Shown here piece after piece: positions 1 through 32,000 of a stretch of DNA of 32,000 nt. The DNA comes from Collibacillus ludicampi (GTDB lineage Bacteria; Bacillota; Bacilli; Tumebacillales; BOQE01): contig NZ_BOQE01000001.1 in assembly GCF_023705585.1 (NCBI RefSeq), forward strand, positions 2,418,710 through 2,450,709, in the 5' to 3' direction. Both the position numbers and the translations under genes were made by a program. The notes below the pieces were generated by a model that worked only from the letters and a program-made list of their open reading frames with translations, was not told the origin of the DNA and did not search any database. Each line of letters opens with the position of its first letter. Position 1 is the stretch's first letter.

Positions 1-1
1 A

Positions 2-319
2 CGGAAAGTCCTTCAACCTGGTGATAAATTGCCTTCAGTCCGGGAGCTATCGGCGATGATCACGATCAACCCGAATACGATCGCGAAAGCCTATCAGCAA
101 TTGGAGAGGGAGGGGGTTCTTGAAGTGCTGCGGGGAAGAGGGACATTCATCGCCGAAAGGATTGTTCACGTAAACAGGGAAGAAAGGCTACGCCAGATAC
201 GGGAGACGATGGAGAAACTGCTCATCGAAGCGCATTATCTTCAATTGACGACGGATGATCTGATGGAACTCTTCAAAGAGGTCATTCGCCAATGGAAACA
301 GGGGAAGGAGGAACGTTAA
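2..319 (+). CDS. GntR-family regulator, YtrA-like (5' end outside window)
   Basis: Open frame from the window edge: ..LQPGDKLPSVRELSAMITINPNTIAKAYQQLEREGVLEVLRGRGTFIAE (GntR wHTH); overlaps/abuts ABC transporter genes as in ytr operons. Confidence 0.85.
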   Translation, partial: RKVLQPGDKLPSVRELSAMITINPNTIAKAYQQLEREGVLEVLRGRGTFIAERIVHVNREERLRQIRETMEKLLIEAHYLQLTTDDLMELFKEVIRQWKQGKEER

Positions 320-1237
320 ATGTCCACATATGCGATCGAGACGGAACAACTGTGCAAGCGATTGGATGGAAAATGGTTGGTCGATCATCTGGATCTGCGT
401 GTGCCGGAGGGGAGTATCTTCGGTCTGATAGGTCCTAACGGTGCGGGTAAAACAACAACCATCCGCATGTTGATGGGGATTCTGAAACCTACGTCCGGCA
501 AGGCATGGGTCTTGAGTCAGGATATCAGCGAACCTTCGGGAACATACCGGACGAGAGTTGGGTACGTATCCGACTTTTCAAATTTCTATCCCCATTTTCG
601 CGCAGGTTAATTATTAGAATTTTGCAAACGGGTTTATCGTTATTGGGATCAAAAACGATGCCGGGCGCTGATCGATGCGTTTGAACTTCCTGTTGAAAAG
701 AGAATCCGTACGTATTCCAAAGGAATGAAAACACAGTTAGCTCTGATTATCGCTTTATCGATCAGACCTCAACTCCTCATCATGGATGAACCGACGAGTG
801 GGCTGGATCCGGTCGTGAAACAACAATTTTTGCAACTGATCATGCAAGAGGTGGCGGATGGGAATACGACCGTTTTTTATTCGACACACCATCTGCAGGA
901 TTTGGAACGAATCGCAGATTACGCGGCAGCTATCTATAAAGGAAAAGTATTATTTTCAAGGTCGTTGGAGGAGATGAAACAAACGACCCGGAGGATACAA
1001 GTCGTTTTTCCTAACGGTTTGCCTGCGGAGATCCGATCTCTTCCTCAAATCCTGCACATTGAAGAACAAGGGAAAATCTATTCCCTGATCGTGAGTGATC
1101 ACTTCCATGAAACGATGGAACGGATTCGTTCGTTTGATCCTCTTTTCGTTGAAGCGTTGGATCTCAATTTTGAAGAACTTTTTGTCTATACGATGAAGAA
1201 GGAGGGATATGTTCGTGAGCGTATCGTTCTTGAATAA
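320..1237 (+). pseudogene. ABC transporter ATP-binding protein, interrupted by in-frame TAA at 608-610
   Basis: ORFs 320..610 and 725..1237 are in the same frame. Walker A ([10 protein letters not shown]) is in the first; signature-like YSKGMKTQLAL and Walker B (LLIMDEPTSGLDP) are in the second. Translation between them continues as LLEFCKRVYRYWDQKRCRALIDAFELPVEKRIRTYSKG with only the one stop. Confidence 0.8.
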
Positions 1238-2249
1238 GGCGCTTCTTTGGAAAGAATGGCGACAGAACCGTGGATATTTTTGGATGTTGTTTCTCGTGAT
1301 GGCTTGGGTACCCATAGGTGTGACATTATTTTCAATTGCGATGCAACCTTTTACAGATCTGGCGTGGGGAGGAGATCCGCATAAAGCGTGGTCACGCATC
1401 ATCTCCTCGCTGGTTCAAGGTCATGCCTCACCGTTTTGGGCTTTTTGGAGCAGTTTCTTTCTTGGAGCCACCTTGCTTGGCCAGGAACGAACGGGAAACA
1501 CGATCGAATTCCTCGTGACGGCTCCTGTCAGCAGAAGGGCGATCGTCTCGGCCAAATTTTTCATGGGAACGGGAATGATCCTTCTGATCATGCTGCTCAT
1601 CGGCCTGTTTATGATCATTATGCCGCTCTTTCTACCTGCGCACTATACGTTTCATGATGTTATTGCCTGGTGGTTACCGACAACATGCGTTCAGCTTGCG
1701 ATCTTCGGGGTCTGTTTTGCAGTATCTACCCTGTCGGGGAAAGCCATAAGTAATTATTTATTATCAATGATCGTCTTATGTCTTCCCCTATGGATTGGGA
1801 GTGGAGTCGCATCGATCCTGCGTAGCATTTATCTGAATAGCTATAAGTATGCTTCCATTGTAAGTATATTCGAGCATTGGGGCACCATGATGTTTCTTCC
1901 CTCCTACTTGTTTATACCAGGAGCTACAGAGAAAACAGGATTCCTGCATGTGCTTGCATTTCTTTTGGTCACAGTCGTATCCTATATCCTCTCTTGCTGG
2001 CTGTTTGAACGAAACCCACTTGAGAAAAATGGTCAAACACTCATATTCGGAAATTTCCTTCGAGTTGCACAAATCGGTTCAGCAATCTTCATCGCATTCT
2101 TTTTGGGAGAAAAACAGACTCTGATCCTGCAGGGCGGCTGGGATATCTTCTTTCTTTTCGCTTTGATCGGATTCTTCGCGACGTACTTCATCTGGAAGGT
2201 GATTTTCCTCTTGATGAGAAGATGGGGATATGATGAGATATCCATATGA
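1209..2249 (+). CDS. ABC-2 type transporter permease (start may be GTG 1215)
   Basis: Multi-TM protein MFVSVSFLNKALLWKEWRQNRGYFWMLFLVMAW...; overlaps the end of the ATPase gene; AAGGAGGG upstream. Confidence 0.8.
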   Translation: MFVSVSFLNKALLWKEWRQNRGYFWMLFLVMAWVPIGVTLFSIAMQPFTDLAWGGDPHKAWSRIISSLVQGHASPFWAFWSSFFLGATLLGQERTGNTIEFLVTAPVSRRAIVSAKFFMGTGMILLIMLLIGLFMIIMPLFLPAHYTFHDVIAWWLPTTCVQLAIFGVCFAVSTLSGKAISNYLLSMIVLCLPLWIGSGVASILRSIYLNSYKYASIVSIFEHWGTMMFLPSYLFIPGATEKTGFLHVLAFLLVTVVSYILSCWLFERNPLEKNGQTLIFGNFLRVAQIGSAIFIAFFLGEKQTLILQGGWDIFFLFALIGFFATYFIWKVIFLLMRRWGYDEISI

Positions 2250-2271
2250 AATGAAATCAGCGAGATATGAT

Positions 2272-2319
2272 AGAGGCTGTTCCCAAAAATCACAATTGAT
2301 TTTATTTGGAACAGCCTCT
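2272..2319. terminator. Long hairpin downstream of ABC operon
   Basis: AGAGGCTGTTCC (2272-2283) / GGAACAGCCTCT (2308-2319), perfect 12 bp, with an inner AAAATCA/TGATTTT pairing. Confidence 0.6.
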
Positions 2320-2519
2320 TCTGTTATTGATTTTTTGTGAGTGATGAAGCTCTTTTGTTTTAAATATATTTTCGGGCTGCCGGAAGAACCTAAATACCCG
2401 ATCACGAAAATCATACAACGAAAAATATTTTATTTTAAAAATAATATTAATTATTTAATATAGAATGAAGGTTTCCATAATATATGATATTATATATGAA
2501 GAGGGGAGGAGTGAAAAGA

Positions 2520-3308
2520 ATGAGGAAAGTGAAGATCAAATTTCGTGGAATGTTGCAAGTGATCGAAGCTGGTGTGAACACGGCAAACCATATCGTTGAG
2601 TTGCAAGGGAAACGTTATGACGCTGACAAGCTCCCTTTGGATGCCCCCGTGTCGGGAACAATTTATGGTGTCCTCCTGAATTACAAGGGGGCACTCGCCA
2701 CACTTGGGAATGCTGTCAATGAACCCCCTTATAAGGTAGCACCCAAGGCACCTGTCTTATATATCAAACCAGCAAATACGGTCATAGGTTACGGTATGCC
2801 TATCCCGTTACCTGATCATGTTCCGGCACTAGAGATCGGTGCAACCCTGGGCGTTGTGATCGGCCGAAAGGCTACTCGTGTGAGTGAGGAACAGGCGTTA
2901 ACTTATGTAGACGGTTACACCGTGGTCAATGATGTCAGTATTCCGCATACGAGTTTGTACCGACCGGCTGTAAGCCAAAAATCTCGTGATGGCTTTTGTC
3001 CGGTAGGACCCTGGGTGATTGAACGCGATGCCGTCGTAAATCCAGATGCATTAAGGGTGCGCGTGTACATCAACGGTGAGTTGCGGCAGGAAAATACCAC
3101 CGCTAACCTGATCCGTCCAATCCCGCGATTGATTGCTGAAATTACGGATTTTATGACGCTGAACATTGGAGACACGCTTTTGGTGGGGGTTCCTGAAGAT
3201 GCACCGCTTGCGAAGGCGGGTGATCATGTGCGCATCGAAATCGACAACATTGGTATTTTGGAAAATACGGTTGTGCATGAACGCGAACTCTACAAGGAGG
3301 CTAAATGA
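2520..3308 (+). CDS. hpaG1: FAH-family 2-hydroxyhepta-2,4-diene-1,7-dioate isomerase / OPET decarboxylase-like subunit (HpaG half 1)
   Basis: FAH fold motifs (YDADKLPLDAPVSGTIYGVLLNY..., YTVVNDVSIPHTSLYRPAVSQKSRDGFCPVGPW). RBS gaggggagga is placed for ATG 2520 rather than ORF start 2484. Confidence 0.82.
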   Translation: MRKVKIKFRGMLQVIEAGVNTANHIVELQGKRYDADKLPLDAPVSGTIYGVLLNYKGALATLGNAVNEPPYKVAPKAPVLYIKPANTVIGYGMPIPLPDHVPALEIGATLGVVIGRKATRVSEEQALTYVDGYTVVNDVSIPHTSLYRPAVSQKSRDGFCPVGPWVIERDAVVNPDALRVRVYINGELRQENTTANLIRPIPRLIAEITDFMTLNIGDTLLVGVPEDAPLAKAGDHVRIEIDNIGILENTVVHERELYKEAK

Positions 3309-4072
3309 TGAAACGAGCGCGAATTGCCTATCTGGGCGCGATCCATGAGGCTGTTGAAATGGACGGTCGCCTCAAACTGGATGATGGTCGTATTGTGGAG
3401 GAACATCAAGTGGTTTGGTTGCCACCCGTGCAACCTCGTACGGTGTTCGCCCTCGGTCTGAACTATGCGGATCACGCAAAGGAACTGTCGTTTAAAGCTC
3501 CAACTGAACCGCTTGTTTTTCTGAAAGGGCCTAATACGTTCGTCGGTCATCGGGCCCATACCCGTCGTCCGTCGGATGCGACTTACATGCACTATGAGTG
3601 TGAACTGGCTGTCGTAATGGGTCGTACGGCCCGTCATGTCAAACGCGAAGACGCTTATGATTATGTATTGGGTTATACTGTGGCAAATGATTACACCATT
3701 CGCGATTATTTAGAAAATTACTATCGGCCCAACCTGAGAGTCAAAAACCGTGACACATGTACGCCGATCGGACCATGGCTGGTAGATGCCAAAGATATTG
3801 CCGATCCGATGAATTTGACCTTGCGTACTTATGTGAACGGAAAGTTGACACAAGAAGGTAACACACGGGACATGATTTTCAGCATTCCCGTTCTGATCGA
3901 GTATTTGAGCAGTTTCATGACGCTTAATGCCGGAGATATCATTTTGACCGGAACTCCCGAAGGATTGATCGATACAAAAGTCGGTGACGAAGTTGTTACG
4001 GAAATCGAAAGCATAGGGAGATTGGTCAACACGATCGTTGGGGATGAATCTTTTAATGAAACTAACATGTAA
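3305..4072 (+). CDS. hpaG2: FAH-family decarboxylase/isomerase (HpaG half 2)
   Basis: GLNYADHAKELSFKAPTEPLVFLKGPNTFVGH...DYTIRDYLENYYRPNLRVKNRDTCTPIGPW...TGTPEG; ATGA overlap with the previous gene. Confidence 0.85.
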   Translation: MMKRARIAYLGAIHEAVEMDGRLKLDDGRIVEEHQVVWLPPVQPRTVFALGLNYADHAKELSFKAPTEPLVFLKGPNTFVGHRAHTRRPSDATYMHYECELAVVMGRTARHVKREDAYDYVLGYTVANDYTIRDYLENYYRPNLRVKNRDTCTPIGPWLVDAKDIADPMNLTLRTYVNGKLTQEGNTRDMIFSIPVLIEYLSSFMTLNAGDIILTGTPEGLIDTKVGDEVVTEIESIGRLVNTIVGDESFNETNM

Positions 4073-4084
4073 AGGAGTAAAGTC

Positions 4085-4471
4085 ATGCCACATTTTATCG
4101 TCGAATATACCAATAATATCAAGGCCGAAGCGGATATACCCGGTCTTCTCAAAAAGATCAATGATGTTTTCATCTCATATGACCATATTTTCCCAATAGG
4201 TGGAATTCGCTCGAGAGCCATCGAACTCAAAGATTATTGTGTGGCCGATGGAGCAGAGGACGATGCGTTTGTCCATGCTACTTTAAAGATTGGCGCAGGT
4301 CGATCCGCAGAAGATAAGAAGGCAGTCTGTGATGATCTCTTCGAAGTTATGAAGGAACATTTTGCAGACTTATTCTCTAAACGTTACTTGGCATTGTCAA
4401 TGGAGTTGATCGAATTTAGTGAGTTCGGTACTTATAAACACAACAATATCCATGCTCGTTTCAAAAAATAG
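4085..4471 (+). CDS. hpaF: 5-carboxymethyl-2-hydroxymuconate delta-isomerase
   Basis: MPHFIVEYTNNIKAEADIPGLLKKIND..., N-terminal Pro of the tautomerase superfamily; RBS AAAGGAG; cluster context. Confidence 0.87.
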   Translation: MPHFIVEYTNNIKAEADIPGLLKKINDVFISYDHIFPIGGIRSRAIELKDYCVADGAEDDAFVHATLKIGAGRSAEDKKAVCDDLFEVMKEHFADLFSKRYLALSMELIEFSEFGTYKHNNIHARFKK

Positions 4472-4732
4472 GTTCCGTCATTACGCTGCTGTTCAATTTT
4501 CAAGCAAACTTAGATGAACTGAAATGATGGATACCACAATCGCGCCGTACCGGGACTCTCGGTACTATCGATCCTACACGAATAATCAAAGATGTTTGCC
4601 ATACTCATAAGTTAATTTGCAATGAAGTCTGGTGTTGTGCGATTGTGGTTCAATACTTTTTAAGATTTTATTATCCATCAATATACCTTATTTTCGGAAA
4701 TGATAATTAATACAATAATTTCGAATAGTCTA

Positions 4733-4762
4733 TTGACAATCATATATGATTTTATATATTAT
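4733..4762 (+). promoter_or_regulatory. Candidate promoter with embedded palindromic operator
   Basis: TTGACA (4733-4738), perfect palindrome ATCATATATGAT (4739-4750), -10 TATTAT (4757-4762, 18-nt spacer) or TATATT (4755-4760, 16-nt spacer). Confidence 0.5.
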
Positions 4763-4968
4763 ATTCACAGGGTTATTAAATAAGGCTAAAATCGAGAAGG
4801 AGGCTAAGAGCTTGGACGATTGAACTTATAGAAACTTTATGGGTAGATTGCTATTGATGTAACCGTTATCACGAGAGTGGTAGACGAAGAAGTACTGGTA
4901 TGACAGCGAATGCATGTATGTATCGCTGAATCCTAAAAGAATTTTGATATCAATTGTTCGTTAAATCT

Positions 4969-4998
4969 TTGTACAATTTACAATAGACGTGATAGTAT
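4969..4998 (+). promoter_or_regulatory. Candidate promoter upstream of hpaE
   Basis: TTGTAC (4969-4974), 18-nt spacer, TAGTAT (4993-4998), followed at 5022 by the motif shared with the gntR upstream region. Confidence 0.35.
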
Positions 4999-5104
4999 CA
5001 TTTGGAGAAAAAACGATGTATTGAATCATATATTATTTCATATACTTTTTCGGCATTAAGAAAACGTTTCAAAAACATCAAGCAATGAGTAGGTGTTAAT
5101 TTAG

Positions 5105-6595
5105 ATGAGCAAGGTTAGAGTTGATCGAGTTCTTCACTACATTAACGGACAATTTGTTGAAGGAGTTTCGGGCAAACGTTTTGAGAATATGAATCCGTTT
5201 AACAACCAGGTGTTAAATGAAGTGGCAGAGGGTTTCAAGGAAGATATAGATTTAGCGGTACAAGCGGCACGAAAGGCTTTCGACCAAGGGCCATGGGGGA
5301 AGATGAGCGTCACCGATCGGTTAAAATATATTCTCAAGATTGCAGATTTGATCGAGACCTACAGTGAAGAATTATCGTATCTCGAATCGCTGGATACGGG
5401 TTTACCAATTAGCCAAACCAAGAAAATGGCGGCTCGTGCGGCGGAAAACTTCCGGTTTTATGCGGAAATGGTGAAGAGCCGGATGGTGGGAGAGGCTTAT
5501 CAAGTGGACGGAGATTTCATCAATTATACGATTCATAAACCCATTGGAGTTGCAGGTTTGATTACTCCCTGGAATGCTCCCTTTATGTTAGAAACTTGGA
5601 AAGTGGCTCCTGCATTGGCTACAGGTAATACCGTTGTTTTAAAACCAGCTGAATGGTCACCGCTTACGGCGAATAAACTCGCTGAAATCATTCATGAAGC
5701 CGGACTGCCGGAAGGCGTCTTTAACGTTGTACATGGTTTTGGGGAAACGGCTGGAGCATCTCTAGTCGCACATCCTAACGTTCGCTTAATCTCTTTTACT
5801 GGAGAAACGACAACTGGATCGGAAATTATTAAAAATAGTGCGGATACTTTGAAGAAAATTTCTATGGAGCTTGGTGGAAAATCACCGGCGATCGTCTTTG
5901 CCGATGCCGATTTAGAAAGTGCATTGGACGCAGTGGTATGGGGGATTTTCTCCTTCAATGGTGAACGTTGTACCGCAAATTCGCGTCTCTTCTTGCAAAA
6001 GCCCATTTATGATACGTTTGTTGAAGCATTAAAAGAACGTGTCTCCAATATCGTTGTCGGTGACCCTATGGATGAGTCTACAGAAGTGGGACCTTTAATT
6101 CATAAAAAACACTGGCAAAATGTGATGAACTATATTGACATTGCCCGTGCGGAATGTGCAGAAGTGTTCAGCGGATCGATTCCAGATGCATATCGAGCGG
6201 GTAATTATGTAGCGCCAACGCTTCTTTTAAATTGTCATAATCAAATGCGTGTAGCGCAAGAAGAGATCTTTGGACCGGTCATGGCTGTAATTCCTTTCGA
6301 TACGGAAGAAGAAGTATTGCAGATGGCTAATGATGTAAGATATGGTCTGGCCGCTTACGTTTGGACAAGTGATATTAAACGTGGACATCGCTTGGCACAA
6401 GCGATAGAAAGTGGAATGGTATGGATCAATTCACAAAATACAAGGGATTTGCGGATTCCTTTTGGAGGAACCAAACATAGTGGAATCGGGCGTGAAGGTG
6501 GACACTACAGCTTTGAATTCTATACAGAAACCCAAGTGATTCATGTCGCTATTGAGAACCACCATATCCCTAAATTCGGAAAAACAAAAAAGTAA
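5105..6595 (+). CDS. hpaE: 5-carboxymethyl-2-hydroxymuconate semialdehyde dehydrogenase
   Basis: Aldehyde dehydrogenase: GVAGLITPWNAPFMLETWKVAPALATGNTVVLKPAEWSP, MELGGKSPAIVFADADL, NGERCTANSR; cluster context. Confidence 0.9.
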   Translation: MSKVRVDRVLHYINGQFVEGVSGKRFENMNPFNNQVLNEVAEGFKEDIDLAVQAARKAFDQGPWGKMSVTDRLKYILKIADLIETYSEELSYLESLDTGLPISQTKKMAARAAENFRFYAEMVKSRMVGEAYQVDGDFINYTIHKPIGVAGLITPWNAPFMLETWKVAPALATGNTVVLKPAEWSPLTANKLAEIIHEAGLPEGVFNVVHGFGETAGASLVAHPNVRLISFTGETTTGSEIIKNSADTLKKISMELGGKSPAIVFADADLESALDAVVWGIFSFNGERCTANSRLFLQKPIYDTFVEALKERVSNIVVGDPMDESTEVGPLIHKKHWQNVMNYIDIARAECAEVFSGSIPDAYRAGNYVAPTLLLNCHNQMRVAQEEIFGPVMAVIPFDTEEEVLQMANDVRYGLAAYVWTSDIKRGHRLAQAIESGMVWINSQNTRDLRIPFGGTKHSGIGREGGHYSFEFYTETQVIHVAIENHHIPKFGKTKK

Positions 6596-6636
6596 GAAAT
6601 ATTAATAACAAATAGTAAAAATCAGGGGTGATCAAA

Positions 6637-8109
6637 ATGCCGGCTAAGACAGGACAACAATATATTGAACGAGTGGACAAAGCGCGATCCAATGTGTGGA
6701 TTGATGGAAAGAGGGTAGAGGGGAAGATTTCTGAACACCCTGCATTCAAAGGGGTCATGAAAAGCCAGGCTGCTCTCTACGACATGCAGCATGATAAAGA
6801 TAAACAGGATTTTATGACTTATAAATCACCGACAACAGGTGAACGAGTAGGAACATCTTTCCTACAACCCCGGACCAAAGAGGATTTGGAAAAACGCCGC
6901 AAGATGATTCAAGAATGGGCCCGTTTCAACGGAGGGATGATGGGGCGTTCTCCAGACTATATCAATGCCGGATTGATGGCTTATGGAGCGGCAGCGGAAA
7001 TGTTCGGAAAACAGGATCCCATGTTTGCCGAAAACATGCGGAATTATTATGAATACGCCCGTGAAAACGATTTATCGTTAACGCATACGCTAATCCAGCC
7101 TCAAGTCAATCGGGCAGTCAATTCGGCACAGCTTCCGGATCCGTATATCGCGGCGCGTATCGTTAAGAAAAATTCGGAAGGGGTTGTTATTCGGGGAGCA
7201 CGCTTGCTGGCGACACAAGGGGGAATCACCGATGAAATCATGGTGTTTCCTTCAACGGTTTTGAAGCAGTCAGATGATGAAAAACCATACGCATTTGCCT
7301 TCTGCATTCCGAATAATACACCCGGATTGAAATTTATTTGTAGAGAATCGTTTGATTACGGGAAATCCGCTTTCGATCATCCGTTGGGTTCCCGTTTTGA
7401 AGAAATGGATACGATTGTAGTCTTTGATGATGTAACTGTTCCGTGGGATCGCGTTTTTGCCCTTGGGGATGTTGAAATTTGCAATCGGGCCTATATCGAA
7501 AGTAACGCTCAAGTTCACATGACTCACCAAGTCGTATCTAAAAATATTGCGAAAACGGAGTTCATCCTTGGCATTCTACAGTTAATGGTAGAAACCATTA
7601 ATATTGGTCAGTTTCAACATGTACAGGAAAAAATGTCTGAGGTCATCATTGTCCTTGAAATCATGAAATCGTTGATGATTGCAGCAGAAACGAATGCCCA
7701 AGTAGATAAGTGGGGAATTATGACACCGGACTTTAAACCTTTAAATGTTGCCCGAAACTATTTCCCCAAAATGTATCCCCGGTTTATGGAGATCATGCAA
7801 TTGCTTGGAGCGAGCGGTTTGATGGCGATTCCAAATGAAGCAGACTTTAACTCTGAACTTCGTGCAGATCTGGATAAGTATTTGCAAGCCGCAAATTCGG
7901 ATGCTTATAACCGGGTTAAACTGTATCGATTAGCATGGGATACATGTATGAGTGCTTTTGGGTCGCGCCAAACGCTGTATGAGCGCTTTTTCTTCGGAGA
8001 TCCCGTCCGTATGGCTAGCGCTTTATACAACTGGTATGGTAAACAAGAATACGTGGATCGTGTCAAGGAATTTTTACAGCGTTCTGAAGAACTCGTGTTG
8101 AAGGGATAA
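6637..8109 (+). CDS. hpaB: 4-hydroxyphenylacetate 3-monooxygenase, oxygenase component
   Basis: HpaB-like: KSRAWIDGKRVEG-like N-terminus (SNVWIDGKRVEGKISEHPAFKGV), ADYDMQHDKDKQDFMTY-like region, HMTHQVVSKNIAKTEFILGI, GASGLMAIPNEADF. ORF can start at GTG 6628; AGGGGTG suits ATG 6637. Confidence 0.88.
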   Translation: MPAKTGQQYIERVDKARSNVWIDGKRVEGKISEHPAFKGVMKSQAALYDMQHDKDKQDFMTYKSPTTGERVGTSFLQPRTKEDLEKRRKMIQEWARFNGGMMGRSPDYINAGLMAYGAAAEMFGKQDPMFAENMRNYYEYARENDLSLTHTLIQPQVNRAVNSAQLPDPYIAARIVKKNSEGVVIRGARLLATQGGITDEIMVFPSTVLKQSDDEKPYAFAFCIPNNTPGLKFICRESFDYGKSAFDHPLGSRFEEMDTIVVFDDVTVPWDRVFALGDVEICNRAYIESNAQVHMTHQVVSKNIAKTEFILGILQLMVETINIGQFQHVQEKMSEVIIVLEIMKSLMIAAETNAQVDKWGIMTPDFKPLNVARNYFPKMYPRFMEIMQLLGASGLMAIPNEADFNSELRADLDKYLQAANSDAYNRVKLYRLAWDTCMSAFGSRQTLYERFFFGDPVRMASALYNWYGKQEYVDRVKEFLQRSEELVLKG

Positions 8110-8261
8110 TTATCTATATATAAAAAATTCATAATAATTAAAATTAATTGGATTTAATACAAATGAGAAATCTATTCCACTTCGTTCAACAAATAAAACG
8201 ATTGAACCCAAAGCTATAGGAAGATGTAAAAAATGAGTAAAAGGAGAGAGGTGTGTTATAA

Positions 8262-9245
8262 ATGAAATTTGACATTATTCGTTTAGCGCATGCCGAATTC
8301 AATGTAACTGATTTAGAACGAGCGAGGGATTTTTATGTCAATGCGCTTGGATTTATTGAAACAGAATCAGATTCTCATCATATTTATTTACGTGCTATCG
8401 AGGATGCCAATCATCACTGTCTTGTCTTGACGAAATCAGATGTACCGAGTGTGAATCATATCTCCTTCCGAGTCGGAACGGAAGAAGAATTAGATCGATT
8501 GACCCATTTTTTTGCTACCCAAAACTTGCCGATTCGTTGGCTTGAAAAAGAAGAAGAAAGGGGACAAGGGAGAGCCATCCGAATCCAGGATCCCGGCGGT
8601 ATTCCTGTCGAGTTCTTCTGTGAGATGGAAAAGGCTGAATGCATGCTTCAGAAATTTAATAAGCACTATGGAGCGAAAATCAAGCGCATTGATCACGCGA
8701 ATTGTAACGTTCGCGACATTGATAGGGTGAATCAGTGGTATACAGAGAATTTGGGATTCAAGTGTTCCGAATACACGGTTACAGGTCCGATCGACAATGA
8801 ACGGTTATGGGCTTCCTGGTTGCATCGTAAACCAAGTGTGCATGATTTAGCTCTGATTCATGAGAAAGGACCGCGCATTCATCACATTGGGTTCTGGATG
8901 GAAGATTCGAAATCGATTCTCGATGCTTGTGATTATTTATCGAGTTGCGGTTATTATTCGAGCATCGAGCGCACTCCGGGGCGTCATGGCACCTCTAATG
9001 CATTCTTTGTTTACCTTCGTGACCCTGATGGCCATAGATTGGAATTATACACCAGTGACTATTTCACAGGTGATCCGGATTGGGATCCGATTAAATGGCA
9101 TCTAAGCGATCCGCAACGTGCGACTTTATGGGGAGCAGAGCCCCCTATAAGCTGGAAAAAGGAAGCGATGCCTGTTCAAAATATCTTAACCGGTGAATTA
9201 ATGGAAATCGGTGAGCCCATGATATACAGCGAAATTAGAAATTAA
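8262..9245 (+). CDS. hpaD: 3,4-dihydroxyphenylacetate 2,3-dioxygenase, VOC/type I extradiol family
   Basis: Two VOC modules: LAHAEFNVTDLERARDFYVNALGF and IDHANCNVRDIDRVNQWYTENLGF; RIHHIGFWM, GRHGTSNAFFVYLRDPDGHRLELYTSDY. Confidence 0.88.
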   Translation: MKFDIIRLAHAEFNVTDLERARDFYVNALGFIETESDSHHIYLRAIEDANHHCLVLTKSDVPSVNHISFRVGTEEELDRLTHFFATQNLPIRWLEKEEERGQGRAIRIQDPGGIPVEFFCEMEKAECMLQKFNKHYGAKIKRIDHANCNVRDIDRVNQWYTENLGFKCSEYTVTGPIDNERLWASWLHRKPSVHDLALIHEKGPRIHHIGFWMEDSKSILDACDYLSSCGYYSSIERTPGRHGTSNAFFVYLRDPDGHRLELYTSDYFTGDPDWDPIKWHLSDPQRATLWGAEPPISWKKEAMPVQNILTGELMEIGEPMIYSEIRN

Positions 9246-9310
9246 ACAGTTTCATTCCTTACCGACAGTCAGTTGGACGATCTCATGTAACCCAAAAACC
9301 AAGATCAGAT

Positions 9311-9331
9311 CCTCCCTTGAAGAAAGGGAGG
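9311..9331. terminator. Hairpin 1 of convergent intergenic region
   Basis: CCTCCCTT (9311-9318) / AAGGGAGG (9324-9331), 5-nt loop. Confidence 0.4.
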
Positions 9332-9340
9332 CCAGACTTT

Positions 9341-9385
9341 AGACAAAACTCCCTCTATTTTTGTGGCAACGAGGGAGTTTTGTCT
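9341..9385. terminator. Terminator between convergent hpaD and gntR
   Basis: AGACAAAACTCCCTC (9341-9355) / GAGGGAGTTTTGTCT (9371-9385), perfect 15-bp stem. Confidence 0.8.
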
Positions 9386-9445
9386 GCAATCTGAAACACC
9401 CCCAAGGGGGTATTCTTTTTAAGGGGAACTTAGCCAATACGTTTT

Positions 9446-10126
9446 TCAATCATTTTCACTTTCCGATTCATTCCCCATCTTTTTTTGGAATGCCTTTGCA
9501 GTAGCCATAAAATGTTTCCTTACTAGCTCTTCGATTTCCCTTGAAGGGGCTTTTTCCTTAATCATTTGTATGATAAGGGCATGTTCCCCAATGGATTCCC
9601 GAGCACGATGAGGTACATAGGAAAAACCATATTGACGAAATCGCGGCATGAGTTCCCAAGTAGACTGAATCCTTTCTATGAGTAAAGCATTACCGCTATG
9701 TTCAACAATAATCCCATGAAATCTACGATTTAAAATTCCAAATTGATCAAGTTCAAAATGAAAAAGAGCCTCCTTCATTTCTTCATTCATCTGCTCGAGA
9801 AGTTTAATGGATTCTTCCGTGATGGATCGGGAGCTCAGAGCGGTTGCAAACCCCTCTAAGACTGCTAATACCGATAAATTATCCAAATATTCAGACTCAT
9901 TTACGGTACTCACAATTGCTCCACTGTACGGTTTATACTGAATCAAGCCGTCGGCTTCTAATTGACGAATCGCCTCCCTTACGGGAATGGGACTTAATTG
10001 TAGTTCTTTAGCAATCTGATCAATAACAATGCGATGACCTGGTCCATAGATTCCGTCTAGAATGCGCGAACGTAGAATTTCATAGGCATATTGCTTTTTA
10101 CTAATGATGTTCTTTTTCTTTTCCAT
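9446..10126 (-). CDS. GntR-family (FadR/FCD subfamily) transcriptional regulator, probable hpa regulator
   Basis: ILDGIYGPGHRIVIDQIAKELQLSPIPVREAIRQLEADGLIQYKPYSGAIV followed by an FCD-type helical domain (ALIIDMIKEK-type residues, HRARESIGEHALIIQMI). Confidence 0.87.
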   Translation of the reverse strand: MEKKKNIISKKQYAYEILRSRILDGIYGPGHRIVIDQIAKELQLSPIPVREAIRQLEADGLIQYKPYSGAIVSTVNESEYLDNLSVLAVLEGFATALSSRSITEESIKLLEQMNEEMKEALFHFELDQFGILNRRFHGIIVEHSGNALLIERIQSTWELMPRFRQYGFSYVPHRARESIGEHALIIQMIKEKAPSREIEELVRKHFMATAKAFQKKMGNESESEND

Positions 10127-10161
10127 GACTGAATCATATATTAAATCATTTATGATATCAA
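10126..10161 (-). promoter_or_regulatory. Candidate gntR promoter/operator
   Basis: On the minus strand: TTGATA (10161-10156), 17-nt spacer, TATGAT (10138-10133), 6 nt, ATG. Spacer contains ATCATAAATGAT. Confidence 0.5.
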
Positions 10162-10272
10162 GTGGTTTATAAACAAGTACATCAGCTTAATAAGATGCAA
10201 ATCAATTCATTGGTGCAGGAATATATGTTCGCATGACGAATGATTAGGTTAAAGATAAGAGGTGAGAAAAAT

Positions 10273-11544
10273 ATGGGAGTCGCATTTCGCTTTGTTCATA
10301 CAGCGGATTTGCACTTGGACAGTCCGTTTATAGGAATCGGGCAATCCTCCCCCGTCATTCAAGAAAGATTACGGGAGGCAACATTCGCGGCGTTTCACCG
10401 CATCGTCGATCTGTGCATTCGTGAAAACGTTGATTTTTTAACGATCGGCGGGGATGTGTTCGACGGAGCTAACCGCAGTTTGCGAGCACAAGTGCGCTTT
10501 CGTGATGAACTGAAGCGTCTGGGTGAGGCGGGTATACGCTCATTCGTTATTCACGGGAACCATGACCATCAAGGTGGGGAACGGATACGTCTGGAGTGGC
10601 CCGAGTTTGTGCACATCTTCTCCGCCCAATCGGTGGAAGCCGTTCCGGTCTTTCGTGAGGGACAGGAAATCGCGCGCATCTATGGGATCAGCTATCCGCA
10701 CGCGGAGGTTACGGAAAATTTGGCAAAACGGTTTAAAAGGGATGCGGACGCACCTTACGCGATCGCGCTTTTGCATACAAACGTGGGGAGCGAAAATGAA
10801 CATGCCAATTACGCCCCCTGTACGCTCAGTGATTTGAAAAAATCGGGGTTTGATTTTTGGGGACTTGGTCATATTCATAAACGCGCTTTGTTGCACGAGG
10901 AACATCCAGTCATTCTTTATCCGGGCAATCCCCAGGGACGCCATCCGAATGAAACGGGGGCACGTGGATGTTATCTGGTCGAGGTAGACGAGAATGGCCA
11001 TACGGTCTGCACGTTTCATGAGACGGACGACGTCCGCTGGGTCATTGAGGAAATCACGATCGACGGACTGACAAGGGAAGAGGAATTGTACGCTCGATTA
11101 TTGGAACAAATGGATACGGTTTATCGACAACACCGGGGGCGTACCGTGATCGTGCGCATACTGCTCAAGGGTCGGGGGCCCCTCCATTCTTACGTCAAAG
11201 TACGAGACATGAGGGAAGACCTTCTCGCAGCATTACGCGAAAACGCCCCGGTCGATGAGGATACATACATTTTCTGTGAATCGATTCAAACCCGAACAAA
11301 ACCTCTCATCGATAAAGAGATCTTTCGCAATGATCCAGGTCTGCTTGGAGATGTTCTGGCATTGGCTGAATCTTGTCGCACGGAGGAAGGAAGACTTGAT
11401 TTCTTGAGGAAAGCGATTCAACCTCTCTTCGAATCGGCTTCGGCGAGGCAGGTACTGGAACAACCAAGCGATGAAGAACTTCTTCAGTGGTTAGCGGAGG
11501 CTGAAGATGTATTATTGGAACTGTTAGGGAAGGAAGAGGATTAA
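10273..11544 (+). CDS. yhaO: DNA repair exonuclease, SbcD/YhaO-like metallophosphoesterase
   Basis: FVHTADLHLDSPF, GGDVFDGANRS, IHGNHDHQGG, GLGHIHKR, YPGNPQGRHPNETG. Start chosen at ATG 10273 behind AGGTGAG. Confidence 0.88.
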   Translation: MGVAFRFVHTADLHLDSPFIGIGQSSPVIQERLREATFAAFHRIVDLCIRENVDFLTIGGDVFDGANRSLRAQVRFRDELKRLGEAGIRSFVIHGNHDHQGGERIRLEWPEFVHIFSAQSVEAVPVFREGQEIARIYGISYPHAEVTENLAKRFKRDADAPYAIALLHTNVGSENEHANYAPCTLSDLKKSGFDFWGLGHIHKRALLHEEHPVILYPGNPQGRHPNETGARGCYLVEVDENGHTVCTFHETDDVRWVIEEITIDGLTREEELYARLLEQMDTVYRQHRGRTVIVRILLKGRGPLHSYVKVRDMREDLLAALRENAPVDEDTYIFCESIQTRTKPLIDKEIFRNDPGLLGDVLALAESCRTEEGRLDFLRKAIQPLFESASARQVLEQPSDEELLQWLAEAEDVLLELLGKEED

Positions 11545-14500
11545 TGCGAATCATCGATTTGCACATTGACGGATTCGGCCATTTTCAAAATCTGCGAGTG
11601 GAACTGTCTCCCGGGTTCATGGTGATCGAAGGACCGAATGAGGCGGGAAAAAGTACATTGCTCGCTTTCATCCGCGGACTTTTGTTCGGTTTGGACAAAT
11701 CGCTCGTACGCCGGTACGAACCGCTTGGAGGCAAATCTTATGGTGGAAGGATGAGGGTTTGCGACCACAACGGACACACCTATACATTGGAAAGAACATT
11801 CGGCCGCAAAGGGGAACCGGTCATCTACCTTCCGGATGGAACACGCGAGGGAAAATCTTTTCTTCCCATACTGACGGGTCCCATTCATTCCTCTGTCTTT
11901 TACAACGTGTTTGCTTTCGGACTCAACGAATTAGAAAAGCTGGAAAGCCTGCAGCATCAAGAGATCCATGAGAGGATATACAGCACAGGTATGGGGCTAA
12001 GTTCGGTCTCACTCGCGGATCTTTTTCGCTACCTGGAAGGAGAGATGGAGAAAAGATACAAACCTCGGGGCAGTACGCAAGTGATTGCCGAATCATTGCG
12101 CACATTAAAAGAATTGCAGAAGAAAATCAGAAGCTATCAAGATTTACCAGAATCGTATAACCGATTGCAAGAGGAATGGCGCGAGATTGAAATACAATTG
12201 TCCCGGCTTGAGAGAGAAAGAAAAGAGAAAGAAGAAAGCATCGCGCACGCAAAGATTTTGCTAGAATTGCGACGCGTGCTGGATGAACGAAACGAAATCG
12301 TTGCGCGTCTCCACTCGTTGCCGCAAACCGGTCGTTTTCCCGCCGACGGACTTACACGTTTGGAGCAGATTGAACAAAGGGAAGCGGAACTACGTGTGGA
12401 GGAACTTCACTTACAAGAAGAACGGCGTGAGTGGAATAGCAAATGGGACAAACTTGCTTCCCCATCCGTTTTTCTGGCGCACGAGAGGGATTATCTCCGC
12501 CTCCGTTCCCTGCGCGAATCCCTGGCAGCCGATCTCAATGAACGTGCTGCCAAGGAAGAATCTCTCGCGATGATGAATCGCGAATTGCATGTACTTCTTG
12601 ACAAGCTAGGTGATCGACGTTCTCTCGATTGGATTGAGCGACTGGATACATCGCTGCCGCAGCGGGAGTGGATTCGCATCCAGGAAAAGCTGCTGTCAAC
12701 TGCAGAACAGGTAGTTAAGGACGTATCTGAACGTTATGAACGGGCCAAAGAAGAATATGATCAAATACAAAACGAATATACGGAAAAGCTGAATGAAATC
12801 CGTGCTTTTGAGTCTTCCTCCCCCTACACGAAAGAGCAGATCGAAGAAAGGGAACTCCTCTTGCAAAGAGTCAGCGAACTGCGACAGGATATTACGATGT
12901 TGCAAAAGGATGAAGCGCAATTGTGTCGTTCACGGGAGGAGCGGACGAAGACACTTGCTCTTTTGATGAACAATGGGAAGGAAACAAGTTCCGCGTATCG
13001 TTGGATCGGTATAGGCCTGACGTTTGTGGGAGTGTTTAGCATTCTCTTGGCCTGGTGGTTTTCCGTTTCAGTCGTTGCTGGACTGGGAATCGGAGCGATT
13101 GCAGGCGGAGGATTGATCTTCTTCTTGAAACGAAAAGGTGAAGAACAATCATCTCCCCGGCAGTTTATATCGGAGACACAGAAGGAATTAGAGCGACTGG
13201 ACCAGGAGATCGCCCACATACGAACGATTCTGGAGGAGAAAAGAGATGAAGCGCGGGACTGTGTGTACAGACTGACAGGTGAAAATCAGCTATCGGAAGA
13301 GAAAATGAAATTCCTTTTTAAGGAAATTAAAGAATTACGTGCAGCCTGGGCGCAACTGAATTGGAGAAAAGCGGCACTCGACGATTTGACAAAAAAGAAG
13401 CTGCAATGTGAGCAGAGGATCCGCTCACTTGCAACTTTATTGGAAAAAGAACAGAGGGAACGGGACAAACGATTCGCTGAATGGGACGCATGGCTGACGG
13501 AGCAAGGGTTGCCCCCGGGGCTGACGGCGATCAGCGTATTGGAAGTGTTTCATGTGATCGAACAAGCCCAACAGCTCGTGAAGCGGAAGCAAGAAGTGAG
13601 CAAAATTCTGAAAGAAATAAACGCGAGGATCAAGGAGACAAGGGATCTTTTGCAAACGTTTCTTGAAAATATAGGAAGAGCACCTATCGATGAAGGGCAG
13701 GAACTCGTTACTTTCGATTCTTTAGAGCAAGAGTATGTGCAGGCAAGTAAGAATGAACAAGAGAGAACACATCTTCTCACTGAATGGGAGAAGTTGGAGA
13801 AAAGGTTGCACATTTGGGAAAAGCAAATGAATGATCTGCGAGAAAAAAAAGAGAAGCTGTTCGGAGTGGCGGGTGTGAAGGATGAAGAATCGTTTCGAAG
13901 GTGCGCCCAACTATGGGCAGAGAGATGTTCACTAGAAAAAGAGTTGACGATCATTGATGCGCGACTAGAAACGATTGCGGGGTCAAAAGCACGATTAGAA
14001 AAACTTTTGCCATCATGCATGGAAGACGAGATCATGACGCTTCAGTCCCGGATTGCCAAGTGGGAAGAAGTAATCGAAAATGAACGGATCATGGTTTCGC
14101 AGTTGCAACAACGCAAGGGGGAGTTAAAACAACAGAGAGAAGAGATGGAAAACAGCCATGAATTAGCCGATTTGCGACTGCAAGTCCAACAATACAAAGA
14201 AAAAGTGAGAGTGGAGGCACACGAGTGGGCGGTCTTTGCGATTGCCAGAGCTCTTTTACAAGAAGCGAAAGAACGTTATGAGCGGGAAAAGCAGCCTTCC
14301 GTGTTGCGCAAAGCGTCTGTCGCATTTCAGACGATCACGCAGGGGCAATTTCGACACATCTGGAGCCCTTATCATGAGCAACAGCAGATCGAGGTGGAGA
14401 CGGCGGAGGGAAGGCGTCTGGAATTGCAAATGTTAAGCAGGGGTACGGCCGAACAATTGTATCTCTCGATGCGGATTGCCCTCATTCAAGAGATGGCGGA

Positions 14501-14717
14501 ACAGGGAATCGAACTGCCTGTTGTCATGGATGATATATTTGTCAACTTTGATCCGATGCGTCTCCGCTCATCGCTCGCTGCATTGCGTGAATTGGCGAAA
14601 ACGCATCAAATCCTGTTTTTTACTTGCCATCCGCATATGGCTTCTCAAATGGTGCAGGAGATCCCTGGGGCTTCGCGCCTTTGTCTTGAAGACCGTCAAT
14701 TGACCCCCGCACGGTAA
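11544..14717 (+). CDS. yhaN: SMC/Rad50-like AAA ATPase, YhaN-like
   Basis: Walker A EGPNEAGKSTLLAFIRGLLFG, long coiled coils, C-terminal LSRGTAEQLYLSMRIAL...ELPVVMDDIFVNFD; 1-nt TAATG overlap with yhaO-like gene. Confidence 0.87.
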   Translation: MRIIDLHIDGFGHFQNLRVELSPGFMVIEGPNEAGKSTLLAFIRGLLFGLDKSLVRRYEPLGGKSYGGRMRVCDHNGHTYTLERTFGRKGEPVIYLPDGTREGKSFLPILTGPIHSSVFYNVFAFGLNELEKLESLQHQEIHERIYSTGMGLSSVSLADLFRYLEGEMEKRYKPRGSTQVIAESLRTLKELQKKIRSYQDLPESYNRLQEEWREIEIQLSRLERERKEKEESIAHAKILLELRRVLDERNEIVARLHSLPQTGRFPADGLTRLEQIEQREAELRVEELHLQEERREWNSKWDKLASPSVFLAHERDYLRLRSLRESLAADLNERAAKEESLAMMNRELHVLLDKLGDRRSLDWIERLDTSLPQREWIRIQEKLLSTAEQVVKDVSERYERAKEEYDQIQNEYTEKLNEIRAFESSSPYTKEQIEERELLLQRVSELRQDITMLQKDEAQLCRSREERTKTLALLMNNGKETSSAYRWIGIGLTFVGVFSILLAWWFSVSVVAGLGIGAIAGGGLIFFLKRKGEEQSSPRQFISETQKELERLDQEIAHIRTILEEKRDEARDCVYRLTGENQLSEEKMKFLFKEIKELRAAWAQLNWRKAALDDLTKKKLQCEQRIRSLATLLEKEQRERDKRFAEWDAWLTEQGLPPGLTAISVLEVFHVIEQAQQLVKRKQEVSKILKEINARIKETRDLLQTFLENIGRAPIDEGQELVTFDSLEQEYVQASKNEQERTHLLTEWEKLEKRLHIWEKQMNDLREKKEKLFGVAGVKDEESFRRCAQLWAERCSLEKELTIIDARLETIAGSKARLEKLLPSCMEDEIMTLQSRIAKWEEVIENERIMVSQLQQRKGELKQQREEMENSHELADLRLQVQQYKEKVRVEAHEWAVFAIARALLQEAKERYEREKQPSVLRKASVAFQTITQGQFRHIWSPYHEQQQIEVETAEGRRLELQMLSRGTAEQLYLSMRIALIQEMAEQGIELPVVMDDIFVNFDPMRLRSSLAALRELAKTHQILFFTCHPHMASQMVQEIPGASRLCLEDRQLTPAR

Positions 14718-14752
14718 GAATGTTATTTAACTGCTTGCATGCGATAAAAATC

Positions 14753-14785
14753 AAAACCCTCGGCTTCTCTTGGGCCGAGGGTTTT
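14753..14785. terminator. Bidirectional terminator between convergent genes
   Basis: AAAACCCTCGGC (14753-14764) / GCCGAGGGTTTT (14774-14785). Confidence 0.8.
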
Positions 14786-14813
14786 TGAGGACAGCTTCAC
14801 GTAACGGCTTCGC

Positions 14814-16808
14814 TCAAAGATCATTTGATTTTTTTGTTGTTTTTTCCTTTTCTTTCTCCTTCTCCTTGTTTTTATCTTGAGCCGTTTTCGCTTGATCCTT
14901 CTTGGGCTCTGTCTCTTGTTGCGGTGGTTTGATATAAGGAGTAGGACCGGTTGCGAAAGATTCCGGAGGGAGGTCGGCTTCAACGCGGCTGATCACTTCG
15001 CGGAAGAGACGAGCCGGAATCTCACTTCCCCCGCGGTTTAAATAATGATCGATATCTGTATGATCAAACCCCATCCAGACCGAAGCGAGATAACGCGGTG
15101 TATATCCGACAAACCATGCATCTTTGTTGCCTGATTCCGTTTCGATCATCTCTGTCGTTCCCGTCTTGCCGGCAACAGGGCGGCCGGGAATACGCGCATT
15201 CGTTCCTGTTCCTTCATTCACAACGACTTGTAATAATGAAGTCATTGCGTCAGCCGTCGATTCTTTCATTACCTGTACAGGTTCCGGCTTGTTTTCATAA
15301 AGAGTTTTATCGTCATCCGTTGATATTCGCTCAATCACATGTGCAGGGATACGGACTCCTTTATTATCGAAGGCGCTGTACGCATCTGCCATTTCTATAG
15401 GGGAAACGCCTTGTGTCATACCTCCGATGGCGAGTGCCAGTCCCGTATCCCATTCATGAAAATGAATGCCTGCCCGTTCCGCGAACGCTTTGCCTGTTTC
15501 CACGCCGATCTGGTTTAGGAGAGAAACGGCAGGTATATTCCATGACATGCGTATGGCGTCTCGCATCGTGACTTGGCCTCGTTCCTTCCGATCCCAATCT
15601 TGGGGCGTATATCCGCCAAAGCTAATCCTTCTATCGTTTAGAATGGATGCCGCATTGTAACGTCCAGTGTCGATCGCCGGTCCGTAGACCATCAGAGGCT
15701 TAAAGGATGAGCCCGGTTGCCTCTTAATTTGATATGCACGGTTTAAACCAAGAAATTCGTGAGGACCGCGACCGCCCATGATTGCCAAGATAGAACCAGT
15801 CTTCGGGTCTTCCACTACCATTCCCGCTTGCACAGGCGTGCCATCCGCGGCGTTCGGATGAAAGTTGTTCGGATCCTGAAACGCTTTCTCCATAATGTTC
15901 TGAATGCCAGGGTCAAAATCCGTGTAGATTTTGTAACCCCCTTTAAATAGGTTTTCTTCGGGCATGTGCAAACGTTGTGCGGCCTCATACAAAACGTACT
16001 CCACATAATAAGGGGCGTTTGGTGCAGGCGGTTTTGGTTTTTCTTTCAATACATATAACGGTGCCTGTTTCGCTTGATCGCGCATGACAGGAGTTATGTA
16101 ACCGTTACGAGCCATCGCATCAAGTACGAGATTACGCCTTTTCAACGCCATATCCGGATGGACGAAAGGATTGTAGTCGGTAGGAGCTTGCGGCAATCCC
16201 GCCAAGAGTGCACATTTGGCCAGGCGTTCAAGGGGCGGATCTTTCTTCATATCCTCGATACTTTGGCCAAAATAGGTTTTTGAAGCCGCTTGGATTCCTG
16301 TTGACTCAGCGCCGAAGAAGACATGATTGAGATACAACGCAAGGATTTGCTCTTTGGTATACCTTTTTTCCAAATCGGCTGCCAGAGAAAGTTCTCTGAC
16401 CTTTCGTTCATACGTGCGGTCGGAACTCAGATACACGCCTTTCACTAACTGCTGGGTAATCGTACTCGCGCCTTCGACTGTTTCTCCATGGCTAAAATTA
16501 CGATACGCGGCTCGTAAAATGCCTTGGATATCAAATCCTTTATGCTCATAAAAATTCTTGTCTTCAATTGCAATCAAAGCTTGTTGCAACTCAACGGGAA
16601 CGGAACTTAAAGGCACCGGTTCCGCCTGGTTTGGTTGAATCTCGGCGATCACCTTCTTATTGCGGTCATAAATGATCGTCGAGATCCGCTTCTGAACCAG
16701 CTTGTTGGGATCAAGCGGCGGAATCGAAATCGCGGCTTTTACAGCATAAGTAGCAGAAGCTGAAAGAACGACAGCGATTCCGATGCTGAATGCAAACCGC
16801 TTCCACAT
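14814..16808 (-). CDS. Class A penicillin-binding protein (transglycosylase/transpeptidase, PBP1A-like)
   Basis: AIEDKNFYEHKGFDIQGILRAAYRN, GASTITQQL, RQPGSSFKPLMVYGPAID, KTGTTE; Lys/Glu-rich tail. Start placed at MWKRF (16808) behind a GGGGG-type RBS. Confidence 0.9.
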   Translation of the reverse strand: MWKRFAFSIGIAVVLSASATYAVKAAISIPPLDPNKLVQKRISTIIYDRNKKVIAEIQPNQAEPVPLSSVPVELQQALIAIEDKNFYEHKGFDIQGILRAAYRNFSHGETVEGASTITQQLVKGVYLSSDRTYERKVRELSLAADLEKRYTKEQILALYLNHVFFGAESTGIQAASKTYFGQSIEDMKKDPPLERLAKCALLAGLPQAPTDYNPFVHPDMALKRRNLVLDAMARNGYITPVMRDQAKQAPLYVLKEKPKPPAPNAPYYVEYVLYEAAQRLHMPEENLFKGGYKIYTDFDPGIQNIMEKAFQDPNNFHPNAADGTPVQAGMVVEDPKTGSILAIMGGRGPHEFLGLNRAYQIKRQPGSSFKPLMVYGPAIDTGRYNAASILNDRRISFGGYTPQDWDRKERGQVTMRDAIRMSWNIPAVSLLNQIGVETGKAFAERAGIHFHEWDTGLALAIGGMTQGVSPIEMADAYSAFDNKGVRIPAHVIERISTDDDKTLYENKPEPVQVMKESTADAMTSLLQVVVNEGTGTNARIPGRPVAGKTGTTEMIETESGNKDAWFVGYTPRYLASVWMGFDHTDIDHYLNRGGSEIPARLFREVISRVEADLPPESFATGPTPYIKPPQQETEPKKDQAKTAQDKNKEKEKEKEKTTKKSNDL

Positions 16809-17042
16809 GAAACACACGCCCCCTTCTATGAAGTCGTATGGAAGTTTTTGTGCTTCATTCTCGATATACAATTCCAGTCTATGTATCCCTCTGGAAAACT
16901 AGGTCTGAAAATTTGTTAATACAAGTATAATCGAAAGAGTTATACCTGTCATGAAACGGAAGTCCCTTTTTAAGCCCTCCGATCTCCTTCTCTTTGGCTC
17001 GCTAAAATATGTATCGATTGAATCTTTTCTCAGCATAGAAAA

Positions 17043-17071
17043 AGGCATGCTTGTCATGAAACAGCATGCCT
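17043..17071 (-). terminator. Probable terminator downstream of the CoA-transferase
   Basis: AGGCATGCT (17043-17051) / AGCATGCCT (17063-17071), perfect 9 bp; purine/pyrimidine tract weak. Confidence 0.5.
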
Positions 17072-17124
17072 ATATATAGAAAGTGGGAGATTGCCATTTT
17101 AGGGAATTTCACGATGGTCGAACG

Positions 17125-18639
17125 CTAGATTTTTACAGGTTCTTTTTCACACATGGTTCCTTCTTTTGCATAGCGAATATGCCAGGAAAATGCTTCTTCC
17201 AATATATGAGGTGTTTGACCGCCGCGTTTACATGCGGCGATGAAATAATCGTTTAAAGCATCTCGGTAGATCGGATGTACACAGTTATTGATAATGGCCC
17301 GCGCCCGTTCCCGTGGTGCCAAGCCACGAAGATCCGCGAGACCTTGTTCCGTTACGACGATATCCACGTCATGTTCCGTATGGTCAACATGTGCGACCAT
17401 CGGTACGACGCTGGAGATCGCTCCGCCCTTCGCAGTTGATGGGGTTACAAAAATACCCAGCATTGCATTTCGGGCAAAGTCGCCAGATCCCCCGATACCG
17501 TTCATCATACGGGTCCCCAACACGTGTGTTGAATTGACATTCCCGTAGATATCAAATTCTAATGCTGTATTCATACAGATTAAGCCAAGACGACGAATCA
17601 ACTCAGGATGATTCGTAATCTCTTGCGGACGAAGAATCAGCTTGTCTTTGTAACGGTCAATATTTGGAATGACATCCGCTGCACGTTTCGGCGATAAGGT
17701 AATCGAACACGCAGATGCAAACGAAACCTTGCCCGCATCGATAAGATCGAAAACGGCATCTTGCAGCACTTCGGAATAAACCTGTAAATTCGTGAATTCA
17801 GATTCCAAAAATCCATGAAAGACCGCATTGGCTACAGAGCCGATCCCCGATTGAAGAGGGGTTAGATTTTTAGGGAGACGACCCACTTTTATTTCATGCC
17901 GGAAAAAGTCCAGAAGGTGACCTGCGATTTGTTTGGTTTCCATATCGGGTTCGGTGATCGGTGACGTATGGTCAAGTTTTTCGGAAATAACGACAGCTTT
18001 CACTTTTTCCGGATCGACCGGGATATACGGCGTACCGATACGTTGATCGACTCTCGTTAAAGGAATGGGTTGGCGATTGCCGCGTGCTCCCGGATCATAG
18101 ATATCGTGAATGCCGACCAATCCTAACGGTTGGGCGATATTGAGTTCAATGATGATCTCTTTCGCGAATTTGGCGAAAATGGCAGAGTTCCCTACGGAGG
18201 TGGTGGGTACAATCCCTCCTTCTTCCGTAATGGCAACCGCTTCTATAATCGCTACATCGATAGAGGGCAAGTAACCGCTTCTGACGAGTTCCGCTGTATG
18301 GGATAAATGCTGATCGATAAAAAGAATATCACCGCTGTTAATTTTGCTGCGCAATTGTTTATCCGCTTGAAACGGTAAACGTTTGTGAATGAGATTCGCT
18401 TCGGCGAGGACGCCATCCACTTCATCACCGATGGATGCTCCGGTAAAAAGATTGATCTTGAACGGACGTTCGGAAGATTTTACGCGTTCGGCTAATGCAA
18501 TCGGGACGACTTTTGCATCACCTGAACGCGTGAAGCCGCTCAGTCCGATAGTCATACCGTCTTTTATCAAAAGAGAAGCTTCTTCAGCCGATACAATTTT
18601 ATTTAAGAACGATTGATTGCGAATTCTTTGCTCGTACAT
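17125..18639 (-). CDS. Acetyl-CoA hydrolase / succinyl-CoA:acetate CoA-transferase family protein
   Basis: SKTI-like glycine-rich start (GMTIGLSGFTRSGDAKVVPIALAER), GIGSVANAV, GIGGSGDFARNA, VTEQGLADLRGLAPRERA. GAGGTG RBS supports ATG 18639. Confidence 0.87.
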   Translation of the reverse strand: MYEQRIRNQSFLNKIVSAEEASLLIKDGMTIGLSGFTRSGDAKVVPIALAERVKSSERPFKINLFTGASIGDEVDGVLAEANLIHKRLPFQADKQLRSKINSGDILFIDQHLSHTAELVRSGYLPSIDVAIIEAVAITEEGGIVPTTSVGNSAIFAKFAKEIIIELNIAQPLGLVGIHDIYDPGARGNRQPIPLTRVDQRIGTPYIPVDPEKVKAVVISEKLDHTSPITEPDMETKQIAGHLLDFFRHEIKVGRLPKNLTPLQSGIGSVANAVFHGFLESEFTNLQVYSEVLQDAVFDLIDAGKVSFASACSITLSPKRAADVIPNIDRYKDKLILRPQEITNHPELIRRLGLICMNTALEFDIYGNVNSTHVLGTRMMNGIGGSGDFARNAMLGIFVTPSTAKGGAISSVVPMVAHVDHTEHDVDIVVTEQGLADLRGLAPRERARAIINNCVHPIYRDALNDYFIAACKRGGQTPHILEEAFSWHIRYAKEGTMCEKEPVKI

Positions 18640-18764
18640 ATCGTTCACCTCGTGGGCAGATGATAGCGTTTGCAGAAAGAGTAACATAATTTTTAGACTT
18701 TTACCCATCGATGACGATAAACGACAATTTTTGCTGATAAAACAGAAAAAATGAGGTTGAGTGT

Positions 18765-19439
18765 TCAGAAACCAAGTGCGCGGCGAAAAGCACTCGCATA
18801 TTTCTGGCTAACAGGGATACGGGTCTGGTTTTTGTCTTTCATGAGAAGGAGGAAGGTGGAATGAAAATCCCGGTGTATTTCTTGGATATAAGACACATTT
18901 ACAAGGAATGCACGGTGGCAACGAACGAAAAGATGGGGTGGCAGACTCCATTCTAATTCTTGTAAGGTGCGTCGGATACGATATTTTTCGAGCTTCGTGT
19001 ACATATACGTCTGTCCTTCTTCACTCGTGAAAAAAGCCACTTGCTCGTAATGCACGGGCACAAATCGATCTTCCGTTTGCCCTATTAGAAACTCATTTCT
19101 CGGCAACGGTTGAAACAGATTTGCTTGTTCAGGGGGAAGGATCAATGTGACGGAACCGATCGGTTTCCCCTGATCGTCAAATATGGGCGTCCCCAGTCCG
19201 AAATAAGGAACGCCAAAAACGTTTGCAGGCACATAGTTCATGACTTTTTGTTTTTCGAGCAGTGCTTGTTGTGCGATGGATCCTTTTTTCAAGTGTTCAC
19301 CGGGGGATATTTTCAAGTCGATCGATTTGCTAGGTTTATAGATCAAATAATGTTGACGGTCGGAAATTGCAATCGACGTTTCGTATGGAAAGAATTCACG
19401 GAACGATTGAATCAACGAATCAATAAGTTTCGATTCCAC
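18765..19439 (-). CDS. LytTR-type DNA-binding regulator with N-terminal PAS/GAF-like sensor region
   Basis: C-terminus YRIRRTLQELEWSLPPHLFVRCHRAFLVNVSYIQEIHRDFHSTFLLLMKDKNQTRIPVSQKYASAFRRALG is a LytTR domain; no REC aspartate motifs visible. Confidence 0.78.
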   Translation of the reverse strand: MESKLIDSLIQSFREFFPYETSIAISDRQHYLIYKPSKSIDLKISPGEHLKKGSIAQQALLEKQKVMNYVPANVFGVPYFGLGTPIFDDQGKPIGSVTLILPPEQANLFQPLPRNEFLIGQTEDRFVPVHYEQVAFFTSEEGQTYMYTKLEKYRIRRTLQELEWSLPPHLFVRCHRAFLVNVSYIQEIHRDFHSTFLLLMKDKNQTRIPVSQKYASAFRRALGF

Positions 19440-19518
19440 AAGTTTTCTCTCCTTAAACAGTCTTCAACTCCTATTGTAGCATGTTTTGCTGTTTTTCAAT
19501 CGACTTGGAAAAGAAAAA

Positions 19519-19547
19519 CCCCATCCGGTCTGAAGAACCGGATGGGG
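19519..19547 (-). terminator. sodA terminator
   Basis: CCCCATCCGG (19519-19528) / CCGGATGGGG (19538-19547); U tract on minus strand. Confidence 0.85.
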
Positions 19548-19554
19548 ATATATA

Positions 19555-20169
19555 TTAACCGCGAGCAGCCGTATAACGCTTGTTGACTTCTTCCCAGTTT
19601 ACAACGTTCCAGAAGGCTGCGATATAGTCCGGACGCTTGTTTTGATACTTGAGATAATATGCATGCTCCCAAACATCGAGTCCCAGAATCGGTGTCTGAC
19701 CTTCCATCAGCGGGCTGTCTTGATTCGGTGTGCTGGTGATTTTCAGGTTGCCTGCGTTGTCAACAACCAACCATGCCCAACCGCTTCCGAAACGGCCTGC
19801 AGCCGCTTTGGAGAATTCTTCTTTAAACTTATCGAAGCTGCCGAAAGTGCTGTTGATCGCATCAGCAACCGCACCGGTCGGTTGTCCGCCGCCGTTCGGG
19901 CTCATGATTTGCCAGAAGAGCGTGTGGTTTGCGTGTCCGCCGCCATTGTTGCGTACCGCAGTACGGATCGACTCAGGAACGCTTTCGATCGATTTCAACA
20001 GATCTTCAACGCTTTTGTTTTGCAGATCTGCATGTCCTTCCAGAGCGGCATTCAGGTTATTCACATAAGTAGCATGGTGTCTGTCATGATGGATGATCAT
20101 CGTTTGTTCATCGATGTGGGGCTCGAGAGCATTGTAAGCGTATGGAAGTGGCGGTAATTGATGTGCCAT
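19555..20169 (-). CDS. sodA: Superoxide dismutase (Mn/Fe)
   Basis: [70 protein letters not shown]. Confidence 0.95.
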
Positions 20170-20484
20170 GTAAAAACTCCTCCTATGTAGATAGTTTGAG
20201 ATCGTACTCCATTATTCTATCTCATCCAGGATAAAAAATACCAATTTAGTTTTTATACGTAACCATGCGAAAACTTGTTAAAATAGCTCCGATTTGGCAA
20301 CATATTCGGATATTCATTCACGAGACGAAAATGCGCGCAAAAATGAAAAACAGGAGTGAATTATCTGTTATCTAATTCAAATATTATATGATAATAATTT
20401 TAATCTGATGGGTATAAAACAAATTCCGGGTGAGCTTCATGCTATATGTTCGTGGAGACGTATGAAAAATTTTTGAAATACATT

Positions 20485-20511
20485 CATGTCCTCGAAGGGA
20501 CATGCTTTTTT
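20485..20511 (+). terminator. Intrinsic terminator-like hairpin with no annotated gene upstream
   Basis: CATGTCC (20485-20491) tcgaag GGACATG (20498-20504) c TTTTTT (20506-20511). Confidence 0.55.
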
Positions 20512-20584
20512 GTATTATAATAAAAACAAAAGAGATTTCAGAAGCATGCATTTCCTTGTGATGAAAACGAGGAGGTACTTGAAC

Positions 20585-21019
20585 ATGAAGAAGTTGATTG
20601 GATGGCTTTTAGCCCTGGTTATAGCTTTTGGAACGATTGGAGCAAGTTCCGCATATGCGGCGAGCACTAAAGGTTCTTTTAGTGGCAGCATCAAATCGCC
20701 CTCCGTATCTCAGTTCAGTTCGGGTTCAAAGACATACAGTTCCGGAAAGAGATCGCCTTCCGGCAATGTGACGCAATCGCCTAACACCCAAAACCCATAT
20801 TCATACTCACAGCCGCAGCCCCGCTCTTCTTTCTTCGGAAGCGGCATCGGTCATTTCCTGGGCGGTATGGCTGCAGGTGCGTTGGTCAGTTCCTTATTCT
20901 CCCATATGCTGCATCCTTTCGGCGGTTTCGGTCATGGCTTCTCTCTTTGGGGACTCTTGTTCGACGCATTGATCGCTTTTGTGCTCTATAAACTGATTCG
21001 CCGTTTCGTTTGGAGGTAA
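20585..21019 (+). CDS. Secreted/membrane protein: signal peptide, Ser/Gly-rich low-complexity region, C-terminal TM
   Basis: MKKLIGWLLALVIAFGTIGASSAYAASTKGSFSGSIKSPS...GLLFDALIAFVLYKLIRRFVWR. Confidence 0.6.
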   Translation: MKKLIGWLLALVIAFGTIGASSAYAASTKGSFSGSIKSPSVSQFSSGSKTYSSGKRSPSGNVTQSPNTQNPYSYSQPQPRSSFFGSGIGHFLGGMAAGALVSSLFSHMLHPFGGFGHGFSLWGLLFDALIAFVLYKLIRRFVWR

Positions 21020-21022
21020 TGT

Positions 21023-21328
21023 ATGAAAATCTTTTTCGAAGAACAGGATCTAGTCGATTCCGTGTGTGTGTTCACGGCAATACGCCACGGATTGAGACCG
21101 GAGAATCTGCAAGTCGAGCTCTTTTTCGAAGAACAAAAAGGTTTTTCCGCCGTCGCCACAAGCGGGAATGGAATGCTGCAATATCGTTTGAACGAACAGG
21201 ATCTCATCGACTCCGTTGCGGTTTATCTCAGAGATTATCATCGATTTGATCCACACCGACTGACCGTAGAGTTGTTCTTTGAACCGGACAAGGGATTTTG
21301 GGCGATCGTTGAACAGGCTTACAGATAG
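21023..21328 (+). CDS. YxcD/DUF2653-like small protein with two internal repeats
   Basis: EQDLVDSVCVFTAIRHGLRPENLQVELFFEEQKGFSAVA repeated as EQDLIDSVAVYLRDYHRFDPHRLTVELFFEPDKGFWAIV. Confidence 0.65.
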   Translation: MKIFFEEQDLVDSVCVFTAIRHGLRPENLQVELFFEEQKGFSAVATSGNGMLQYRLNEQDLIDSVAVYLRDYHRFDPHRLTVELFFEPDKGFWAIVEQAYR

Positions 21329-21352
21329 TTGGCGGGGTGCTTCGAAGCGCTT

Positions 21353-21386
21353 AAAAGGTTCTTCCTTCACAAAGGCGGAACCTTTT
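21353..21386 (+). terminator. Intrinsic terminator
   Basis: AAAAGGTTC (21353-21361) / GAACCTTTT (21378-21386) followed by TT. Confidence 0.7.
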
Positions 21387-21459
21387 TTATTGAGGCACCC
21401 CCATAATTGCTTGTGAAATAATCGGATGATGTGGTAGGTGTCTTTGGGCATGAACAAAA

Positions 21460-21485
21460 GCCGCCTTGTACGGGCGGCATTTTTA
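21460..21485 (+). terminator. Second terminator-like hairpin
   Basis: GCCGCC (21460-21465) / GGCGGC (21473-21478) followed by ATTTTT. Confidence 0.6.
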
Positions 21486-21816
21486 GAATGGGAGGGGTAT
21501 ACTCGTTGGGCTGTGGTATTCCTTCTCCTTATTGAACTAGCTCTTTTCATTTGCTAGATTTACTAAGATTATATGTAGCTCGATCAAAAAGAGTGCGGCC
21601 AAGCTCTCCGCGATCGCATATTCTTTTAACAAACGATTGAAAAAGAGGTGATCGCCGACTCTGCGGGTATGAAAACGAAAAGCATTCGTTCTTGTAATCG
21701 AATGGAAGGAATAAAAAATGAAGCAGTCGACTATAGAATCGTTCATCCGCTATAATAAACAATAAGGGTAACGTTTCAGTACGTGAAATCAGGTTTCATA
21801 AAAGGAGCTATTGAAC

Positions 21817-23346
21817 ATGAACGCATTTAAAGAAAGTATGTTAAAACTAATCATTGAAACATCAACGAATCTTCCTTCCGATGTGCGTCGTGCCATCGCG
21901 CAGGCACAATTGAAAGAAGAAATCGGAACTCGTGCGTCACTGGCATTCTCGACGATCGCGACGAATATTAAAATGGCGGAAGAAGGAGAGGCTCCGATCT
22001 GTCAGGATACAGGAATGCCGACTTTCTTCATTCATTGCCCTGTAGGCGCCAACCAGATCGAAATGAAAAAAGCGATTCGAGAAGCTGTCGCAGAAGCAAC
22101 GAAACTGGGCAAACTGCGCCCCAATTCAGTTGATTCGTTAACGGGGAAAAACTCTGGTGATAACCTGGGAGAAGGTACGCCTGTCATTCATTTTGAACAA
22201 TGGGAAAAGGATTACGTGGATGTACGTTTGATCCTTAAGGGTGGCGGTTGTGAAAACAAAAACATCCAGTATTCATTACCCTGTGAACTTGAAGGTTTAG
22301 GAAAAGCGGGACGCGACCTGGATGGAATCCGCAAATGCATTATGCATGCGGTTTATCAGGCTCAAGGACAAGGCTGCTCCGCCGGCTTTATCGGTGTAGG
22401 TATCGGAGGGGATCGCACCACCGGGTATGAGCTAGCGAAAGAGCAACTCTTGCGCCCTGTCGATGATGTCAATCCGAACGAAGACCTGCGCAAGCTGGAA
22501 GAATACATTATGGAGAATGCCAACCGCCTGGCAATCGGTACGATGGGTTTTGGCGGTAACGTAACTTTACTTGGATGCAAGATCGGAGCCATGAACCGAT
22601 TGCCCGCTTCGTTCTTTGTCTCCGTCGCTTACAACTGCTGGGCTTTCAGACGCCTCGGCGTAATTATCGATCCTGAAACCGGAAAGATCAAAGAATGGCT
22701 TTATAAAGATGAAGTTTCCCCTGAGGAGAATCCTGTAGAAGCGACATCTAACGAGACGGCAAAGCCAGTTGTTTTACAGGCGCCGATCACCGAAGAGCAA
22801 ATCCGTTCTTTGAAAGTGGGAGATGTTGTCATCATCAACGGCTCTATGCACACGGGACGTGACGCTTTGCATAAGTATCTGATGGATCATGACTCACCCG
22901 TTGATCTGAATGGACAAATCATTTACCACTGCGGTCCTGTGATGTTGAAAGACGAGAACGGCAAATGGCATGTAAAAGCGGCAGGTCCGACGACTTCCAT
23001 CCGTGAAGAACCTTATCAAGCGGACATCATTAAGAAATTCGGTATTCGCGCCGTCATCGGAAAAGGCGGAATGGGCAAGAAGACGCTGGAAGGACTGAAG
23101 GAATTCGGTGCCGTGTATTTAAATGCCATCGGCGGTGCGGCACAATATTACGCCAAATGTGTAAAAGATGTCGAAGGCGTTCACTTCCTGGAAGAATTTG
23201 GTATCCCGGAAGCGATGTGGCATTTACAGGTCGAAGGATTTGCAGCGATTGTCACGATGGATTCCCATGGCAACTCGTTGCATGCTGACGTAGAAGAAAT
23301 TTCTAAGAAACGTTTGACTGAGTTTGCTGAACCTGTATTTGTATGA
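21817..23346 (+). CDS. fumA: Class I (Fe-S) fumarate hydratase
   Basis: CQDTGMPTFFIHCPVGA, GIGGDRTTGYELAKEQLLRP, NIQYSLPCELEGLG, GAGxTTSIRE-like GPTTSIREEPYQ; RBS AAAGGAG before ATG 21817. Confidence 0.92.
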   Translation: MNAFKESMLKLIIETSTNLPSDVRRAIAQAQLKEEIGTRASLAFSTIATNIKMAEEGEAPICQDTGMPTFFIHCPVGANQIEMKKAIREAVAEATKLGKLRPNSVDSLTGKNSGDNLGEGTPVIHFEQWEKDYVDVRLILKGGGCENKNIQYSLPCELEGLGKAGRDLDGIRKCIMHAVYQAQGQGCSAGFIGVGIGGDRTTGYELAKEQLLRPVDDVNPNEDLRKLEEYIMENANRLAIGTMGFGGNVTLLGCKIGAMNRLPASFFVSVAYNCWAFRRLGVIIDPETGKIKEWLYKDEVSPEENPVEATSNETAKPVVLQAPITEEQIRSLKVGDVVIINGSMHTGRDALHKYLMDHDSPVDLNGQIIYHCGPVMLKDENGKWHVKAAGPTTSIREEPYQADIIKKFGIRAVIGKGGMGKKTLEGLKEFGAVYLNAIGGAAQYYAKCVKDVEGVHFLEEFGIPEAMWHLQVEGFAAIVTMDSHGNSLHADVEEISKKRLTEFAEPVFV

Positions 23347-23365
23347 GAGTGTAAACGATAGATGG

Positions 23366-23396
23366 AAGGCTCGTATTTCCCATACGGGCCTTTTTT
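23366..23396 (+). terminator. Fumarase terminator
   Basis: AAGGCTCGTAT (23366-23376) / ATACGGGCCTT (23382-23392), then TTTT. Confidence 0.85.
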
Positions 23397-23407
23397 GGAG
23401 TGATTTT

Positions 23408-24691
23408 ATGAGAAAAGTAGGTACGTTGACCAGTGGTTTAACGTTATTGACCCTTGGGATCGTCATCTTGATCGATGTGATTGGAAAAAAACAATGGTTC
23501 TATAAAATCATTCCATTTTGGCCGGTCATTCTTGTAGGGTTAGGTTTGGAAATCCTCTGGTACCTTCTCACGATGAAACGTCATGGCGTTACGGAAGCGA
23601 TTCGCATCGATGCCCGCAGCCTTGCTTTGTTAAGTTTGGTTGGAGTGTTCGCGATCGCTTTCTATACGACGTCGATCCAGGCGGGACAAGTTCAGCTCTC
23701 CGTCGCTGCCATGAAGAATGTGATTCAAGAATCTTTCGGGGAAAAAGTCATTTCTTTGCCAGACCTTCAATACCCCGTTGAGAATACCAAACGGATCGAG
23801 TTGAACAACCGGGTAGGGAAAGTGAACGTAGTAAGCACAGATAGCAAACAGGTTAAAATACGTATCAACGTTCATGTCAAAGGACTCGAAAGTGATGTTG
23901 CACAACAGGAAGCAAAAAAATGGATGCCTCAGATCACACAGGGGACATCCTTGCGAATCGAAGAAGATCCATCCATTTTTAATAACCAATCGAAAATTTC
24001 CGGGATCGATTTTCAATTGGAAGTTCCTAAAAATTTGACATTACAGATCGTTTCCTATTCGGGGGATCTGTCTGTAACAGACTATACGGGCGATATCATC
24101 GTGATGAATCAAATGGGGAAAATTTCTCTCGAACGCGTCCGAGGGAATATACAGATTTCCGGTGAAGATTCGCAAGTGGCTGTTCGCGGAGTTACCGGCA
24201 ATGCGGTTGTCAATGTTCGATCAAGTTCGATCGATGCGAATGATATCACAGGTGCTTTCAACGGGACATCCCAATTCGGGGATATCCAAGTTTCAAAGAT
24301 TGGCGGGAACGTTTCCGCCGAAAGCCAAAACGGTCGGGTGATCCTGAATGATATCAGTGGCGACGCATCGGTAAAAACGCAGATCGGGGATATCCAGGCA
24401 AATGGGATGAAGGGTGCGTTACAATTATTTGCGGAAAACGGGAATATTAACATTGAGAGTGAAGTTCGAAACAATTGGAATGTAACGGCTACGCGCGGAA
24501 TGATCTCTTTAAAGATCCCTAAAGACTCGAATATCCAATTTTCCGGTGAAACCAAGCGAGGGATCGTCAAAGGCCCTACAAAAACGAACGCTGATGCAAA
24601 CGGCGCCAGTGTTAGCGAGAAAATGGGCGCGGGAACCTATTCCGTGAAAGCACATTCGGACGACGGGGCTATCACGGTTACTACTTCATAA
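23408..24691 (+). CDS. DUF4097-like beta-helix protein with N-terminal LiaI/F-like membrane segments
   Basis: LTSGLTLLTLGIVILIDVIGKKQWFYKIIPFWPVILVGLGLEILWYLL, later repeats NRVGKVNVVS.., SGDLSVTDYTGDIIV.., GDASVKTQIGDIQANG.., GAITVTTS. Confidence 0.8.
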   Translation: MRKVGTLTSGLTLLTLGIVILIDVIGKKQWFYKIIPFWPVILVGLGLEILWYLLTMKRHGVTEAIRIDARSLALLSLVGVFAIAFYTTSIQAGQVQLSVAAMKNVIQESFGEKVISLPDLQYPVENTKRIELNNRVGKVNVVSTDSKQVKIRINVHVKGLESDVAQQEAKKWMPQITQGTSLRIEEDPSIFNNQSKISGIDFQLEVPKNLTLQIVSYSGDLSVTDYTGDIIVMNQMGKISLERVRGNIQISGEDSQVAVRGVTGNAVVNVRSSSIDANDITGAFNGTSQFGDIQVSKIGGNVSAESQNGRVILNDISGDASVKTQIGDIQANGMKGALQLFAENGNINIESEVRNNWNVTATRGMISLKIPKDSNIQFSGETKRGIVKGPTKTNADANGASVSEKMGAGTYSVKAHSDDGAITVTTS

Positions 24692-24694
24692 AAG

Positions 24695-24730
24695 TGTTGT
24701 TGCACACCCCCTTAGGGGTGTGCAACAACA
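24695..24730. terminator. Bidirectional terminator
   Basis: TGTTGTTGCACACCCC (24695-24710) ctta GGGGTGTGCAACAACA (24715-24730), perfect 16 bp. Confidence 0.88.
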
Positions 24731-24731
24731 T

Positions 24732-24926
24732 TTACTCTTTCACTGCATCGATGACCGTCTGAGCGAGCTTGGCCATGTCGGTATTTCCACCAGAATTGCG
24801 GCGGCGCATCATTTCCCAGGCAGTGATGCCGATACCCGCTCCAAGGAGCATTGCTGTCATGGTGCCCATTCCGCGGTTTCGCCTGCGTGGAACCATGTCC
24901 ATCACTTCATCGACAAATCCCCACAT
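24732..24926 (-). CDS. Small membrane-associated protein of unknown function
   Basis: MWGFVDEVMDMVPRRRNRGMGTMTAMLLGAGIGITAWEMMRRRNSGGNTDMAKLAQTVIDAVKE; GAGGGGGTG RBS supports start at 24926. Confidence 0.6.
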   Translation of the reverse strand: MWGFVDEVMDMVPRRRNRGMGTMTAMLLGAGIGITAWEMMRRRNSGGNTDMAKLAQTVIDAVKE

Positions 24927-25044
24927 GAACAACACCCCCTCGATGAATAGTGTGCACAAAAGTTTTTCAACGATGCGATGATAGCCATGTGGTAATATGC
25001 TACAATTAATGTAACCAATGATAAAGATAGTGTGGGGATCTATA

Positions 25045-25494
25045 ATGTACTACTCAGAGAATGAGCTACACCTAAAAATTGTCCGATCGATCTTTCGAAT
25101 TCATAATATGCTGATTCGTCACGGAAGCAGTGACCGGTTAGCCGGCGCTTTCGGGCTGTCCCAACAGCAGTGGTCTCTGTTATCCGTACTTGCCGACGCG
25201 CCCGATGGGATGAAAATGACCGATTTAGGCAAGCTGCTGATGGTGACAAAAGCGAATATGACAGGTATGATCGATCGCTTGGAAAGAGACGGCTATGTGA
25301 AACGGGTTCCCGATCCCAATGACCGTCGTGTGACCTATGTCGTCTTATTGGAAAAAGGACGGGCGTTTCTTGCCGATATTAAAAAACCGAAAGAAGATTT
25401 CATGCATGAGGTTTTTTCATCTTTTTCCACAGATGAGAAGATACAATTTCATCATATGTTAGAACGCATGTTCCGAACACTGGACGAACTGTAG
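25045..25494 (+). CDS. MarR-family transcriptional regulator
   Basis: LSQQQWSLLSVLADAPDGMKMTDLGKLLMVTKANMTGMIDRLERDGYVKRVPDPNDRRVTYVVLLEKG. Confidence 0.88.
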   Translation: MYYSENELHLKIVRSIFRIHNMLIRHGSSDRLAGAFGLSQQQWSLLSVLADAPDGMKMTDLGKLLMVTKANMTGMIDRLERDGYVKRVPDPNDRRVTYVVLLEKGRAFLADIKKPKEDFMHEVFSSFSTDEKIQFHHMLERMFRTLDEL

Positions 25495-25547
25495 GATAAG
25501 TAGACGGCGATGGAGAGTATAAGATCTTATCAAAAGGAGATGTTACA

Positions 25548-26663
25548 ATGCTCGACTCCCGTGTGGAAAAATTAGCCGAATTATTAATCAACTACTCAGT
25601 GGAACTTAAACCTGGAGAAAATGTTTTAATCGAAGGGTTTGGCGTAGATCCCATGATCATCCGCGAATTGGTACGCAAAGCTCATCAGGCTGGAGGTCAT
25701 CCCTTCGTACATATCAGAGATCATTCCATTATCCGACAATTGTTGCTTGATGCCTCAGAGGAACAAATCGATCTCTGGGCGGCGCAAGATCGGGCGCTCA
25801 TGGAACGCATGCATGCATACATTGGAGTGCGCGGGGGCAGCAATGTCTCCGAGTTAAGCGATGTGCCGGCAGATAAAATGAAACTCTATATGGAACGTTA
25901 CAACCATGTGGTTCATAGTCAAGTCCGTGTAAAGAAAACCAAATGGGTTGTTTTGCGCTGGCCTAGCGGTTCGATGGCACAATTGGCGAATATGAGTACG
26001 GAAGCGTTTGAAGAATTTTATTTTCAGGTATGCACACTCGACTATAAGCGCATGTCGGAAGCGATGGATTCGTTACAAGATCTCATGAACAGGACGGATC
26101 GCGTGCGTATTGTAGGACCGGGAACAGACTTGACTTTCTCCATCAAAGGCATTGGAGCCGTCAAGTGTGATGGCCATCGTAACATTCCGGATGGTGAAGT
26201 GTACACGGCTCCCGTGAGGGATTCGGTCAATGGGGTCATTTCTTTCAATACGCCTTCTCCTTATCACGGGTTTACATTTGAAAATGTCCGCCTGGAGTTC
26301 GAAAACGGCAAGATTGTGAAAGCCAGTGCTAATGATACGAAACGGCTCGAAGACATTCTCAATACGGATGAAGGGGCTCGGTATATTGGCGAATTCTCCA
26401 TAGCTGTGAATCCGTTCATACGCAAGCCGATGAAAGATATACTCTTCGATGAAAAGATTGACGGATCCTTTCACTTCACTCCCGGACAATGTTATGACGA
26501 GGCGTATAACGGCAATCAATCCGCAATTCATTGGGACATGGTTTGCATCCAGCGGCCGGAATACGGGGGCGGAGAGATTTGGTTCGATGACCGCTTGATC
26601 CGCAAGGATGGACGCTTTGTCATCCCGGAACTCATGGCTTTGAACCCGGAAAATTTGAAGTGA
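25548..26663 (+). CDS. M29-family aminopeptidase
   Basis: ELLINYSVELKPGENVLIEG, NIPDGEVYTAPVRDSVNG, YIGEFSIAVNPFI, GSFHFTPGQCYDEAYNGNQSAIHWDMV. Confidence 0.9.
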   Translation: MLDSRVEKLAELLINYSVELKPGENVLIEGFGVDPMIIRELVRKAHQAGGHPFVHIRDHSIIRQLLLDASEEQIDLWAAQDRALMERMHAYIGVRGGSNVSELSDVPADKMKLYMERYNHVVHSQVRVKKTKWVVLRWPSGSMAQLANMSTEAFEEFYFQVCTLDYKRMSEAMDSLQDLMNRTDRVRIVGPGTDLTFSIKGIGAVKCDGHRNIPDGEVYTAPVRDSVNGVISFNTPSPYHGFTFENVRLEFENGKIVKASANDTKRLEDILNTDEGARYIGEFSIAVNPFIRKPMKDILFDEKIDGSFHFTPGQCYDEAYNGNQSAIHWDMVCIQRPEYGGGEIWFDDRLIRKDGRFVIPELMALNPENLK

Positions 26664-26730
26664 TTCACGAAAAAGTCCCGGTTGGATAACAATCGGGACA
26701 TCGTTCATTTTGAAAAAGGAGATTGATAAA

Positions 26731-27612
26731 TTGATACAGGAACAAATCCGGAAGACACACAAAAAATTAGGGATCAAACAACTGTTAAAACGTCTGTTTT
26801 TCATTACCTTGGGAGCCGCATTCGTTTCAGTGGGATTGGAATTATTTCTTGTCCCAAATAAGATCATCGATGGCGGCATCGTCGGGATTTCGATCATATT
26901 CTCTTATCTCATAAATCTTCCTCTTGGAATTTTCACTTTTCTATTAAATTTGCCTTTTCTTTTTGTCGGTTACAGGCAGATTGGCAAAACGTTCGCGATA
27001 TCTACATTGGTCGCAGTAGGATTGATGTCGTTCGGGACTTCTTTGTTACATCCTATACCTGTTTTTACCAATGACTTGTTACTAGCTTCCGTTTTTGGAG
27101 GGATCATCCTCGGGATGGGCGTGGGTCTCATCATCCGCTACGGGGGATCTCTCGATGGTACAGAGATCGTGGCGATCCTGTTAAACAGGAAATTGCCCTT
27201 TTCCGTCGGAGAAATCGTCATGTTTTTCAATATTTTTATCCTGGCCAGTGCCGGTTTTGTTTTTGGCTGGGATAAGGCGATGTATTCCTTGATCGCTTAT
27301 TATGTAGCGTTCAAGATGATCGATCTGACGATTGAAGGATTTGAGGAGTCGAAAGCGGTTTGGATCATTTCCGACAATCCCAATGAGATTGCCGATGCGA
27401 TCCTTGCAAGATTGGGCAGGGGTGTCACTTATCTCTACGGGCAGGGGGCTTATACGGAAGAGGAAAAGAAAGTCATCTATTGTGTGGTCACCAGGCTGGA
27501 AACATCCAAATTGAAAAGTATCGTCGAGGAAATCGATCCCGGATCTTTTGTCAGTATCGGAAACATCCACGAGACGATGGGCGGGCGTTTCAAGAAACGT
27601 GCGATCCACTAG
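26731..27612 (+). CDS. YitT-family membrane protein (probable TTG start)
   Basis: VGLELFLVPNKIIDGGIVGISIIFSYL...LRYGGSLDGTEIVAILLNRK..FSVGEIVMFFNIFIL..; AAAGGAG at 26715 fits TTG 26731, inside the longer ORF starting at 26710. Confidence 0.85.
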   Translation: MIQEQIRKTHKKLGIKQLLKRLFFITLGAAFVSVGLELFLVPNKIIDGGIVGISIIFSYLINLPLGIFTFLLNLPFLFVGYRQIGKTFAISTLVAVGLMSFGTSLLHPIPVFTNDLLLASVFGGIILGMGVGLIIRYGGSLDGTEIVAILLNRKLPFSVGEIVMFFNIFILASAGFVFGWDKAMYSLIAYYVAFKMIDLTIEGFEESKAVWIISDNPNEIADAILARLGRGVTYLYGQGAYTEEEKKVIYCVVTRLETSKLKSIVEEIDPGSFVSIGNIHETMGGRFKKRAIH

Positions 27613-27798
27613 GAAATTCTTCTCAGTTTTGTCAGGCGGGAGACAGACCCCACGAAGCCCAAGCGCAAAGAGGTAATTGTCAGATGTTTCCGCCAAACCA
27701 CAAGTTTTTCAGGAACGATGGGTATCTGTCCATTGCAGTCTCCATCCATGGGCATACGATATAGGGATACAAACCCATGGAAGGGAGTAAGAAAAGGT

Positions 27799-28503
27799 AT
27801 GGATAGGCGATGTAGAAAAAATTTCAATCACAAATTCGATGATAAGTACCCTGAACTTGCCTTAGGCGATCAGGGGAATGCCGTCATTCTCCTTCAATAT
27901 CTTATGCAACAGTTGGGTATATACCAAGGGCAGATAGACGGGATCTTTTCTAAAGAAGTATACGATGCGGTACGGCGGCTTCAGGAACGGTATCGATCAC
28001 CGGTAACGGGAACTGTCGATAAAGACGTTTGGCGATTGGTGCTTGAGATCGCTGTAGAAAGGGGATATTTGCTGACTGTGCCTGATCCCCAATGGGTAAA
28101 CCGTTTTCAAACTTCCTATATTCCCTTGTTGCCCAATCCGCCAGGTATCAGACGGGAAACAGAAAGCCCAGCGGGGATACAGAAACAATCCGTGTCTTTG
28201 AAGGAAAATCCGTTCTCTGATTTCCCCGGTCAATCGAAAACAATGCAGCCCTCTAGGGTATCGGAGGAACAATCGCTGATGGATCAGCAGCGAGTGAATC
28301 TCACATGGCCGTTTATTTTGGGACCTCATGTGGCTCCTTATCTTACCGCTCCGGCTATCGGGAAAGCTTTTCCCCGTTACTTTCCAATCAATCCTTACGT
28401 GCCGTGTTTTCAGCACTATATATGGCAAACGATTCATCCCTTAGGAAAGTATTTCGTTCCGCAACCGCCATTCTATCCACACGATTGCGAATGGGATCGA
28501 TAA
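27799..28503 (+). CDS. Peptidoglycan-binding (PG_binding_1) domain protein with Pro/aromatic-rich C-terminus
   Basis: LGDQGNAVILLQYLMQQLGIYQGQIDGIFSKEVYDAVRRLQERYRSPVTGTVDKDVWRLV. Start uncertain: ATG 27799, or ORF start 27718. Confidence 0.7.
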   Translation: MDRRCRKNFNHKFDDKYPELALGDQGNAVILLQYLMQQLGIYQGQIDGIFSKEVYDAVRRLQERYRSPVTGTVDKDVWRLVLEIAVERGYLLTVPDPQWVNRFQTSYIPLLPNPPGIRRETESPAGIQKQSVSLKENPFSDFPGQSKTMQPSRVSEEQSLMDQQRVNLTWPFILGPHVAPYLTAPAIGKAFPRYFPINPYVPCFQHYIWQTIHPLGKYFVPQPPFYPHDCEWDR

Positions 28504-28516
28504 GAACCGTATGATC

Positions 28517-28540
28517 ACCCGTCGTTCGACGGGTTTTTTC
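28517..28540 (+). terminator. Intrinsic terminator
   Basis: ACCCGTC GTTC GACGGGT followed by TTTTT. Confidence 0.85.
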
Positions 28541-28580
28541 TGTGGTATAATATTTTGGGAAAGGAGTCATCATCTTTTTT

Positions 28581-29687
28581 ATGAAAAAAAGGTTGGCGGC
28601 AAACACTAAGATAGCAGATGTGTCATATCAAGAAGCCGCCCTGATCGGGCAACGATTGCTTACATGGTATGAAGAGAAAAAACGGGATCTCCCATGGAGG
28701 CGCACGCGGGATCCCTATAAAATTTGGGTGTCCGAGGTGATGTTGCAACAAACGCGTGTGGAAACAGTCATTCCCTATTGGGAACGTTTTATCGATAAGT
28801 TTCCCACGATACAAGCATTAGCTCATGCACCAGAGGAAGAAGTGCTCAAAGCCTGGGAGGGGCTTGGTTACTACTCGCGAGCACGGAATTTGCAAGCAGC
28901 TGTACGAGAAGTGGAAGAGAGATATGGAGGCCAAGTCCCTGATACGCTTGAAGAAATCTCCTCTTTGCCGGGAGTAGGTTCTTATACGGCAGGTGCCGTT
29001 CTCTCAATCGCCTATGATGTGGATGTGCCTGCTGTGGATGGAAACGTGTTACGCGTTCTCGCACGCCTCTTTCTCATCGAGCAAGATATCATGAAACAGC
29101 GCGTGCGCAAACGTTTTGAAGAACTGGCCGAATTTCTGATTCCTCCCGGAAGAGCGGCTTCGTTCAATCAGGCATTGATGGAGTTGGGAGCGACTGTATG
29201 CATTCCCAAGGTACCTCGTTGTCCGCAATGTCCGTTGCAATCGTTATGCAGAGCGTATGCGGAAGGGATGCAAGAAGAGCTTCCCGTGAAAGGCAAGAAA
29301 AAACCGCCTCGCCCCGTCGATCTGGTTACAGGGATTGTACGATCGGGAGATCGAGTGCTGATCGTGAAACGACCCCTGCAAGGATTGTTAGCTGGCATGT
29401 GGGAGTTTCCCAGTTTGGAAATAAATGAGCGGGTGACGATCGAGGAGAACCTCCAGTCGCTCTTCGATCGATTGGGCCAAAGGATCGAGGTAGAAACGTT
29501 TTTTGCCAAAGTGGAACATACATTCAGTCATATCCATTGGAATTTACATGCCTATTTGTGCAAACCAATCCTGCCGCTTGTTCCGGAAACGGAAGAGATG
29601 CGATGGGTCAACGTCTACGAGTTGCATCAGTATGCATTCCCTGTTGCACATACCAAACTCATCCAAGCTCTCAATGGAATGGTTTAA
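28581..29687 (+). CDS. mutY: A/G-specific adenine DNA glycosylase
   Basis: RDLPWRRTRDPYKIWVSEVMLQQTRVETVIPYWERF, LPGVGSYTAGAVLSIAYDVDVPAVDGNVLRVLARL, CxxxxxxCPxCPLQSLC, C-terminal NUDIX-like domain. Confidence 0.95.
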   Translation: MKKRLAANTKIADVSYQEAALIGQRLLTWYEEKKRDLPWRRTRDPYKIWVSEVMLQQTRVETVIPYWERFIDKFPTIQALAHAPEEEVLKAWEGLGYYSRARNLQAAVREVEERYGGQVPDTLEEISSLPGVGSYTAGAVLSIAYDVDVPAVDGNVLRVLARLFLIEQDIMKQRVRKRFEELAEFLIPPGRAASFNQALMELGATVCIPKVPRCPQCPLQSLCRAYAEGMQEELPVKGKKKPPRPVDLVTGIVRSGDRVLIVKRPLQGLLAGMWEFPSLEINERVTIEENLQSLFDRLGQRIEVETFFAKVEHTFSHIHWNLHAYLCKPILPLVPETEEMRWVNVYELHQYAFPVAHTKLIQALNGMV

Positions 29688-29716
29688 AGACTTAAGGAGA
29701 TAGGAATGTGATAACG

Positions 29717-30028
29717 ATGACCACCATTCGTGGATTCTTCGAATATCGCGTGGATCCGGCAAAGCGGGAAGATTATTTGAAACTGGTTCCCAAGATTCGG
29801 TCTATACAAACGAAATACGGACTGACAGCATATGAAATCATCGAAAGTGTTCAAAGAGAAAATCAATTTGTCGAGACATTCCGTGTGGAATCGATGGAAG
29901 CGTATCGGAGGATCGAGGAGAAACAAGAACTTGATCCGGAATATCTCGCCTGTCAGCAAGAACGAGATGCCTGTATTCTTGGCGGAAGAGGTACAATGAA
30001 AGTATGGTTCTTCCGTGACATTGTTTAG
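29717..30028 (+). CDS. Small protein, possible dimeric alpha/beta-barrel (ABM/NIPSNAP-like)
   Basis: MTTIRGFFEYRVDPAKREDYLKLVPKIRSIQTKYGLTAYEIIESVQRENQFVETFRVESMEAYRRIEE... Confidence 0.45.
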   Translation: MTTIRGFFEYRVDPAKREDYLKLVPKIRSIQTKYGLTAYEIIESVQRENQFVETFRVESMEAYRRIEEKQELDPEYLACQQERDACILGGRGTMKVWFFRDIV

Positions 30029-30065
30029 TATGAAAACCCTGTCAGTCGAAAAAGGAGAGAAGATA

Positions 30066-30359
30066 ATGATTCAGATCTCTGATCGTGCCGCGGAAGTGAT
30101 CAAAGAGATTCGCGCGGAACAAGGTGATGAACACCTAGATGTGCGCATTTCGGTCGTACCTGGTTGAGGGGGCGTAAGATGCCGTTTGACTCTGGATGAG
30201 TCAACTGAAAACGATCAAATTATGGAACAAAAAGGGATTACTTTCTTGCTTGATTCATTCGCTGTCGCCTATATCGAAAATGGCTTGACCATCGATTATG
30301 ACGAATACGAAGATAACTTCATTGTACAAATCAAAGGAATTAAGGATTCCTGTTGTTAA
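30066..30359 (+). CDS. HesB/IscA-like protein, candidate selenoprotein with in-frame TGA (30165-30167)
   Basis: RBS AAAGGAG; translation MIQISDRAAEVIKEIRAEQGDEHLDVRISVVPG[TGA]GGVRCRLTLDESTENDQIMEQKGITFLLDSFAVAYIENGLTIDYDEYEDNFIVQIKGIKDSCC*; one stop only, family resemblance continues on both sides. Confidence 0.7.
30186..30204 (+). promoter_or_regulatory. Candidate bacterial SECIS stem-loop
   Basis: TTGACTC (30186-30192) tggat GAGTCAA (30198-30204); loop starts 25 nt after the TGA with G at loop position 2. Confidence 0.55.
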
Positions 30360-30539
30360 CATGGTGAACGATTCTATCCGTGGATAAAGCGGCGTATACT
30401 GCGGATAGAATGTTGTTCGAAAAGGGGGACAAACAGGGGCGGGCAGTTCGGGGATTTTTACAGATATAAACAAGCTAGGGATCGCTTTGCAAATTGAATG
30501 ATAAGTGAAAACCACCAAATTTATTGGGAAAGGCGGGGT

Positions 30540-31190
30540 ATGCATATGTATCCGTCAGGTTATTCAAGTGGACGACTCGTTTCGCAGCGTATAATGCCTA
30601 CCTTGTTTATTAGTTTGTTGATTGCCGGGGTTGGTGTCTATATCGGTCAATATGTACCACGGGCTTTGTTCTTACCTCTTTCCATCGTGGAGCTCATCAT
30701 GATCATTGCGGCCGTTTTTATTCGAAAGAGCCGTGCAGTTGGTTATGGATTTCTTTACAGCTTTACGTTCATTTCCGGTTTAACGATCTTCCCGGCAATC
30801 GCACATTATATCATTCAAATCGGCTTAGATAATGTACTCAAAGCATTCGGCGTCACCGTATTTGCGTTTGGTGTCGCTTCCTTCTACGCGTCGCGCACGA
30901 GGGCAAACTTTAATTTTCTCTCGGGTTTTCTGTTTATTGGCCTTTTGGCATTGCTTGGAATGGGGATTGTGAATATCTTCTGGCCATTTTCTCGTACCGT
31001 CGAGATGGTTTATAGCTTGCTTGGGATCTTCATCTTTATCGGCTACACACTGTTTGACATATCCCGGATAACAAATTATGGCGTGGCTGAGGAAGATGTT
31101 CCTTTCGTCGTTCTCTCCCTTTATCTTGATTTTGTAAACCTCTTCCTGTTCGTCCTGCGTTTAATGGGAGTCAATGTAAGACGTGACTGA
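30540..31190 (+). CDS. Bax inhibitor-1 / YetJ-like 7-TM protein
   Basis: VGYGFLYSFTFISGLTIFPAIAHYI...VFAFGVASFYASRTRANFNFLSGFLFIGLLALLGMGIVN...YTLFDISRITNYGVAEEDVPFVVLSLYLDFVNLFLFVLRLMG. Confidence 0.9.
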   Translation: MHMYPSGYSSGRLVSQRIMPTLFISLLIAGVGVYIGQYVPRALFLPLSIVELIMIIAAVFIRKSRAVGYGFLYSFTFISGLTIFPAIAHYIIQIGLDNVLKAFGVTVFAFGVASFYASRTRANFNFLSGFLFIGLLALLGMGIVNIFWPFSRTVEMVYSLLGIFIFIGYTLFDISRITNYGVAEEDVPFVVLSLYLDFVNLFLFVLRLMGVNVRRD

Positions 31191-31201
31191 TCGAACGTCA
31201 G

Positions 31202-31230
31202 ACCTTCTTGGAGCGCCCAAGAAGGTTCTT
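31202..31230 (+). terminator. Intrinsic terminator
   Basis: ACCTTCTTGG (31202-31211) / CCAAGAAGGT (31217-31226), followed by TCTTT. Confidence 0.7.
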
Positions 31231-31294
31231 TCATGCAGACTACCGCAGCAAAATTCTGACCTTTCAATTTCATAACTGATGAAAAGTTCCTTGG

Positions 31295-31409
31295 TTGTGG
31301 ATACCACTTTGCAGCGAGGAAGCGAGCTTGAAAGTCGTCTCGCAAAACCTGCAATTTTTAAAAAGCGAGACGACTTTCACCGAGCCCGATCGCAAAGTGG
31401 TATCCACAA
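31295..31409. repeat. Nested palindromic element (two-level inverted repeat)
   Basis: Outer arms TTGTGGATACCACTTTGC (31295-31312) / GCAAAGTGGTATCCACAA (31392-31409); inner arms TGAAAGTCGTCTCGC (31329-31343) / GCGAGACGACTTTCA (31365-31379). Confidence 0.85.
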
Positions 31410-31446
31410 ATAATCTACAAGTTTTTTAAAGTAGGTCGAATAAAAA

Positions 31447-32000
31447 ATGAGGGGTAAACATTCACGAAAAATTTATCAACAAGTAGCGAAAGAAATCATT
31501 CATATGATCGAAACTGGGCGGCTGAATCCCGGAGACAAGCTCCCTCCGCTGGTTGAACTTGCGAAAATGTTTGGAGTCAGTCGCGCGACGGTACGGGAGG
31601 CGTTCTCCACTCTTCAAGGGATGGGGCTTATCGCTTTGCGCCACGGTGAAGGCACATTCGTGCAAAAGATTGAATTGCAAACCATGATCCAACAGCCTAT
31701 GAACGCTGCTTTGTTGCTCGGACTCAATGAATTGACCAGTCTACATGAAGTGAGGGAACTTTTGGAGACGGGCGCTTGTAGAATGGCGGCCGCTCGCGCC
31801 ACCCATGAAGACATACTCGCCATTGAAGAGGCGCTTCAAGCGTTCGCGTCAGTCGATGAAGATGAAGAAACTTTGGTACAGGCTGACCTTTCTTTTCACC
31901 TGGCAGTCGCGCAGGGAACGAAAAACCTTGTCTTAATCAACCTGATGCAAGTCATGGCGGAAGCATTGAAAAGTATCGTTCGCATGCAATTGGCGCTTGT
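31447..32000 (+). CDS. GntR-family (FadR/FCD) transcriptional regulator, 3' end beyond window
   Basis: HSRKIYQQVAKEIIHMIETGRLNPGDKLPPLVELAKMFGVSRATVREAFSTLQGMGLIALRHGEGTFV.. plus FCD domain LHEVRELLETGACRMAAARATHEDI. Confidence 0.87.
   Translation, partial: MRGKHSRKIYQQVAKEIIHMIETGRLNPGDKLPPLVELAKMFGVSRATVREAFSTLQGMGLIALRHGEGTFVQKIELQTMIQQPMNAALLLGLNELTSLHEVRELLETGACRMAAARATHEDILAIEEALQAFASVDEDEETLVQADLSFHLAVAQGTKNLVLINLMQVMAEALKSIVRMQLAL

What the first reader, a model, noticed from the sequence alone, without database searches (positions are those of the whole stretch)
30066..30359. Candidate HesB/IscA-like selenoprotein: single in-frame TGA at the conserved Cys position
The ORF track misses this gene because of one TGA at 30165-30167. 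Reading through gives a coherent 97-residue HesB-like protein with a strong RBS (AAAGGAG), intact similarity on both sides (..VVPG-U-GGVRCRLTLDES..) and a C-terminal CC. HesB-like selenoproteins with Sec replacing the conserved Cys are an established minority family. A random nonsense mutation would be unlikely to fall precisely in the conserved glycine-flanked Cys site. If real, it implies a Sec-decoding machinery in this lineage.
Basis: partly seen in the sequence, partly recalled or inferred. Interest (0 to 1): 0.85.

Follow-up and report, generated by a model that had tools for sequence, protein, structure and literature searches.

The report
Unannotated HesB-like selenoprotein gene
A small iron-sulfur-carrier-like gene in the aerobic soil bacterium Collibacillus ludicampi almost certainly encodes selenocysteine at its in-frame TGA, so it is a real gene that annotation pipelines split or miss, but it belongs to a selenoprotein type known for about 20 years.

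Summary
Window 30066-30359 (+) is a 97-codon PF01521 (HesB/IscA) gene with one in-frame TGA (30165-30167). That codon aligns with the invariant first Cys of A-type Fe-S carriers (E. coli IscA Cys35).

The TGA is not an error or a nonsense mutation. It sits at the same codon in 8 distinct orthologous lineages (42-90 % aa identity to the window protein) from three Alicyclobacillaceae genera: Collibacillus ludicampi (the window's source), Tumebacillus lacus and Effusibacillus dendaii. The synteny is conserved (mutY ... HesB - Bax1-I). dN/dS is about 0.12 on both sides of the TGA. TGA is an ordinary stop elsewhere in the window (8 of 26 genes).

A hairpin (30186-30204, UUGACUC-UGGAU-GAGUCAA) starts 18 nt after the UGA and meets all four published bacterial SECIS constraints. 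It shows compensatory changes and has the same sequence in a Desulfuromonas HesB-like TGA gene. The motif is absent from Cys-containing homologues.

The protein scores below the curated cutoffs of TIGR01911 and NF038090, and in databases it exists only as fragments or TGA=Trp mistranslations. I could not test whether selA/B/C/D are present in these genomes.

Verdict: a genuine, unannotated member of a known selenoprotein kind in a new, aerobic clade. Interest is moderate.

The parts
30051..30057 (+). Shine-Dalgarno sequence AAAGGAG, 8 nt upstream of the ATG
   Evidence: Read directly from the sequence. The purine-rich block is conserved in L005 (alignment A1).
30066..30359 (+). Complete coding sequence of the HesB/IscA-like selenoprotein (97 codons plus TAA), read through one UGA
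   Evidence: Orthologues of the same length and frame occur in 8 lineages. dN/dS is about 0.12 both before and after the TGA.
30165..30167 (+). In-frame TGA, the inferred selenocysteine codon (residue 34), at the position of the invariant first Cys of A-type carriers
   Evidence: Alignment to IscA Cys35. TGA is conserved in all orthologues and in distant HesB-like TGA genes. TGA is a normal stop for 8 of 26 genes in the window and never occurs in-frame in them.
30186..30204 (+). Bacterial SECIS-type hairpin UUGACUC-UGGAU-GAGUCAA (loop 30193-30197), inside the coding sequence, encoding L-T-L-D-E-S
   Evidence: Folds at -8.1 kcal/mol on its own. The loop starts 25 nt after the UGA, is 5 nt long and has G at positions 2-3, which meets the published bSECIS model (PMC13188914). 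The 6 inner pairs are paired in 14 of 14 sequences, and 2 pairs show compensatory changes. The sequence is unique in the window, with 0.1 matches expected by chance. The motif co-occurs with TGA in 19 loci and is absent from the 3 Cys-type loci.
30351..30356 (+). C-terminal Cys96-Cys97 codons. The terminal Cys is the only other conserved Cys of the subfamily (all orthologues end ...S-[SC]-C-stop).
   Evidence: orthologue C-termini. Cys96 aligns to IscA Cys99.
29708..30028 (+). Conserved upstream neighbour, a 106-aa ORF with weak ABM/Dabb-like similarity. Context only; no functional link was shown.
   Evidence: A 103-105-aa ORF sits directly upstream of the HesB gene in L005, L006, L008, L015 and L017/18 but is absent in E. 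dendaii and L019. Pfam ABM gives E = 0.05 (0.004 in T. lacus), below threshold.
28581..29687 (+). mutY, the syntenic anchor and probable first gene of the same transcription unit. Context only.
   Evidence: The exact protein is C. ludicampi GIM46803.1. mutY lies upstream of the TGA gene in L005, L008, L017, L019 and L021. A terminator-like hairpin at 28517-28534 precedes it, and the gaps between the three genes are 20 and 37 nt.

Best explanation
Window 30066-30359 is a functional gene of Collibacillus ludicampi for a 97-residue HesB/IscA-fold selenoprotein.

How the recoding would work: during translation the UGA at codon 34 is read as selenocysteine. The hairpin that starts 18 nt downstream (UUGACUC-UGGAU-GAGUCAA, itself encoding L-T-L-D-E-S) would be bound by SelB·GTP·Sec-tRNA(Sec) and delivered to the ribosome, as for other bacterial selenoprotein mRNAs. 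This step is inferred from the anatomy; it is not shown.

What the product would do: Sec34 sits where A-type Fe-S carriers have their first cluster-ligating Cys, and a single conserved Cys is the last residue. It most likely acts as a Sec/Cys-ligated Fe-S (or Fe) carrier or redox module, possibly as a dimer that supplies 2 x (Sec + Cys) ligands. The function is an inference from homology only.

The gene belongs to a subfamily in Alicyclobacillaceae (Collibacillus, Tumebacillus, Effusibacillus and uncultured relatives) in which every member seen carries Sec. Gene callers split these genes in two or translate the TGA as Trp.
For: (1) TGA is at the same codon (P-G-TGA-G-G) in 8 distinct orthologous lineages, 42-90 % aa identity to the window protein, from isolates and from JGI, ENA and Logan assemblies.
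(2) Synteny is conserved in the longer contigs: mutY - (small ORF) - gene - Bax1-I - GntR - GT4.
(3) dN/dS is 0.12 for codons 1-33 and 0.12 for codons 35-97 (window against L006), so the part after the TGA is translated in the same frame.
(4) TGA ends 8 of 26 solid genes in the window and never occurs in-frame in them, so the codon is not reassigned.
(5) The hairpin meets all four constraints of the published bSECIS model.
(6) Its six inner pairs are 100 % paired in 14 sequences. A-U changes to G-C three times and C-G to U-A twice. Controls with the 3' partner slid by 1-3 columns give 14-46 % pairing.
(7) Synonymous change in the 7 hairpin codons is about 10-fold lower than in the rest of the gene (dS 0.2 against about 2).
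(8) The same 19-nt hairpin at the same spacing follows the TGA of a Desulfuromonas HesB-like gene of the classical UxGP type, and near-identical hairpins follow the TGA in three metagenomic ones. Desulfuromonas is a genus with a documented HesB-like selenoprotein (PMC1794560).
(9) The motif GRYTCTGGAYGARYY occurs once per TGA-HesB gene in 19 loci and is absent from the 3 loci whose HesB homologue has Cys.
(10) The TGA aligns to IscA Cys35 and Cys96 to IscA Cys99.
(11) A second PF01521 gene about 7 kb downstream has TGA at the same position and its own version of the hairpin, with both sides of the stem changed (UUGGUUC-UGGAU-GAACCAA).
Against: No tRNA-Sec, selA, selB or selD lies in the window or in about 30 kb of flanking sequence. 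Their presence elsewhere in the C. ludicampi, T. lacus or E. dendaii genomes could not be tested.

The protein scores below the curated cutoffs of both selenoprotein HesB models (TIGR01911 29.6 against 66.35; NF038090 41.7 against 85) and of TIGR00049 (46.5 against 58.8).

The window protein has U-G-G-V, not the U-x-G-P motif listed for the family.

The hairpin overlaps a conserved peptide motif (L-x-L-D-E-S), so part of its nucleotide conservation is protein-driven. The E. dendaii version is weak when folded alone (-4.0 kcal/mol).

The hosts are aerobes, in which selenoproteins are said to be rare (PMC13188914). There is no experimental evidence of Se incorporation.
Confidence: 0.9

Rival explanations
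1. The gene is a pseudogene, a recent nonsense mutation or a sequencing error. On this reading the TGA truncates a former Cys-containing HesB gene and the downstream part is not translated.
For: Gene callers treat it this way, reporting fragments of 45-50 aa and 57 aa. No Sec machinery was seen in the sequence available.
Against: The identical TGA position recurs in 8 orthologous lineages from three genera and in independent assemblies. The region downstream of the TGA has dN/dS of about 0.12, the same as upstream. No Cys-containing orthologue exists among 1.84 billion representatives: the nearest relatives are all TGA-split fragments or TGA=Trp calls. A structured, covarying element follows the TGA.
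Confidence: 0.02
2. The UGA is read through or recoded, but not as selenocysteine. This could be near-cognate Trp or Cys insertion stimulated by the downstream hairpin, or local TGA=Trp/Gly decoding, giving a full-length protein without selenium.
For: Full-length translation is supported, but the identity of residue 34 is not shown by any data here. Sec machinery is untested in these genomes. The hosts are aerobic.
Against: TGA is a normal stop in the window. The hairpin has the same sequence and spacing as the one in a HesB-like TGA gene from Desulfuromonas, a genus with a documented HesB-like selenoprotein, and it fits the SelB-type bSECIS model. The recoded position is exactly the Cys/Sec-interchangeable ligand site. 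Trp or Gly would not be tolerated there in A-type carriers (established knowledge of IscA Cys35). SelA is widespread in aerobic Bacilli.
Confidence: 0.06
3. Two separate small proteins are made: an N-terminal 33-aa peptide ending at the TGA and a C-terminal peptide of about 57-63 aa started at an internal TTG, ATG or GTG.
For: Databases hold such C-terminal fragments as predicted proteins (P0002-P0006, P0009, P0014).
Against: The internal start differs between lineages (TTG at codon 41 in the window; ATG, TTG or CTG at codon 38 or 41 elsewhere). It has no Shine-Dalgarno sequence and lies inside the hairpin in the window. The two parts are always in the same frame and together form one PF01521 domain. 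Neither half is a fold on its own.
Confidence: 0.02

Closest known systems
HesB-like selenoproteins (NCBIfam TIGR01911 HesB_rel_seleno and NF038090 IscA_HesB_Se), known from Deltaproteobacteria, Clostridia, Symbiobacterium and Methanococcus (PMC1794560, PMC13188914)
   Same: Both have the PF01521 fold. Sec is encoded by a TGA at the first conserved Cys of HesB/IscA. The in-frame SECIS hairpin has the same core sequence (GACUC-UGGAU-GAGUC), spacing and encoded motif (L-T-L-D-E-S) as in the Desulfuromonas and metagenomic members retrieved here. The protein is small (about 100 aa) with a Cys near the C-terminus.
   Different: It scores well below both curated cutoffs (29.6 against 66.35; 41.7 against 85) and is only 35 % identical to the UxGP-type members retrieved. 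The window protein has U-G-G-V rather than U-x-G-P. The C-terminus is a short ...S-S/C-C-stop instead of a Gly/Cys/Ser-rich tail. It is found in aerobic, spore-forming Alicyclobacillaceae rather than in the anaerobes that dominate the known list. No Cys-form orthologues were detected in this subfamily.
A-type Fe-S cluster carriers IscA/SufA/ErpA (TIGR00049; PDB 1S98/1R94 E. coli IscA, 1NWB Aq_1857, 2APN HI1723)
   Same: Same fold and length. Best PDB E-value is 2.6e-09. The first ligand position and the Cys99-equivalent align.
   Different: The first ligand is Sec instead of Cys. The C-terminal C-x-C motif is reduced to one conserved terminal Cys. The score is below the TIGR00049 cutoff (46.5 against 58.8). 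Fe-S binding is untested.
E. coli fdhF-type bacterial SECIS and the bSECISearch consensus model
   Same: Both are stem-loops in the coding sequence just 3' of the UGA, with a small apical loop carrying G-G/U at its start and a 16-37 nt spacing. The window element has a 5-nt loop UGGAU, a 6-7 bp stem, 25 nt spacing and -8.1 kcal/mol.
   Different: There is no sequence similarity to the fdhF element. No Rfam family covers it. SelB binding is inferred, not shown.

Membership tests
Pfam PF01521 Fe-S_biosyn (HesB/IscA superfamily) | Score at or above Pfam gathering threshold | tested here: met
   40.5 bits against 26.3, residues 2-86 (TGA replaced by Cys).
HesB-like selenoprotein (literature sense: Sec/Cys pair + SECIS + TGA homologues) | In-frame TGA aligned with the conserved Cys of Cys-containing homologues | tested here: met
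   Residue 34 aligns to the Cys of GGCSG/SGCSG in 1NWB, 2APN and 1S98. The Cys-type homologues L001, L002 and L004 have C at this column.
HesB-like selenoprotein (literature sense: Sec/Cys pair + SECIS + TGA homologues) | TGA-containing homologues in other organisms at the same position | tested here: met
   8 orthologous lineages, 4 distinct distant lineages L003, L009/L010, L011/L012 and L013, and W-translated database entries.
HesB-like selenoprotein (literature sense: Sec/Cys pair + SECIS + TGA homologues) | Downstream bSECIS element fitting the consensus model (loop 3-9 nt, stem 4-16 bp, G in the first two loop positions, 16-37 nt spacing, MFE <= -7.5 kcal/mol) | tested here: met
   5-nt loop UGGAU, 6-7 bp stem, 25 nt spacing, -8.1 kcal/mol. 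Criteria taken from PMC13188914. Covariation shown.
HesB-like selenoprotein (literature sense: Sec/Cys pair + SECIS + TGA homologues) | Host genome encodes selA, selB, selC (tRNA-Sec) and selD | not testable with these tools
   None are present in the window or flanks.
HesB-like selenoprotein (literature sense: Sec/Cys pair + SECIS + TGA homologues) | Selenium actually incorporated (75Se labelling or mass spectrometry) | not testable with these tools
   This needs an experiment.
NCBIfam TIGR01911 HesB_rel_seleno | Score at or above the curated cutoff (66.35 bits) | tested here: not met
   29.6 bits. For comparison, the Desulfuromonas TGA gene scores 46.8, also below the cutoff, with Cys substituted for Sec.
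NCBIfam TIGR01911 HesB_rel_seleno | U-x-G-P motif listed for the family (PMC13188914, Table 1) | tested here: not met
   The window has U-G-G-V. The orthologues in E. dendaii and L019 do have U-G-G-P.
NCBIfam NF038090 IscA_HesB_Se | Score at or above the curated cutoff (85 bits) | tested here: not met
   41.7 bits. The Desulfuromonas gene scores 68.5 and paralog 2 scores 44.2.
A-type Fe-S carrier (TIGR00049; IscA/SufA/ErpA) | Three conserved Cys ligands (C...C-x-C) and a score at or above the cutoff (58.8 bits) | tested here: not met
   46.5 bits. The first ligand is Sec, and only one C-terminal Cys is conserved across the subfamily.

The most novel reading that the evidence does not exclude
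This Alicyclobacillaceae clade could be a distinct subfamily in which every member carries Sec (no Cys orthologues were found). It is kept in aerobic, spore-forming Bacilli and is reduced to just two chalcogen ligands: Sec34 and the C-terminal Cys. On this reading it would not work as a classical Fe-S carrier. It might instead be a selenenyl-sulfide redox or Se/S-relay protein, or a dimeric Sec2Cys2 [2Fe-2S] carrier. It might be tied to the mutY / ABM-like neighbours and to a second, Cys-less Sec paralogue (YqkB-like) in Collibacillus. That would make these organisms a tractable aerobic model for why Sec is kept at an Fe-S ligand site.
Probability: 0.2. Interest if true: 0.6.

Novelty: new member of a known kind. 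Interest (0 to 1): 0.4.

Why it matters
The result adds a selenoprotein gene, and by inference the Sec-decoding trait, to Collibacillus, Tumebacillus and Effusibacillus. No paper in the searched library links these aerobic soil spore-formers to selenocysteine.

It shows that a whole clade of HesB-like selenoproteins escapes the curated models (TIGR01911, NF038090). In a collection of 15 billion proteins these genes exist only as 56-64-aa fragments or as TGA=Trp artefacts. That annotation gap is concrete and fixable: lower the model cutoffs or add a new model, and use the GRYUCUGGAYGARYY hairpin as a flag.

It also gives a clean natural data set for SECIS structure, with the same hairpin carrying compensatory changes in orthologues and a paralogue.

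It does not change what is known about how Sec is decoded or what HesB-like selenoproteins do.

Tried and rejected
(1) Codon reassignment (TGA = Trp or Gly) was rejected. 8 of 26 well-supported genes in the window end in TGA and none has it in-frame.

(2) tRNA-Sec or known RNA families near the gene: none found. ARAGORN gave no hit in the window or in 12 loci, and Rfam gave nothing at gathering threshold or at E <= 10.

(3) Sec machinery in the window: NCBIfam annotation of 20 ORFs found an hpa pathway, SbcD-like protein, PBP1A, ScpC, Mn-SOD and others, but no sel genes.

(4) Finding SelA of the host: I searched with Bacillus sp. NRRL B-14911 SelA, taken from the supplement of PMC1794560. All 120 listed hits were Bacillaceae, and none came from the contigs of 3,991,423, 3,454,394 or 270,776 bp that fingerprint the three genomes. 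This is uninformative, not negative.

(5) Genome and metagenome pattern scans for close relatives returned only distant Cys-type Verrucomicrobia and distant TGA-type genes. The close relatives came from the exhaustive HMMER search instead.

(6) I recalled that ABC transporters with phosphonate-type binding proteins accompany selenium loci. The transporter after paralogue 2 turned out to be an ordinary TauABC/TauD sulfonate system (SsuA_fam 182.6 against 163.5), so the lead was rejected.

(7) Looking up U-containing full-length proteins to see whether RefSeq already annotates the gene failed, because the tool does not accept 'U'.

(8) A scan of the window for other genes interrupted by a TGA found no credible candidate besides this one.

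(9) Structure prediction was not run. The tools would not accept the Cys-substituted sequence, the output gives no inter-residue distances, and Pfam plus the PDB alignment already establish the fold.

Full report
**1. The observation.**
The window has ATG at 30066, an AAAGGAG Shine-Dalgarno sequence at 30051-30057, one in-frame TGA at 30165-30167 (GGT TGA GGG) and a TAA stop at 30357-30359. The mechanical ORF list shows only two fragments, 30015-30167 and 30186-30359. With Cys in place of the TGA, the 97-residue product matches Pfam PF01521 (Fe-S_biosyn) above threshold (40.5 against 26.3 bits). phmmer against PDB chains aligns residue 34 (the TGA) to the Cys of 'GGCSG'/'SGCSG' in Aquifex Aq_1857 (1NWB), H. 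influenzae HI1723 (2APN) and E. coli IscA/YfhF (1S98, Cys35). It also aligns Cys96 to IscA Cys99.

**2. Source organism.**
The MutY protein encoded at 28581-29687 is identical to GIM46803.1/WP_282199857.1 of Collibacillus ludicampi (TaxID 2771369; Bacilli, Alicyclobacillaceae). This species is described as an aerobic, moderately thermophilic endospore-former (PMC11123200). The window's gene content agrees with that description: a complete 4-hydroxyphenylacetate oxygenase pathway, Mn-SOD, PBP1A and a SleB-like protein. A JGI metagenome contig (L008/L022/L023) is 99.5 % identical over 11.8 kb and has no differences in the 421 nt around the gene. A sequencing error is therefore excluded.

**3. 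Not a reassigned codon.**
Eight of the 26 well-supported genes in the window end in TGA, and none contains it in-frame.

**4. Conservation of the TGA.**
A word-indexed search of 5.8 billion protein clusters found only three relatives: an identical 57-aa C-terminal fragment, an 88 %-identical 57-aa fragment, and a 114-aa protein with Trp at the position. The DNA behind all three has TGA at the aligned codon. The 'Trp' and the 17-residue tail came from a gene caller that read TGA as Trp.

An exhaustive HMMER search of 1.84 billion representatives gave 69 hits. The nearest are 56-61-aa fragments that begin just after the Sec position and end '...SSC', or full-length proteins with 'G-W-GG'. I fetched the DNA for five of the fragment clusters.

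Every one of the resulting 8 distinct lineages reads ...P-G-TGA-G-G... at the same codon. The proteins are 95-97 codons long, end in a terminal Cys, and are 42-90 % identical to the window protein. Two of the lineages are named isolates: Tumebacillus lacus (JAPMLT010000005.1) and Effusibacillus dendaii skT53 (AP023366.1), an aerobically grown spore-former with only weak anaerobic growth. In the longer contigs the synteny is conserved: mutY - (103-106-aa ORF in most) - gene - Bax1-I - GntR - GT4, with YfhS, FabL-like and SASP genes further on. No Cys-containing orthologue of this subfamily appeared in either search.

**5. Both halves are translated.**
Window against L006 (67 % aa identity) gives dN/dS = 0.235/2.02 for codons 1-33 and 0.232/1.90 for codons 35-97. 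Window against L005 gives 0.19 and 0.22. The sequence after the TGA is therefore under the same purifying selection, in the same frame, as the sequence before it. This excludes a pseudogene, and it argues against independent translation of the two parts.

**6. The SECIS element.**
A hairpin, UUGACUC-UGGAU-GAGUCAA (30186-30204), starts 18 nt after the UGA and is predicted in every lineage. I scored it against the published bacterial SECIS model: loop 3-9 nt, stem 4-16 bp, G in the first two loop positions, 16-37 nt between the UGA and the loop, and MFE <= -7.5 kcal/mol (PMC13188914). The window element has a 5-nt loop with G at positions 2-3, 6-7 bp, 25 nt spacing and -8.1 kcal/mol.

On a 14-sequence alignment the six inner pairs are paired in every sequence. 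Two pairs change on both sides (A-U to G-C three times, C-G to U-A twice) and others change to G·U. When the 3' partner is slid by 1-3 columns, pairing falls to 14-46 %. Synonymous divergence in the seven hairpin codons is about ten-fold lower than in the rest of the gene.

The same 19-nt hairpin at the same spacing follows the TGA of a Desulfuromonas HesB-like gene (G-F-G-TGA-G-G-P), and near-identical hairpins follow the TGA in three metagenomic ones. Desulfuromonas is a genus with a documented HesB-like selenoprotein (PMC1794560). The degenerate motif GRYTCTGGAYGARYY occurs exactly once per TGA-containing HesB gene in 19 loci. It is absent from the three loci whose homologue has Cys (L001, L002, L004). 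The exact core is unique in the window, with 0.1 matches expected by chance.

One caveat applies. The hairpin also encodes the conserved peptide L-x-L-D-E-S, so part of its conservation is protein-driven. The coupled changes T to A/V with S to P (ACU...UCA to GCU...CCA or GUU...CCA) are what a paired RNA predicts.

**7. A second selenoprotein gene nearby (outside the window).**
About 7 kb downstream in the near-identical JGI contig and in L005 lies another PF01521 gene, which JGI names 'YqkB'. It reads M-E-G-G-TGA-S-A-T-M, with its TGA at the same column as in the window gene. Its own hairpin is UUGGUUC-UGGAU-GAACCAA, 21 nt after the UGA, and it has no C-terminal Cys. Its only database relatives are two 64-aa fragments. 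Two independent TGA-plus-SECIS genes in one genome strengthen the inference that the organism decodes Sec.

**8. What could not be shown.**
No tRNA-Sec, selA, selB or selD lies in the window or in about 30 kb of neighbouring sequence. I could not reach the rest of the three genomes. A SelA search with a Bacillus sp. NRRL B-14911 query listed only Bacillaceae among its 120 rows. That search does show that the Sec trait is common in aerobic Bacilli. The presence of the machinery in this lineage is therefore inferred from points 4-7 and was not observed.

**9. Mechanism.**
Shown here:
- a single reading frame under selection across a conserved UGA;
- a conserved, covarying hairpin at SECIS distance;
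- the UGA sits at the Cys35-equivalent ligand position.

Inferred:
- SelB·GTP·Sec-tRNA(Sec) binds the hairpin and inserts Sec34;
- the product is an A-type-carrier-like protein that uses Sec34 and the C-terminal Cys (Cys96 aligns to IscA Cys99; only the terminal Cys is conserved) to bind Fe or an Fe-S cluster, possibly as a dimer, or to cycle through a selenenyl-sulfide.

The tight spacing mutY - ORF106 - gene (20 and 37 nt), with a terminator-like site upstream of mutY, suggests co-transcription, but this was not tested.

**10. Comparison with known families.**
The gene works like, and is homologous to, the HesB-like selenoproteins (TIGR01911, NF038090). It nevertheless scores below both curated cutoffs (29.6 against 66.35; 41.7 against 85) and below TIGR00049 (46.5 against 58.8). 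The window protein also lacks the U-x-G-P motif. Even the Desulfuromonas TGA gene is sub-threshold when Cys is substituted for Sec (68.5 against 85), so the cutoffs are strict.

I therefore file it as a PF01521 selenoprotein of the HesB-like kind in the literature sense: a Sec/Cys pair, a SECIS element and TGA-containing homologues. It is not a member of either NCBIfam model. Its distinctive features are:
- a short ...SSC C-terminus;
- Sec in every member found;
- restriction to aerobic Alicyclobacillaceae, whereas the known list is dominated by anaerobes.

**11. Verdict.**
It is a new member, forming a new clade, of a selenoprotein kind described about two decades ago, and it is currently mis-annotated everywhere I looked. 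That is useful for annotation and for selenoproteome surveys, and mildly surprising for aerobic spore-formers. It is not a new principle. Interest 0.4.

Noticed in passing
Outside the window (about 37027-37340 if extended); L008 16842-17153, L022 18447-18758, L023 9884-10195, L005 8528-8839: A second PF01521 ('YqkB-like') gene has an in-frame TGA at the same Cys column (MEGG-TGA-SATM). Its own SECIS is UUGGUUC-UGGAU-GAACCAA, 21 nt downstream, and it has no C-terminal Cys. It is known only as 64-aa fragments in databases.
   Followed up: partly
window 29708-30028 (+): A conserved 103-106-aa ORF lies directly upstream of the selenoprotein gene in Collibacillus, Tumebacillus and several uncultured relatives, but is absent in E. 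dendaii and L019. It has only sub-threshold ABM/Dabb-like similarity, plus a spurious MFS_3 hit. It may be a functional partner.
   Followed up: partly
Proteins P0001, P0007, P0010, P0011, P0012, P0019, P0021, P0024, P0070; loci L006, L007: Many HesB-like proteins in the large protein collection carry 'G-W-G-G'. For P0001 the DNA shows that its short Logan contigs were translated with TGA = Trp; the others were not checked at the DNA level but follow the same pattern. Such entries would be hidden selenoproteins, and in P0001 the true TGA stop is also read through, adding a false 17-residue tail.
   Followed up: partly
window 2484-9245 (+): A complete 4-hydroxyphenylacetate meta-cleavage cluster is present: HpaG N- and C-terminal homologues, a 5-carboxymethyl-2-hydroxymuconate isomerase, HpaE, HpaB and HpaD, with a divergent GntR regulator at 9446-10126 (-).
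   Followed up: no
L008 17465-20174; L023 10507-14218: A TauABC-type sulfonate ABC transporter plus a TauD dioxygenase lies immediately after the second Sec-HesB gene. The permease and binding protein show weak, sub-threshold similarity to SaoP and SaoX, whose Sao system includes the selenoproteins SaoB and SaoC. I judged it an ordinary sulfonate system.
   Followed up: yes
window 30360-30420; alignment A1 columns 330-385: The 3' flank of the gene contains an inverted repeat (ATTCTATCCG...CGGATAGAAT). A block GGCGTATACT within it is conserved even in the 67 %-identity relative L006. It may be a terminator or a regulatory site and was not analysed.
   Followed up: no
window 11544-14717 (+) and 10240-11544 (+): A 1057-aa ORF with no NCBIfam match follows an SbcD/Mre11-like nuclease gene. 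It is presumably a divergent SbcC/Rad50-type ATPase.
   Followed up: no
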